64,000 bases of DNA from Candidatus Bathyarchaeota archaeon. GTDB taxonomy: Archaea > Thermoproteota > Bathyarchaeia > Bathyarchaeales > Bathycorpusculaceae. Both the position numbers and the translations under genes were made by a program. Positions within the stretch are counted from its first letter, which is position 1. Each line of letters starts with the position of its first letter. The DNA lies in assembly GCA_963815095.1 (NCBI GenBank), contig CAWFFH010000003.1, positions 1,152,001 to 1,216,000 on the forward strand. The letters are read 5' to 3'. Below are positions 1 to 64,000 of this stretch, in pieces. A model generated the notes under the pieces. That model saw only the letters and a program-made list of their open reading frames with translations, searched no databases and was not told the origin of the DNA.

Positions 1-443
1 AAAAGTTATCCCTCAACTATGAGGTATCCTTTGAGTGTACTCATCATGGACCCAGTCTTGATATTCCTTGTATGTTTGTTGAGTTGGGAAGTTCTTCTGA
101 GCAATGGGGTGATTTGAGGGCTGCTGAAGCTGTTGCACACTCCGTGATGTATACGGTTGCCAACTATGCGGCGCCTATCAGTCCTGTGGTTTTGGGTATA
201 GGGGGAACGCACTACAACCAAAGGTTTACCGTTATGGCTTTGGTCGGTGAATTTGCTTTTGGTCACATGATTCCCAAGTATGCAACTCACCTTGTTGACG
301 CTGAAATCATATCTCAGTGTATAGAGAAATCTTCCGAGAAAGTGCAGTTGGCTGTTTTGGATTGGAAAGGAATCAGAGGCGAAGACAAACCAAACATACT
401 CTCAGCTCTGGAAACTGTGGGTTTACCATTTAAGAAAGTGTAA
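1..443 (+). CDS. dtdA: D-aminoacyl-tRNA deacylase (archaeal DTD2 type), 5'-truncated by the window edge
   Basis: Motifs FVELGS..W, GIGGTHY, FGHMIPKY and LDWKG; lies upstream of secE-spt5. Confidence 0.85.
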   Translation, partial: KLSLNYEVSFECTHHGPSLDIPCMFVELGSSSEQWGDLRAAEAVAHSVMYTVANYAAPISPVVLGIGGTHYNQRFTVMALVGEFAFGHMIPKYATHLVDAEIISQCIEKSSEKVQLAVLDWKGIRGEDKPNILSALETVGLPFKKV

Positions 444-552
444 ATCTGTCTCTTCAAGGCAACGTTTAAAAGGATTAATACAGTAGTTTTTAAACTAAAA
501 AGTTACAGTAACGTTTATTATTCCTAATTGAAATGTTGAGTGTGCGGTAAAA

Positions 553-729
553 ATGGGCGTAAAAGATTGGCTTCAACAGGCTGCAAGAACTTTAAAGCTA
601 GCTGTAAAACCGGGGCGCGAAGAGCTTTGGCTCTCAATTAAAATTAGCCTCTTAGGTATAGGTGCTGTTGGCTTAATTGGCTTCGTAGTTAAACTGTTAT
701 CTTACGCCGTTGGCGGCGCATCAAAGTAG
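553..729 (+). CDS. secE: Protein translocase subunit SecE/Sec61-gamma (58 aa, not in the ORF track)
   Basis: Manual translation MGVKDWLQQAARTLKLAVKPGREELWLSIKISLLGIGAVGLIGFVVKLL...; KP..EE motif plus TM helix; canonical position before spt5. Confidence 0.9.
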   Translation: MGVKDWLQQAARTLKLAVKPGREELWLSIKISLLGIGAVGLIGFVVKLLSYAVGGASK

Positions 730-742
730 AGAGTGCTTGACC

Positions 743-1216
743 ATGGATAAAAAAGAAGACTTTAGTCAACAAATAAAAATCTTCGTTGTAAAGACAACTA
801 CTGGTCAAGAACGCAACGTAGCCCGGTTAATCGCGTCAAAAGTTGAAATGTCACATATTCCTATTAAGGCTCTTCTTGTTCCAGATACCCTCAAAGGCTA
901 CGTGTTTATTGAGGCAGATGGACCACATCTTGTGGAAGAAGCAATTACAGGTGTCAGACACGTCCGTTCCAGAATCCCGGGGCTTGTAAGTTTCGCGGAA
1001 ATTGAACGTTACATAGTGCGTAAACCAGTCATGGAAGACCTCAACGAAGATGACGTCGTCGAAATTACTGGTGGTCCCTTCAAAGGTATGCGTGCTAAAA
1101 TCACACGACTGGACAAATCTAAAGCCGAAGTTACCCTGGAATTGCTTGAAGCAACATTTACTTTGCCTATCACAGTACATTCAGACTATGTAAAACTAGT
1201 TGAAAAAGCAAAATAA
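743..1216 (+). CDS. spt5: Transcription elongation factor Spt5
   Basis: NGN domain (TTTGQE, KGYVFIE) and KOW motif (VEITGGPFKG). Confidence 0.95.
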   Translation: MDKKEDFSQQIKIFVVKTTTGQERNVARLIASKVEMSHIPIKALLVPDTLKGYVFIEADGPHLVEEAITGVRHVRSRIPGLVSFAEIERYIVRKPVMEDLNEDDVVEITGGPFKGMRAKITRLDKSKAEVTLELLEATFTLPITVHSDYVKLVEKAK

Positions 1217-1229
1217 ACGGTGAAACAAA

Positions 1230-1721
1230 ATGTCAGAGAAAAAAGTTGTAGAATTAATTGTCAGCGGCGGACAAGCCAATGCAGGTCCCCCATTAGGTCC
1301 AGCTCTTGGTCCACTTGGCGTAAACATAGTGGCTATTGTCAACAAAATCAACGAAATCACAAAAGAATACTCTGGAATGAAAGTTCCAGTAAAAATCAGC
1401 GTTGACACAGAAGACAAAACCTTCGAAGTAACTGTTGGTACACCCACTGCATCCGCACTCATAGTTGCTGAACTCAAAGTTGAAAAGGGCTCAGGCACAC
1501 CAAACACCGTAAAAATTGGCGACTTAACTATGGAGCAGATAGTGAAGATAGCAAAAATTAAAGGTCCTCAACTTTTAGCTCCAACTGTCAAAAAGGCAAC
1601 TAAAGAGTTACTTGGTACCTGCGTGAGTTTAGGTGTTACCGTAGAAGGCAAAGATCCCCGAGAAATCCAGAAAGACATTGACGCTGGCAACTACGAACAA
1701 CTATTTGGTACTCAACAATGA
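1230..1721 (+). CDS. rpl11: Ribosomal protein uL11
   Basis: GQANAGPPLGPALGPLG and GTCVSLGV motifs. Confidence 0.97.
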   Translation: MSEKKVVELIVSGGQANAGPPLGPALGPLGVNIVAIVNKINEITKEYSGMKVPVKISVDTEDKTFEVTVGTPTASALIVAELKVEKGSGTPNTVKIGDLTMEQIVKIAKIKGPQLLAPTVKKATKELLGTCVSLGVTVEGKDPREIQKDIDAGNYEQLFGTQQ

Positions 1722-1776
1722 TAAGCGAATATTTTTATAATGGGTTTCAAATCTCTCAATGGCACGAGGCTTAAAA

Positions 1777-2430
1777 ATGCCCCTAGACAACAAGACTATA
1801 ACCGAAGCAATTAAACAGGCAAAGGCAAAATCTGGTCAGAAAAAATTCAACCAGACTGTAGATTTGATTCTCGATATCGTCGAGATCGACATGAAGTCGC
1901 CAGAAGGCAAAATTCAAGAAGTTGTAGAACTTCCTCATGTAACAGGCAAACCGAACAAAATCTGTGTCGTTGCTTCAAGCGGAGATTTCATTGTAAAAGC
2001 GAAGAGCTCTCAAGCTGATAAAGTAATTGAACGTGCAGACTTAGATGCGTTAAGCGGCAAAAAGAAAGATCTTCGCAAACTCGCCAATGAATATGACGTC
2101 TTTATCTGCGAAGCCCCATTAATGCCGCTTGTAGGTAAAACGCTTGGTCCAGTTTTAGGTCCCAGAGGCAAGATGCCTATTCCAGTTCCACCAAACGCAG
2201 ATATTGCTGCCCTGATAAACAAGCACCGCAAAACTGTGGTTGTGAGAATGCGTACCCAGCCGATTATCCAAGTTTCCGTTGGCTCTGAACAGATGAAAGA
2301 TGAAGAACTTGTCGATAACACTATGACTGTTCTCCGTGTATTAGATGGAAAACTAAAACGTGGCTTGAAAAACGTAAAGTACGCTTTTGTCAAAACCTCT
2401 ATGGGTGAACCGGTCAAAATTAAAGCTTAA
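1777..2430 (+). CDS. rpl1: Ribosomal protein uL1
   Basis: KFNQTVDL, LGPVLGPRGKMP and KTSMG motifs. Confidence 0.96.
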   Translation: MPLDNKTITEAIKQAKAKSGQKKFNQTVDLILDIVEIDMKSPEGKIQEVVELPHVTGKPNKICVVASSGDFIVKAKSSQADKVIERADLDALSGKKKDLRKLANEYDVFICEAPLMPLVGKTLGPVLGPRGKMPIPVPPNADIAALINKHRKTVVVRMRTQPIIQVSVGSEQMKDEELVDNTMTVLRVLDGKLKRGLKNVKYAFVKTSMGEPVKIKA

Positions 2431-2445
2431 GCGAGAAGAAAAACT

Positions 2446-3309
2446 ATGCCGTCTCAACAAGTATTAGAAGCAAAATCAACTGAAGTAGATGCAATAAAGG
2501 ACATTCTCAAAGAATACAAATCCATTGGCATCGCCAGCCTGAAGAAGGTTCGAGCTTCCCAACTTCAAGAACTAAAGAAAAGCATGACTGGCAAGGTTTA
2601 CCTCCGCGTCCTAAAGAACACACTCATCAGAATTGCCTTAGAAGAGATGAATCAAACAGACCTCAAAAAACTCGAGGAATACTTGGAAGGATCAAACGTT
2701 TTCCTCTTCACTGACCTCAACCCCTTCAAACTAGCATTGTTGCTGGAACACGGCAAAGTTAAAACAACTGCCAAATCAGGCGACATAGCCGCGATGGATG
2801 TGGTTATTCCATCTGGAAACACAGGTCAACCACCAGGACCAGTTATCAGCCAACTCAACGCAGTTGGGTTACCTACAAGAATCGAGTCAGGAAGCGTCTG
2901 GATCAGCAAAGATACCTTAGTTGTCCGCAGAGGCGAAATCATCAACGAACGACTCGCAGGTGTCCTCGCAAAACTTGGTATCAAAGCAGTTGAACTCGGT
3001 ATATCCATGCGCGCAGTCTTCGACAACGGCATAATTATCGCCGGCGATCAACTCAAAGTTGATGTTGACGCAACACGCAGGAGCGTCCAATCAAGCAACT
3101 CAGAAGCATTTGCATTAGCCCTCGAGATAGGCTACGCAAGCAAAGACACCATCAAACCACTACTCCAGCGAGCACATCAAAAAGCAGTCGCACTATCTGT
3201 AAGCGCAACCATACCTACAAAAGACACAATCGCAGACATCATCCGCAAAGCAAACGCAGAAATGACAAGCCTAAGCGGCGCAGCCGATAAGGTTAAGCCT
3301 AAAGCTTAA
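2446..3309 (+). CDS. rpl10: Ribosomal protein uL10/P0
   Basis: KNTL, NPFKL and GNTGQPPGP motifs; synteny with rpl11-rpl1. Confidence 0.95.
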   Translation: MPSQQVLEAKSTEVDAIKDILKEYKSIGIASLKKVRASQLQELKKSMTGKVYLRVLKNTLIRIALEEMNQTDLKKLEEYLEGSNVFLFTDLNPFKLALLLEHGKVKTTAKSGDIAAMDVVIPSGNTGQPPGPVISQLNAVGLPTRIESGSVWISKDTLVVRRGEIINERLAGVLAKLGIKAVELGISMRAVFDNGIIIAGDQLKVDVDATRRSVQSSNSEAFALALEIGYASKDTIKPLLQRAHQKAVALSVSATIPTKDTIADIIRKANAEMTSLSGAADKVKPKA

Positions 3310-3353
3310 ACCTAAATTTTTCATTTCTTATTTTTTAAAAGAGAATTTTTTTT

Positions 3354-3590
3354 AACTTCAACTGTTGACATTTTTCTTGGTGTTCAACGTAAGATCGCTA
3401 TAATTGTTGCATTGAAGTTGTTGTATCAGTTTGTAGCCAACAAACTGATATATTCTTTAAAATCTTCTCTTCTTACAAGAAGAGATAGCCTGAATAGTTA
3501 GGCAGGTCGAGTTGCCAACAAAAGGTGAGGTTTTTGCATTTTTCTCCTCCTTATCTTCTGGCTGCGGTTGGCTTGACCTGCTTAACCATA
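3354..3590 (+). ncRNA. Candidate structured RNA (four consecutive helices)
   Basis: Inverted repeats 3354-3361/3412-3419, 3424-3433/3441-3450 and 3466-3474/3477-3485, plus a 16-bp stem 3498-3513/3570-3585 with four G-U pairs on the + strand. Confidence 0.4.
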
Positions 3591-3610
3591 TTTTTAATAA
3601 AGAAATTGTT

Positions 3611-4087
3611 CTATATCTTTTTTGTCATGACATAGGCGTCTTCGCCGTCAGAATAGTAGCCGTTGATGGTTCGGGTTATTTCAAAACCTAGTTTCTTATA
3701 GAGGGAAATTCCCGCTTCGTTTGTTACGCGCACTTCCAGAAAGCCCTGTTTTGCCTTGTAGTACTCCATGCCTTCTAGTGCTTTGTTGATTAATGCGGAA
3801 GCCATGCCTTTGCGTCTGTTCTGAGGTAAAACTGCGATGGAAACCACATGTCCTTTACGGATTAAGCCGCCGAACCCAAAATTTGACAAGCCGACTTCGA
3901 TGCGGCACATAATGTACCCGCCTATTTTTCCATCTTCTTCAGCTACGATGAAGGTTTCTGGGAACCTTTGATGGAGGTCTACAAAGAAGAAGTCGGTGTA
4001 GTTTTCTGGGAGGCAGACGCGGTTGATTTGCATTACGCTCTGCAGGTCATTAGGAACGAATTTTCGCAGCGTGAAGGTTTGTTGCAT
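3611..4087 (-). CDS. rimI: N-alpha-acetyltransferase (Ard1/RimI, GNAT)
   Basis: CLPENY, GHVVSIAV, LEVRVTN and YYSDGEDAY motifs. Confidence 0.93.
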   Translation of the reverse strand: MQQTFTLRKFVPNDLQSVMQINRVCLPENYTDFFFVDLHQRFPETFIVAEEDGKIGGYIMCRIEVGLSNFGFGGLIRKGHVVSIAVLPQNRRKGMASALINKALEGMEYYKAKQGFLEVRVTNEAGISLYKKLGFEITRTINGYYSDGEDAYVMTKKI

Positions 4088-4186
4088 CGTTTCGCCTTGC
4101 CTAAACCAAATTTCAATGTTTAAACTTAAAGGTTACGCTTTAAAGGTCAACCGCTCGCTTTCCTGTGAGCTTTGGCAGATACTTGT

Positions 4187-5470
4187 TTAGGTTTTTGTTT
4201 CCTCAGCAGTCTTAAACACTGGCAATGTGTAGCTTCCCCACGGCATAGCCCAAACTCTTGATGCTGAACCCGCAATTTTTAGCGCCTCTGCCAAAGCGTC
4301 GTTTACGGCGCGTGCTGTTTTAAGCTTGAATACGCTGGCCGCATAGTACTCTGGCAAAGAAGAAACCAAAATAATTGGGTGATTCTGCAACGCTTTTAGG
4401 AGGTAGTACGTTTTGTATCCGCCGAGGACAAAGTTGCGTTTTATTTCACGTTCGACGTTTTTGATATCGGAGAGACGTGTCATCCATTCATAGAAGACTT
4501 GGTTGCCGTGTCCTTCTGGGCACTCTGCAACAAGGATTATGACTCCGCCGCGTTTGACGGCGTCTATGGAGTTGTCTAAGCCTTTGTAGGCTTCATAGAG
4601 GCTAATGTCTGAAGGGTATCCGCCTGGGCTAACCACGATGATGTCGGCTCGGCGGTCGACTGTTATTTTATACATTTTATCGTAAAGTTTCACTGCTTCC
4701 AAAAACGCTGCATCCAAGTCGCCCGCAAACGCTTTCACAACTTCGCCTTTGCGGTTTGCAACAACGTTAACTATAAAGTCTACTTTAGCTAATCGAGCTG
4801 CCTCTGTCATATCCACATGCACAGGGTTATCTACTAAATTTCCCGATCTTGCATTGGCGCTTACAAGCATGCCGTGGTTTTGCTTGATGGTTTCTTCCCC
4901 ACAAATCCCGGGCAAAACCCCTTTTCTTCCCCCACCGTAACCAGCATAATAGTTAAGGTCCACATCACCCAAAAGTACCTTAACATCAGATTCCATAAAC
5001 ACTCGGTTCACCAAAACCTTGTTATTATATGTCTTGGTTGTGCCCACATTTACCAAGTCTGCCGCCCGAAAATCATGACTAACCGTTTTCACTCTTTTTA
5101 GGGCTTCTTCACCAATCAGCTTTAGAGCTTCTTCGGGTTTTACTGCCCCATAGGTTCCGCAGCCAAAAACAACCGTGACATTCTCGTCTTTTACCCCTGC
5201 CCCGTTGAGTTCAGCGAGGACCGGTAAAAGCATAATTTCACCAGGAGTTTTGCGGGTGGCAACATCCACAACGATGGCAACTTTGTACTCAGGCTTAACA
5301 AGCTCAGATAAGCGTTTTGTGCCAATAGGTTCTTTGAGCGCTCGATCAACCTCAGCCTTCGGGTCCGCCGCTGCTGGCTGCTCTTTAGGTTCCATTGTTC
5401 CCAAAAGATTTCGAGCTGGAACACGAACACAAACATCGGTTTTTCCGTAGGGTAACCAAACATCCACCAT
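4187..5470 (-). CDS. larA: LarA-family (nickel-pincer racemase/epimerase) homolog with altered active-site motifs
   Basis: LPYG, AL..PIG, AGYGGGRK..LPG, GGYP.D and ECPEGHG motifs. Confidence 0.85.
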   Translation of the reverse strand: MVDVWLPYGKTDVCVRVPARNLLGTMEPKEQPAAADPKAEVDRALKEPIGTKRLSELVKPEYKVAIVVDVATRKTPGEIMLLPVLAELNGAGVKDENVTVVFGCGTYGAVKPEEALKLIGEEALKRVKTVSHDFRAADLVNVGTTKTYNNKVLVNRVFMESDVKVLLGDVDLNYYAGYGGGRKGVLPGICGEETIKQNHGMLVSANARSGNLVDNPVHVDMTEAARLAKVDFIVNVVANRKGEVVKAFAGDLDAAFLEAVKLYDKMYKITVDRRADIIVVSPGGYPSDISLYEAYKGLDNSIDAVKRGGVIILVAECPEGHGNQVFYEWMTRLSDIKNVEREIKRNFVLGGYKTYYLLKALQNHPIILVSSLPEYYAASVFKLKTARAVNDALAEALKIAGSASRVWAMPWGSYTLPVFKTAEETKT

Positions 5471-5587
5471 GACAGGTCACGTAATTTAGAATGTACTCGG
5501 CGCAAGAAACTATTAAGCCTTATCAAAACGTAGAGGGTGCAGCATAACAATAAAAAAATCAAATTAAATTGAGGGAATTTTAGTTAG

Positions 5588-6685
5588 TTATTTTTTGCCT
5601 TTTGCTGCTTCTAACTTGGTAGGTAAATATTCGTCGACGATGTAGGTTAATCCGTAGCGGCTGAAAGCTTCAAGTTCCGTTTTACGTTTAATTTTGAGGA
5701 ACATTTTGATTTCTCTTTGCCAGACGGGGTCGTTTTGGTATCTTGGGTCTTTTTGTAATTCGTAGAGACGTTTTATGTCTACTTCGTCGAGTGGGTCGGT
5801 GGGTAGTTTGTATTCGACGATGTCGCTTGCCCAAACTCCGCTCCAAACTGCGTCGGGTGTGTTTAGGTCTCGCAGGTGGGCTGCGTTGGCTGAGCCTGAG
5901 ATGATGACTTGGGCAATGTGCATTCCCCATGGGTCGCCGTCGGTGAGGATGAATACTGGGAGGCCGAGTTCGTCGTGGAGTCGGCGTATGAAGCTTCGGG
6001 TTTGTCTTGGGGCTTGGCCACCGCATGAAATTAAAAGGGATTTGTGTTTGTTGTGAACGTTTTCTTCAATGAATCTTGTGAAGAGAGCACCTTTTTCGAT
6101 GGCTATGACTTTGTCTGCGCTGGTTTTTATGAATTCTGAAGAGGTTACTGCTGGTCCGATGAGTACGCCATCTGGGTGGCTGGTTAAATTCACTGTTTTG
6201 CCTTCGTAGCCTGGAACTGTGTAGCCGATATCTAAGTCGCCGAAAATTGCGCTGCGTTCTTCGGGAAATATGCTGAAGTCTTCTCGTGCAAAGCCTGTGA
6301 GGGTTTCAAGGTCGGTGATGATGTTGTTTGATTCTTGCTGGTCAGTAAAAGTCATCTCGTATGCTTGAGCTGAATAGTAAACGTCTCTTAGGGTTGAGGT
6401 TTTACGTTTGCTGGTTAATTCATTGCTGAACATCGCGCACCATGCGAGTTGGGTGAAGGGCTTGATGTGGCGGATGTTGCGAGCGGTTCTGCCCACGTTT
6501 TTCTCGCCAAGGATGTATTGGCGTAAAGCTGGGTCATAGTTGATGTTTTCTGTGGAGCGGCTTGGCATGTTGATAGTTGGAAAAACACCTTGGTCCAGCT
6601 GATCATAGATTGAGGTGCCGAACGTTTTCAGCGTTTCAAGAACTTCGAGTTTTCTTTCAGTTATCTTAGCTTTCTTCTGCTCCAT
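5588..6685 (-). CDS. top6A: DNA topoisomerase VI subunit A
   Basis: TLRDVYY, IEK, TDGDPWG and ELEAF motifs. Confidence 0.96.
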   Translation of the reverse strand: MEQKKAKITERKLEVLETLKTFGTSIYDQLDQGVFPTINMPSRSTENINYDPALRQYILGEKNVGRTARNIRHIKPFTQLAWCAMFSNELTSKRKTSTLRDVYYSAQAYEMTFTDQQESNNIITDLETLTGFAREDFSIFPEERSAIFGDLDIGYTVPGYEGKTVNLTSHPDGVLIGPAVTSSEFIKTSADKVIAIEKGALFTRFIEENVHNKHKSLLISCGGQAPRQTRSFIRRLHDELGLPVFILTDGDPWGMHIAQVIISGSANAAHLRDLNTPDAVWSGVWASDIVEYKLPTDPLDEVDIKRLYELQKDPRYQNDPVWQREIKMFLKIKRKTELEAFSRYGLTYIVDEYLPTKLEAAKGKK

Positions 6686-8192
6686 ATTTCTGCACACTCT
6701 TAAGTAATTTTTCTATGTCAGGAAGCTTGTCTTTTTGGGCAAGGGTGGTTGAGAACTCTGCGATTTTGGGTAGGTACTTGCTGAAAATTCCCAGTCGCTT
6801 CTTTTCCATGTGTACGTGCTCTTGTTTGGCTAAGAAATGTTGTAGTTGACGTGCAACTTCGCGCAGGGCATTTGCGACTTCTCTGCGTACTTCGGGGCGG
6901 TCGGAGATGAATTCTTTGCCTACGGTTTTGTAGGGGACTTTGGTGCTGCATATGTGGACAACTATTGCGATGGGCATTTCGGGAGCGACTTTGTATCGAC
7001 GCCAGTTCATGGCTGCGATTACGCGGTAGGAAACGTCGCTTGCTTCGTCGTATAGAAGGGGGATTTTGTTAGCGAAACGGTAAATAACAAATGTGCCGCG
7101 TTTGGGTACGCCTCCGCCATAAGCCATGGCTAACTCCACAATGAATGGGTGCCCGGCGTAAGTGGATGGTTTGCGTTGGTGAACCACAAGGTACTCTGGG
7201 CTGAGTTCTTTTTGGATGCCTGCCTTAAGTAGATCTTCGCCAAGTGGTGAGAGGCAACTGGCATCTGGAGGAAGGAAGTCCTTGTATTTTTTGAGGTTCT
7301 GCATTAAACTCACGATTTCTTCATGAGCCAGTTTTTTGGGATTTTTGTTTTGGGGAATACCTGCGAACTCGAGGAATTTTATGGCAGTAATTTCGCCGAC
7401 TCGGTGAAAGTGTCCTTTTAAGAACTCTTTCATGTTACTGAAGGTTGTTAATGCGATGAGGCGTTGGAGGAGTTCAACATCAACACCGTATGGGTGGGGC
7501 ATGGTTTCCTTGGGAGGCTCAGGCATGACGGTGGTTGCCCTTGTAAACTTGTAGAGTCTGCCTTTAGGGTCAACAAAAGTTATGTTTGCATAAGGGTTAA
7601 CCATTGCAGTTTGCTTGAAGTACTCTATAATTTTGGGCATAGCCCTCAGATAGTCGCCTTCCAAGGTGAACTCTACGATGGTTCCTCGCCAACAATCTTT
7701 GTTGATGAGGACTTTGCGGTCTATAATTATAGGTTTGTTCCGCTGGATATCAATCATTAACTTGAAACTGTAAATTTTCTCTTGACCCGTGCTTGAGGTT
7801 ACAAAAACTGGTTGGTGGGTTGTGATTTGTCCGTAGAGCACTGCCATTTTTCCGCCTAAGCCGAACGTGCCTCTTGCTTGTTTGAGTTTATATTTGCTGC
7901 CGTAGAGGACTTGGCCGAAGGCTGAGGGAATGAATCGGGGTGGGATTCCGCTGCCGTTGTCTTCGACACGGAGTTTGTAGATTTGGGTTTCTTTGGTTGC
8001 TTCTCCTTCGTAGGATAGGCGTACGTAGACGTCAGGCGGGATTTTTTGGCTCTCAGCCGCGTCGAGTGAGTTTTCTACGATTTCTCGTATGGCTACAAAA
8101 ATGGCGCGCGAAGGATTTGTTAAGCCTGCAATGTCTCTGTTACGGTAGAAAAAGTCAGATGCGCTGATTTCTTCAAACGTTGCTTGAGCCAC
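6666..8192 (-). CDS. top6B: DNA topoisomerase VI subunit B
   Basis: GHKL motifs (EIVENSLDA, EDNGSGI, RGTFGLG) and RFANKIPL. Confidence 0.96.
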   Translation of the reverse strand: MAQATFEEISASDFFYRNRDIAGLTNPSRAIFVAIREIVENSLDAAESQKIPPDVYVRLSYEGEATKETQIYKLRVEDNGSGIPPRFIPSAFGQVLYGSKYKLKQARGTFGLGGKMAVLYGQITTHQPVFVTSSTGQEKIYSFKLMIDIQRNKPIIIDRKVLINKDCWRGTIVEFTLEGDYLRAMPKIIEYFKQTAMVNPYANITFVDPKGRLYKFTRATTVMPEPPKETMPHPYGVDVELLQRLIALTTFSNMKEFLKGHFHRVGEITAIKFLEFAGIPQNKNPKKLAHEEIVSLMQNLKKYKDFLPPDASCLSPLGEDLLKAGIQKELSPEYLVVHQRKPSTYAGHPFIVELAMAYGGGVPKRGTFVIYRFANKIPLLYDEASDVSYRVIAAMNWRRYKVAPEMPIAIVVHICSTKVPYKTVGKEFISDRPEVRREVANALREVARQLQHFLAKQEHVHMEKKRLGIFSKYLPKIAEFSTTLAQKDKLPDIEKLLKSVQKYGAEES

Positions 8193-8547
8193 TTGTAGCT
8201 ACACCACTTTCCCCGGTTTTAGTTTGCAATTGCTAAGTATATTTGCTGCTGGTTCTTTAAGTTAACTGCACTCTACGGAGAAAAACCTTTTCTAAAAGTA
8301 TGCTATAAAATTGTTTAATGGTTACTTTTGCCACAAATATGTAAAATAGTGGATTGTTCTATTGTTCTGTCTGTAGCGAATTCTTTGTAATTTTTTGGTT
8401 TATTTTTGTGTTTGAGTGTTGTACAGTTTGTTTTTTGGGGGTTTTGGATGTTGGTTTGGTTTGTTTTGGGTTGTTTTTGTATGGTTGTGGTATGCTTGGG
8501 TTATGTCTGAGGGTTTATATCGGGCTTTGGGGTATCTATGTAATTGT

Positions 8548-8571
8548 AATATGTCCGTATAAAGACATATT
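8548..8571. promoter_or_regulatory. Palindromic operator straddling a TATA-like box upstream of the PadR gene
   Basis: AATATGTC-CGTATAAA-GACATATT, a perfect 8-bp inverted repeat. Confidence 0.55.
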
Positions 8572-8627
8572 GTATACAGGTACAACAGAAAAACTGTTCA
8601 ACAAAAATACAAGTCAGGGAGAAAAAA

Positions 8628-8999
8628 ATGTTTAAGGCAAACTCACAAAAAGAGGTTTCAACAAAACTTATGAAAGGACTACTGGACATGATAATTCTGC
8701 AATTCCTAAGCAATGAGCCCATGCACGGCTACCAAGTAATCACCAAAATCCGCAAAAACTACGGCGTATACTTCGGACCCAGCACCATATACCCGCTTCT
8801 AGGCACCCTTGAAAAGAAAGGGTTCGTAGACAGCAAATGGAACATGAATTTTGAGCGCCCAAGAAAAGTCTACAGCTTAACAAACGATGGACAAAGCATG
8901 TTGAACTTCACTGAAGACTCATTAAATTTAATTTGCAGAAAAATAGCAGCCCCCAATCCAGAGATTACACATCCAACAATGGGCGTTATACCCACTTGA
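8628..8999 (+). CDS. PadR family transcriptional regulator
   Basis: MHGYQ, GPSTIYPLL..LE and RKVYSLT motifs. Confidence 0.9.
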   Translation: MFKANSQKEVSTKLMKGLLDMIILQFLSNEPMHGYQVITKIRKNYGVYFGPSTIYPLLGTLEKKGFVDSKWNMNFERPRKVYSLTNDGQSMLNFTEDSLNLICRKIAAPNPEITHPTMGVIPT

Positions 9000-9152
9000 G
9001 TCTGAAACAATAACAATTATTGCAGCTTGATAAATAAAATTAAGTAATAGGGATTTCGCGGGCCTCAAGTTTTTTGAAGAGGCGAAAAAAGATTCTCGAA
9101 TATGGCATAATGCAACCTGCAATCAACTGAATTTACGTAAGTAGCTTGTACT

Positions 9153-9374
9153 TTAGTTAGTTGGTTGGGCTTTTATCGTCTGCTCTTCTTTAGGAATTAT
9201 CATTAGCTCAATTTCTTTTTGCTTTAGGCGTGTTTTGTTGGTTGGTTTTTGTTTTTGCCCTGATTCTCCTATATGACTGAGGGTCCAGCCGACTAGGAAT
9301 ATAGGGGCTAAAATGGGGAGTAGTAGAATTCGTTTTAGTTTGCTGCGTTTTTTTGTTTGAATTGGTTTTGTCAA
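9153..9374 (-). CDS. Small single-TM hypothetical protein (paralog of 61349-61573)
   Basis: Basic N-terminus, then LLPILAPIFLVGWTLSHIGE. Confidence 0.65.
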   Translation of the reverse strand: MTKPIQTKKRSKLKRILLLPILAPIFLVGWTLSHIGESGQKQKPTNKTRLKQKEIELMIIPKEEQTIKAQPTN

Positions 9375-9519
9375 TTCGATTTCAGCAATATTCTTGTTAC
9401 TTAATTCTTAATATATAAGTTTTATTTATCAGAGATAACTAGCAACCTGTCGAACGTAGACTTTTTTTGTCTTAAAAAAAATGAAAAAATAAGTTTAGGA
9501 TAAATTTACTTTATTTTTA

Positions 9520-9810
9520 CTAAGGGGTAGTTGATGTTTTTTCGTCGATGGGTTCAGTTGTGATTTCCTCGATAGGTTTTGGTGCGGGCGTTGTTGCCAT
9601 CGTATAGCCGATCCATGCGCCGATACCTAAAATCGCGATGAATGCTACAGCGACTGGCAAAGCAATTATCCAGAAACGAACATTCGCAGCAGATCCTATA
9701 TTGATCATTGATTGAATGTTAGGATAAAAGAACAACAAAACCACATACACTAAAGCAACAATAACACAGACAGCCGCAATTACCGAGCCAATAACTTGAT
9801 CTTTACTCAT
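9520..9810 (-). CDS. Conserved archaeal two-TM membrane protein
   Basis: MSKDQ..G start and WIGYTMATTPAPKPIEEI motif. Confidence 0.8.
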   Translation of the reverse strand: MSKDQVIGSVIAAVCVIVALVYVVLLFFYPNIQSMINIGSAANVRFWIIALPVAVAFIAILGIGAWIGYTMATTPAPKPIEEITTEPIDEKTSTTP

Positions 9811-10177
9811 TATTTTTCACCACCCTAAACCAAAATAATATACCCATTACTGGATAGATACTTGCATATTAACCATATTCTATTTTTTGATAGAAGTGGA
9901 ATTATCGCTGTTTTTATGCCGAACCACAACAACAATTATAACAGGTTTTGTTCAAAGCAAATTTCTGGGTGGCGACGTTTATCTTTCAAAGGCACCTAAA
10001 ACACCCTCCGTTCTTGTCTTAATAGACAAACGTGACATTTGTAAACGAAATCCAAAAATCGAGAATCTTATTCAACTTTTATACTTTTTGACTTCAGATG
10101 GGAATCTCATTTTCAAGCATTCAGGAAGATTTCTATATTGGAAAATATTGATAGATAGAATGTTAAGGAGGTTTCTT

Positions 10178-10744
10178 ATGAAAAATTCTTTGGGTGCGAA
10201 GACTATTGTTCCCACGACGCCAGTCTGGGTTGTGGGAACTTATGATTCAGAGGGAAAACCAAATGTTATGACTGCTGCTTGGGGAGGAATTTGTTGTTCT
10301 CAGCCGCCATGTATCTATGTGTCTCTGAGAAAAGCCACGTATACCTACGGCAATATTGTGGAGCGGAAAGCGTTTACAGTGAGTATTCCACCCGAAGCTA
10401 ATGCTAAGGAGGCTGATTATTTTGGAATCACTTCAGGGAAAACTGTAGATAAATTCAAGGCCACAGGGCTCACTCCCGTGAAAAGTGATCTTGTTGATGC
10501 ACCCTACGTGAAAGAATTTCCTTTGATTTTAGAGTGTAAAGTTATTAAAATAGTTGAAATTGGGCTACACACAGAGTTCATAGGTGAAATTATGGATGTC
10601 AAAACTGATTCTGATGTGCTCAACGAAAAAAACCTTCCAGACATTGAAAAGATTAAACCGATCATATGGAATCCTGCAGAAATTACTTACAACAAAGTTG
10701 GGAAACCAATAGGAAAAGCTTTCTCAATTGGAAAAGAGGTATGA
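10178..10744 (+). CDS. Flavin reductase family protein (flavoredoxin-like)
   Basis: [18 protein letters not shown] and LECKV...H motifs; AGGAGG before the ATG at 10178. Confidence 0.9.
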
Positions 10745-10766
10745 AAGCAAGAAAATAATCTCTTTA

Positions 10767-11378
10767 TCATAATTTCTGAGCCACAAACGCATTCCAAGGT
10801 GATTCGGTCTTGGTAAATATTTGAACTCCCACAAATCCAACCGATTGCATAACATTTCGAATCTCTTCTAGAGGAATAAGGCACACATGGGTTTCTGCAA
10901 TTAGTTTTGCGTATTTAACCTCGAACACTCCGTCTTGGACCATTTCATTCACCAGCAAAAGTTTTCCACCCGGCTTTAATACCCGTTTTATTTCCGCTAA
11001 GGCTTCACGGAAATTGGGCCAAAAATAGTAGGTTTCGCAAGCGGTCACCAAATTGAAATAATCATTGGGAAAGCCCATTTTCATAACTGACCCTTGAATT
11101 ATCTGCACCCGGTTTTGGTCAATTAGTTCCTTATTCATTTTTTTGGAGTAGTTTACCATGTCCTCTGAATGGTCAATGCCGAAGACTTTCCCTTTGGGCG
11201 CCAACTGAGCTAACGTGTTGATTGTTTTGCCGCCTCCACAGCCTACATCCAAAATTACATCTCCAGATGTGATTTTTACTTTTGTCAATCCCCACATGGT
11301 TAGAGGTTCATGATTTTGGTTCATTTGTTCAGCAATTATTCTACCATTGCGACCTCGTGGGCATTGATATTGATCCAT
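10767..11378 (-). CDS. Class I SAM-dependent methyltransferase
   Basis: ILDVGCGGG, ETYYFWP and RVLKPGG motifs. Confidence 0.9.
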   Translation of the reverse strand: MDQYQCPRGRNGRIIAEQMNQNHEPLTMWGLTKVKITSGDVILDVGCGGGKTINTLAQLAPKGKVFGIDHSEDMVNYSKKMNKELIDQNRVQIIQGSVMKMGFPNDYFNLVTACETYYFWPNFREALAEIKRVLKPGGKLLLVNEMVQDGVFEVKYAKLIAETHVCLIPLEEIRNVMQSVGFVGVQIFTKTESPWNAFVAQKL

Positions 11379-11608
11379 TAATCCCAAAAAATATCCTCTA
11401 AACATAGACGTTGAATAGAACCCTAATAAATCATACCCATAGGTCTTAGACAAGCAAATATTGTTAACTCCTTTTTCCACAATCCCACGATAATCCCAAA
11501 AAATCATTTTTGAATGCCCATCCTTTCTAAAAAAACTCGAAAAAAATGAAGCAAAGGCAACGTTAGTTATGAAAAATTTTTATGCAGAACAACCACCTTG
11601 TAGGTATC

Positions 11609-12685
11609 ATGGCAAAGTTCCTCTCAAAAGGCGAGCTCTACAAAGCGATAAATCAGAAATCTAGCGAAACAAGGAGGATGCTGTGGGCATGTTCATCCAC
11701 GCTTGGAATGGGGGCTCACCGAGTTTTCTCCCAAGACATCTTGAAGAATTCTCCTTTAGATGTTCGGTTTGTGTTCCCCCTAACCGAAGCGACAGTTAAG
11801 GAAGGAGAGATTTCTCCCCACGAAATACAGTTCCTCCAAGAACACTTAGATGGGAGCGCTGTAAAAACCCAAAGCAGTTTGAATGCAAACCTCTACATTT
11901 TTGATGATTCAGCATTCGTGACCTCAGTAGGTTTAACTGAAGCTTCCTTTGACAGCGAAACAGCGGCGGGAGTTATGCTCACGGAGCCCGAAGAGATCGA
12001 CCAAATCAAAGCATTCTTCAACCAAATCATCTGGCAAAACGCCAAATCCACAGGTGACTTGAAAAAATTCAAGAAAACCTACAACACAGCCCAAAAAAAC
12101 AACCCCACAAAAACTAAGAGATTCACCGGAAGCCAAGATTGGCCCGATACCAGTTTCCAGAAATGGTACATTGGCGTCCTTCGCAAGTTGCCCCGAAAAG
12201 TGGAGGGTAAGGTTAAGGTTGAGAGGTCTTGGTCCACTAAACTCTTGTTGGCTGGAGATGTGGGCTACAAGGCTTTTAAGCAAATTAAACTCGGGGACAT
12301 AGCTTATCTGTTTAATGTTTTCAAGAAGGTTGGCAGCGTCGAAGTCCAGTTGGTTCGTGTCCAAGACAAGGATAAAGTGGAAACGGATGAGGGCGACTTT
12401 CACCTTCTCTGCCAAGTAGAGAAAAACTATTTGCTTCCAAGAGAACAACTCCAAAATCTTCTAAACGCTATGGGCATGCACTCAAGAAACTCCGAGGTGC
12501 CCCTCAACGACCAACAACTGACGCAGCTAACCCAGGCACTCGCATCGATCAAAACGAAAAGAAAAACGAAAAAACTCAAAAACAAAACAGCTCCAAACCC
12601 CACACAAAAACAATCAACGACTACAACTAAAAAAACCAAAAAACGCAAACGTAAAACAAAACAATCCAAAAAACAAACACCATAA
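11609..12685 (+). CDS. PLD-like domain protein with degenerate HKD motif and Lys-rich tail
   Basis: LNANLYIFD...TSVGLT resembles LHAKxYIFD...SANLT. Confidence 0.6.
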   Translation: MAKFLSKGELYKAINQKSSETRRMLWACSSTLGMGAHRVFSQDILKNSPLDVRFVFPLTEATVKEGEISPHEIQFLQEHLDGSAVKTQSSLNANLYIFDDSAFVTSVGLTEASFDSETAAGVMLTEPEEIDQIKAFFNQIIWQNAKSTGDLKKFKKTYNTAQKNNPTKTKRFTGSQDWPDTSFQKWYIGVLRKLPRKVEGKVKVERSWSTKLLLAGDVGYKAFKQIKLGDIAYLFNVFKKVGSVEVQLVRVQDKDKVETDEGDFHLLCQVEKNYLLPREQLQNLLNAMGMHSRNSEVPLNDQQLTQLTQALASIKTKRKTKKLKNKTAPNPTQKQSTTTTKKTKKRKRKTKQSKKQTP

Positions 12686-12800
12686 CACAAAACACCCATA
12701 ACAATAACCAAACAAAAACAACAAACCAACTGTTGCATAGACAAAGTTTTTATGCGCGTTTGAAACTTAAGTTCGACGTTAAGACAAAGGATGATTCAAG

Positions 12801-13640
12801 ATGGCCCTACAAAAAGGAGACTTCATTCTAATCGATTATGTAGCGAAAGTTAAGGAAACGAACGAAGTTTTCGATACAACAAAAGAAGATGTTGCTAAAA
12901 AAGAGCATCTTCACAAAGAAGGACAAATCCACGAACCTGAACTTGTAGTTGTTGGCGAAGGCTGGGTTCTAAAAGCCCTAGATGACGCATTAACTACCAT
13001 GGAAGTTTGTAAGCCTTGCACGGTTGAAATTTCACCTGAGAAAGGCTTTGGACAAAGAGATCCAGAAAAAATCAAACGGGTCCCAATCAAACAACTCTAC
13101 TCAAAAGAAATCAACCCAGTTGTCGGTGCACGCATCGAATTCCAAGGCAAAAACGCCACAATCCGCTCCGTCGGTGCAGGCAGAGTTCTACTTGACTTCA
13201 ACGCACCCCTCGCAGGAAGAACCCTCATCTACGACGTGACAGTAACATGTAAATTAGACCAAAAAGAACAGAAAATCGGCGCTATAATTCACCGCAGAGT
13301 TCCAGTGGTTGATCAAGAAAAATTCAAACTAACCCTAAAAGGCACTGACTTAACCATTGATATGCCTGAAGACACATTCTACGTTGAAGGCATTCAAATT
13401 GCTAAACGCGGCATTGCCATGGATATACAAAAATTCGTCCCTGACCTATGCGAGACAAAGTTCGTTGAAACCTTCAAATCTGAACCAAAACCAGCCCCAA
13501 TCACCCCACCAGTAGCACCAGAAGCAGAAGCCGAAGCTAAACCAGCGCCAGAAGAAGCTAAATCTGCTCCAGAAGCTAAACTAGCCGCAGAAGACAAACC
13601 TGCCAAAGCGCCAAAAGCCGCAAAAGCAGCCAAAGCATAA
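12801..13640 (+). CDS. slyD: Long-type archaeal FKBP peptidyl-prolyl isomerase (SlyD-like)
   Basis: FDTT, PEKGFGQRD and DFN.PLAG motifs; A/E/K/P-rich tail. Confidence 0.9.
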   Translation: MALQKGDFILIDYVAKVKETNEVFDTTKEDVAKKEHLHKEGQIHEPELVVVGEGWVLKALDDALTTMEVCKPCTVEISPEKGFGQRDPEKIKRVPIKQLYSKEINPVVGARIEFQGKNATIRSVGAGRVLLDFNAPLAGRTLIYDVTVTCKLDQKEQKIGAIIHRRVPVVDQEKFKLTLKGTDLTIDMPEDTFYVEGIQIAKRGIAMDIQKFVPDLCETKFVETFKSEPKPAPITPPVAPEAEAEAKPAPEEAKSAPEAKLAAEDKPAKAPKAAKAAKA

Positions 13641-13810
13641 AATAAACCATAAACTTTTCTTTTAAACTTAATTTTTTATTTTTTCAATTTGATCGAAACA
13701 AATTAGGTTTATCTGTTTTCTATGGAAAATAATAAATAAATTCCCCATCTACCATAATATATTTCTCTAGTTCTTCACCAATTAATTCCCAAATAGGAGG
13801 TGGAAAAAAG

Positions 13811-14194
13811 ATGGATCACACGCTGATGCATTTTGAAATCCCAGCCAACGATGTAGAAAAACTGAAACGTTTTTATGAAGAAGTCTTCGGATGGAAAATC
13901 ACTCAAGCCTCAGGACCCATCGAGTACTGGGTAATCCAAACTGTTCCCGTTGCACCAGATGGCACCCTTATTCGCCCCGGCGTCAACGGCGGTATGTATA
14001 AAAAAGAGGTTCCAGAAAGCAAACCCGTAAACTACTTTACCGTTAAATCCATAACGGATTTTCTTGTAAAAATTGAAAAGTTAGGCGGAAAAGTTACCCA
14101 GCCCAAACAAGAAGTTCCAGAAATCGGATGGATCGCCGCGGCAGAGGACCCTGAAGGCAACCTATTTGCCCTCATTCAGCCAATTCGCCCCTAA
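13811..14194 (+). CDS. VOC (glyoxalase/bleomycin resistance) family protein
   Basis: HFEIPA, FY..VFGW, NGG and DPEGN motifs. Confidence 0.9.
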   Translation: MDHTLMHFEIPANDVEKLKRFYEEVFGWKITQASGPIEYWVIQTVPVAPDGTLIRPGVNGGMYKKEVPESKPVNYFTVKSITDFLVKIEKLGGKVTQPKQEVPEIGWIAAAEDPEGNLFALIQPIRP

Positions 14195-15249
14195 GCGATT
14201 ACTCCGGTGGCTTTGGCTGTTTTCTCGCAAGCTTCCAAATTAAGGTTTAGCTTGTGGAGGATAGTGAAACGCTCAGGCCTAATTTTCGGTGCCAGCTCTA
14301 AGGCTTTAACAACATCTGCATCTTCCACGCCCAATTCCATTGCAGTTGTGGGTGCACCGAGTTGTTTGAGGGTTTTTTTGATACCCTGCCAATTCGCCTT
14401 GTAAAGATAAGCTGCTAAAATGGCTCCGACACCGCATTGCTCACCGTGCATGGCATGATTTGATTTAACTAAATCTAACGCGTGGCTGAAAAGATGTTCT
14501 GAGCCGCTGCAGGGACGACTGCTGCCAGCTATGCTCATGGCAACTCCACAGCTAATCAACGCTTCCAACAAAACACGCAAACCTTCATCCTGCCTATTAA
14601 CCATTAAATCCGCGTTTTCAGTTACCAGTTTCGCACTCATCAACGCTAAACTAGCCGCGTAGCCACCATAATACTCGCAATTTTCCAAGTGCGCCAGTTT
14701 CCAATCTTTTACGGATGTGAACTTGGAAATTACGTCGCCGCAGCCGCTAATCATGAACCGCCACGGCGCCTGACCAATAACTTCTGTATCCGCAATTATC
14801 GCCAGCGGTGCTTGCGCCAAAATTGAGTAGGGTTTGTCGGAGCCTTTGATGGAGGCAAGGGGGCTGGAGATGCCGTCGTGGGAGACGGTGGTTGGGACGC
14901 TTATGAAGGGGATATTTTGAGTGCAAGAACTAATTTTTGCGGCATCAATTATGGTTCCGCCGCCCACACCAAAAACAATATGCGGTTTTGTGGCTAAAAT
15001 TCGATTTTCGAGGATTATCATGTCTTTTATAGTCATGCTTTTTATCTGGAGAACATCAACCTCAAGTTCCGCCTCTCCCAAAAGCCCGCAAACCCTCTCT
15101 CCAGCTAACTCATAACTCTTCGACCCACAAACCACCAACGCCCTTCCCTTAAGACCAAGCCGCCTAGCCACTTCAGGGACTCGGGTTAGGGTGCCTTTTC
15201 CAACAATGACTTCGCGGGGAAGCTGCATATAATGGTAGTTTAAAGTCAA
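14191..15249 (-). CDS. egsA: sn-glycerol-1-phosphate dehydrogenase (start TTG 15249 or ATG 15228)
   Basis: GGGTIIDAAK, PTTVSHDGISS, SRPCSGSEHLFSH and HGEQ motifs. Confidence 0.95.
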   Translation of the reverse strand: MTLNYHYMQLPREVIVGKGTLTRVPEVARRLGLKGRALVVCGSKSYELAGERVCGLLGEAELEVDVLQIKSMTIKDMIILENRILATKPHIVFGVGGGTIIDAAKISSCTQNIPFISVPTTVSHDGISSPLASIKGSDKPYSILAQAPLAIIADTEVIGQAPWRFMISGCGDVISKFTSVKDWKLAHLENCEYYGGYAASLALMSAKLVTENADLMVNRQDEGLRVLLEALISCGVAMSIAGSSRPCSGSEHLFSHALDLVKSNHAMHGEQCGVGAILAAYLYKANWQGIKKTLKQLGAPTTAMELGVEDADVVKALELAPKIRPERFTILHKLNLNLEACEKTAKATGVIA

Positions 15250-15932
15250 ATCGACCACGTTAACTTGCAAACACATAACTCGATATGAATGCTTTAAAAC
15301 TTTGCGAAAAACACAACCCTTCAAACCCCAAAAACCCACCCACAAACCAAACACCCAACATACCCCACACTACACCCACACAACCCAACATACAAACCAA
15401 CATAGCAGTGCAAACCAACCCAACCCACAAACCACAACTCCAAAACCCTTAGCCGCCTATCCCTCCAACGCTTGGCCTGCTCCAAACTCTTAACATAGGT
15501 ATCTATGCGCCGATACGCAGCCCAACGCTATGCTTTTTTAAATCAAAAACTCTCCCAAACAAGCTAAAACACCTCCAAAACAGGGCAAAACACGCCAAAA
15601 AACAACAAAATAGGGAACCGAAAAAACCCCAAAAACAACCCGTTTACCAAAAACAGCCACAAACCAGCGATATCACCCACACCTAAACCCCATTTACAAC
15701 ATACATATCCATCTTAAATTGGAACAATCCGCCAAATTTTACCAAACAAAAGATAACTACACATATCAAACCATACTTTTTGTCACACACACAAAAAAAC
15801 AAAAACACTCTGCAAAAAATACAACTTAACTAAGTTTACTCAACCCAAGAAAAACAGCCAAATCTTAATCGAAACATGTCATGCTTAAATATGGATTGTT
15901 GGTTTAATGGTTTTTAAGGAGACACACAAAAC

Positions 15933-16211
15933 ATGCCCGCTATTGAAGTCGGCAGATTATGCATAAAACAGCTCGGTCGAGAAAACGGCAAAAAATGCGT
16001 CATCATTGACGTCATGGACAAAAGCTTCGTTTTGGTTACGGGACCAAAAAAAGTTACCGGAGTCAAACGCAGACGCGTAAACATAAACCACATCATGCCC
16101 CTACAAGACAAAATCGACGTCAAAAGAGGCGCCTCAGACGACGAAGTCACCCAATGTTTAGAAACTTGCGGTAAACTCGCCGAAATGACTCAACCCGTAA
16201 AAGCCGCATAA
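15933..16211 (+). CDS. rpl14e: Ribosomal protein eL14
   Basis: IEVGR.C.K..GRE.G and TGP...TGVKRRRVN motifs. Confidence 0.95.
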   Translation: MPAIEVGRLCIKQLGRENGKKCVIIDVMDKSFVLVTGPKKVTGVKRRRVNINHIMPLQDKIDVKRGASDDEVTQCLETCGKLAEMTQPVKAA

Positions 16212-16274
16212 TTTTAAACCTTAATTACCTCAAACTTCTTTTTCTTACAACCAACCAGGAGAAAAACCCCCAGC

Positions 16275-17306
16275 ATGCCCAGAACAACCCCTCCATGGGA
16301 AACCAAACGTGAACTGTTAACCAAAGCACAAGATTCAACCGACCCAAAATACGGTTGCAAACCTTCTGAGCGTCCAGCAAAAGAATACATCCGCTACGGC
16401 ACCATAAATCTGGATAAACCTGCTGGTCCAACAAGTCACGAAGTAGCAGCCTGGGTTAAACGAATAATGCATTTAGAAGCAATTGGGCATGGAGGAACCT
16501 TGGACCCCAAAGTAACAGGCATTTTACCCATCACATTAGAAGACGCAACAAAGATGGTTCAAGCATTGCTCCACAGCGGCAAAGAATACATCTGCGTCAT
16601 GAAACTCCACGGCGACGTACGCGAAGACCAAGTTAAACGGGTTTTAGCCGAGTTTGAAGACGAAATCTTCCAACGCCCCCCACTACGCTCATCAGTAAAG
16701 CGACAGTTGAGAACTAGGCGAATTTACTATAACGAATACATGGAACTTGATGGCCGCAACGTACTCTTCAAAGTCGGATGCGAAGGCGGCACCTACATCC
16801 GCAAACTCTGCTTTGACATCGGCGAAATTCTAGGTGTCGGTGCCCACATGCAAGAACTCCGCCGAAGCCGCGCAGGACCATTCCTTGAAATCAGCGCCAA
16901 AAAAGTCACCCTACACGACGTCGCATACTGGTTTGGCGAATATGAAACCACAAAAGACCAAACACATCTTTGCAAATTCATCGAACCCATGGAAGTTGCC
17001 CTCATGCAAATCCCAAAAATCATCATACGCGACTCCGCCGTCGACGCTCTCTGTCACGGAGCCAACTTGACCGAGCCAGGTGTGCTGCAGGTTGATACGG
17101 GTATTGTGAAGGGTTCAACAGTTGCAGTTTTCACTCTCAAAGGCGAAGCAGTTGCTTTATCCAAGGCGCTTGTTTCAACTGAGGAAATCATGGAGTTAAA
17201 CCATGGCGCTGTCGCAGCTTCTTCACGCGTGTTGATGCCACGGGGCACTTACCCGAAAGTTTGGAAGACTGGTAGTGCACATGAGCAAAAATCCGAAAAG
17301 CGTTGA
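16275..17306 (+). CDS. cbf5: Pseudouridine synthase Cbf5 (H/ACA, tRNA Psi55)
   Basis: DKP.GPTSHE, GHGGTLDP and GTYIRK motifs; PUA domain. Confidence 0.96.
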   Translation: MPRTTPPWETKRELLTKAQDSTDPKYGCKPSERPAKEYIRYGTINLDKPAGPTSHEVAAWVKRIMHLEAIGHGGTLDPKVTGILPITLEDATKMVQALLHSGKEYICVMKLHGDVREDQVKRVLAEFEDEIFQRPPLRSSVKRQLRTRRIYYNEYMELDGRNVLFKVGCEGGTYIRKLCFDIGEILGVGAHMQELRRSRAGPFLEISAKKVTLHDVAYWFGEYETTKDQTHLCKFIEPMEVALMQIPKIIIRDSAVDALCHGANLTEPGVLQVDTGIVKGSTVAVFTLKGEAVALSKALVSTEEIMELNHGAVAASSRVLMPRGTYPKVWKTGSAHEQKSEKR

Positions 17307-17895
17307 TCACTATTTTTCTTCGGCGCCCAAGTCGCAGGAGCGCTTCGGACTTGTTCAAACCAGCCTATGTGGCAAACCCTTCGAGTTTTTGACTGCGTCG
17401 AGTGTTTTTTCGAAACGAAAAGTTGACTGCGGCACCCGATTACTTATAGAATCTATGGTTCTGCCAGAAGCGGGCTGGGTTCTTGATATTGGCTGTGGAT
17501 ACGGAGTGGCTGGAATTGCTGCAGCAAAATTCAATCCTAAACTTCACGTGGTCATGACGGATGTGAATGCAAGAGCGGTGCGGTTGGCCAAGAAGAATGT
17601 TGGGTTAAACAGAGTTTCTAATGTTGAGGTTCGGTATGGCTTTTTTTATGAGCCGGTGGAGGATTTGAGGTTCAATTGTGTTTTGTCGAATCCACCTGTA
17701 AGTGCAGGTATGGAAACGGTGAAGGCAATTGTTTCGGGTGCACCAGAAGTGATGGCGTCTGATGCTAGTTTTTTGATGGTGATTCGCTCTAAAATCGGTG
17801 CTAAACGGTTGCCTGAATTGTTTACGGAAACTTTTGGCAATTGTGAGGTTGCTGCGCGTGAGAGCGGATTTCGGGTACTCATGGGCAAACTGTAA
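17281..17895 (+). CDS. RsmC-like (MTS) methyltransferase
   Basis: HYFS..P, VFS...D.GT, LDIGCGYG and SNPP motifs. Confidence 0.88.
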   Translation: MSKNPKSVDHYFSSAPKSQERFGLVQTSLCGKPFEFLTASSVFSKRKVDCGTRLLIESMVLPEAGWVLDIGCGYGVAGIAAAKFNPKLHVVMTDVNARAVRLAKKNVGLNRVSNVEVRYGFFYEPVEDLRFNCVLSNPPVSAGMETVKAIVSGAPEVMASDASFLMVIRSKIGAKRLPELFTETFGNCEVAARESGFRVLMGKL

Positions 17896-18035
17896 CAGTT
17901 TTGCCTGAGCTAAAAAACAACTGATGACTCCCAAAGCTACGCATAGCCCTATTGCAGTTTTCGATATATTCTCCACTTTGCAATTCACCTTTTATTACTA
18001 AACCCGATAATTACCTTCAATGAGAAGGTTAGAAA

Positions 18036-18146
18036 ATGGAACAAAACAAAACAGACGATTGCTGCGAAATAGGCGTGAAGGGCGCTTGTACAACCTGCGA
18101 TTTTATCACTCTCTGTAACGGCAAATGGAGCCACCCAACAAACTAA
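18036..18146 (+). CDS. Putative 36-aa Cys-rich microprotein
   Basis: Manual translation MEQNKTDDCCEIGVKGACTTCDFITLCNGKWSHPTN. Confidence 0.35.
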   Translation: MEQNKTDDCCEIGVKGACTTCDFITLCNGKWSHPTN

Positions 18147-18253
18147 AACCAGAAACCAATCTATTCTTTCTATGTTTACTTGATGTTTTAGCCCTGTTAA
18201 ACCGCAAACTTGAAAAAGCCACCCAACCATAACAAAACAACATTACAAGGCAG

Positions 18254-18493
18254 TTGACTGAAATGAAACTAAACAAAGTCGACGAAAAAGTCTACCAAAC
18301 CCTCAAAACAGAAGGCAAAGAACTAACCCTACAGGAACTCACCGATAAAACAGGCGAACCCACAAAAAAAGTCTTCAAATCACTCAAAAAATTCTTTGAA
18401 CAAGAAATCATCGAAACCAAAGCCCGCAAATACTCACTAACGGGAAAAGATCCCAAAGCCGCCAAAGAAGAAGAGCCCGAACCAGAAATATAA
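18254..18493 (+). CDS. Small winged-helix DNA-binding protein
   Basis: wHTH-like pattern (LTLQELTDKTGEPTKKVFKSLKK); acidic tail. Confidence 0.7.
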   Translation: MTEMKLNKVDEKVYQTLKTEGKELTLQELTDKTGEPTKKVFKSLKKFFEQEIIETKARKYSLTGKDPKAAKEEEPEPEI

Positions 18494-18505
18494 AAATTTA
18501 ATTTT

Positions 18506-18582
18506 TGGAGCCTCGAGCGGGCCTTGCTCCCGCGGCCTGCTGCTTACAAGGCAGCCGCTCTACTGGGCTGAGCTATCGAGGC
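18506..18582 (-). tRNA. tRNA-Thr(UGU) with non-canonical T- and D-loops, CCA encoded
   Basis: Cloverleaf GCCTCGA/TCGAGGC, GCTC/GAGC, GCTGC-CTTGTAA-GCAGC and GCGGG-AGCAAGG-CCCGC, then T-CCA. Confidence 0.9.
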
Positions 18583-19200
18583 ACCCAACAAAGAGCCCAG
18601 ATTACACCAACAAATAAAACATTAAACAAATAAAAGTTACTACTAAAATTCTACCCAGACAAAGATTCTGCAAGCAAAATTCTCACCAATAAAAAAATAT
18701 TTTATCATTTCAAGGACATATCCCTTATTCTCTAGTAAAACCAATGGTTAATCAGTATTTTAAACTGCCTAATTATAAGCCCAATAGAAAACTCATTACA
18801 AAATCATGGAAATAAAGTCGCTATCGGCGTTTCTAATCGCTACAGAATGCTCAAAACCAGCGCTTATCGATTCTATCCCAAACAAGACAAAATAATGCAG
18901 AGTTGTTCCATAAATAACGACAATCTTATATGCTGGAATAGTGCTAATAAGGTTCCCCACATATGCAACTCGGCATCAAAGCAAAATGCGCGAGTGAAGA
19001 ATGCAAAAGAAGCTAAACAACGCACGAAAACATCGCCAACAAACCTTGCAACTGTTCAACGATACACTTATATTAAAGAAATCTGCTTCTATTGCAGTTC
19101 AGCAATTATGGGTTATACCATAAAAAAGATGCAACTCCCCACCTAACAGTGTGGAGTGAAGGGTGAGTTGAGTTCCTGATCACTGGGAATTCACAATGAC

Positions 19201-22397
<3,197 letters not shown>

Positions 22398-22600
22398 AAC
22401 TCATATTTGTTTTTTTTGATTTTGTGTTATTGTTTTCTGCTTTCTTTTTTCTTTTGCTCTCCAAGTGTCGGGTTGCAAATGTTTGGTTATGCACGTTAAT
22501 TGTGGTGGTTCTATTTTTGGTGTCGTTTATAGGTAAAATTGGGGTTTTTCTGAGTAAACGTTATATCAGCAAAATTGCAGCTAAGACTGATGAGTAATCT

Positions 22601-22741
22601 ATGACAGCCAATACAAAAACGCCTCTTTGCCCCACCTGTTACATAGAAATGAAACCAAAATGCAACAAAGATAACACCGTAATCTATCACATCTGCCCAC
22701 AATGCGGAACGTTGATTTTGTTTACTCACTCAGGACACTAA
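22601..22741 (+). CDS. Zinc-ribbon microprotein (46 aa)
   Basis: Manual translation MTANTKTPLCPTCYIEMKPKCNKDNTVIYHICPQCGTLILFTHSGH; two CPxC motifs. Confidence 0.65.
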   Translation: MTANTKTPLCPTCYIEMKPKCNKDNTVIYHICPQCGTLILFTHSGH

Positions 22742-22887
22742 AACTGGGTTATGCCGTTGTTATTTGGTTGCAGTGCGGAAAAGCAAAATAGCAAATATTA
22801 ATCAAAATTTAGTTGCAATAAGAATTTCCAGAATCCTGAATTCATAAAGCCTATTTATATCTTCATTGAACATGTTTTTGATTCAAA

Positions 22888-23025
22888 ATGAAAAGTAAAC
22901 AAGTTCTTGAAACCTGCAGTTTAGAGTCCCCGATCACCATTGACTTTTTCGATTTGGATACAGTTGAACAAGTGGTTGAGGAAGCTTTCATTAAGGAACC
23001 GAAGAAGCGAAGACGAAAAGCCTAA
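22888..23025 (+). CDS. Hypothetical 45-aa protein with basic C-terminus
   Basis: Manual translation MKSKQVLETCSLESPITIDFFDLDTVEQVVEEAFIKEPKKRRRKA; TTTATAT about 30 nt upstream. Confidence 0.45.
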   Translation: MKSKQVLETCSLESPITIDFFDLDTVEQVVEEAFIKEPKKRRRKA

Positions 23026-23209
23026 CCTTCAGACCTCAGGCTCAAAACGCTTAATCCTGGCTTTCTATTTTTGTAGAGAAAACAAGTTTAGGTGCAGTAG
23101 ACGCTGGATTTACAGCTAATGTTATGTCCAGACAAAAAAACTCAAGTTCCAAAACCTTTTTAAAAAATGGGCGAAGCGTCAAAAAGAAATTGTTGTTTAG
23201 GCTGAGTCT

Positions 23210-23413
23210 TTATTCGCCCCAGTCTTCGCCCTCAATAGTTAACTCTTGAAGGTCAACACAAACGCCTTTTACCTGTTTAACCTCAAGTTCAAGACCACAG
23301 CCAGGACAACTCACAATTTCACCTTTCTCTGTGTCAGCTGGAATATCTAGATCTGCATCACAGTCTGGGCATTTTGCTTTGTTTTGTTTAATTTGATTTT
23401 GGGGATTAATCAT
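23210..23413 (-). CDS. lysW: Amino-group carrier protein LysW/ArgW
   Basis: CPDC...CPGCG zinc ribbon and C-terminal EDWGE. Confidence 0.92.
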   Translation of the reverse strand: MINPQNQIKQNKAKCPDCDADLDIPADTEKGEIVSCPGCGLELEVKQVKGVCVDLQELTIEGEDWGE

Positions 23414-23556
23414 TATGTTTTTTCTCTTTTTGATTGTTGATTCTCATGGGTGAAGATTTCTTTTAAATATTGCGACTTTTATGTAACAAATTATGCTATT
23501 TATGTTCTATTTGGAACAATAATTGTTAATGCAACCAAAACTAACAAGACCTGAAC

Positions 23557-24618
23557 ATGAGAATAATCTTCCACCTAGACATGGATCACTTCTACACAGC
23601 AGTTGAGGAGCGGGAACGCCCAGAAATCAAAGGCTCAGCCGTAATCGTCGGCGCCGACCCCAAAGCGGGCAGGGGCAGAGGCGTCGTTAGCACGAGTAAT
23701 TATGAGGCGCGAAAGTCCGGTGTGCGTTCGGGTATGCCGATTTCAATGGCTTGGCGGCTTTGCCCAAGAGCGGTGTATTTGCCCCCGGATTTTCCTTTGT
23801 ACATTCGTGTTTCAAGCGAAATCATGGAATTAGCGCGGAAGTATGCGAGAAAGTTTGAGCAGTGGGGGATTGATGAGGTTTTTTTGGATGTAACAGACAA
23901 GGTTGGAAGTTGGGCTGAGGCTGAGGTGTTGGCGCGGCGAATTAAGGCTGAGATTAAAGAGAAAGAGGGGATCACTGCCTCAATTGGTATTGGACCCAAT
24001 AAGCTGGTTGCAAAAGTTGCGAGTGATTTCCAGAAACCCGACGGCTTAACCATCGTTCGGGAAAGTGAAGTGGAAAAGTTCCTTGATCCCTTGCCTGTGC
24101 GCAAGTTGTTGTGGGTTGGACGTAAAACCGAAGCCAAACTCACAGAATTAGGTGTAAACACAATCGGCGACTTGGCGCGTTATGAACCCACAGCGTTGAC
24201 TTCTATGTTTGGCGTAATGGGTTTGCAGATGCATCTGATGGCAAAAGGCGTAGACCGAAGCTAAGTTGAGGAGCGCATGGGTGTAAAAAGTGTCAGTCAC
24301 GAAACCACTTTTGAAGAAGACACTGCAGATTCCACAGCTATCTTTCAAGCTTTGGATGCGCTCTGCGAAGATGTTTTAAAGGAAACAGTTGACCAGCACT
24401 TGCTGTTCAAAACGGTAACCGTTAAAATTCGTTACCAAGGCTTCGAAACACATACAAGAAGCAAAACCCTGCCCTTTCTGACCAACCGTCTCCGTGACCT
24501 GCAAAAGACCGCTAACGAGTTGCTGTTTGCCAACTTGAGCAAAGACCGGAAAGTCAGGTTGATTGGGGTACGGGTTTCCAGCTTGGTTTCAGGGGAAAAG
24601 CAAAAAACTCTAATTTAG
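23557..24618 (+). pseudogene. dinB: DNA polymerase IV (DinB) interrupted by an in-frame TAA at 24262-24264
   Basis: HLDMDHFY, IDE and NKLVAKVAS motifs; the frame continues after the stop into the little-finger domain (KSVSHETTF, VRLIGV). Confidence 0.85.
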
Positions 24619-24862
24619 AGTTTTTTCGCTGGCGACTTCAGATAGTGTCTTTTGGGTTCATACTATGTTTAGGATTTTGCTTGATTAATCTTTGTGGTCG
24701 CCTGGGTAGCCAACTGCTAACCTGATAACTCGAAGTTGCTGGGAATTTTAAGAGCGCATTACGAGGAGGAAAAATATTTGTTCAGAGTTTTTTGTTCAAT
24801 AGAACAACAACGCTTGAAATTGCTGCACTGATAACCTTGTTTTAGGTTGCTTTTCTGTTTTC

Positions 24863-25658
24863 GGGCTTGTGGAGTTTGTAGGTTGCGTCTGGGGTAGTCG
24901 GTGTTCGTCTGGGTGCGGCTGGTTACGGTTTGGTGTTCTTCTATTCAGGAAAGGTTAGGCTGTCTTGGTTGCAGTGTTAGCGTAAAGTCGATTATGTCAT
25001 AATTGTGCCAGTAATTGTTATTAGTTTAGAATGCAGAAGTTATTTTGGATTACGTATGGCACAGAGGAGTTTGTGTCTGTCTAATAGAAGAAGTCCACAT
25101 GTTTTATTGCGTTTTATAGGGGGCTTTGTTTTGGATTGCTTTTTTGATTTAGGGCTTGTATTGTTTGCGGGTTGCGTCTGTGGAAGTCTGGGTTTGTCTG
25201 GGAAAGGTTTGGGACGGTAGAGTATTGCCTTTAACTGAGAAGGTGTCTTTTCAAGCTATGCTTCAGAAGAGCAACCGACTGCAGATTCCACGGGTGGTAC
25301 GGTGGCGTTTCAAAGTTGAAAGCGACCAGGTTCTAAAGGTAACAGTACACTGCCGCGATGCTTATCTCATGAGTGAGCATTTCTATGCAATAATGAGCAA
25401 AGTGGCCGCATAGTTGTTCCAAAGCTGATACTATTTGTGATTGGTCGTTATAAGCCAAGCCTTGAAGGTTACACATTCCAAGTTGCATTGGAACCATCTT
25501 AGCTATGGGTGATTTGTGAAGGGTTTTTGTTCTGTTAGAAGAAGAACATTTGTTTTTTGCTTGCGGTAAAGGGCTTAGTTTTAACTTGCTCTTTTGGTTT
25601 AGCATTTGGATTGCTTGTCGGCTGCGTCTGGGGGAGTCTTTGTTCGTCTGGAAAGGTT
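24863..25658 (+). repeat. Three dispersed copies of a 35-55 bp motif (24863-24913, 25152-25209, 25620-25658)
   Basis: Core GGYTGCGTCTGKGGNAGTCNNKGTTYGTCTGG; two copies end in GAAAGGTT. Confidence 0.75.
25225..25502 (+). pseudogene. Tandem AbrB/MazE-like DNA-binding protein, frameshifted near 25401
   Basis: PLTEKVSFQAMLQKSNRLQIPRVVRWRFK...FYAIMSK continues in another frame as GRIVVPKLIL...FQVALEPS*. Confidence 0.65.
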
Positions 25659-25841
25659 AAATTTAAGTTATACAAATCTTCGGAGTAATCGCCCACCAAT
25701 CGTCCAACCTCTCAACACCGTTCCAGATGACTACGACGCAGAAGAACCGATCGGCCAAAAAAGAAGTGCAACCACACGAAAAAGATGAAGCGAATCCTCT
25801 AACAAGTTAGCCTCCCCTAAGTTTTTGCCTTTTTTCACTGC

Positions 25842-26793
25842 TCATTTTGCAAGTAGAGCCAGCGATCTAACATTTCCCGAAACACTCAGTCTTATAGCCG
25901 CCACGGCATTCAGAAGCATCGCAATCAAACAGAACAACGAATGAAACGTAACCCGCAGCAAACTCCTGACCCGATGATTCTCAAGCACAGCAGCTCCTTA
26001 AGCCTAAAGTTAACCCTCTCAACTGAAGACCGAAGCCTGTAAAACCGCTTCTCGAGCTTGGGTCCATGAGTTCGAAAGAACCTGTCAACCCTCAACAGCC
26101 CCCTTTGGCCACGCATCTGGTTAGCAGGATAAGGAATAACGACACGACCCCCTGCAGCCTTAGCTTGTTCTCTTTGACCCTGCAAAAGTACTTGCGAATC
26201 CGCAACCAATAGCTTCATCTTCTTTATTGTCGCCTTGAGAGCTTTTTTGAAAAGATCTGGAGCATGCTTTTTCTCGTTGTCGTTGGTGGGAGACACCGTG
26301 ACCGCCAAGGGTAGTTCAGACTTAGCGTCGACTGCGAGGTGTAGTTTGCAGGCCAAGCTCGTAGGTTTTGCCGTTCCTTCCCACCTTGCCCTTGGATCCG
26401 AGCCGCCTCTGCTGTTTTCGTGTATATCTCGCTTGCTGTAGGCTTTGATGAAGGTGGCGTCAAAAGCCACTTTCTTGCCCTTGACGACTTTTTGTCAATC
26501 AACTAGTCGAGCAGGGTGTTCATGATTTTCTCGAGCCTTTTGACTCCGATGCGGTCTCTGAATCGGGTTAACTGTGAAGGGTGATAGGGCTTTTCGTAGT
26601 CTTCGATGTCGCAGATTTCTCTGAGGTCTTGGTCTTTCCATAGTCTTCGGTATAGTTCTCTGTCGCTGGGGCTCTGTTTGGTTTTCTTGGAGGTCTGCCT
26701 GCGCCTTATTTGTGTAGGTTCAGTTAAAGTCTCTTAGATGTCGTCGTGTTCTAAACTGCACAAAATGGAGCGAGAATTTTCATTCTTCTCCAT
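25842..26793 (-). mobile_element. Degraded DDE transposase (IS5/IS1182-like)
   Basis: AFDATFIKAY, KLHLAVD..SELPL, LVADS and YRLRSSVERVN motifs spread over several frames; no convincing terminal repeats. Confidence 0.8.
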
Positions 26794-27024
26794 AATAGAC
26801 TAAGAATAAATCAGATACAAATGTATTAAGCATGAAAATGTCAATCAAAATAGTTTAGCAACGAACTGGCGTGTGCGTAAGAGCTTCTTGCGACAACATT
26901 GTTTATAAAAAATTGCCAAATTATGTTATTAATGGCTATTTTGTGCATCTGAGTTATTCCGATAGCAAAACTTTTAAATAAAGTCACAGATTGACGCATT
27001 AAATGCAGAACAGGAGACAAAAGA

Positions 27025-29643
27025 ATGAATTTATACAAAGATAAGAAAACTACAATTGCACTCGTAATATTGCTAATAGTTTCAATGTCAGCTTCAATGA
27101 TGCTACTACCCAGCACATCCGCTCATACCCCTAAATGGGATCTGACAACTAATGCTTACATATCAGCTAACCCCAATCCTATAGGCGTCGGTCAATCAAC
27201 CCTTGTATACATGTGGTTAAACAAAGTCTACGACGGCGCAGCAATCGGCAACGATAATAGGTTCCACAACTACAAACTCACCATAACAGCCCCTGACGGT
27301 ACAAACACAACCCAAACTTTCGACACGATCCAGGATACAACATCTAACCAAGGCTATCGTTTCACACCTGACCAAGTCGGAACATACAACCTTACCTTCA
27401 ACTTTCCAGGACAAGCCATAAACGACTATACACATGATGCTAACTCGCAATATGTAAACGACACATACCTCCCCAGCAGCGCAACAACAACACTAATTGT
27501 CCAAGAAGAAGGAATTTCATATATTCCGCAAGCACCTTTGCCAGCGGAGTATTGGACACGACCCATATACGGCGAGAACACTAACTGGTTTACTATATCA
27601 TCTAACTGGCTAGGCAGCGGCTCACCCGGCTACGGCGGCTTCTCAAACAGTTACAACGCAGGCGGAAACGGCGAACTGATAAGCCCACAAGACGCAGTTG
27701 GACCATTGACTTCTCACATAATGTGGACAAGGCCATATCAAACGGGCGGAGTCGTTGGAGGCGACAACTTTGCAATCCAAGGAGACACCTACTTCGAAGG
27801 CTCAGCATATAACCAGAGATTCACCAACCCAATAATTGTGAACGGCAAACTATACTACACACAAACAGAATCTTTCGTAGTGTCCTTCTTTGGAGCCTCA
27901 GGACCGCTTCAATGTGTTGATCTGCGAACAGGAAAACTTATATGGTCAAGAGCTGATGTTCCCGCAATTAGCTTTGCCTACATCTATGATGTTCAAGACC
28001 CTAACCAACACGGTGTTTACCCAGCAATACTCTTCACAAGCAACTTTGCCCGGGCATTTGACGCAGACACTGGAGACCCACTGTTCAACGTAACTGGTGT
28101 GCCATCAGCAAATCAGTACCAAATGGCACTTGGTCCACAGGGAGAACAGCTACGGTTCGTTTTAACAAACAAAGGAACGAGTTCAAATCCAAACTGGTAT
28201 CTAGCCGAATGGAACTCTTCTAAGCTTTGGGATTACACTGGTTTATCCCCCGCCATTTCGGGCTCAACCGATGCTAGCACCTCCAATCGTTACGATTGGA
28301 ATGTCTCAGTTTCCGCTCTTAACTCAGCAGGTTCATCCATCACAGTAGTTCGCGCCCTATACAATGATACACTTCTATGCTACAGCGGAACATTACCCTC
28401 CCAAGGAGCCACATTCATGGGTACATTGGGTTTCAACGATTACACATACTACGCCATTAGTCTTGCTAAAGGTCACGAGGGCAGTCTTCTATGGTCAAAC
28501 ACACTAAATCCACCAGCAGGCAACCTTACCGTAATGGAAGCTGGTGTTGATCCAATAAACCGCGTCTTCACTGAAAACCTAAGAGAAACTAACAACTTTG
28601 TTGGCTACAACTTAGATACAGGCGCAAAAATTTGGGGACCAACAACACCTCAAGTAGCTCTCGACTACTACGGCAGCCCCTCTTCCGGCAGTATAACCGA
28701 TACAATAGCTTACGGTAAACTATACGCAATGGGCTATGGAGGCATAGTCTACTGCTATGACACCAACACGGGCGATCTCCTCTGGACTTACGGAAATGGC
28801 GGAGCTGGCAACAGCACAAACAGCGGCTTTGAAGTACCAGGACACTACCCAATATTCGTCCAAGCCATCGGCAACGATGTTGTGTACCTTGCCTCTTCAG
28901 AGCACACAGTCGAAACACCAATCTACAGAGGCGCACTAGCACGAGCAATCAACGCAACCACCGGCGAAGAAATCTGGACTCTCTCAAGTTATACTGGCGA
29001 GTTCTTCGCCATGAGCTATGCAATTGCAGACGGTTACGCAACCTGGTTCAACGGCTATGACAACCAAATCTACAGTGTAGGCAAAGGACCAACAACTCTA
29101 AACGTAGAAGCACCAACACTTGCTAGCACACTAGGCTCAAATCTAGTAATTCGCGGATCAGTTTACGACATTTCTGCAGGCACACAACAAAGCGAGCAAG
29201 CAAGTCGCTTCACCAAAGGTGTTCCATGTGCAGCTGATGAAATTATGACCGGCTGGATGGGTTATGTCTATCAGCAACAAGTAATGCCAAGCAACTTCAA
29301 AGGCGTTGACGTAACAATCGATGTGGTAGATGCTAACGGCAACTATCGAAACATAGGAACAGCAACTACTGATGCGAGTGGAGCATACACTCTAACATGG
29401 ATGCCTGATATTCTTGGAGACTACACTGTTATTGCTACTTTCCATGGCACCAACGGTTACTGGCCATCATACGCAGAAACAAGTTTCACAGTTGACCCAG
29501 CAGCAGCAACACCGTCACCCACGGAAGCACCACCACAATCAGTAGTTGACATGTACTTTGTTCCCGCAGTCGCAGGCATAATCATTGCCATAGTAATAGT
29601 TGGCATTATCTTAGCGCTGCTCTTACTCCGGAAACGACCATAA
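27025..29643 (+). CDS. Large surface protein: signal peptide, Ig-like domain, PQQ-like beta-propeller repeats, C-terminal TM anchor
   Basis: Repeated D..TG..LW motifs, PNPIGVGQ, P/T linker and TM ending LRKRP. Confidence 0.85.
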   Translation: MNLYKDKKTTIALVILLIVSMSASMMLLPSTSAHTPKWDLTTNAYISANPNPIGVGQSTLVYMWLNKVYDGAAIGNDNRFHNYKLTITAPDGTNTTQTFDTIQDTTSNQGYRFTPDQVGTYNLTFNFPGQAINDYTHDANSQYVNDTYLPSSATTTLIVQEEGISYIPQAPLPAEYWTRPIYGENTNWFTISSNWLGSGSPGYGGFSNSYNAGGNGELISPQDAVGPLTSHIMWTRPYQTGGVVGGDNFAIQGDTYFEGSAYNQRFTNPIIVNGKLYYTQTESFVVSFFGASGPLQCVDLRTGKLIWSRADVPAISFAYIYDVQDPNQHGVYPAILFTSNFARAFDADTGDPLFNVTGVPSANQYQMALGPQGEQLRFVLTNKGTSSNPNWYLAEWNSSKLWDYTGLSPAISGSTDASTSNRYDWNVSVSALNSAGSSITVVRALYNDTLLCYSGTLPSQGATFMGTLGFNDYTYYAISLAKGHEGSLLWSNTLNPPAGNLTVMEAGVDPINRVFTENLRETNNFVGYNLDTGAKIWGPTTPQVALDYYGSPSSGSITDTIAYGKLYAMGYGGIVYCYDTNTGDLLWTYGNGGAGNSTNSGFEVPGHYPIFVQAIGNDVVYLASSEHTVETPIYRGALARAINATTGEEIWTLSSYTGEFFAMSYAIADGYATWFNGYDNQIYSVGKGPTTLNVEAPTLASTLGSNLVIRGSVYDISAGTQQSEQASRFTKGVPCAADEIMTGWMGYVYQQQVMPSNFKGVDVTIDVVDANGNYRNIGTATTDASGAYTLTWMPDILGDYTVIATFHGTNGYWPSYAETSFTVDPAAATPSPTEAPPQSVVDMYFVPAVAGIIIAIVIVGIILALLLLRKRP

Positions 29644-29952
29644 AACAAGCAACCAAAAACAAACACCTCTCTTTCTTTTTTTGTTTAAAGGCAGAATATA
29701 AATGGCTGAGAAGGCCCTAGTAAATTTCACAAAAATAACTATAAGCTGTTAAAAGAGAGTTTGCATTTTCTCTTTTCTCCGATTTGGTCCAGAGTCTCAG
29801 CAAACCATACTAATTTTGAAAAATATGAATCACTTTGCCAGCAGCCGAATCTACAGCTACATTCTCTGTTTAGACAGGAGCATTGACTTGCTTGTTGGCG
29901 AAAACCTGCAGAGTTCCTCAGGACGTGTAAACATTAAAATTCCTGCTCATAC

Positions 29953-30273
29953 ATGGTAGAAACAAGAACACCATTAATCTATCAAGATAATCATCCATTA
30001 TTGAAACCAGTTCCAATTCCGTTGATGAGTTCAAATCCTTTAAACCTACCAACCCCGACACCTTCCACAACGCAGCTTCCTACGATTAATATTGGTGCAG
30101 AACCACCGCAGACAGCGTCTATAATTATTGTCACTATTACCTTTGCAATCGCATTAGCGGTGGCTGCTGGTTTGTTTACTTTTTCAGAAAACAAAAGCGT
30201 GAAGCTGTACAAGGATAAAAAAAAACAAAATTACTGGTCAACTTTGGATATAAAGACCGTTAAAGCGAATTAA
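29953..30273 (+). pseudogene. Probable C-terminal remnant of a surface protein (P/T linker plus TM)
   Basis: DNHPLL..P, PTPTP linker and TM helix; no N-terminal domain. Confidence 0.4.
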
Positions 30274-30340
30274 TCGACAAGTGGAAAAAGTAGAGGGTGA
30301 CCAATGACATATGCATCAGCTTCTTGGGGTGGTTTGAGGA

Positions 30341-30997
30341 CTATTCTTCGTATTTTGTTAGATCCGCAAAGCATGCTTCCTTGAAGGCTTTTTTGCGATT
30401 TATGCAGGATTCGCATTTACCGCAGTGTTTGGCGTCTTCACGGTAACACGACCATGTCAACTCAAAGGGCACACCCAAATTGAACCCTTCTTCAATTACC
30501 TCGGATTTACGTTTGCCACTGAATGGCGCTTCAACACTAATGTCCTCACCAGTACCCAACCTTGCTGCTTTCTCAAATGCTTCGTAAAATTCTCGGCGGC
30601 AATCAGGATAAAACGGTTCATCTGAGCCATGTGCACCATAAAAAATCTTTTGTGCGCCGACTGAAACCGCGTAAGAAACCGCTACAGAGAGGAAGATTGC
30701 GTTTCTGAAAGGGACGATTATGGGTTGGCTGAACTCAGATGTTAGGGGGATGTTGGTGTTGCATAGTGAGGTTACGTCGCCGAAGACTTCCTTTAGTGCT
30801 GAAAGGTCGACGATTTTTGTTTTGGCGCCAAGGCTTTCCGCGATTTTTTGTGCACATGCGGTTTCTTTTACGGCGATTTGACCATAGTTGAAGGTTATAG
30901 GGTACACCTCATAGCCTTCTTTTTTTGCCCAATATGCCACTACAGCTGAGTCTGGGCCACCACTAAGGACAACTACACATTTTTCTTTTTTATTCAT
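30341..30997 (-). CDS. queC: 7-cyano-7-deazaguanine (preQ0) synthase
   Basis: SGG.DS, VPFRN, YPDCR and TWSCY...CGKCESC motifs. Confidence 0.95.
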   Translation of the reverse strand: MNKKEKCVVVLSGGPDSAVVAYWAKKEGYEVYPITFNYGQIAVKETACAQKIAESLGAKTKIVDLSALKEVFGDVTSLCNTNIPLTSEFSQPIIVPFRNAIFLSVAVSYAVSVGAQKIFYGAHGSDEPFYPDCRREFYEAFEKAARLGTGEDISVEAPFSGKRKSEVIEEGFNLGVPFELTWSCYREDAKHCGKCESCINRKKAFKEACFADLTKYEE

Positions 30998-31015
30998 TTT
31001 TCTTTCCTTCTATTT

Positions 31016-31519
31016 TTAGTTTGCAAATTGTGTTTGGAAGAGACCGGTTTTTTTTAGTGCCTTAAAGACTGGCCATCCTATGAGAACGGTTGCAATGATG
31101 TTTCCTACGGCTACCCAAGCTATGGTGACTAACAGTGGTAACCCATACAGGTAAGATAGCATCCATCCCACTGTTGTTCCAATGACAATTGAGTATGCTA
31201 TGCATGTTCCGATTACTGTATAGTCGTTTTTGATGCGTTTGTAAACGTAATAGACCACAAAGGACATGACAAAAGAGGGTATGGTGTTAAGTAAGTCTAA
31301 TGGACCAGCTGTTGAAAATATGTTTGCAACGAATACTCCCAAGGTGTGTCCCAAAACTCCGGCTAAACCAAGCAGGGGAACAACACCAAGCATTGCATCC
31401 GCAACACGGAGGTTAACGGGTCCATATGAAAAAGCTCCAAGAACAACAACAAGAACTGCATAAAGTGCAGCATAAATCGCAATTATAGCTATATTTTTTG
31501 TTTGTATTTTCAATTGCAT
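31016..31519 (-). CDS. queT: QueT family 7-deazaguanine precursor transporter
   Basis: AIYAALYAVL...SYGPVNLRVADA and G...ANIF motifs; adjacent to queC. Confidence 0.85.
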   Translation of the reverse strand: MQLKIQTKNIAIIAIYAALYAVLVVVLGAFSYGPVNLRVADAMLGVVPLLGLAGVLGHTLGVFVANIFSTAGPLDLLNTIPSFVMSFVVYYVYKRIKNDYTVIGTCIAYSIVIGTTVGWMLSYLYGLPLLVTIAWVAVGNIIATVLIGWPVFKALKKTGLFQTQFAN

Positions 31520-31592
31520 TTTTCTCCCTACTCCCGGGTTTTATTTTGGTTGGCGGAACGGGTAGGAGAATCAACTCACCCGCCAATTGCCC
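31520..31592 (-). promoter_or_regulatory. Candidate riboswitch (preQ1-I-like H-type pseudoknot) in the queT-queC leader
   Basis: P1 UUGGCGG/CCGCCAA; loop UUCUCCUACCCG complementary to CGGGAGUAGGGAGAA, which contains the SD; A-rich linker AAAAUAAAAC. Confidence 0.55.
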
Positions 31593-31773
31593 ACTAAAAC
31601 TGTGGTGTAGCCTAAAAATGTTGTGAAAGATCTTCCTTTCAAACATTATTTCTTTGGTGTACTTGGGGCAAAAGTAGTTTTTTGTTAGTAAAGAAAGTTT
31701 GACTAAACTTAGTCAAGAAATCTTTACGAAAACGCATTTTACCTATGACTGAAAATAAGCAAGCAATGGAGAA

Positions 31774-31953
31774 GTGAAGGATACGGCGTTAAACCACTAT
31801 GTGATAAATCATAGGCTCTTAATACAAATGCAGAAGAACGGCAATATTTTCTGCGCTATATGTCACCAACCCATCGTTGAAGGACAGCGGGTTGCTTCAA
31901 GAAAAGCCACATCTGTTCGTCATGAAGAGTGCTATGAGCGTTCATTTGTTTAA
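31774..31953 (+). CDS. LIM-like zinc-finger microprotein (59 aa)
   Basis: GTG start after GGAG; CAIC...HEEC; followed by a hairpin and T-tract. Confidence 0.6.
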   Translation: MKDTALNHYVINHRLLIQMQKNGNIFCAICHQPIVEGQRVASRKATSVRHEECYERSFV

Positions 31954-32088
31954 TTAAAGCCCGTCCACATGGGTGGGTGTCTTTTTTTGTTTTGGCGAAA
32001 TATTAATTAGGCTCTCGGAAAGATTAGATGATGCTACTTCCTAGTAGATGGCATTCCGAACCAATGGAGTTTTAGGGAGCACAAAACT

Positions 32089-32733
32089 ATGTCACAAAAT
32101 AATACAACTAGCCAACTAGTCCTCAAAGGAACAACAACAATTGGCGTCGTCTGCACAGATGGCGTAATTCTTGCTTCAGATACCCGAGTAACTATGGGCT
32201 ATTACGTTGCACACAAGTTTGGCAAAAAAGTCTACAAAATCGATGACCATATGGGCATGACCATAGCTGGAACCGTCGCCGATGCACAAAGAGTCGTTGA
32301 CATCTTAACCGCTAACGCGCATCTCTATAAGATTAACCTAAACCGTCCCATGCCAATTAGCTCAGCAGCAAGGTTAGTAGCAAACTTGTTGTTTTCAGCA
32401 CGGTATGTACCTCTTTCAACGCAGGTTTTGGTCGGCGGTATAGATGACACCGGACCACACGTTTATAACTTAGACCCCTATGGCAGCTTAACTGAAGAAA
32501 AATCTGTCTCCACAGGCTCTGGATCACCAGTCGCATATGGTATACTTGAAGACAAGTACCGTGAAGGCATGACTATCGCTGAAGTTTTACCCACAATCGC
32601 TAAAGCCGTCAACGCAGCTATGAAGCGTGACGTTGCAAGCGGCAACAACTACAACATAATCGTCATTGACCAGTTTGGTTACAAGGAATTATCAGACGAG
32701 GAGAAATGCAAACTTCTCAAGGCAGGAAGTTAA
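32089..32733 (+). CDS. psmB: Proteasome beta subunit
   Basis: Propeptide then GTTT; AGTVADAQ, TGSGS and RD..SG motifs. Confidence 0.96.
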   Translation: MSQNNTTSQLVLKGTTTIGVVCTDGVILASDTRVTMGYYVAHKFGKKVYKIDDHMGMTIAGTVADAQRVVDILTANAHLYKINLNRPMPISSAARLVANLLFSARYVPLSTQVLVGGIDDTGPHVYNLDPYGSLTEEKSVSTGSGSPVAYGILEDKYREGMTIAEVLPTIAKAVNAAMKRDVASGNNYNIIVIDQFGYKELSDEEKCKLLKAGS

Positions 32734-32738
32734 GGACT

Positions 32739-34664
32739 GTGGCTCGAACACAAGAAAAAGACAAAGACAAGATAGAAATTAGCCAATATATTCTCCAGAA
32801 AGTTCCGCGAGAAGCAGAGGTCACCAGAATTGAATATGAAGGACCTATGCTTGCGGTTTACACTAAAAAACCAGAAATCTTAGTTGATCAAAGCAGCATT
32901 GTAGCTGAAATCGTTGGTGTTATTCGAAAAAGGATAGTTATTCGTCCTGATCCCTCCGTGCGTATTCCCGAAGTTGAAGCCGAAAAAATTGCGCGGGAAC
33001 TCATTCCTGCAGAAGCAGAAATAACAGATATTAATTTTGACCCAAGCCTTGGCGAAATAATCATTGAAACCAAAAAGCCCGGTTTGGTTATTGGCCGAAA
33101 TGGTGCTGTGCTTCAGGAAATTATAAAGAAAACCAAGTGGCGCCCCCACGTACTGCGATCTCCGCCGATAAAATCCAAGATTGTTACTCACATGCGTCAT
33201 TATCTGCACTCCGAGAGTAAAGAGCGTGAACGTATTCTGCGGACAGTGGGAGAACGTATCTTTAGACCCAAAACCTATGACGTCGGAGACGTACGCATGA
33301 CCGTTTTGGGTGGCGCTCAAGAAGTCGGGCGCTCAGCGTTTCTGATTAAAACCCGTGAAAGTAGTGTCTTGCTTGACTGCGGTATTCATCCGGGATCCAA
33401 TAGGCCTTTTGAGTCTTTTCCACGTTTTGATTGCCCAGAGTTTGAGCTTGATTCTTTGGATGCCGTTGTTATCAGTCACGCCCATCTTGACCATTGTGGT
33501 TTAGCACCTTTCCTCTTCAAATATGGATATGATGGTCCAATCTACTGTACCGCGCCTACATCAAATTTGATGACGATGCTGCAACTCGATTATTTGGATG
33601 TTGCCAGCAAGCAGGGTGTTACGCCGTTTTACGATCAGAAGGATGTGCGCGAATGTGTTTTGCACACTATTCCGCTTAGGTATGGTGTAGTTACTGATAT
33701 TGCACCCGATATCCGTTTAACGCTGCATAATTCAGGGCATATTTTAGGTGGCGCTATGGTGCACTTACACATAGGTGAAGGTTTACACAACATCGTCTAT
33801 ACCAGCGACTACAAGTTTGGTCGAACCATGCTGTTGGAAGCTGCTACAACCGAGTTTCCGCGTATCGAAACCGTGATTACCGAAAGCACTTACGGTGGAG
33901 CAGACGACATTGTGCCTTCCAGAGTTGAAGCTGAAGAAGCCTTTACCCGAGTTGTCAACCAGACTTTAGAGCGTAGAGGCAAAGTTCTCATTCCAGTTCC
34001 AGCAGTTGGCAGAGCTCAAGAAATCATGCTAATTATCGATGGCTACATGAAACGCGGTTTGATGAAGGAAGCTCCCGTCTTCATCGAAGGCATGATTAGC
34101 GAAGCTACAGCTATCCATACAGCTTACCCCGAATATCTTGGCAGAGAAGTTCGCCACAGTATTCTTCACGAGGAAGTTAACCCATTCAAAAGCGATTACT
34201 TCACCATAGTTGAACATCCAAGTGTCCGCCAAAGCATAATCGACGGCGAACCGTGTATTGTGTTGGCAACTTCGGGTATGCTCGAAGGGGGACCAGTAAT
34301 CGAGTACTTCAAGAGTTGGGCAGCCGACGAGCGAAACACTATCATATTTGTCAGCTACCAGATTGAGGGTACAATGGGTAAACGTGTCCAGAAAGGCGTT
34401 GGCGAAGTAACTATGATGGATAACGAGGGCAAAATGAGTGCGTTATCAGTCAAAATTCAAACGGAATCAATCGAGGGTTTTTCAGGTCACTCGGACAGAC
34501 GTCAACTAGTTAATTATTTGACTCATTTGAACCCTAAGCCTGAACGCATTTTTGTTGTCCACGGAGAAAAACAAAAAACTATAAACTTTGCTAACTTTAT
34601 GGATAACAAGGCAGGCATACGCACTGTTGTTCCAGCTATTCTAGAAACCTATCGACTGCTTTAA
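32739..34664 (+). CDS. fttA: Beta-CASP ribonuclease aCPSF1 / termination factor FttA
   Basis: Two KH domains; SHAHLDH, GHILG and FSGHSD motifs; adjacent to psmB. Confidence 0.96.
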   Translation: MARTQEKDKDKIEISQYILQKVPREAEVTRIEYEGPMLAVYTKKPEILVDQSSIVAEIVGVIRKRIVIRPDPSVRIPEVEAEKIARELIPAEAEITDINFDPSLGEIIIETKKPGLVIGRNGAVLQEIIKKTKWRPHVLRSPPIKSKIVTHMRHYLHSESKERERILRTVGERIFRPKTYDVGDVRMTVLGGAQEVGRSAFLIKTRESSVLLDCGIHPGSNRPFESFPRFDCPEFELDSLDAVVISHAHLDHCGLAPFLFKYGYDGPIYCTAPTSNLMTMLQLDYLDVASKQGVTPFYDQKDVRECVLHTIPLRYGVVTDIAPDIRLTLHNSGHILGGAMVHLHIGEGLHNIVYTSDYKFGRTMLLEAATTEFPRIETVITESTYGGADDIVPSRVEAEEAFTRVVNQTLERRGKVLIPVPAVGRAQEIMLIIDGYMKRGLMKEAPVFIEGMISEATAIHTAYPEYLGREVRHSILHEEVNPFKSDYFTIVEHPSVRQSIIDGEPCIVLATSGMLEGGPVIEYFKSWAADERNTIIFVSYQIEGTMGKRVQKGVGEVTMMDNEGKMSALSVKIQTESIEGFSGHSDRRQLVNYLTHLNPKPERIFVVHGEKQKTINFANFMDNKAGIRTVVPAILETYRLL

Positions 34665-34689
34665 AATAGAAATAGTTTAATCTAAAAAA

Positions 34690-35235
34690 TTAGGCTGTTG
34701 AAGGCAAAGGTTCGCTTGAAACTGGTGCTGGAGTTTTCTCTCTCCAAATTCTTATTGTTTTTGGACAAATGACTACTCGTTCTTCGCCTAGGCGTGCGAT
34801 GTCGCCGCCTATAGATTCTGCAAACTGGAAGAGTTCGTTAACTGCGGTTTTTACATCTTCTATGCTTTTGCCTGCAAGGGGTGTTACGCGTAAAATTATT
34901 ATGTTACCGTTTTTTACTTCGATCTTGATGCTTTCAAGGTCAGATAATTCGCGCAGAGGCATGGCTTTGAGGTAGGTTTTGTTTGGAGGTTCTGTGACTT
35001 CTGGTTTTTGCTCGATAGGTTCTGGTACGGTTTCTTGGATGAGTGTGGTGGTTTCTTGGGGTGGCTCTGGAGTTGGAGGTGTTAGTTCTTGTACTGGTTC
35101 CATTGTGGGAGTAACTGGTTCTGAGGGTGTTTCTTCTTGAGTCTGCATAGGCGCTTCTGGTTGGGTTTCTTGAGGAGTTACGGCTGGTGTTTCCTGTTCT
35201 GGATGTTTCTTTTTGTGGAATAGGTTGAACGGCAT
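34690..35235 (-). CDS. sepF: Cell division protein SepF with a long P/E/T-rich N-terminal linker
   Basis: N-terminal amphipathic MPFNLF; GNIII and GGDIARLG...VICP motifs. Confidence 0.85.
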   Translation of the reverse strand: MPFNLFHKKKHPEQETPAVTPQETQPEAPMQTQEETPSEPVTPTMEPVQELTPPTPEPPQETTTLIQETVPEPIEQKPEVTEPPNKTYLKAMPLRELSDLESIKIEVKNGNIIILRVTPLAGKSIEDVKTAVNELFQFAESIGGDIARLGEERVVICPKTIRIWREKTPAPVSSEPLPSTA

Positions 35236-35482
35236 TTTTTTCTCCTCTAAACCGATTAATATTCAAGCTTCAACAGTTAAGCGTTTCTTTATTTTCAACT
35301 CTCGTTAATGGTTTATTTTAGATTATTTGGCACCTAAATATTTGATTTGCGTTTCAAAACTCCATGTATTCGATTTTTATGTAAAAAATCTCTTATGAAA
35401 AAGTTCGAATCAATGGAGTGTTCCTGTAAGAAGATATTCTCCGCAGAAATCTTCTTTAGAAAATCTTGCTACAAACCGAATT

Positions 35483-35833
35483 TTATGCTAAGAGGACTGT
35501 GAGGTTGTTTATGACGGTGATTATTAGGAAAATCGTTATGCCTGCATAGGCGACTTTCATGAATCGGTTTGAGTACTTGAAAGTTTTAGTGTCTTTATCC
35601 ACTGATTTGTTTAGGGTTCTTTTAGCTAAAATGTAGGTGAAACCAATCAGAAATGTCGCAGAAATTTTCACAGCAAAAAACGCAACAATGCTTGTGCTAA
35701 CTATGCCGGTCATAAATGGGTTCAGTTCGGCTGCTCCAAAATACGTGACTCCTATAACGGTGGTTATGCAGTCGATTGAGCCTAATAGGATGATTAGAAA
35801 ACTTGGAAATACGTCTGCCTTAATTGTGTACAT
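35483..35833 (-). CDS. DUF5658-like membrane protein
   Basis: D.ITT..G...GAAELNP.M and NN motifs. Confidence 0.75.
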   Translation of the reverse strand: MYTIKADVFPSFLIILLGSIDCITTVIGVTYFGAAELNPFMTGIVSTSIVAFFAVKISATFLIGFTYILAKRTLNKSVDKDTKTFKYSNRFMKVAYAGITIFLIITVINNLTVLLA

Positions 35834-36544
35834 GAAGCCTTCTCCTTCTCCTTTGCTTCTCCTTTCTTCTCAAAACACAGTTGGCTTACTATTAGGCTTA
35901 AGAACCAGATTGCTAAAATCGATATATTCCAAAACTTAAAACAGCAAAAAAGCTCTTTTTTCAAGGATCCCTAACTTACAATGCTGAACATTAATAATAC
36001 ATACACCCAATTAAACTTTATTGCGTTTATTCTCTTGCAATTACCATTGGTTTGTCAAGGAACCTTAACGAATGCCCATTGACTCGGTTGAAAAAATCAA
36101 GCATATCGCGTTCACGACTTTAATATTCCTTATAAGGTTGAAAATTATAGCTCCGAACTTCTTATCGGAAGGTGCTGGAAGTGGCGATTTGAAGCTTGAG
36201 GATGTTTTACACTGGAATATCAATCAAAATTATATTCGGGTTTTGGCGTTGGGCTGCTCCAAGTGATTTTGCATACTTTGACAGTTAACAATGACAAGCG
36301 GTTGCGTTTGTTTGGATGAAAGCGAAGGTTGAGAAAATTTTGCCAGATATATTCGTAAAGTGCTCTGGTCCCGACGTTGTTGTTCAAGCAGAGGATCTGA
36401 TATATGAATCCTTCAGGACAATATCGAGAGATTGCCAAATCGAACGAAAACAACATTTTTATTCTAACATAGGTGAAAAACGGTTGCGCCCGTTCAGGTA
36501 CTGCTGCTAACGTAAAATTTTGAATTTAACGAATATTTGACCAA

Positions 36545-36796
36545 TCAATATTTGGTGGAACTATCCGGAATCTTCGAATATCTAATAATAACGATGAAAA
36601 AGAATAAACCGACCAAGAAATCCACCACAAAAAGAATTATTGTTGCATAAAATGAGCTTTGTGCACTAATCAATTGATTCCATCCTAAATAACCGAGAAA
36701 TAAATCTATTATGATATTGATTGAAATAAATAATAGAATTATTCGGATTCGATTTCTATAAATACTTAAACCAGTCTCTCGGAGAGAAGGACTCAT
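36545..36796 (-). CDS. Small two-TM hypothetical protein
   Basis: Two hydrophobic segments; AT-rich. Confidence 0.55.
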   Translation of the reverse strand: MSPSLRETGLSIYRNRIRIILLFISINIIIDLFLGYLGWNQLISAQSSFYATIILFVVDFLVGLFFFIVIIRYSKIPDSSTKY

Positions 36797-36933
36797 TATT
36801 AATGTTATTTGAAAATTTTTATTTAAAACTATTGGTACTTTCGGAAATCGAAAAGATAAATGACATTATATACATTAACAAATAAAATAGATTTAGCGCT
36901 AAAATGCGTATTTGTAAAATTGAGGTTGAAAAA

Positions 36934-38514
36934 ATGAATTGTAAACGAATTATTATAGTTGGAATATTAACAATAGCTCTTTTGACTAGTATAGCTCTAG
37001 CTCCGTCAACCCACGCTATTGTAGCCCAATTAACCGCCAAAGAGCAGCTGAGGAACACGATTGAAGATGGATTCGGCAGTTATCTCGATGGAAAAAATTT
37101 AAGAATCGATAATGCCACGATTCAAAAGAATTTTTTTCCCTTCATTAATACAAATCCTATCTATAAGGAGCAATTTCAAAAACTCATAAACATAAGTAAA
37201 GCTGAAAGCGAGGCAAGACTGCCAAAAACAATCCCAGATATCTCAAAAGCTGTGATTCAAGCTCCATTCAAGATAGAAAATCGCACTATCAATGGAACAT
37301 CTTATGAAGTTAGTTATAGCCATGCTTTCGCTGATGGACAAGATATAATAAAAATTTGTAGTGGGCAGGGGGATGACCCTCTGGCGTACATTTCGATAGA
37401 TACTTTATACACAAACATATTTGGGTTCAATATAGAGGTTGGAGAACAACAGCACCTAATATTGAATTTTCCAGCAGGGGCTGATGCAACAGCATTTCTC
37501 CCATGGTTTGACATACAAGTCACTCACAGCACTAACCTAAACAACGTCGTATGGACTGTTACAGGTGGTCTATCAGGCATAACAGTATTTGGTCCAATAA
37601 TTTCAGCAATAGAATGGATGTTCAGCAACAACAATCTCCAAGATTATAAGACCATGGTGGATGACTCGTATAATGCTAACCACGGATATACGATAAGAAT
37701 GGACAACACAGTCATCTATCCATTTGCGTTGACAACGCTACTTCCAGATTTTGCTATTTATGCAAAATACTACTATAATGGGGGTGGTCCCGGCGATGAC
37801 GGCGTTTGGGAAAAGGCATTTCCACTTGATACATCATATTTGTACTATGTTCTACAAGACCCTCTCGGGGCTGAAAGCAATGCTTTTCTGCTTGGGTATC
37901 TGATACATGACCGCTTAATACCTCAAATACCTCTTAATACTTGGGGTTGGATTACGCTTCCAGGCTTCATAGACCCTGACCCACAGTCAGGACCGACACC
38001 ATTAAAACAGGTAACAATAGATTCCTATGACGCCACCGTTTCCACTACTGTTAGTGGCGCAAACGTAATAATCGATGGCTACTCTGTTGGAACTACAGGT
38101 TCAACTTATACTCTTACGCCAGAAACTCACTCTTTTATGACTTCGCCTACTTGGCACCTCTACGAAAACGGCTACCAATTTTTCAATTACAATGGATATG
38201 AGTATGATATTGAACAAACAATAGAAATAACATCGGACATAACTATTACTGCAAATTATGTTGAAACACAATGGTTTTCAGCTAGTGCTTTTGAACCCTC
38301 CACAGGAACTGTATGGACTGATATCTATATTGATGGTAACTATGCGGGCAATGGTGTAATAAATTTGGAGATACCTAAAGGAAGTCATTCAGTCAGCGTT
38401 GCATATCAAACTGTTCATTGGGGCGAACTAGTAACTTGCGATTACTATTCTGATACGGTCTATCTTGGAAATTCTCCAGTAGACAAATCATTTGAATACC
38501 ATTTCGGGCAATAA
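36934..38514 (+). CDS. Secreted protein with C-terminal PEGA-like beta domains
   Basis: Signal peptide; V.IDG..VG and IYIDG...G.HSVSV repeats; T-tract downstream. Confidence 0.75.
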   Translation: MNCKRIIIVGILTIALLTSIALAPSTHAIVAQLTAKEQLRNTIEDGFGSYLDGKNLRIDNATIQKNFFPFINTNPIYKEQFQKLINISKAESEARLPKTIPDISKAVIQAPFKIENRTINGTSYEVSYSHAFADGQDIIKICSGQGDDPLAYISIDTLYTNIFGFNIEVGEQQHLILNFPAGADATAFLPWFDIQVTHSTNLNNVVWTVTGGLSGITVFGPIISAIEWMFSNNNLQDYKTMVDDSYNANHGYTIRMDNTVIYPFALTTLLPDFAIYAKYYYNGGGPGDDGVWEKAFPLDTSYLYYVLQDPLGAESNAFLLGYLIHDRLIPQIPLNTWGWITLPGFIDPDPQSGPTPLKQVTIDSYDATVSTTVSGANVIIDGYSVGTTGSTYTLTPETHSFMTSPTWHLYENGYQFFNYNGYEYDIEQTIEITSDITITANYVETQWFSASAFEPSTGTVWTDIYIDGNYAGNGVINLEIPKGSHSVSVAYQTVHWGELVTCDYYSDTVYLGNSPVDKSFEYHFGQ

Positions 38515-38700
38515 AGAATCCCCTATCAACTTTTTTTATTTATTTAAATTTAGGTAAACTCCAGACTAAACAATTTATTGTTAAATTGTGGTTCACAAAT
38601 TAAAAGTTCCAAAACTGCAGATTTCAGCGAAGAGAATTGGCTTTGTTGGGGTCTGGGCCAGAATGGTTCTGAGAAAATTATTGATTTTTAAAGCTTTAAA

Positions 38701-39102
38701 TTAATAGTTTTTCATGATATCCAGAAAATCCCCATTCAAGTAAAAAGATTTTTTAAAATCATAATTGATTTTATCACTATTTATAACATCAACTATAATT
38801 TTTCCTTTAGAAGTCAAAATATATTTTTTTGCCCAATCTCTATGTAATTTCTCAATAATTTCGTTACTTTCTAAATGATAAAATATTGGGTATATAGTTC
38901 CTGAGCTAATTCTGACATTATATTTAATTCTTATTAGTTTTTGTATATTTGATGGATTTGAAATTCCAATTTCCTCAATTCTTAGGACAATTAAGATAGG
39001 TAAGATTGATTTTACAATTCTTCGGTGATTTTTAATAAAAAAATCTTTCACTTCCAAACTGTTTGTCGATTCGTCATCATATTTTACTAATTTGTTCTCC
39101 AT
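38701..39102 (-). CDS. Divergent PadR-like regulator
   Basis: ISSGTIYPIFYHLE and KKYILTSKG motifs. Confidence 0.7.
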   Translation of the reverse strand: MENKLVKYDDESTNSLEVKDFFIKNHRRIVKSILPILIVLRIEEIGISNPSNIQKLIRIKYNVRISSGTIYPIFYHLESNEIIEKLHRDWAKKYILTSKGKIIVDVINSDKINYDFKKSFYLNGDFLDIMKNY

Positions 39103-39142
39103 CCAACTCACTATTCGATAATAAAACATATAGTCTGATTTA

Positions 39143-39200
39143 GTTCTACTCAAGGAACAAAGTGTTCCAGGATTGGAACACCATGTTCCACCAATAGAAC
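39143..39200. promoter_or_regulatory. Triple palindromic operator array with a 21-bp period
   Basis: GTTCTA-CTCA-AGGAAC, GTTCCA-GGAT-TGGAAC and GTTCCA-CCAA-TAGAAC at 39143, 39164 and 39185. Confidence 0.65.
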
Positions 39201-39420
39201 TAAAACCTTGAAACAATTTACAGATTTACAAAAGGATAGGACGACAGAAGTCTTTATGATAGCGTTGGTTAATCAATCTACAAAAATTCAAGGAAAGGAT
39301 GGGTGGAGGGCATTATCTTATAGGCATCGATGGCAAATAATGCCCCTACTTGAAGAAATAGTTAGATGTTTATTACGTTCATTTATTCGAAAAGAACTCA
39401 TCAACTTCGGGTGAGCAATC

Positions 39421-40179
39421 ATGCAACAATGCGCAAAATTTTTCCTAACAGTAACTCTCGCTATTTTGATTGTTGTATCTATTTTTACGGGGCTAACTTT
39501 ACTAAGTAAACATACAAGGTCCATAATAATTGCAACGCCCACACCAATTCCGTTTGATTATTCTTTGAAAACTGCCACTAACAGTTGCTATACTACGCAG
39601 GGAGACGACATAAAATTGGAAGTAAACGTTACCTACCTTCAAGGAGAGCCAGAAAACATTACTCTAAAAATACAGGGAGCCCCAGATAACCTTGCATTTT
39701 CATTTTCGCAAGCCAGCAATATAACTAATAATGTAATAGGATATACCTTGATGCTTCATGCACCATTAAGTGTGCCAACAAACAAATATCACATGTTAAT
39801 TACGGCCATATCAGTCAAAGGAATAGTTCGAACTGCCCCTCTCGATTTATCTGTTAATTGCTATTATGTGATAGTAAAAGGATCAGTAACAACTAATCCA
39901 GATATTATTCCAACTCAAATTCAATTCGAAGAACTTTCACCTCAAGGAAACACGGTACAGACTTTCAAAGCACCCGTAGAATCAGGGAACTTTAGCATAA
40001 AATTAGTAAATGAACAGTACTATGCGGTAAGTGTGTTTTGGGATAGAAATGGATTATCCGGGGTTAATCATTTTAATTTGCCTTGGGGTGCGTTAGCAGA
40101 TGTTGGAGTTGACACATTAACTGTTCCATTCGAATTTACTTATTCCGCAGCTCTAATGAACAAGTTAAACATTGGCTAA
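39421..40179 (+). CDS. Membrane-anchored exported protein with Ig-like domains
   Basis: N-terminal TM, PTP linker, beta-rich domains. Confidence 0.7.
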   Translation: MQQCAKFFLTVTLAILIVVSIFTGLTLLSKHTRSIIIATPTPIPFDYSLKTATNSCYTTQGDDIKLEVNVTYLQGEPENITLKIQGAPDNLAFSFSQASNITNNVIGYTLMLHAPLSVPTNKYHMLITAISVKGIVRTAPLDLSVNCYYVIVKGSVTTNPDIIPTQIQFEELSPQGNTVQTFKAPVESGNFSIKLVNEQYYAVSVFWDRNGLSGVNHFNLPWGALADVGVDTLTVPFEFTYSAALMNKLNIG

Positions 40180-40539
40180 CTTGACTTGACCACGCAAATC
40201 GACGCAAGTATCTTTTTCGCTGTCAAAGTATTCTCTGTCACAGACGCCGCTATAAGAGATCTGGTTGGCAGGCACAGTGGTATTACGGAAATAACCAATA
40301 AAATGGTGGACAGCACTGCTTTTGTCTCATGGTTAATCAATTTCAGTTTATTGGTAGACTTCGGATATATTTTTTTCAGTAAAGAAATCTGAACTAAACT
40401 TAGAAGAGAGCTAACTTGGGGCTGCTGAGCAGAGTAGAATCTAAGTTAAAACGGTTCTCGCAGACTTGAAGCTGCCTGTTGAACACAACTGACCAATTTT
40501 TCAGAGCAAAAAAATCATGAGAAAGAAAATAAAGAATGA

Positions 40540-41793
40540 TTAACCTATTTGGTCATAATAGGCAATTATCCACGAATCACTAAAAATTGGTCTATAATCC
40601 CCATTACTATACCCATCGTCTATGCTGGTTATATACCAATTATAGCCATAAGAATATGGATCTGACCAGGTTATTGAATGATAACCCTGGCTCAAATAAA
40701 CACTAACTGGCGCAGTACCTACATTTTGCCCATCCACCGAAACGGACGGGTATGCTTGACCAAAATAATCTGAAAAGCCTTCAATTGTAACCCAATAGTA
40801 AGGAGTGCCAACGCATCTAAAGCACGCTTCTAGGGAATGGTCTCCATCCATTGTAACACTTATTGGATTGTCGGTAACCACTTGTTGGTCCAATAGCCAA
40901 TGGTCAAATTCATAATTTTCATTGCTAGGTGTTGCTGTAACTTCTACTGTATCTCCAGGATTATAATATTGGGTTCCATAAATTGATGTATAGCCTGTAT
41001 TTTCGCTCTGGACAATTAATTGCCGATAGCCAGTATTAGCCCAAACGGCGTCTACTAATATGTCACTATACGAATTAGTAGAAGAAATATTCATGATCAC
41101 AGTGCCTGCTGTAATGAATTTGTACACGTTAGAGGTATACCCAACATAGACGTATGGTGCATCAAATTCTGAATTGGGACAACTTATTTGTACATACCCG
41201 ATAAATCCATAGACCCATTCTTGAAGTGGTGCTGAAGGATAGTTACAGCCCATTAGAATAAGATAATCGCCAACATGTTGTGCCCCTGTCGGTCCTAATT
41301 TAGCAGGTACATAAAAGTCCCCGGTCGAATGAAGGCTCATTTCACCGACTACGCTAGCACCTGATGCGTTGTATGGAGCTAACAATCTAGTGTAATAGTA
41401 ATCCCTGTAACCTTCAACATTATGTGGATCAGTTATACTTCCTCCCCCGAAAGGTTCAGTCCACAGCATGTTTGAAAGATAATTATCCGAAGGTGTTCCT
41501 GAATCTCGAACCGAATTTTTAGATAGCGCTTCTGTATTAGGGCTCAGAACAGCTCCATCTGTATTGCAAACTCTCTCCTGTTTAATTGCTATCTGGTTTA
41601 ACCAAATATTTCTAACTTCATTAAGTTTAGTAGAATTTCCTTGGCAAATGGATTCCAAGTATTTTTCAAGAAAATCAGGCAATTTAGGATTTGTATCAAG
41701 TAAACTTGTTACCGCTGCGGAAAGACTACTGTTAGCAAGAGCTATGATGCATATAATCGTGAAACTGATAATGAGTTTACTCGAAATTCTCAT
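40540..41793 (-). CDS. Secreted protein with a bacterial-repeat (InlB-B/Flg_new-like) domain and a PEGA-like domain
   Basis: Signal peptide; V.VTATP...YEFDHW.....NPISVTM and VSVDG..VG...G.HSI motifs. Confidence 0.75.
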   Translation of the reverse strand: MRISSKLIISFTIICIIALANSSLSAAVTSLLDTNPKLPDFLEKYLESICQGNSTKLNEVRNIWLNQIAIKQERVCNTDGAVLSPNTEALSKNSVRDSGTPSDNYLSNMLWTEPFGGGSITDPHNVEGYRDYYYTRLLAPYNASGASVVGEMSLHSTGDFYVPAKLGPTGAQHVGDYLILMGCNYPSAPLQEWVYGFIGYVQISCPNSEFDAPYVYVGYTSNVYKFITAGTVIMNISSTNSYSDILVDAVWANTGYRQLIVQSENTGYTSIYGTQYYNPGDTVEVTATPSNENYEFDHWLLDQQVVTDNPISVTMDGDHSLEACFRCVGTPYYWVTIEGFSDYFGQAYPSVSVDGQNVGTAPVSVYLSQGYHSITWSDPYSYGYNWYITSIDDGYSNGDYRPIFSDSWIIAYYDQIG

Positions 41794-42559
41794 AAACGCA
41801 CCTCCAGGAAAATTCTTGATATCATTTGTTTTATCACCAAAATTTCAAAAAAACCGTCTGGAGTCTTTTTTATAGCATACATTTTTTCACAACTACTTTT
41901 TATTTCCTTTATTGTAATCAATAATTTAAAAAGAAAAGGTCGTTTTCGATTTTCGATTTTTGAAAAACCTTGTGTATAACTAATTGTAGTCAACTACATT
42001 CATATCAGGGTATTTTTCTAAATTCCTCTAAATTTGGCAAAATTTCTTTCTATTGTTTGCATTATTTACTTTACGATTTAATCGTCAAACCTTTAAAACG
42101 CTACAAACCGAACGATTAGAACAACCTTGTTATATAAAAAGAAGAACAAACAAAATTTTTTTAAATTCAGAAAAACTTTACGTTAGTGAAGGGAAGTAAA
42201 TGAAAAAAGAAAGAAAAAAAGTTGTTATAATTTAACTTAATAGTTCAATTGGTTCATTGAACTTCAACCAATAATGGGAAGAAAGCAATCGAAAATTGAA
42301 CCAAGCAATAAGAAGGAAGACCAAAAGTCAACTGCATCTTGAACTTTAGATATTATTTTACTAAATTGTTATTTTCTTTAATGGTTACATTTAGAAAGTA
42401 AAACTATGAAACATAATGGTTAGAACCGTTTATTTTTATATAAATGGGTTAGTTTTTTCGCTCGTTAGTTTCTTAGGGTTTTTGATGGATAAAGGCACTG
42501 TTTTGTGCGCATAAGCCTTATATTTTAAAGGTTAACCCTCTTTTGCTGAAGGCTTTACG

Positions 42560-43634
42560 ATGCACAAGAAACTCTTAATTCCTGGCCCAACCGAAGTTAG
42601 CCAAGAAATCCTAAGTGAACAAACTCACCCGATGATTGGTCACCGAGAGAAAGAGTTCGCTGAATTTTACGGTGGAATAACCGGTAAACTTACCAAGTTT
42701 TTCGAGTTACAACCAGACTTCAAACCAACAGTCACTACTTCATCAGGTACCTTGTGGTTTGATATAATTGGTCGAAGTATCGTTAAACAAAAAGCTCTTG
42801 CATGCGTTAACGGAGCATTTAGCCAGCGAGCTGCCCAAACTTTAGCGGCATGCGGCAAAGAAACCGATGTGATCGAAGTTGAAATGGGTAAAGCTATCAA
42901 ACCCAAATATAGTTGCTGAGAAACTTGCCAGCGGAAAATACGACACCTTAACGGTTTGCCACAACGAAACCTCCACAGGAGTAAGAAATCCAATAGCGGA
43001 AATCGGCAAGATGGTTAAAAAAGAGTTCCCGGAAGTCATCTTTGCGGTCGATGCTGTTTCTTCTATGGCTGGCGACAAAACTTTACCTTCAGAATTTAAT
43101 TGTGACATCGTTTTTGGTTCAACCCAAAAATGTTTTGCGTTGCCACCTGGCTTGGCAATTGCCCTCGTCAATGACCGCGCAATCGAACGCGCTAAACAGA
43201 TTCCTAACAGAGGAGCCTACACCGACTTAGTGGATATCTTTGAGTTTGAAAAGAAACATCAAACCCCCTTCACGCCAAACATTTCGCTTTTGTACGCTTT
43301 AGACAGACGCATGGATCTTTTGCTTGAAGAGACTTATGATAAGGTTTACCAGCGACATTTAGAAATGGCGAGGTACACTCAGCAATGGGCAAACAAGCAC
43401 TTTGCTATGTTCCCTGAAGCAGGCTACGAATCCATAACTGTTAGTTGCATAAGTAACACCTTGGGCAAAAACGTCAAAGAACTTAATCAGAAGCTAGCCG
43501 AAAAAGGCTTCATGATTTCGGGCGGCTACGGTAAAATGGCTGAGAAAACCTTCCGCATCGGCCACATGGGCGAATGGAACCTTAATGGTATCAAAGAAGT
43601 TATTGGGTTAATTGACGCGATTTGGGGACTTTAA
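42560..43634 (+). CDS. Class V aminotransferase (serine-pyruvate / archaeal phosphoserine aminotransferase-like), apparent +1 frameshift near 42905
   Basis: LLIPGP, HNETSTG, VDAVSS, QK..ALPPG and FRIGHMG motifs split over two frames at AAACCCAAAT. Confidence 0.85.
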
Positions 43635-44531
43635 GTGACCATTAAAATTCTCGTTAGCGATAAAATATTTGATGAAGGCATAAGGCTTCTTGAAGAAAAA
43701 GGCTACCAAGTCACTCGGGCATGGGACACGCCGAAGTCTGAGTTGCCCAAAATCATTGCTGATTATGATGTGTTGATTGTGCGGTCAGCAACCAAAGTTA
43801 AAGGCGAACTGCTTGATAACGCCAAAAGGCTTCGCGTTATTGGGCGTGCTGGGGAAGGTTTAGATAATGTAGATTTTGAAAAAGCCAAAACCTTGGGCAT
43901 TGCTTTGGTGAATACGCCGCATGTTTCCTACATGAGCGTTGCAGAACTAACCATCGGGCACATGTTGGCGTTATCACGAAACATTGTGCAAGGAACAACC
44001 AGCCTTCGCGAGGGCAAATGGAAAAAGGAAGAATTAATGGGTCATGAAGTTAACGGCAAAACTTTGGGTGTTATAGGTTGCGGCTTCATTGGCAAAACTG
44101 TGGAGCGTTTAGCTTTGGCTTTGGGAATGAAAGTGTTGCCTGTCGAAGAATGCGTGTATGATCGTTTTGTTCCGCTTGGTGAAATGTTGCCTCAAGCTGA
44201 TTTCATTACAATTCATGTCCCCCTTACTCCTCACACGCACCACATGATATCTACTAAAGAGTTTAATCTAATGAAAAAAGGCGTTGGACTAATCGATTGT
44301 TCTCGAGGTGGAGTAGTGGATCAAGAAGCCCTCTACCAAGCTCTCGTCTCGGGCAAAGTCGCAGGTGCCGCACTCGACGTCTTCGAAGAAGAACCACCCA
44401 TAAATAGCAAACTCTTGACACTGAGCAACGTTATAGCTACGCCCCATATGGGTGCGCAAACTCATGAAGCACAATTCAAGGCAAGTATCCAAATAGCTAA
44501 AGCAGTTATTGAAGCGCTTGAAAAAAAATGA
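43635..44531 (+). CDS. serA: D-3-phosphoglycerate dehydrogenase (short form without ACT domain)
   Basis: VRSATKV, GRAG.GLDNVD, G.G.IG, AALDVF..EP and TPH.GA motifs. Confidence 0.88.
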   Translation: MTIKILVSDKIFDEGIRLLEEKGYQVTRAWDTPKSELPKIIADYDVLIVRSATKVKGELLDNAKRLRVIGRAGEGLDNVDFEKAKTLGIALVNTPHVSYMSVAELTIGHMLALSRNIVQGTTSLREGKWKKEELMGHEVNGKTLGVIGCGFIGKTVERLALALGMKVLPVEECVYDRFVPLGEMLPQADFITIHVPLTPHTHHMISTKEFNLMKKGVGLIDCSRGGVVDQEALYQALVSGKVAGAALDVFEEEPPINSKLLTLSNVIATPHMGAQTHEAQFKASIQIAKAVIEALEKK

Positions 44532-44541
44532 GTTGTCCTGT

Positions 44542-45819
44542 TTGGTTGATGTTAGACCCTTTAAAGCCATAGGCTACACCCAGAAGGCGGGCAACGCAGA
44601 GGATTTGATAACTCAGCCATACGACAAAATAGACTTAGAAATGCAGAAAGCGTACTATGCGAAGTCGCCTTACAATTATTGCCGCTTGATTTTGCCTTTG
44701 GAAGAAAACAAGTACCAAGTCGCGAACGATCGCATTATGCTGTGGCTTAAGGAGGGTGTGATGGCAAAAGAAACCGAACCAACCATTTTTGTTTCACGTC
44801 AAGAATTTACTCTCGACGGAAAAAAATATGCCCGCACAGGCTTAATTGCGGCGCTCCGGCTTTACCCGTATAGCGAAAACATGGTGTTTCCCCACGAAGC
44901 AACCTACAAAGCCCCGAAAGCTGACCGCTTAAACATGCTTCGCACGGTGCAAAAGGATCTTGAACCTGTCTTCTTAATGTATCAAGACCCAGAAAACCTA
45001 ACCATCAACATTTTTAATGAAATCTCCAAAACAAAACCGGTCATTCAAGTCACCGACTCACTTGGTATCAAACATACTCTTTGGAAAATCAGCGCCCCCA
45101 AAACAATCCAGCAACTCCAAGCCATTCTATCCCCAAAAACCATGGTTATCAATGATGGTCACCATCGTTATGAAAGCGCCCTGGCCTACCGAGATGAAAT
45201 GCGGAGCAAGGGCAATTGGACCGAGGATTCAGCCTTCAACTTTCATATGAGTTACATGGTGCCCGTTCAAGAAGTAGGTCTTGTGGTTTTGCCAACGCAT
45301 AGGCTGCTTAAAGACTACAAGTTAACTGATGATTTGCTGCATGCCTTCAAGTTTTTCTTTGACGTCCAAGAAGTTCAACCTAACGTTGATGGATTAGAAA
45401 CTTTTCTCAATAAACACGTTAACGAGCATGCTTTCTGCATTTATGACGGTTCAAAAGCTTACGGACTACTGTTAAAGCACGACAAAGCAGTCTATGAATT
45501 TGTAAATGCTAATGTGTCTAAAGAAACCAAAATCTTTGACGTTGTTATCCTGCGAGATATAGTTTTCAAGTTTATCTTAAAAACTGGCGAGTTAAACATC
45601 GATGATAACATTCTTTATGTGCGTTGGACTAAGGCTGCAGTAGAAAAAATTGATCGTGGCGAAGCCAGCCTAGCGTTCCTTGTTAACCCGATTAGTGCTA
45701 AAACAGTTGCAGAAATAGCGCAACAACACGAACTCCTGCCAGAGAAAAGTACAGATTTTTATCCAAAACTGGTGTCGGGTTTGATGATGATGGATATTTC
45801 TGCTAGCGAAAAGCTATAG
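44542..45819 (+). CDS. DUF1015 family protein
   Basis: PYD.I, PHE.T, DGHHRYE and KST.FYPK motifs; usual neighbour of serA. Confidence 0.9.
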   Translation: MVDVRPFKAIGYTQKAGNAEDLITQPYDKIDLEMQKAYYAKSPYNYCRLILPLEENKYQVANDRIMLWLKEGVMAKETEPTIFVSRQEFTLDGKKYARTGLIAALRLYPYSENMVFPHEATYKAPKADRLNMLRTVQKDLEPVFLMYQDPENLTINIFNEISKTKPVIQVTDSLGIKHTLWKISAPKTIQQLQAILSPKTMVINDGHHRYESALAYRDEMRSKGNWTEDSAFNFHMSYMVPVQEVGLVVLPTHRLLKDYKLTDDLLHAFKFFFDVQEVQPNVDGLETFLNKHVNEHAFCIYDGSKAYGLLLKHDKAVYEFVNANVSKETKIFDVVILRDIVFKFILKTGELNIDDNILYVRWTKAAVEKIDRGEASLAFLVNPISAKTVAEIAQQHELLPEKSTDFYPKLVSGLMMMDISASEKL

Positions 45820-45910
45820 GCTCATTTTCTGTTTTAGCGTTTTCTTGATGAAAACAATTATTAAGCGATCGGTAGAAACTGAGAGCTAATCCTAAAAAGA
45901 GGAAAGAAAA

Positions 45911-46639
45911 ATGACTGAAACAGAAAAAATAGCATTACCCACTCCAATTTCACCTACAAAAAAATACGCTGCTGAACTGATTGGAACGATGGTTCTGGTA
46001 CTCATAGGCTGCGGTAGCGCGGTCATAGCCGGCTACAACATTGGATTCTCAGGCATCGCTTTTGCTTTCGGACTTGCAGTCTTAGCTATGGTTTACGCCA
46101 TAGGCGCAATTTCTGGCTGCCACATTAACCCAGCAATTTCGATATCGATGTTCGTCGCGGGAAAATTAAGCGCAAAAGATACAGCATTATATGTTGTTTT
46201 CCAATGCATAGGCGCAATAATCGGTGCGAGCATACTCTACGCAATAGCGGTCGGAAACCCCACATACAGCTTAGCTGTAAACGGTTTGGGACAAAACGGC
46301 TACGGCATTGCATCTCCAGCAGGTTACAATATGACCTCCGCCTTCATCGCTGAAATAGTCTTAACCTTCATATTCCTAATCGTTATCTTCGGCTCAACCA
46401 GTGAACGTGCACCTAAAGGATTCGCAGGCTTATCCATCGGCTTAACCCTAGTAATGATCCACCTTGTAGCAATACCAATCGACGGCACATCCGTGAACCC
46501 AGCAAGAAGCTTAGGCCCAGCACTCCTCATGGCTATAACAAACACCACAGCTCTAAGTCAACTTTGGCTATTCATCGTCGCACCAATAATCGGCGGAATC
46601 TTAGCAGCAATCGTCTGGAAAATCTTTAAACAAAAATAG
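45911..46639 (+). CDS. aqpZ: Aquaporin Z
   Basis: ISGCHINPA and SVNPARS motifs. Confidence 0.92.
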   Translation: MTETEKIALPTPISPTKKYAAELIGTMVLVLIGCGSAVIAGYNIGFSGIAFAFGLAVLAMVYAIGAISGCHINPAISISMFVAGKLSAKDTALYVVFQCIGAIIGASILYAIAVGNPTYSLAVNGLGQNGYGIASPAGYNMTSAFIAEIVLTFIFLIVIFGSTSERAPKGFAGLSIGLTLVMIHLVAIPIDGTSVNPARSLGPALLMAITNTTALSQLWLFIVAPIIGGILAAIVWKIFKQK

Positions 46640-46679
46640 AACAACTATTTCCTTTCTTTTTTATCTTTTTTGAAAAAAA

Positions 46680-46826
46680 TTATTTGACAAATTTTGTTGC
46701 GTGCCGTTTGAACCGTTTTTTACAAACAAGGCTGCAAAAATAGAATGTTTCTCCATCATAAGAAATTTTGAATTTCGCTGTATTCTCGTCTAGAACCATT
46801 CCGCAAACAGGATCTCTATATGACAT
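46680..46826 (-). CDS. YHS domain protein (48 aa, not in the ORF track)
   Basis: Manual translation MSYRDPVCGMVLDENTAKFKISYDGETFYFCSLVCKKRFKRHATKFVK. Confidence 0.85.
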   Translation of the reverse strand: MSYRDPVCGMVLDENTAKFKISYDGETFYFCSLVCKKRFKRHATKFVK

Positions 46827-46985
46827 TACTTGTAGGTAACCCTCAACCACAAGATTCTCTTTTCTTCCTATTATGGTTAGTGGTAGCTTAAACTAAAAGC
46901 AACGAGATTTCTTCGTCCCAAAACAATTTCTGACAACTATTTAAGGCTGGCAAAGTAAATTTGGAGAAATTTGCCATATAGTTGG

Positions 46986-47249
46986 TTAATCGTCTTCTGC
47001 GTCTTCTTTAGCTAACTCAACTGAAACTGAGTCATCGTGGCTGACGGCGTTTTTGCTTGTTTTCTTTTTGCTTGGTCCTTCATCTTCTCTTCCCTTCATG
47101 AAGCCTTCTTCAGCTGCGGTGATTTCGTCATCGTCGAGCATTTCTTCTCTTTCTTTTGAGTTGTATATGTCATCGGTTTCTTCTTCTATGTCAGGTTTGG
47201 GGTCTCCAGTAAAGAAGTGTGGTAGGGGCTTTTTTTTGGCTTTACTCAT
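46986..47249 (-). CDS. Small acidic hypothetical protein
   Basis: DIY...REEMLDDDEITAAEEGFMKG motif. Confidence 0.7.
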   Translation of the reverse strand: MSKAKKKPLPHFFTGDPKPDIEEETDDIYNSKEREEMLDDDEITAAEEGFMKGREDEGPSKKKTSKNAVSHDDSVSVELAKEDAEDD

Positions 47250-47665
47250 TGTTATATATCTCCATTTAAGCTTCAAGCTTATGCTTTGTTAGATTCAACT
47301 TGTGCTTTTAAAGGCTTTTATGACTATGTGATTGGGGTTTGACAGTCACAAATCCGGAGATTAAGCATTACTTGCCAAAAATCAACAAACAAAATAACGA
47401 TAGTTACTGGAGTTATAATTTTTATGTGTTTAATTCTATTGATTACAAAAATGATCTAATTAAATTAAATTTTGATGGTTTTTAGTGGCAAACTACAATT
47501 TTTTGGTCAAAATAGTGCCTCAACGTGCCCTTTGCCTGAAATCTTGCTAAACCTTTTTATACGCGCCGCACCTTTTTTGGGCTGTCACATTAATCATGCT
47601 ATCACCAAAGCTTCTGAAGCTTTTAGAGACATCATGAAATATCCTGTGGCAGAAGAAACAAAAGT

Positions 47666-48823
47666 ATGCAAATTCAATCATTTAAGGACTTGCCATTATC
47701 ATGTGAAGTCCTAAAAAGTATAGCAGAACTCGGGTTTGATAGTCTTTTTCCAATTCAAGCTCAAGCAATAATCCCCTTACTCGAAGGCAAAGATGTCATC
47801 GGGCAAGCACAAACCGGAACAGGAAAAACAGCCGCTTTCGGCGTACCAATGGTTCAACGTATAAACCGTGAAATCCGTGGCGTTCAAGGATTAATTTTAG
47901 TTCCAACCCGCGAATTAGCTGTGCAAGTAGCTGAACAAATGACGCTTTTTGCGAAATACGCAAAACTGCGAGTTTTAGCTGTTTACGGTGGAGAATCAAT
48001 CAACAAACAAATCCACGCATTAGCCAGCGGAGTCCAAATCGTTGTCGGTACTCCTGGAAGATTAATCGACCTTATGGAAAGGCGCGTGTTAAATCTTTCA
48101 ACTGTAAAGATAGTGGTTCTTGATGAAGCTGATCGTATGCTCGATATGGGCTTCACCGAAGATGTTGAGTTCATTCTCTCAAAAACACCCAAAGACAGGC
48201 AAACAAGTCTTTTCAGTGCAACCATGGAACAATCAGTCATGCGCGTCTGCAACAAGTACATGAAGAACCCAGAGAAAATCCTCGTCAGCAAAGACGAAAT
48301 CGCATTAACCCAAATGAAACAGTTCTACACTGTCGTTAACCAAAACGGCAAATTCGGAGCACTCTGCGACATCTTACATGACGATCGCGTCGACAAAGCA
48401 ATAATTTTCTGCCGCACACGCAGAGAAACCAGCCGCCTCTCAGACCAACTCTACCGCAAAGGTTGCCGAGTACAAGCACTCCACGCAGGCTTCACACAAG
48501 CACAGCGAGACCGCGCAATCAGCGAGTTCAAAGCAGGCCGACTAAATCTACTTGTAGCAACTGACGTTGCAGCAAGGGGCTTAGACATCGAAGGTATAAC
48601 ACACATAATCAACTACGACGTACCAAACGACGCACCAGTTTACTTCCACCGCATAGGCAGAACTGCACGCAAAGGCGAAGAAGGCACAGCAATCACATTA
48701 GTTAGCTACGGCGAAATGTCAAACTTTAACCAAATCAAATCGCTGACCAAAACTAAAATCGAAGAAATCAAGCCAGCCTCTAATGAACGCAGCGAAGATT
48801 CGCCAATTCAAAGCTTTTACTAA
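47666..48823 (+). CDS. DEAD-box RNA helicase
   Basis: AQTGTGKT, PTRELA, DEAD, SAT, ARGLD and HRIGRTAR motifs. Confidence 0.96.
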   Translation: MQIQSFKDLPLSCEVLKSIAELGFDSLFPIQAQAIIPLLEGKDVIGQAQTGTGKTAAFGVPMVQRINREIRGVQGLILVPTRELAVQVAEQMTLFAKYAKLRVLAVYGGESINKQIHALASGVQIVVGTPGRLIDLMERRVLNLSTVKIVVLDEADRMLDMGFTEDVEFILSKTPKDRQTSLFSATMEQSVMRVCNKYMKNPEKILVSKDEIALTQMKQFYTVVNQNGKFGALCDILHDDRVDKAIIFCRTRRETSRLSDQLYRKGCRVQALHAGFTQAQRDRAISEFKAGRLNLLVATDVAARGLDIEGITHIINYDVPNDAPVYFHRIGRTARKGEEGTAITLVSYGEMSNFNQIKSLTKTKIEEIKPASNERSEDSPIQSFY

Positions 48824-48908
48824 AAAGCTTTCTTTATTTTCTTTTTTCTTGTTTATTTTTAGGTTATTTCATTAAAACTTAAAAGAACATCGCACTTATT
48901 GTAGAGTC

Positions 48909-49838
48909 ATGAGCAAGCTCTTAAACGACGTCATTTCAGGTTTTGCAAGGTTCACAAATAAGAGTTTGATAAAAAACCTTCTCGTTACTACGCTTTGCGT
49001 ATTGTTTATTCTTGTTCTGGTTTTTTATCCTTATCAATATTACGAGTCAGCTGGCAGAAACGGAAACTCCGGCTTCCAAGTTGGCATCCATTATGTCTAT
49101 GAACAGGATTTCCTTGACCAGATTTATGGTCAAGTCACGCAGATTCATTATTTAGGCTTCAAAGCTATACGGATAACTCTTGAATGTAATCCGTTCGACT
49201 TCAACGATACCACAAACAAAAAAACGGATATGTTCTTTTCAGCTACCGCCAATTATGGTTTAGCCGTGGCACTAGTAATTCAAAACTTAGAGTCAATCGA
49301 TAAAGTGAACTATTATCTCACGCGTTGGGGAAGTCACCTATCGTACATCCAAGTTATGAATGAACCCGAGTTATCCTCAACTTGGTCCGTTGGATCAATA
49401 TTCTCTGATGATGAAATCGTCACTAACTTTGACCAGATGTACGCAACTGTTGCAGCTCACAATCTTCCCGTCCAACTCTACACCAATTTCGGAATCGGCT
49501 ACGTCCTCAGAAGTAACGTGCCTATTGAGGTTAGCAAAAAACTCGATTTCGTTGGCTTAGACATATTTATGGATTCTTTTCTTGTGCTCTCGCCGCATTT
49601 CATTCAAAACCTACAGGACATTACACACAAAAACGTGTTGATAACCGAGTATGGCATGTCGACGAGTAATGGTCAAACTCAAAGTGACTTCATAATCAAG
49701 GGGCTTAACCTTTTCAAAAGTATGGGTCTCCCGGGATGCTGGTTGGTTTACTGGAATAGTGCTTTTGACAATTATGGAATTCGGGGTAGAATCGCGGAAC
49801 AAGCAATAGGTGATTGGATTGCAAAAAATTCTAACTGA
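48909..49838 (+). CDS. Membrane-anchored clan GH-A-like glycoside hydrolase
   Basis: N-terminal TM; NEP (acid/base) and ITEYG (nucleophile) motifs. Confidence 0.7.
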   Translation: MSKLLNDVISGFARFTNKSLIKNLLVTTLCVLFILVLVFYPYQYYESAGRNGNSGFQVGIHYVYEQDFLDQIYGQVTQIHYLGFKAIRITLECNPFDFNDTTNKKTDMFFSATANYGLAVALVIQNLESIDKVNYYLTRWGSHLSYIQVMNEPELSSTWSVGSIFSDDEIVTNFDQMYATVAAHNLPVQLYTNFGIGYVLRSNVPIEVSKKLDFVGLDIFMDSFLVLSPHFIQNLQDITHKNVLITEYGMSTSNGQTQSDFIIKGLNLFKSMGLPGCWLVYWNSAFDNYGIRGRIAEQAIGDWIAKNSN

Positions 49839-50271
49839 AAATAGAGTCTTTAACCATTTGCGGCATTTGCATTTAGTAGAGAAGCTTCTGCTTCAAGGCT
49901 TGATTTTAGCCGTCATATTGATTGTTGTGAAGATTCAGTTGGACGGTGCAGCGGTCGCTTTTATCGATTATATGCCACCCATAGGGTTTGCTCTTTTAAT
50001 TTTCTTAACATACTTCGTTCAACCAATACTTCTAGGTGTTGTCAACATATTCATCATAAACACTCTCTTCGGGACTAAAGGTTGGCAAGTAGGTTTTTGG
50101 CTTAACGGTGTATTTTTGCTCCTTGCATTTACAACCATCAACCTTGTTCTGCAAATGGTCCTAAACTTGACTTTCACATACGTCGCCGTAATCGATCTTG
50201 TCCTTTTGGCCTTTCCATTTGGTTGCTTAGCTCGCTTTAGTAACGGTGGATGGAAAAAACCCATCGACTAA
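49810..50271 (+). CDS. Multi-pass membrane protein (start uncertain)
   Basis: About four hydrophobic segments; overlaps the end of the hydrolase gene. Confidence 0.65.
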   Translation: MIGLQKILTENRVFNHLRHLHLVEKLLLQGLILAVILIVVKIQLDGAAVAFIDYMPPIGFALLIFLTYFVQPILLGVVNIFIINTLFGTKGWQVGFWLNGVFLLLAFTTINLVLQMVLNLTFTYVAVIDLVLLAFPFGCLARFSNGGWKKPID

Positions 50272-50353
50272 CCTCTAACCATGCTGCAACTCAATTAGCT
50301 GTTTGGGGATTTTCTGTAAAAGATTAAGTGAGGGCTTGTGAAAGGGTAACGTT

Positions 50354-51160
50354 ATGGTTGATGTTTCGCTGCTTATTCGTCTTGTTTTGGAGTTTGCTGT
50401 AGGCAGTTTATGGGTAATAGTAATTACACTTGTTGCGGAAAAGAAGGGTAGTGTTCTTGGAGGTGTTTTGGGCGGTCTTCCCTCAACCTCCGCTTTCTCT
50501 TTTTTCTTCATCGGCATCAACCAATCCTCGACCGCTGCTGTTCAGGCAACCACCGTTTTCCCTTTAGCCTTCGCAGTCACCATTGTATACTTGTTCTTTT
50601 TTGCCTATTTTACCAAGAAAAGTTTCAGCAATGGCATAATAATTTCACTTTCTATGTGGTTTGTAGTTTCTGCCTTAATTGTTGTCTCTGGGCTTAGAGA
50701 TTTTTGGGTTGCCCTATTTGGCGGAACCATAATTTCTCTTACAACTTATTTTGCTTTCACTAAAAAGCTGAAGTTGCCCAACCTAAAAGGTAAACAAAAA
50801 CTCTACAAACCCCACGAAATCTTGTTTCGCGGCGTTGGTGCTGGGTCTTTGGTTGCGGTTTCAGTGCTTTTGAGCCAAATTGGAGGACCAATATTGGGTG
50901 GTATAGCTGCGGCATTTCCAGCAGTTTTTACTTCAACCCTGATAATTCTCAACAGAAGCAAAGGGACAGAATTCTCTCGCGCAATAACAAAGCCCTTGGT
51001 GTTTTCTGGTATCCTAACGATTTTTCCTTATTGCGTAGCGGTGAGATATTCTTATCCGGTCTTCGGGGTTTGGCTCGGGACCTTAATCTCCTATGTCATT
51101 GTTGTTCCATTGGCAATTCTTTCTTATCGAAGTCAAACTATAGAGAAAGTTCTGCTATAA
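50354..51160 (+). CDS. DUF3147-like membrane protein with internal duplication
   Basis: G..LGG.LGGLP and GPILGGIAAAFP repeats. Confidence 0.75.
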   Translation: MVDVSLLIRLVLEFAVGSLWVIVITLVAEKKGSVLGGVLGGLPSTSAFSFFFIGINQSSTAAVQATTVFPLAFAVTIVYLFFFAYFTKKSFSNGIIISLSMWFVVSALIVVSGLRDFWVALFGGTIISLTTYFAFTKKLKLPNLKGKQKLYKPHEILFRGVGAGSLVAVSVLLSQIGGPILGGIAAAFPAVFTSTLIILNRSKGTEFSRAITKPLVFSGILTIFPYCVAVRYSYPVFGVWLGTLISYVIVVPLAILSYRSQTIEKVLL

Positions 51161-51445
51161 TGCTTGGGCTTGTAAAATTATTGGTAATCTATTTTATTTG
51201 AAAATGTATTGTGCTAGAAATCCCTTGTTATGGAAGGTGGTTTTTGTATCTTTAGTAGATGCAACAATTGGTTTTCAGAATCGCTGTTGCAGCAGCATCA
51301 GCAGCAGCAACTTCTCGGGTTTTCATGACTGGTTCATTGTTCAATTCTTAACAGGCAGAAAAGTCAAATTATTTTAGATATGAAAAAATCGCTTGCTGTT
51401 CATCAATAGATTTGAATGGAAAAAAAGAAAAGACTGCGTCAATGG

Positions 51446-53140
51446 CTATTTTTTGTTGTTTGAGTACCATTGGCTAAGGTCTGAGTGGCAGAAGGGGCAG
51501 GATCCTTTGGTGTGGAGAAGTTTGTTTCCGCAGTTGGGGCAGAAGGCGGTATCTGGTTTCTGGGCAGGGGTAGCTGATGTTTCTGTTGCCTCTTGGGAGA
51601 TTTTTTGTGCGCGGGTCTTTTTGGGCGTGCTTGATTGTTTTTTATTGCGTGCAACCAAGAGAAGTGCGACTATCACAATGATGGCTATCAGAAGAATGGC
51701 TGCTAAAATCATGGGGTTCGACAGAGGGCTTGTAGGACCTTTTATGGAATTCGTCGTTGGTGTTGCGGTAATTACTATCAGGGGAGTAGCAGGAGTAGCT
51801 GTGGGCGTAGGTTGATTCCACCACTGATTGATTGAAGACGCATCGTAAGCAGAGACATGGGACTGTAAGTCAAGTTGGCTAAATCCAGTTTGCACTCCAG
51901 CTGGAAGTGTCAACATCTGGTTTGCTGTTACAGTAATGTTGCTGTTAGTGTATTGATCAACAAATATGACTGAGCCATCCATAACTTGGATCGTTGTTGA
52001 ATCGTTAGAAACTGTCACAACATAGTCGGTTCCAGCGCCCATTACCAATCCTTGAGGCACCTGAACTGGTCTTACGTTGCAGGTTCCATCTTGGGGCGAA
52101 ATTTGTTCATGAACGTATGCGATACCTGTGCCCAACAATAACGTTCCTTCAACGATTGCTGCACCTGTTAAAGCAATAGGAAGTGTCTCGCCCAAAATCA
52201 GCATGCCAACGCCGATTTCTATGGGAAGCGTTATGGCGATTTGCCCGAACTCGTCAGATTCCACCCCTGTTTCAAAAGGAATTGAACCTGTGGTTGGTGA
52301 GGGCACGGCAGCGTAAGTTATGTTTCCATTTAAAGGATCAGTTTGGGGCTGAAGATATAGCCATCCAGCATCGGAGTTTGCTCCCAAATATAAGGTTCCG
52401 CCATTGTCTGGATAGTTGAAAATCACCATTCCATCTCCGCCTGTTTGAATTTCTGTTCCCGTGCCGATGGAGCTTTGGGTGGTGACTGCTGCGCCGGTTT
52501 CTGCAAAAACCGCTGACCCCTGGACCTGAGAAACGCCTGTTAATTGGTCTAATGTAGGTGGAGCGGGCGCCGGGGTTGGAGTCGCAGTTGGCGCTATCGT
52601 GGCAAAAGGAGGCATAGTGGCTGATGAACCATCTCGTAGCACAATTATTCCGTTTGTGTCAGTTGTTTCGGAGGGTCCAGTTAATGTTGCAGTTATGATG
52701 TCGGTGGTGAAGGTTCCAGCTAGATGTTCCCCGTTTCCTGTACTTGAACCCAACTCATCAGCAGTAAAGCTTGCGCCGGAAACTGTCCCGCTAAACACAA
52801 TTTGATTAAACCCAACAATAGGAACACCACCATAACCATATTCATTCAAGTAGGCAGGATCTGTAACTGAACTTAACTCATCAACATTCAACACTATACT
52901 TAGCGAATTACCACTTTGAGTAATAATCATAGTATACGTTACACTTACATCATTCATTCGCATGGTTGGGTCAAAAGAATCCATTTCATAGTACTTTTCA
53001 GGGATAGCGTTTTTCCATGTTCCAGTTAAATCTCTAGCAGGTGTTAGAGCATCCAGCGGCGCTATCAGTACCGCAAGCAGCAATAGACCTACAATAATTG
53101 GTGTAATAATTTTGAAGTTAGTAACTTTATTTTTTTGCAT
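51446..53140 (-). CDS. Surface protein: signal peptide, beta domain, P/T linkers, FecR-like domain, TM, cytoplasmic zinc ribbon
   Basis: IQTG.DG and GT.Y.V......I.V.DGSV motifs; CPNCG...CPFC. Confidence 0.75.
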   Translation of the reverse strand: MQKNKVTNFKIITPIIVGLLLLAVLIAPLDALTPARDLTGTWKNAIPEKYYEMDSFDPTMRMNDVSVTYTMIITQSGNSLSIVLNVDELSSVTDPAYLNEYGYGGVPIVGFNQIVFSGTVSGASFTADELGSSTGNGEHLAGTFTTDIITATLTGPSETTDTNGIIVLRDGSSATMPPFATIAPTATPTPAPAPPTLDQLTGVSQVQGSAVFAETGAAVTTQSSIGTGTEIQTGGDGMVIFNYPDNGGTLYLGANSDAGWLYLQPQTDPLNGNITYAAVPSPTTGSIPFETGVESDEFGQIAITLPIEIGVGMLILGETLPIALTGAAIVEGTLLLGTGIAYVHEQISPQDGTCNVRPVQVPQGLVMGAGTDYVVTVSNDSTTIQVMDGSVIFVDQYTNSNITVTANQMLTLPAGVQTGFSQLDLQSHVSAYDASSINQWWNQPTPTATPATPLIVITATPTTNSIKGPTSPLSNPMILAAILLIAIIVIVALLLVARNKKQSSTPKKTRAQKISQEATETSATPAQKPDTAFCPNCGNKLLHTKGSCPFCHSDLSQWYSNNKK

Positions 53141-53389
53141 ATGGACTCTCTTCCATTCAAGCGCGTTACCGACATTATTATTAACCTTTCAGGAGCCCTA
53201 CTCAATAGTACTAATCAACAGCTTGCCGCGTGAACCTGTGTAAAAATAGAGTTTGTACTTGAGGCAAAACAAAGAATAAACGTTTTTGAAATTTTTTTAC
53301 ATCTACATTCAAGACGACGATGTTGTCGTTGGTTGCTGGGTCTTTTTGCCTCCAAAATAATTCTGTTGTGATATCAATAATTCTTATTG

Positions 53390-54304
53390 TTATTTTTTTG
53401 GCAAAAGTTCAGCGAGCTCAGCGGTTGCTACACATACTGTGCTGTCGGCGGCACCGTAATAAATTAGAAGTTGGTTATCCATCATAACTTGTCCACAGCT
53501 GAAAACTACGTTAGGGACTTTTCCATAGCGTTCATAATCTTCTGTCGGAGTAAGAATTGGTTCTTTCGAGCGGTAGAGCACTTTCTCAGGGTCGTTTTTG
53601 TCCAGTAGGGCAACGCCCAACGAGTAGACTCTGTCCATGCTTACTCCATGATAGATTAGTAGCCAGCCTTCGTTTATTAAAATTGGCGGTCCTGCGGCGC
53701 CTACTTTCCATGAATCCCAGCTATTTTCTCGAGTACCTAGAATATATTTTAAGCCGTACCAGCGATTTAGATCGTTTGAGCGAGCGATGCAAAGGTCAGG
53801 TTCTAATCTGTGAAACATTACATAGTCGCCGTGTATTTTCTGAGGAAATAGAACTGCATCTTTATTGTGTATTCCTGGAAAAGCCAAAGTTCTTTCACCC
53901 CAGTTCCATTTTCTAGCTAAAAAATCATCCACGTTTATGGATGTTAATGCGATTTGGTATACTTGATGTTGAAAGTGGGTTCCAAAGGCTGTATAAGCCA
54001 TAACTAATGAATTGTCAAATAGAGTTAGACGGGGATCCTCGCAACCTTGGCATTCGATCTCATTTGTTGGGCTGAAAACTGGTAGGGGTAAACGTTCATC
54101 TATGTTGTAGCCGTCCGAAGAAGCTGCTAGTCCTAGGCGTGAAATGTTATCTGTGCCCATTGCTCTGTATAGAAGGTGGACCCGGTTGTTAGCGGCAAAA
54201 GCTGCTGCATTGAAAACTAAGCTTGATTCCCAAACATGTGTGCCTATAGGCTCAAGTATAGGATTATGCGCGTACCTTATCACCGTTCTTTCTCCCCGTG
54301 TCAT
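53390..54304 (-). CDS. GH130 family glycosidase/phosphorylase
   Basis: NPIL.P, VFN, LYRA, EDPR, NKD, WLLIYHG, NVVF and YYGAAD motifs. Confidence 0.9.
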   Translation of the reverse strand: MTRGERTVIRYAHNPILEPIGTHVWESSLVFNAAAFAANNRVHLLYRAMGTDNISRLGLAASSDGYNIDERLPLPVFSPTNEIECQGCEDPRLTLFDNSLVMAYTAFGTHFQHQVYQIALTSINVDDFLARKWNWGERTLAFPGIHNKDAVLFPQKIHGDYVMFHRLEPDLCIARSNDLNRWYGLKYILGTRENSWDSWKVGAAGPPILINEGWLLIYHGVSMDRVYSLGVALLDKNDPEKVLYRSKEPILTPTEDYERYGKVPNVVFSCGQVMMDNQLLIYYGAADSTVCVATAELAELLPKK

Positions 54305-54315
54305 CTCTTTTGCAG

Positions 54316-54690
54316 TTACAGTTCACAAAGTTCATTTAATATGTGTCTAACAGATATCAACCCTACAAGTTTTCCACCTGTGGTTATCACGGGTAGATGC
54401 CTAATCTTATGAAGTTTGATAATGTTTTTTGCTTCTTCAAATGTGGAGTCTTCGTTAACTGTAAAAGGATTTTTAGTCATAATTTTTTCTAAAGGTGCAT
54501 CTAAAGGCAAATTTTGAGCTACAACTCTTATGGCATCTCGCTCAGTGAAGATGCCTACGCATTGCTGAGCATCGTCGACAACCACTACGGATCCAATGTG
54601 CCTTTTGAAAAGGACCTCAATAGCGTCCTTCACAGGGACGTTTCCGTAAGTGGAAACTACTTCTTTTAACATTAAATCCCTAGTCATCAT
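54316..54690 (-). CDS. CBS domain pair protein
   Basis: GIFTERD, IMT and IRHLPV...LVGLIS motifs. Confidence 0.9.
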   Translation of the reverse strand: MMTRDLMLKEVVSTYGNVPVKDAIEVLFKRHIGSVVVVDDAQQCVGIFTERDAIRVVAQNLPLDAPLEKIMTKNPFTVNEDSTFEEAKNIIKLHKIRHLPVITTGGKLVGLISVRHILNELCEL

Positions 54691-54817
54691 ATCACTTGAT
54701 CTCCATCTTTAATCAGAGTTTACGAATTAATAAATGAATGAAAAGATTGTTTTGACTCAATGAATCGCCAACCTTCACTTTTGGGAACTGGTTTTAAAAT
54801 TACCCTTGTAGCCTATC

Positions 54818-55843
54818 CTATTTGTCTTCCAGATTAAGACGCGCTTGTAAATAAGCTAAAGTGGCCTCGGCACCTTTGTTCTGATTTAATCCTTGGGGTG
54901 TTATGCCGTCGCAGCAGCTCCCATTTTCGGGGTCGTACAACATTAGGCCTTTCAGATTCCCGCCCAAAAACCATTCAAAGGCTTGGTAAGCTGCATCGAG
55001 ATAGCTTTTTTCGCCTGTGTTTCTATAAGCGGCGATTGCCGCTTCGGTTGTGCATGAGGCTTCGATGGATTGTTGGTCGTAGATTGCCCGCTCAGATCCC
55101 TTTCTGTACCAACCACGATTTCCTATAGGAACGAATACGTTATTTATTGTTTGAATGTTTGTTAGAAATTTCATAGATTTTATTGCTACTTCCAGGTATC
55201 TGCTTTCTTTTGTGGCTTCGTAAGCCAAAAAAAGTGAGTGGGGTAGTCGCGCATTAGAATAAGTTAGAGAGGATTCAAACCACTCCCAATCTTCTGAGGA
55301 TTCAACTGCAAATTGTTTAGTCAGCTTATCGGCGAGTTCTTTGATGTTCAGTTTGACATTTTGGTCTTCTGGATAGGCTTTCTGATAGTGAAATAACCCC
55401 AAAATTGAGTAGGCTACTGCTCTTGGTGATGTGAAGCTTGGTGACCATTTGAAAACTTTGTCAAATACTTCTTTAGCGAGAAGTTTTGTATCTTGTGGCA
55501 ATTTTGAGTTCAAACAGTATCCGCATGCCCAGATTGTTCGGCCCATGCAATCTTCGGATCCTATTTCATCTGTAAGTTTGCGGTCATAGGTGAGGTAGTT
55601 GAACATTTTGCCGTCAGTCCTCTGCATGTAAAACAGTAGGCTTAGATAGGTTCCAATGAGTTTCTTAACTTTTTCATCATTAAATAAACTGAAATAGTTG
55701 GTACATGCAATTAGAGCTCTTGTGTTATCGTCTGTTGTGTACCCTTCTTTTTTATTGGGTGTTGCGAATTTCGAGTGTTGGAGCATTCCAACGTCGTCTG
55801 TTAACGCTTCAACAAAATCTAGTTTTATTGGAAAAATTTTCAA
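54818..55843 (-). CDS. (alpha/alpha)6 glycosidase-like partner of GT4 enzymes
   Basis: GY.TDDN.RAL, SED..GR, WFE..L.YSNA, DQQ.IE and N.N.GAE motifs. Confidence 0.85.
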   Translation of the reverse strand: MKIFPIKLDFVEALTDDVGMLQHSKFATPNKKEGYTTDDNTRALIACTNYFSLFNDEKVKKLIGTYLSLLFYMQRTDGKMFNYLTYDRKLTDEIGSEDCMGRTIWACGYCLNSKLPQDTKLLAKEVFDKVFKWSPSFTSPRAVAYSILGLFHYQKAYPEDQNVKLNIKELADKLTKQFAVESSEDWEWFESSLTYSNARLPHSLFLAYEATKESRYLEVAIKSMKFLTNIQTINNVFVPIGNRGWYRKGSERAIYDQQSIEASCTTEAAIAAYRNTGEKSYLDAAYQAFEWFLGGNLKGLMLYDPENGSCCDGITPQGLNQNKGAEATLAYLQARLNLEDK

Positions 55844-55850
55844 CTTAGCC

Positions 55851-57011
55851 TCACTCGGTCTCAGTTACTGATTTAATTCGTTTTAGATATTTTTTTGCCA
55901 CGTTTTTCCAGAGGAATTGTCTACTATATTTGTACGCTCTTTTTTGCATTTGCCCGCGGAAGTTTTCATCTAAGAGTCGGTTTATGCCTTCTGCAATTGA
56001 GGTGGAGTCCTTAAATTTGCATAGAATTCCTCTATCGTTAGCCAAGACTTCTTGGGCGTGATAATAAGGAGTAGACACAATAGCTTTTCCGGCGCCAAGG
56101 GCATAGATAAGTGTGCCACTGCTGATTTGGTTTGGGGAAATGTAGGGAGTTAAGTAAATGTCTGTTGCCTGAAGCAATTTGATGAGTTCGCGTTTAGTAA
56201 TGAATCTGTTTGTGAACCTGACGTTTTCTTCCAATCCGAGTTCACTGACAAGCCTTGTTAGTTCATTTCGGTATTTTTCGCCCTCATGTTTTCTGACTTC
56301 AGGATGGGTTTCTCCGATGATGAGGTAAATTATTCGGGGTTCTCTTTTAATAACTTCGGGAAGAGCTTGAATAGCGTATTCAATTCCTTTGCCGCTGCTT
56401 ATTAGCCCAAAGGTGGATGCTACCAGGCGCTCTTTTAGGCCTAGTAATTCCTTGATTGATTTGCCTTTTGTGCAATCAATGCTTGGGCAACCGTGCGGAA
56501 TAACAACACATTTCTTGTAAGGTATTCCTTGTTTTTTTAACATATCGATTGCGGCATGAGCGATTACAATAACCGATTCACTTCTTTCAATTATGTATTT
56601 TAGGACTTCAATCGCTTTTTTATCAAAATTAGGTTGTACGGTGTGAAGAGTGGTGATGACTGGTTTTTTGACGTTTTCTAAGAAGAGCTTGAGGTGTTCA
56701 CCGTAATCGCCTCCGTACAGGCCGAACTCGTGTTGGATAACTACCAGCTGAATATTTGACGAGTTAACGTATTCGGCTGCTCTAACGTAGTCTTCGGCAT
56801 CATCGCGTTCAATTATCCATTTGACATGCCTGTCGTAGTCGTAAATCGCGCCTTTTTCGTTTATGGCAATTATTGACTGCTTAAATCCTTCTAAATCAGA
56901 TACTGCATCAATTAGGTCTTTTGTGAAGTTTGCAATTCCGCATTCTCTTGGGGGATAAGTGCTCAAATAAGCAATGCGTTTTGTTTCATTATTCAAAATA
57001 AGTTTTTGCAT
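55851..57011 (-). CDS. Glycosyltransferase family 4
   Basis: YPPRECGIANF, QHEFGLYGG, G.THP and SGTL.YALG.G motifs. Confidence 0.9.
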   Translation of the reverse strand: MQKLILNNETKRIAYLSTYPPRECGIANFTKDLIDAVSDLEGFKQSIIAINEKGAIYDYDRHVKWIIERDDAEDYVRAAEYVNSSNIQLVVIQHEFGLYGGDYGEHLKLFLENVKKPVITTLHTVQPNFDKKAIEVLKYIIERSESVIVIAHAAIDMLKKQGIPYKKCVVIPHGCPSIDCTKGKSIKELLGLKERLVASTFGLISSGKGIEYAIQALPEVIKREPRIIYLIIGETHPEVRKHEGEKYRNELTRLVSELGLEENVRFTNRFITKRELIKLLQATDIYLTPYISPNQISSGTLIYALGAGKAIVSTPYYHAQEVLANDRGILCKFKDSTSIAEGINRLLDENFRGQMQKRAYKYSRQFLWKNVAKKYLKRIKSVTETE

Positions 57012-57453
57012 TTTACATGAGCTCGCTTTTTTATTGTTTATTATCCCAAATTTCCCTTTTTTGCAACTTTGGGAATGCCGATATTTCGAAATCAATCAGC
57101 TTTTAGTTTTCAGCGAAGAATTAAGTCAGGATATTTCTGGTTTTGAGGCCTGAAGCCTTGCTTTTCTTCACCTAATACTTATCCTCCGACCTTTATGTCT
57201 GTTACCTTCAATTTTTATGATCTTTTTTATTCAGAAAAGGAGATGGATTACTTCCCTGATTTAGTTGTCTATACATCCATTTTCAAATTTTTTAAGAAAA
57301 AACGAATAGCGGATAAACCAAATATATGAGGGTACTTCAAAAGTTCCTTTAACTTGAGTTAGTTGTGACTGTAATGACCCAATCACTGAAGTTAATATTC
57401 TATATTTTAACGTAATATAGGTTAGTAATATTATCGAGGTGGGATGTTTGAAA

Positions 57454-57648
57454 ATGAAATTAAGTGGGCGATGCCCCTGCGGTTATTTTTTTGATGTTTT
57501 TAATGATGATGCTAACGCTGCCATCGATGAGATAAGGTTACATTTTGAACGAGTACATAAGAATCTTCTTCCTTTTGGAATTACTGACAAGGAAGCATTG
57601 GCTCTATTAAAGAAAGAGAAACCACATAAGAAACGTAATGTTTCTTAA
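57454..57648 (+). CDS. Small putative metal-binding protein (CPCG...H...H)
   Basis: Motif spacing; GAGGTG upstream. Confidence 0.55.
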   Translation: MKLSGRCPCGYFFDVFNDDANAAIDEIRLHFERVHKNLLPFGITDKEALALLKKEKPHKKRNVS

Positions 57649-58096
57649 GCAATTTTTATCAGCGGATTATATGATTTCGGGAATGGTTGAACTGAAGGCA
57701 AACATGCTCCAAATAAAAATTCTTACTGTGTTGAAGTTATCGAGATTCACAAGCCCCAGAAGACGTAAATAACGAATTCTTAAATCGGTGTTTAGGGCAA
57801 TTAGGTCGATTTATTGCGGTTTTAAGATATTTTCATGCGTCTTTGATGGTTTAATCTCGCTTTAGGTCTCCAGAATTTGGGTTTATCCAGATTGTCATGT
57901 TTCAGAGGCGGTTTAAGCTACTTAGCGATTGTTTGATTCAGGGAATCAAGCAATTTGTTGATAAAACTTTTCTCTTTAATTGGAAATGAATCTAAAATCA
58001 CAAAAATAGAACGAATTATTGGGTGTTATTGTGCCATGCCTATCACAAGTCGTTATATGAAATAAGACGATATATGTTTACAAAGAGTTAGTCGCA

Positions 58097-58369
58097 ATGA
58101 CAAAGAACCAAGAAATTAACTTCACTTCGGACCAAGAAAGAAAAATCAAATCCACCCAAGTTAAAAAAGGGATGCCTACTATCAGATGCATATGCGGCAT
58201 GAGGATTTTAGTAGTTCCAGATTTGAAAGCTATGAACCGCGCCATCAAAAATCATTTAGCTGAACACCAGCAAGCGGATTATTCTTCAGTGCATGACTCA
58301 CTGGAGTCTTTTTTGACCGAGCAGATTTTGATAGCGGCAAGCAAAAGGAATCTGCCCAATGTTAGTTAG
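58097..58369 (+). CDS. Small putative zinc-binding protein (CxCG...H...H)
   Basis: IRCICG.RILVVPDLKAM..AI.NH..EH. Confidence 0.65.
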   Translation: MTKNQEINFTSDQERKIKSTQVKKGMPTIRCICGMRILVVPDLKAMNRAIKNHLAEHQQADYSSVHDSLESFLTEQILIAASKRNLPNVS

Positions 58370-58732
58370 CGAAGAATAGCTTACAAAGACCCTAAATTTG
58401 GGGTAAAGTAGTAAAAAGGTTTGGTATCCTTTGATTTTTTGAAGTCTTCAGAACGGATACCAAAACGCCTTAGTTCTTTAAAAGTGAACTAATACACGAT
58501 TCTTTATGAGCAAAAACAGTTTTTGTGTAGTGGCATTTGTTTGCATAGTTCTATTTTCTAGTGATTTCTCAATTTTTAAAAAGAAACTTGAAAAAATAAG
58601 CAGCAAAGTCCGTATCTTAATCAATTTGCAAAGACAATATAGCCTTCATCTGATATGTTATGGAGTTTTCAAAAAATTTATTAATTATTTCAAATTTTTA
58701 TAGTTGAAAACTAACTTGTAACAGGGAAGCAT

Positions 58733-59830
58733 TTGCCTACGTTTACGCCTTTTGGCTCGGAAGAAGTTGTGGAAAAAGAGAAACTGGCTTTAGAAGTAAT
58801 AAGAGCGTGCCGAACAGACCAAGGTTTCAACGCCAGCACGCAGCTTTATCATCAGCTTTGGCTAAGAGACTTGGTTTACTCGGAAGATGCCCTGCTACGA
58901 CTTGGATTTCGAAGGGATGTTGAAAATCACTTTTCTGAATTTATAGCATTGCAGCGCAACACCGGGCAAATGCCAACAGTCATTGATTACGGACCAAGCA
59001 AAGTGATTCGTCAAAGATATCAGCGCTGCCCATCTGATGCAGAAATTTTGTTTGTCATTGGAATGAATAAGCTAGTAGACGTTGGGTGTGACGAGTTTTT
59101 TGATGAAAATATGGAATCCATGAAATTATGCGTTGCCTTTATCGAGAATAAGCTGGATTCGCATAGGTTTATTCCTGGTATGGATTGGAGGGATGCAATG
59201 CCCGTCTACATCGGCAAGTACCTTTTGGCAAACCAGATGCTATTGGCTGATATGTACGAATTGCAGGGAAACTCGCAGGCGTCGAATTTAGTTAAGGAAA
59301 ATGTGAACAAGCTCTTTTATTGTGGAGATTTAGGTTGGTATGCAGACTCTATACATTGGAGTGGAAATGAGCTAAAGATGGATCGACACTTCGACTCCCT
59401 CGGTAATGCCTTAGCAATCCTCAATGGAACAGCTTCAAAAAAAGTTTCAGAAAGCATACTTAGGGGCTTTAATGTTGCAAAAACACCTTTTGGCTACAGA
59501 AACATTGTGCCCTACTACGTAATCAACAGAGAGAAGGCATTAGCTACATGGTACAAGACATGCCGAGTACCGTTTGCAGTATTCCTCAGAAATAGGACTG
59601 GCAAATATCAAAACTCAGCAATATGGCCATTTGTCGAAATAAGAGTGATTGAAGCACTAAGAAAACTACAAGCCAAAAACGAAGCTGATTCAGCAACCAA
59701 CACTATGATTAAACGCCAAGGCTTCAACGAGCTGTACGATCCAACAACTGGTTCGCCGGAAGGAAGCGATGGGCAGCTCTGGACAGCAACGGCGACACTT
59801 GAGGCGATTAATTACTTTAATAATCAATAA
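58733..59830 (+). CDS. (alpha/alpha)6 glycoside hydrolase (amylo-1,6-glucosidase / GH100-like)
   Basis: LW.RD, DW.D, Y.N..IWP and E.Y......G...Q.W.A motifs. Confidence 0.8.
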   Translation: MPTFTPFGSEEVVEKEKLALEVIRACRTDQGFNASTQLYHQLWLRDLVYSEDALLRLGFRRDVENHFSEFIALQRNTGQMPTVIDYGPSKVIRQRYQRCPSDAEILFVIGMNKLVDVGCDEFFDENMESMKLCVAFIENKLDSHRFIPGMDWRDAMPVYIGKYLLANQMLLADMYELQGNSQASNLVKENVNKLFYCGDLGWYADSIHWSGNELKMDRHFDSLGNALAILNGTASKKVSESILRGFNVAKTPFGYRNIVPYYVINREKALATWYKTCRVPFAVFLRNRTGKYQNSAIWPFVEIRVIEALRKLQAKNEADSATNTMIKRQGFNELYDPTTGSPEGSDGQLWTATATLEAINYFNNQ

Positions 59831-59930
59831 CTAAATTGCAGTGCGAACGGGGTAGAGACGAATAATTTTGTAAATTCTGGTCCAAATTTTAATAAAGGCA
59901 AGTCTTAAATCTGAAGCTGAGAATCAAAAA

Positions 59931-60113
59931 GTGATGACTTTAATGAGTAAAAATTCAAGCACTGAGATTATAGAAAACAATGGAAAGCAAATCAAAGAGA
60001 AATATGGTGTTGAAGTTTATCGATTGTTTCATGGTCTATCATGCACTAAGTTAGACAAAGAACAAGGATATTTCCTGCTTACGTTAATGGATGAACTTCT
60101 AAAAGTTAAATGA
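59931..60113 (+). CDS. Hypothetical protein
   Basis: ORF only. Confidence 0.35.
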   Translation: MMTLMSKNSSTEIIENNGKQIKEKYGVEVYRLFHGLSCTKLDKEQGYFLLTLMDELLKVK

Positions 60114-60164
60114 TTGATATTGGGGAGCAAACTAGAACAGAATTAGCCTCTAAATCAGCAACAG

Positions 60165-60242
60165 TGGCGGGCGGGGAGGGATTTGAACCCTCGACCCCCA
60201 ACTTAGGAGGCTGGTGCTCTATCCGTACTGAGCTACTCGCCC
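60165..60242 (-). tRNA. tRNA-Arg(CCU), CCA encoded
   Basis: GGGCGAG...CCAGC-CTCCTAA-GTTGG...GAGGG-TTCAAAT-CCCTC-CCCGCCC-G-CCA. Confidence 0.95.
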
Positions 60243-60543
60243 AACTATTCTTTAAAATGGTGTCTGATTCTATTTGACCATTTTGACCTTTATTATGACC
60301 TAGGTCAATTAAGCCTTTATTGCTATCAGATAATTGAGTTTGAGATAAAGTTTCTCTGTGATTCAATAACTCTTTATCTGCATAAACCTTGGATTGTTGA
60401 TGATAGTAGAATCTCTTAGTTGTAGCATCTTTGTGTCTTACTCCAAAATATCTAGCTTCACCTTTACTGTTGTAGAATATTTTGCAGAGAATCCTCATAT
60501 TACAGACTTAACACAAAAACTTACGTACACATCTTATCTTCAT
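60243..60543 (-). pseudogene. Interrupted ORF (MKIRCVRKFLC*VC...) whose frame runs into and through tRNA-Arg; possibly derived from a mobile element
   Basis: ATG at 60543, in-frame TAA inside a CxxC-like motif, frame then open to 60106. Confidence 0.45.
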
Positions 60544-60644
60544 TCTTGACCAATCCCTCAGTTTGGGGACCTGACTGGTCAACTTTAGATATAAAAACCT
60601 CTAAAAGAAGATCTTTAAAGTAAAATATAGAAAAAGAAAAAAAG

Positions 60645-60890
60645 TTAGCTGTTTTTAAAAAACTCTAAAATCTTCTTATCTGTCTTCTTCATTTCCAGAT
60701 TTACACTATTTAGTCTTTTTCTTAAGGGTTCTATCGTCTTCAGCTTATCAGATGGTATTGTTACAACATTATCCACAGTTAGAGACTCATATAATCTAAG
60801 AATCTCATGTTCCATCTCAAACTTCTCAGCACTTAAGGTTTTATACTGTTTGAGCAATCGGTTGAAATCATCCTTAGCTATTTTATTCAT
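60645..60890 (-). CDS. Small coiled-coil hypothetical protein
   Basis: ORF with helical heptad pattern; GGTG upstream. Confidence 0.6.
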   Translation of the reverse strand: MNKIAKDDFNRLLKQYKTLSAEKFEMEHEILRLYESLTVDNVVTIPSDKLKTIEPLRKRLNSVNLEMKKTDKKILEFFKNS

Positions 60891-61059
60891 TCACAATTCA
60901 CCAGTACAAACAAAGTTTTAGTTTGTTTGAATATTTGAATTTTTAGAAAATCCACCTAAACATGCAATATAGATAATCCTGGGAATAAATGTGCAAATCA
61001 GCTTAGCCAACTTTCCATCAGTTTTAGATGATTAGATTAAGAAAGGGTATTGGGTAGGA

Positions 61060-61206
61060 TTATGCAATGAAAATTGATTGGTTGACCGTAACTTTGAAGT
61101 TATGGTGGCATCGTTCGCAAGTAAAGGCTTGAATAGTGAAATTGTAATTTTTCAGTTCTCTGAAAGGTTTGTTAACTTCTTTGCCGCAACTGGGACAGTG
61201 AGCCAT
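61060..61206 (-). CDS. Zinc-ribbon microprotein, Cren7-like (copy 1, 48 aa)
   Basis: Manual translation MAHCPSCGKEVNKPFRELKNYNFTIQAFTCERCHHNFKVTVNQSIFIA. Confidence 0.75.
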   Translation of the reverse strand: MAHCPSCGKEVNKPFRELKNYNFTIQAFTCERCHHNFKVTVNQSIFIA

Positions 61207-61348
61207 TTTTGCATCAGTCGTTCTCCTTTAGATTCGTTGAGAATATGAGCATTATGAATTCAGAATATGGTCTAATGTTCAATTCTTCACTGAAGGCAAA
61301 TATGTTTTAAGTACGCTAAAGGCGCCCGACAGTTTCATCATGTATACT

Positions 61349-61573
61349 CTATTCTTTCGCTGCAAAGTTTTGTTGATTTGCAGAGTTCATGAAGCCGATA
61401 TTTCTTTGTTGTACGTGTCTTATCTGTGAATGGGCAGAAGAAAAGGTACTGCGAGGACTTTTTGTTTGAAAGTTACTTTTTTCGCCTGTACATGATAGGC
61501 ACCATCCAATAAAAAATGGAAAAGCAAGAAAAGGTAACATGACGATTTTTCGAACTCTATTCGGTTTCGACAA
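61349..61573 (-). CDS. Small single-TM hypothetical protein (paralog of 9153-9374)
   Basis: RKIVMLPFLAFPFFIGWCLSCTGE. Confidence 0.6.
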   Translation of the reverse strand: MSKPNRVRKIVMLPFLAFPFFIGWCLSCTGEKSNFQTKSPRSTFSSAHSQIRHVQQRNIGFMNSANQQNFAAKE

Positions 61574-61780
61574 ATCTATTCCCCTCTATAAGTAATTGTT
61601 ATTAAACTTAAAATAAGACTTTTTGAGAAGTGGACTTCGCTACTTTGTCAATTCCAATAATGTATGTTAAAAATAGAGATTTTCGATTTTATCCTTTAAT
61701 TTTTGGCATAAGAAAAATAGCCTACCAATAGATCGTTAACAATCCTTGGTTAAATGTAATCTCAGTAGAACCGAGAAAAG

Positions 61781-61927
61781 TCAAACAATATACATTGATT
61801 GATTTTTTGTTACTTTGAAGTTATGGTGGCATTTTCTGCAATTGTATGCTTCGATTGTAAAGCATTGATTTTTTAGTACACTTGACGGTTTTTCAACTAC
61901 TTTTCCACAACTAGGACAGTGCGTCAT
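61781..61927 (-). CDS. Zinc-ribbon microprotein, Cren7-like (copy 2, 48 aa)
   Basis: Manual translation MTHCPSCGKVVEKPSSVLKNQCFTIEAYNCRKCHHNFKVTKNQSMYIV. Confidence 0.75.
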   Translation of the reverse strand: MTHCPSCGKVVEKPSSVLKNQCFTIEAYNCRKCHHNFKVTKNQSMYIV

Positions 61928-62325
61928 TTGCATCAGTATCCTTGTTTCTTGTAAAAGCTTTTGAATATTATGAATCCAAAATAAGTATCAAGTAGTTGAG
62001 CGCAAGGCACTTTGCTTAGAATCCATTGTTTTAATGTTATCAATTTTAGAACATCAAAATGAAATCCAGGAAAAAAACAAACTTTTTTAAAATGATAGGA
62101 GAGTCGGTTGAGTCTAAACCTCACAAATGGCACCGCCTAATCGGAAAAGCACTTGCTACTCGCCACCTTGATGTTATCTCGGCTGCGTTTTAGCAGTAAC
62201 TTAGCGACCAATACTGCGTGTCACCGTGAAGCGTGTTCCTCAACCGGCATTAAGATAGACTCTTTTGATCAAATATATTGCTTTGTTGGCTCACTGAGAT
62301 GCCAACAGAAAACAGGTGAAACGTT

Positions 62326-63108
62326 TTATTTTCTAAATTTTGCTGTCCGGTTAGCGATTAACGTGGCTACTGCGCCGGCTGCGACGCCGCCATCAATGTT
62401 AACTACCGCTAACCCCAAAGAGCAGGATTGAAGCATAGCCATTAATGCGCTCAAACCTTTTTCGCCAAAACCGTAGCTGTTAGAGGTTGGAACAGCAATC
62501 ACTGGAACATCAACCAACCCTGACACCACAGAAGCCAATGCGCCTTCTCTTCCTGCCACGACCACAACTACATCCACATCCTCAGATAGGACCTGTTTTA
62601 AAGGTTCAAGTAACCTGTGGATTCCTGCTACCCCAACATCGTAAGTTGAGAAAACAGTACAACCCATCTCTTGAGCAATAATTTTTGCTTCTTCAGCTAC
62701 CGGGATGTCTGAGGTTCCTGCAGTTAAAATTGCGATTTTTCCACCAGTGGGGGTTATGGCGAAATCTTTCTTTTTTATCACAGCCATTCTGGCTTTATCA
62801 TTAATCTCAAGCAAAACCTCGCTGGAAAATGCTTCTTTAATCGCTTGCATATGCTCACTTGAACATCTGCTGACAATTACTCTTCCACTTTTAGTCAGCA
62901 TTCTTTTAGATATTTCAGTAACGTCATTTGCTGTTTTGCCTTCAGCCAAAATAATTTCAGGGATACCCTTACGCAGCTCCCGGTTTCCATCAAGCTTTGC
63001 CAAGCAACCAACTTCATCAACGGCAAGCATCTTTAACAATTTTTCAGCTTCAGACGGCGAAATCTGATTTGAAGCAACTTTATCTAAAACTTCTCTTAAC
63101 GATGGCAT
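62326..63108 (-). CDS. larB: Nickel-pincer cofactor biosynthesis protein LarB
   Basis: AGTSDIPVAEEA, DVGVAGIHRL, AG.EGAL and L.SC..G..VVNID motifs. Confidence 0.95.
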   Translation of the reverse strand: MPSLREVLDKVASNQISPSEAEKLLKMLAVDEVGCLAKLDGNRELRKGIPEIILAEGKTANDVTEISKRMLTKSGRVIVSRCSSEHMQAIKEAFSSEVLLEINDKARMAVIKKKDFAITPTGGKIAILTAGTSDIPVAEEAKIIAQEMGCTVFSTYDVGVAGIHRLLEPLKQVLSEDVDVVVVVAGREGALASVVSGLVDVPVIAVPTSNSYGFGEKGLSALMAMLQSCSLGLAVVNIDGGVAAGAVATLIANRTAKFRK

Positions 63109-63185
63109 AAACAGACAATATTTAAAAAACGCAACTTAATATATCTATTATGTTTGCTTGCTTGAGAAAGTTTTTGTGATAGATT

Positions 63186-64000
63186 ATGGTTGAATCCAAA
63201 AAAATTCTTGTAATTGATTGTCAGGCTTCCGGGGTGGCGGGAGATATGATTCTTGGGGCGTTAATTGATCTTGGAGCTTCCGTTGACAAGATTAACGGCG
63301 CCATAAAATCTTTGGAGAACCCCAAGTATGGCTATGAAAACATCAAAATCGACATTGCAGAAGTAATGCGGGGCGAATTCAAAGCTACCCAAATCAACGT
63401 GACATCAAAATCGGCCCCCAAAAGGCATGGAAGCGAATTAATTGGCATAGTAGAAAAAGCCTCCAGTGAGCTTGTGCTTTCGGAGAAGGCTAAACAGTTC
63501 GCTTCAAACGTAATCCACTCGCTCGTTGGCGAAGAAGCGGATTTGCATAAAACCTCTTTTGATGATTCACATTTGCATGAGGTGGCAATGGTTGATACTG
63601 CGGCAGAAATTATTGGTTGTGCAGTTGCGTTGGATGATTTGGGTTTGTTTGATTCAAAAATCTATTCTACCCCTGTAGCGGTTGGCGGTGGAACATTCAA
63701 GTTTTCTCACGGCACGGTTTCAAGTCCTGCACCAGCGACATTAGCTATTCTTCAATCAAAGAATTTTCCCTTCCAAGGCGGACCTATTGAGGCTGAACTT
63801 GCAACGCCGACGGGTGTTTCCATTTTAGTAAATTTGGCTGAGCAAGTTAATCGTTTTTACCCTCCTATGGCGCCGTTGAGGATTGGTTATGGCGCAGGAA
63901 CCAAAGAGTTTGCTGAGATGCCCGCAGTTCTTAGACTTACAATAGGCGCCACTATCGACAATGAGGTTGTTAAAGATGAAATCGCAGTTTTAGAAACCAA
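63186..64000 (+). CDS. larC: Nickel-pincer cofactor nickel insertase LarC, 3'-truncated by the window edge
   Basis: DCQASG.AGDM.LGAL.DLG, HLHEV, HG....PAPAT, EL.TPTG and GYGAG motifs. Confidence 0.93.
   Translation, partial: MVESKKILVIDCQASGVAGDMILGALIDLGASVDKINGAIKSLENPKYGYENIKIDIAEVMRGEFKATQINVTSKSAPKRHGSELIGIVEKASSELVLSEKAKQFASNVIHSLVGEEADLHKTSFDDSHLHEVAMVDTAAEIIGCAVALDDLGLFDSKIYSTPVAVGGGTFKFSHGTVSSPAPATLAILQSKNFPFQGGPIEAELATPTGVSILVNLAEQVNRFYPPMAPLRIGYGAGTKEFAEMPAVLRLTIGATIDNEVVKDEIAVLET

Follow-up and report, generated by a model that had tools for sequence, protein, structure and literature searches.

Three classes of preQ1 riboswitches are described in a 2024 review of the family, and a text search of the available part of that review gave no occurrence of the word "archaea" (PMC11625349). 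According to the same incomplete text, riboswitches of class I (preQ1-I) are linked to queuosine biosynthesis genes and have been crystallised with preQ0 as well as with preQ1. The 3' strand of their helix P1 always follows UC (type 1) or AC (types 2 and 3), and the C of this dinucleotide reads the ligand. Control by class II (preQ1-II) is translational only, the Shine-Dalgarno (SD) box being sequestered by Watson-Crick pairing, and all of preQ1-I, preQ1-II and preQ1-III hold the ligand at a pseudoknot helix junction (PMC11625349, available part). The transporter gene queT occurs under preQ1 riboswitches, as stated in the accessible portion of another paper (PMC5372724). In archaea few riboswitch classes are used, and sparingly; as far as the accessible sections of a 2017 survey go, these are mainly the TPP and fluoride riboswitches, which bacteria have as well (PMC5473149). 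In the full-text literature no account was found of a preQ0 or preQ1 riboswitch from archaea, or of a motif like the one reported here; supplements and subscription papers were outside the search.

The leader considered here lies in a window of 64,000 nucleotides (the whole stretch of DNA that was analysed), which contains an archaeal 23S rRNA and therefore is archaeal. The leader directly precedes queT, encoding the S component of an ECF-type transporter of 7-deazaguanine precursors; 18 nt after queT follows queC, encoding 7-cyano-7-deazaguanine (preQ0) synthase. The features of the locus are collected in Table 1. Helix P1 closes a loop of 23 nt (31557-31579), and the 3' half of this loop, UUCUCCUACCCG, is complementary, with two bulges, to CGGGAGUAGGGAGAA. 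The latter segment ends 2 nt before the ATG codon, and the SD box within it is situated 5 nt upstream of ATG. The last two U of the flank GGGCAAUU overlap an extension of P1 that is specific to this window. The original prediction had quoted the minus-strand leader, both P1 strands and the TATA-like box exactly; the pairing that it proposed between the loop and the SD segment also holds, bulges included. An overlapping frame of 77 codons (31413-31646) was considered as a coding reading of the leader and ruled out, because the relatives show insertions and deletions whose lengths are not multiples of three, together with paired compensatory changes.

Table 1. Features of the queT-queC leader, in the order of transcription (positions in the window; core and conserved sub-segments in brackets)
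Feature	Position	Strand	Basis
TATA-like box TTTTTAGG	31611-31618	-	sequence; role as queT-queC promoter inferred
Leader	31520-31592	-	
Inferred transcription start zone and unconserved 5' flank GGGCAAUU	31585-31592	-	alignment columns 1-8 unconserved
P1 5' strand UUGGCGG (conserved core GGCGG 31580-31584)	31580-31586	-	pairing and covariation
Loop L1 GUGAGUUGA (GUGAG 31575-31579 invariant or nearly so)	31571-31579	-	conservation among 91 copies
Pseudoknot 5' strand, the anti-SD UUCUCCUACCCG	31559-31570	-	pairs with 31522-31536
Loop L2 UU, at the helical junction	31557-31558	-	invariant in 91/91
P1 3' strand CCGCCAA (core CCGCC 31552-31556)	31550-31556	-	pairing and covariation
A-rich loop L3 CCAAAAUAAAACC (invariant AAA 31540-31542, CC 31537-31538)	31537-31549	-	conservation
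Pseudoknot 3' strand CGGGAGUAGGGAGAA (SD box GGGAG 31524-31528)	31522-31536	-	covariation, 16S complementarity
queT, 167 aa (ATG 31517-31519)	31016-31519	-	Pfam QueT 3.4e-22
queC, 218 aa	30341-30997	-	Pfam 1.8e-64; NCBIfam QueC equivalog TIGR00364 2.2e-58, above cut-off

The leader is conserved. A DNA search with it gave matches in 32 of 61 related genomes, some of them from other families of the order; such a match rate is already unusual for non-coding DNA. The MAFFT alignment has the same layout throughout, reading from the 5' end: a conserved TATA-like box, about 25 unconserved bases, the block GGCG[G/C]GUGAG, a variable stretch, the block CUCCYACCCGUU[C/G]CGCC, an A-rich linker ending with AAA(A/C)CC, the segment CGG..UAGGGAGG, and the start codon. 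Two covariance models of 77-82 positions were built, R1 from 29 leaders, with the pseudoknot entered as a nested helix, and R2 from 94 copies. R1 assigns 92.8 bits to the leader, whereas the next best match has 8.6 bits in the window and 15.9 bits (E about 1) in the whole genome; the source genome thus contains one copy of the motif by this model. Although folding of the single sequence alone is unconvincing, the conservation and the strong R1 score place the leader beyond chance.

In a sample of 151 genomes of the class, R1 matches 86, which belong to 49 of 79 genera; among the 95 high-quality genomes, 68 are matched. The relatives in this sample are titled Bathyarchaeia. In a phylum-wide draw, 25 of 151 genomes are matched. 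Outside the class the motif is present in families f44 (9/15), f56 (3/3) and f60 (1/2, or 2/2 with R2), whereas the large families f38 (0/19) and f42 (0/13) of the same draw have no R1 matches. R2 finds a few more genomes of the phylum draw than R1 (31/151 at E<=0.1). Some queT genes of the phylum lack such a leader: genome G204 has two of them, and their leaders are short and do not contain the motif. The queT leaders L224 and L225 are divergent and score 24-30 bits with R2. They have GUGG in place of GUGAG, one of them has AU for UU, and both carry AAAA where other copies have the CGG partner of CCG. Judged from sequence, these leaders may represent a second subtype of the motif.

A loose pattern was scanned against one genome per species, and the resulting 80 loci are the matches listed, not a census. 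Among them at least 21 loci score 50 bits or more with R1, and all of these are archaeal records: by title, 15 Bathyarchaeota or Bathyarchaeia, one Bathycorpusculum, one Methanomethylicota, two "Nitrososphaerota archaeon" and two "archaeon". All other loci on that list stay at or below 19.4 bits with R1 and were discarded as chance matches in GC-rich bacteria. A stricter pattern gave no match in viral contigs.

Both helices of the pseudoknot are supported by compensatory substitutions. The pairs of P1 and the pseudoknot were counted on three alignments, with 500 shuffles for each. On the MAFFT alignment of the closest relatives (n=29), 95.7% of cells are paired, and 7 of 19 pairs have changed on both sides (22 cells), which was attained in none of the 500 shuffles. 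The model-fitted alignment of 91 distinct sequences has 95.0% of cells paired and 10 of 17 pairs changed on both sides (120 cells; again 0/500). The structure-blind MAFFT alignment of the same number of distinct sequences yields 93.5% and again 10 of 17 pairs (107 cells); here no shuffle reached the cell count or the covariation score, and 11 of 500 reached the pair count. When partners on this alignment were slid by 1-3 columns, pairing fell to 43-63%. The shuffle controls overstate the significance, as the sequences are related.

The five core pairs of P1 are formed in 100% of the 91 distinct sequences, and two of the five covary: G:C is replaced by C:G in 12 sequences and by A:U in three. 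The divergent leader L224 adds a C:G at the outer pair of P1. In the pseudoknot 8 of 12 pairs have compensatory changes on both sides, and the outer columns alternate between U:A, G:C, C:G, A:U and wobble pairs. Where the anti-SD is one base shorter (CCUCC-A versus CUCCC-A), the SD strand is shorter as well (GGAGG versus GGGAG). In the register used, one pseudoknot pair (alignment columns 36 and 68) does not form in 46 of 91 sequences. These 46 exceptions read CGGAG, not CGGGAG, and one bulged A would restore the pair. The motif and its two helices are thus observed in the alignments, and the original expectation that orthologous leaders would be conserved and covary is met both in P1 and in the pseudoknot that buries the SD box. 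There is very little doubt that this is a real, conserved and structured cis-regulatory RNA of 7-deazaguanine genes.

The AT fraction in 90 distinct upstream regions peaks at 0.78-0.89 at positions -34..-29 from the first base of P1, and nowhere else. The distance from an archaeal TATA box to the transcription start is about 26 nt. Given this rule and the fixed distance between the TATA-like box and P1, the mRNA is expected to start 3-8 nt before P1. The whole motif is therefore inferred, in the absence of RNA data for 30300-31750, to be transcribed and to occupy the very 5' end of the mRNA. A start downstream of P1 would have refuted the original prediction; the fixed peak puts the inferred start on the other side of this helix. 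The 3' end of the 16S rRNA of the genome, ...GGATCACCTCCT, is complementary to the 3' strand of the pseudoknot, and the anti-SD strand of the loop resembles this end. Thus the pseudoknot strand is a genuine SD box, and that of the loop imitates the ribosomal anti-SD.

The original prediction also contained an alternative hairpin, Fold B, that would break P1, hide the anti-SD and free the SD box. Rough energies of -15.8 kcal/mol for the hairpin, -9.6 for P1 and -13.2 for the pseudoknot duplex (31559-31570 with 31522-31536) mean that the competing states have similar stability. Fold B is indeed the ViennaRNA minimum-energy fold (-18.5 kcal/mol for 31540-31600; z = -2.0; 6 of 200 shuffles as good). 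The 91-nt stretch 31510-31600, that is, the leader with flanks, has a folding z of only -0.24. However, the role of Fold B as the ON state has no support from covariation. No covarying cells are seen in one count, and the two cells in the 91 sequences are equalled in 81 of 500 shuffles. The high level of pairing (96-98%) is due to the fact that its columns hardly vary. Fold B is mispaired at one pair in 12/91 sequences and at another in 22/91, and the G-to-C change compensated in P1 breaks it in 12/91. Having no covariation, Fold B and an inner hairpin compatible with P1 were rejected as conserved structures and are retained only as a possible, inferred ON state.

The genes following the motif were classified at 100 genome loci and 80 metagenome loci. 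The former include three duplicate entries (L013/L063, L072/L190, L102/L183; identical leader rows) and second copies from three genomes with two copies. QueT is the first gene in 158 of the 180 loci by phmmer: in 89 genome loci (47 of them followed by QueC), to which two QueT-like genes recognised by eye may be added, and in 69 metagenome loci (15 followed by QueC). A membrane protein of 232 aa is first in 5/100 genome and 5/80 metagenome loci. A QueE-like radical-SAM protein is first in two genome loci (one then followed by QueC) and in one metagenome locus (then QueC), and QueC followed by QueD occurs in one genome locus and in no metagenome locus. Nothing was recognised at one genome locus (contig end) and five metagenome loci (three contig ends and two short ones). 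No copy precedes an unrelated gene among the 180 loci, with the reservation that a few contigs end too soon.

The best NCBIfam matches of the QueE-like proteins are five QueE models, below their curated cut-offs, whereas the QueD following the motif matches the NCBIfam QueD equivalog above its cut-off. For the 232-aa membrane protein neither Pfam nor NCBIfam gives a match, and by BLASTP it is not significantly similar to QueT; a protein atlas places it among clusters resembling ECF S components, which is a lead only. The association with queT and queC, from which the original prediction started, is therefore observed far beyond this locus and extends to queE and queD. The regulon is that of the bacterial preQ1 riboswitches.

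Of the unpaired positions, thirteen show no or almost no variation among the 91 distinct copies. G14, U15 and G18 in L1, U40 and U41 in L2, and A58-A60, C63 and C64 in L3 are the same in 91/91; G16 (90/91) and A17 (89/91) in L1 and A56 (89/91) in L3 are nearly so. Six of the thirteen, namely G-U of L1, U-U of L2 and C-C of L3, are situated at the junction of P1 and the pseudoknot. At this junction an H-type pseudoknot brings together L2 in its entirety and one end of each of the two other loops, the 5' end in L1 and the 3' end in L3. The remainder of the loops is flexible: L1 has 5-17 nt, its tail after GUGAG comprising from 0 to about 8 further nt, and L3 varies in length upstream of AAA and may be as short as about 9 nt. 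The counts of invariant bases are partly built in, as 21 of the 94 aligned copies were collected with a pattern in which several of these bases are fixed. This pattern, which is also behind all 80 metagenome copies, fixes P1, GUGAG and CCGUU. The covariance model, in turn, favours its own consensus. The junction is inferred, without binding data, to be the ligand pocket, because the invariant bases sit exactly where the three preQ1 classes hold their ligand. The GUGAG of L1 is possibly a mimic of the SD box or a tertiary element. That C63 or C64 reads the ligand is a guess.

The source genome is 98% complete. It contains one tRNA-guanine transglycosylase (TGT; a frame of 553 aa) and a PTPS/QueD-like gene inside a pterin cluster with MptA-, FolB- and FolK-like genes. 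QueF was not found in it, and hence preQ1 is not expected in the cell. No QueE is recognisable in it either. The best candidate, a radical-SAM protein of 225 aa, was read as an activase, since its gene adjoins that of the anaerobic ribonucleotide reductase. A QueE homologue was found in 2/151 genomes of the class at E<=1e-15; this census used a single protein query, and absence means "not found with this query". As QueE was not found in the source genome and in most of the class, the controlled genes look like a salvage route, consisting of import by QueT and then, where QueC is present, conversion of 7-carboxy-7-deazaguanine (CDG) to preQ0. In the absence of binding data the order of candidate ligands is inferred. 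The first choice is preQ0, because it is the common product of every operon type and the base inserted by the archaeal TGT. CDG or another 7-deazaguanine is the second.

Taken together, these observations make it likely that the motif is a riboswitch which binds preQ0 or a closely related metabolite and acts by sequestration of the SD box, although no ligand-binding, probing or expression data are available. In the proposed mechanism the mRNA would start a few nucleotides before P1, as inferred above. The leader would then fold into an H-type pseudoknot, in which P1 (GGCGG/CCGCC) closes the loop, the anti-SD CUCCYACCCG pairs with the downstream CGGG..UAGGGAGG that holds the SD box, and the A-rich L3 runs along P1. 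The ligand would be bound in the pocket formed at the junction by G-U of L1, U-U of L2 and C-C of L3. When the 7-deazaguanine end product is plentiful, its binding is predicted to stabilise the pseudoknot, so that the SD box is buried and no QueT and QueC are made; this OFF logic is inferred. The ligand would most likely be preQ0, the substrate of the archaeal TGT. When the ligand is scarce, the anti-SD may be held in a hairpin by the SD-like GGGUGAG of L1, or simply left open, and the ribosome could bind. The original inference of a new variant or class sensing preQ0 or a related base is thus supported by computation, all the computational checks suggested with it having turned out favourably, ligand binding itself remaining inferred.

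The best surviving alternative is a riboswitch with a different ligand, such as CDG (the substrate of QueC), preQ1, archaeosine base, queuine or an ordinary purine. With QueE not found in the source genome and in 149/151 genomes of the class by the query used, QueT and QueC may salvage CDG; moreover, U-U at the place of the specificity C of class I would suit a different base-pairing face. On the other hand, a CDG switch that shuts off its own importer and consumer needs feed-forward logic, which is unusual, and for preQ1 the lack of a detectable QueF speaks against its presence in the cell. The motif also occurs before queE/queD operons and before lone queT genes without an adjacent queC, the common end product being preQ0. 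A ligand other than preQ0 is therefore considered unlikely.

It is also possible, if still somewhat less likely, that the RNA binds no metabolite and is an operator, with the transglycosylase, QueC or an unknown RNA-binding regulator sensing the 7-deazaguanine or tRNA modification status and locking the SD box. No regulator gene travels with the motif, however: the constant neighbours are the regulated genes only, and five different families of first genes are preceded by it. The architecture, with its junction, A-rich L3 and SD box in the second helix, fits the metabolite-sensing preQ1 and SAM-II-type pseudoknots, as these are presented in the available text of PMC11625349. Nevertheless, invariant unpaired bases and a conserved fold are equally expected of a protein-binding site, and archaea use few riboswitch classes (PMC5473149, accessible sections).

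The 13 invariant or nearly invariant unpaired positions, retained across several families and at least two classes, go far beyond the needs of an attenuator and make improbable a structure without any ligand, that is, a constitutive translational attenuator, an mRNA-stability element or an RNA thermometer inherited together with queT. A helix sequestering the SD box could by itself damp the translation of a membrane protein, and the folding z of only -0.24 for 31510-31600 would agree with such a reading. However, the motif also precedes queE, queC-queD and the second transporter family, and as these genes of the same pathway are not homologous to queT, common descent with queT does not account for their sharing it.

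Finally, the near-invariant A-G-U-G-G of L1 resembles the tRNA D-loop pattern A14-G15-Y16..G18-G19, the site of archaeosine, and a TGT gene is present, yet the idea that the leader mimics a D-arm and is switched by covalent insertion of preQ0 as a transglycosylase substrate is hardly credible, since the five-base resemblance is weak, the rest of the motif is unlike tRNA, and an irreversible switch on a short-lived mRNA has no known precedent.

Within the preferred reading, a riboswitch for preQ0 or a close relative, a bolder version can be formulated, which is attractive but can be held only tentatively, as slightly less likely than not. It states that the motif is the first class confined to archaea and the fourth independent RNA solution for 7-deazaguanine recognition, with a pocket (junction G-U, U-U, C-C) unrelated to those of preQ1-I, preQ1-II and preQ1-III, tuned to preQ0, the nitrile in actual use in archaea, and not to preQ1, and governing salvage throughout the class Bathyarchaeia, which largely lacks QueE and hence would be unable to synthesise the base de novo. 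If validated, it would mean that archaea evolved metabolite-sensing RNAs of their own, and a fourth architecture for one ligand family would be useful for studies of convergent RNA recognition. A compact switch burying the SD box could further serve in archaeal genetic tools, and the motif could be used as a genomic marker of 7-deazaguanine salvage. Such a marker bears on the question of how the uncultured Bathyarchaeia, which abound in soils and sediments, are supplied with the precursor of archaeosine by the communities around them.

The distinctness of the motif from the known families is observed directly. No Rfam 15 family matches 31300-31800 at E<=10, and 12 diverse members of the motif have no relevant Rfam match at E<=1. 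Searched against the whole genome, the preQ1-I model (RF00522, gathering threshold 39 bits) gives 16 weak matches of at most 17.1 bits, none at C3:1183510-1183592; preQ1-II (RF01054, 47 bits) gives two weak matches of at most 18.4 bits, none at the leader; and preQ1-III (RF02680, 63 bits) gives one match of 12.7 bits, away from the leader. The comparison with these three models, suggested in the original prediction as a check on novelty, thus leaves the leader unmatched by any of them.

The closest likeness is to preQ1-I (types 1-3). In both cases there is an H-type pseudoknot with a 5-bp P1 followed by an A-rich L3, here with the invariant AAA, the 3' tail carrying the SD box takes part in the second helix, the pocket is expected at the junction of P1 and P2, lined by L1, L2 and L3, and the controlled genes are queT, queC and others of the preQ0 pathway. 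However, the UC or AC that provides specificity in preQ1-I is replaced by UU in 91/91 distinct sequences, and the original remark that the loop does not fit the preQ1-I consensus was right in this respect. The motif is also about twice as large: P1 and the pseudoknot together span 65 nt (31522-31586), and the Rfam model has 45 positions. Its second helix has about 12 bp, is bulged and buries the whole SD box, whereas that of preQ1-I has about 4 bp. L1 has 5-17 nt with the invariant GUGAG. Lastly, the motif is archaeal, and preQ1-I is bacterial.

Like preQ1-II (also known as the COG4708 or queT motif), the motif precedes queT and has the complete SD box in a pseudoknot helix beside the presumed pocket; the position of the whole SD box inside the helix next to the pocket is shared with type 3 of preQ1-I as well. 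The difference is that preQ1-II folds as an HLout pseudoknot of four helices, one of them the embedded hairpin P4, and is limited to Bacillota. The motif has two covarying helices, other conserved sequences and no conserved inserted hairpin; indeed, none is possible, because in some members L3 has about 9 nt and L1 has 5 nt. PreQ1-III also precedes queT, and its output is an anti-SD/SD helix (PMC11625349, available part). It is about 100 nt long with five helices, and its SD helix is far from the pocket, whereas the SD helix of the motif abuts the junction.

In archaeal mRNAs, the fluoride (crcB) and TPP riboswitches are likewise cis-acting leader RNAs, and the fluoride class is a small pseudoknot. 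Both are shared with bacteria and bind unrelated ligands, according to the accessible sections of PMC5473149, whereas the motif has been seen, among the matches listed, only in archaeal records, where it is tied to 7-deazaguanine genes. The motif satisfies the general definition of a riboswitch as far as structure and gene context are concerned: this is a conserved, structured and covarying 5' leader, the genes behind it belong to one pathway, and its fold overlaps the expression platform. The other part of the definition, direct and selective binding of a small molecule that changes expression, is inferred only. The size, the long bulged second helix, the invariant GUGAG and, above all, UU in place of UC or AC set it outside preQ1 classes I-III. 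Thus, as far as comparison of sequences can establish it, the motif forms a new class, although the type of device is a familiar one.

The source genome encodes QueT (an ECF-type transporter S component), QueC and tRNA-guanine transglycosylase. Neither QueE nor QueF was found in a search of the whole genome, and its sole PTPS/QueD-like gene lies within a pterin cluster with MptA-, FolB- and FolK-like genes. A single QueE query retrieved homologues from only 2 of the 151 sampled genomes of Bathyarchaeia. Auxotrophy for 7-deazaguanines may be widespread in the class, and a possible role of queT-queC would be salvage of 7-carboxy-7-deazaguanine, the substrate of QueC.

The motif, a conserved pseudoknot leader RNA preceding queT-queC, occurs twice in each of three genomes, G118, G146 and G169 (loci L217-L222). 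Each copy is followed by a separate QueT paralogue, one of which is in turn followed by QueC. Two divergent queT leaders (L224 and L225) retain the first helix P1, the CCG of the pseudoknot and the anti-SD/SD helix. Their loop L1 has GUGG versus GUGAG in the main type, AAAA occupies the place of the CGG that pairs with CCG in the main type, and in one of them the UU of loop L2 is replaced by AU. The two leaders may represent another subtype.

A near-perfect inverted repeat of 46 nt, whose arms include TTGACTAA and TTAGTCAA, lies roughly 70 nt upstream of the TATA box of queT. It was detected as weak matches to a microRNA model on both strands and could be a protein-binding site. It separates queT from a divergent ORF of 59 codons that has a CxxC...C pattern, lacks a Pfam match and is followed by strong terminator-like hairpins.

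Elsewhere in the window, a 23S rRNA gene has no adjoining 16S gene; a tRNA gene lies just upstream on the opposite strand. The 16S and 23S rRNA genes appear to be unlinked, as the 16S 3' end is on the same contig (C3) but far from the 23S gene.

Coordinates of the features (G000, source genome; other G, other genomes; C, contig; L, fetched locus)
Feature	Location	Positions	Strand
23S rRNA gene	window	19285-22319	
Inverted repeat	window	31685-31730	
Divergent ORF	window	31774-31953	+
Terminator-like hairpins	window	31959-31979	
Locus cited for 7-deazaguanine gene content	L165, G000:C5	62118-65462	
Divergent queT leader	L224, G326:C154	7168-7239	
Divergent queT leader	L225, G045:C60	23082-23155	
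Membrane protein, example	L060	5324-6022	-
Membrane protein, further loci	L176, L177, L186, L191, L239, L240, L249, L260, L291		

At 10 loci the motif is followed not by QueT but by a multi-pass membrane protein of 232 aa, and all 10 have the GGCGC/GCGCC variant of P1. The protein matches no family in Pfam or NCBIfam. It is a candidate new family of 7-deazaguanine importers; a protein atlas groups it, at a score of 0.94, with clusters resembling ECF S components.
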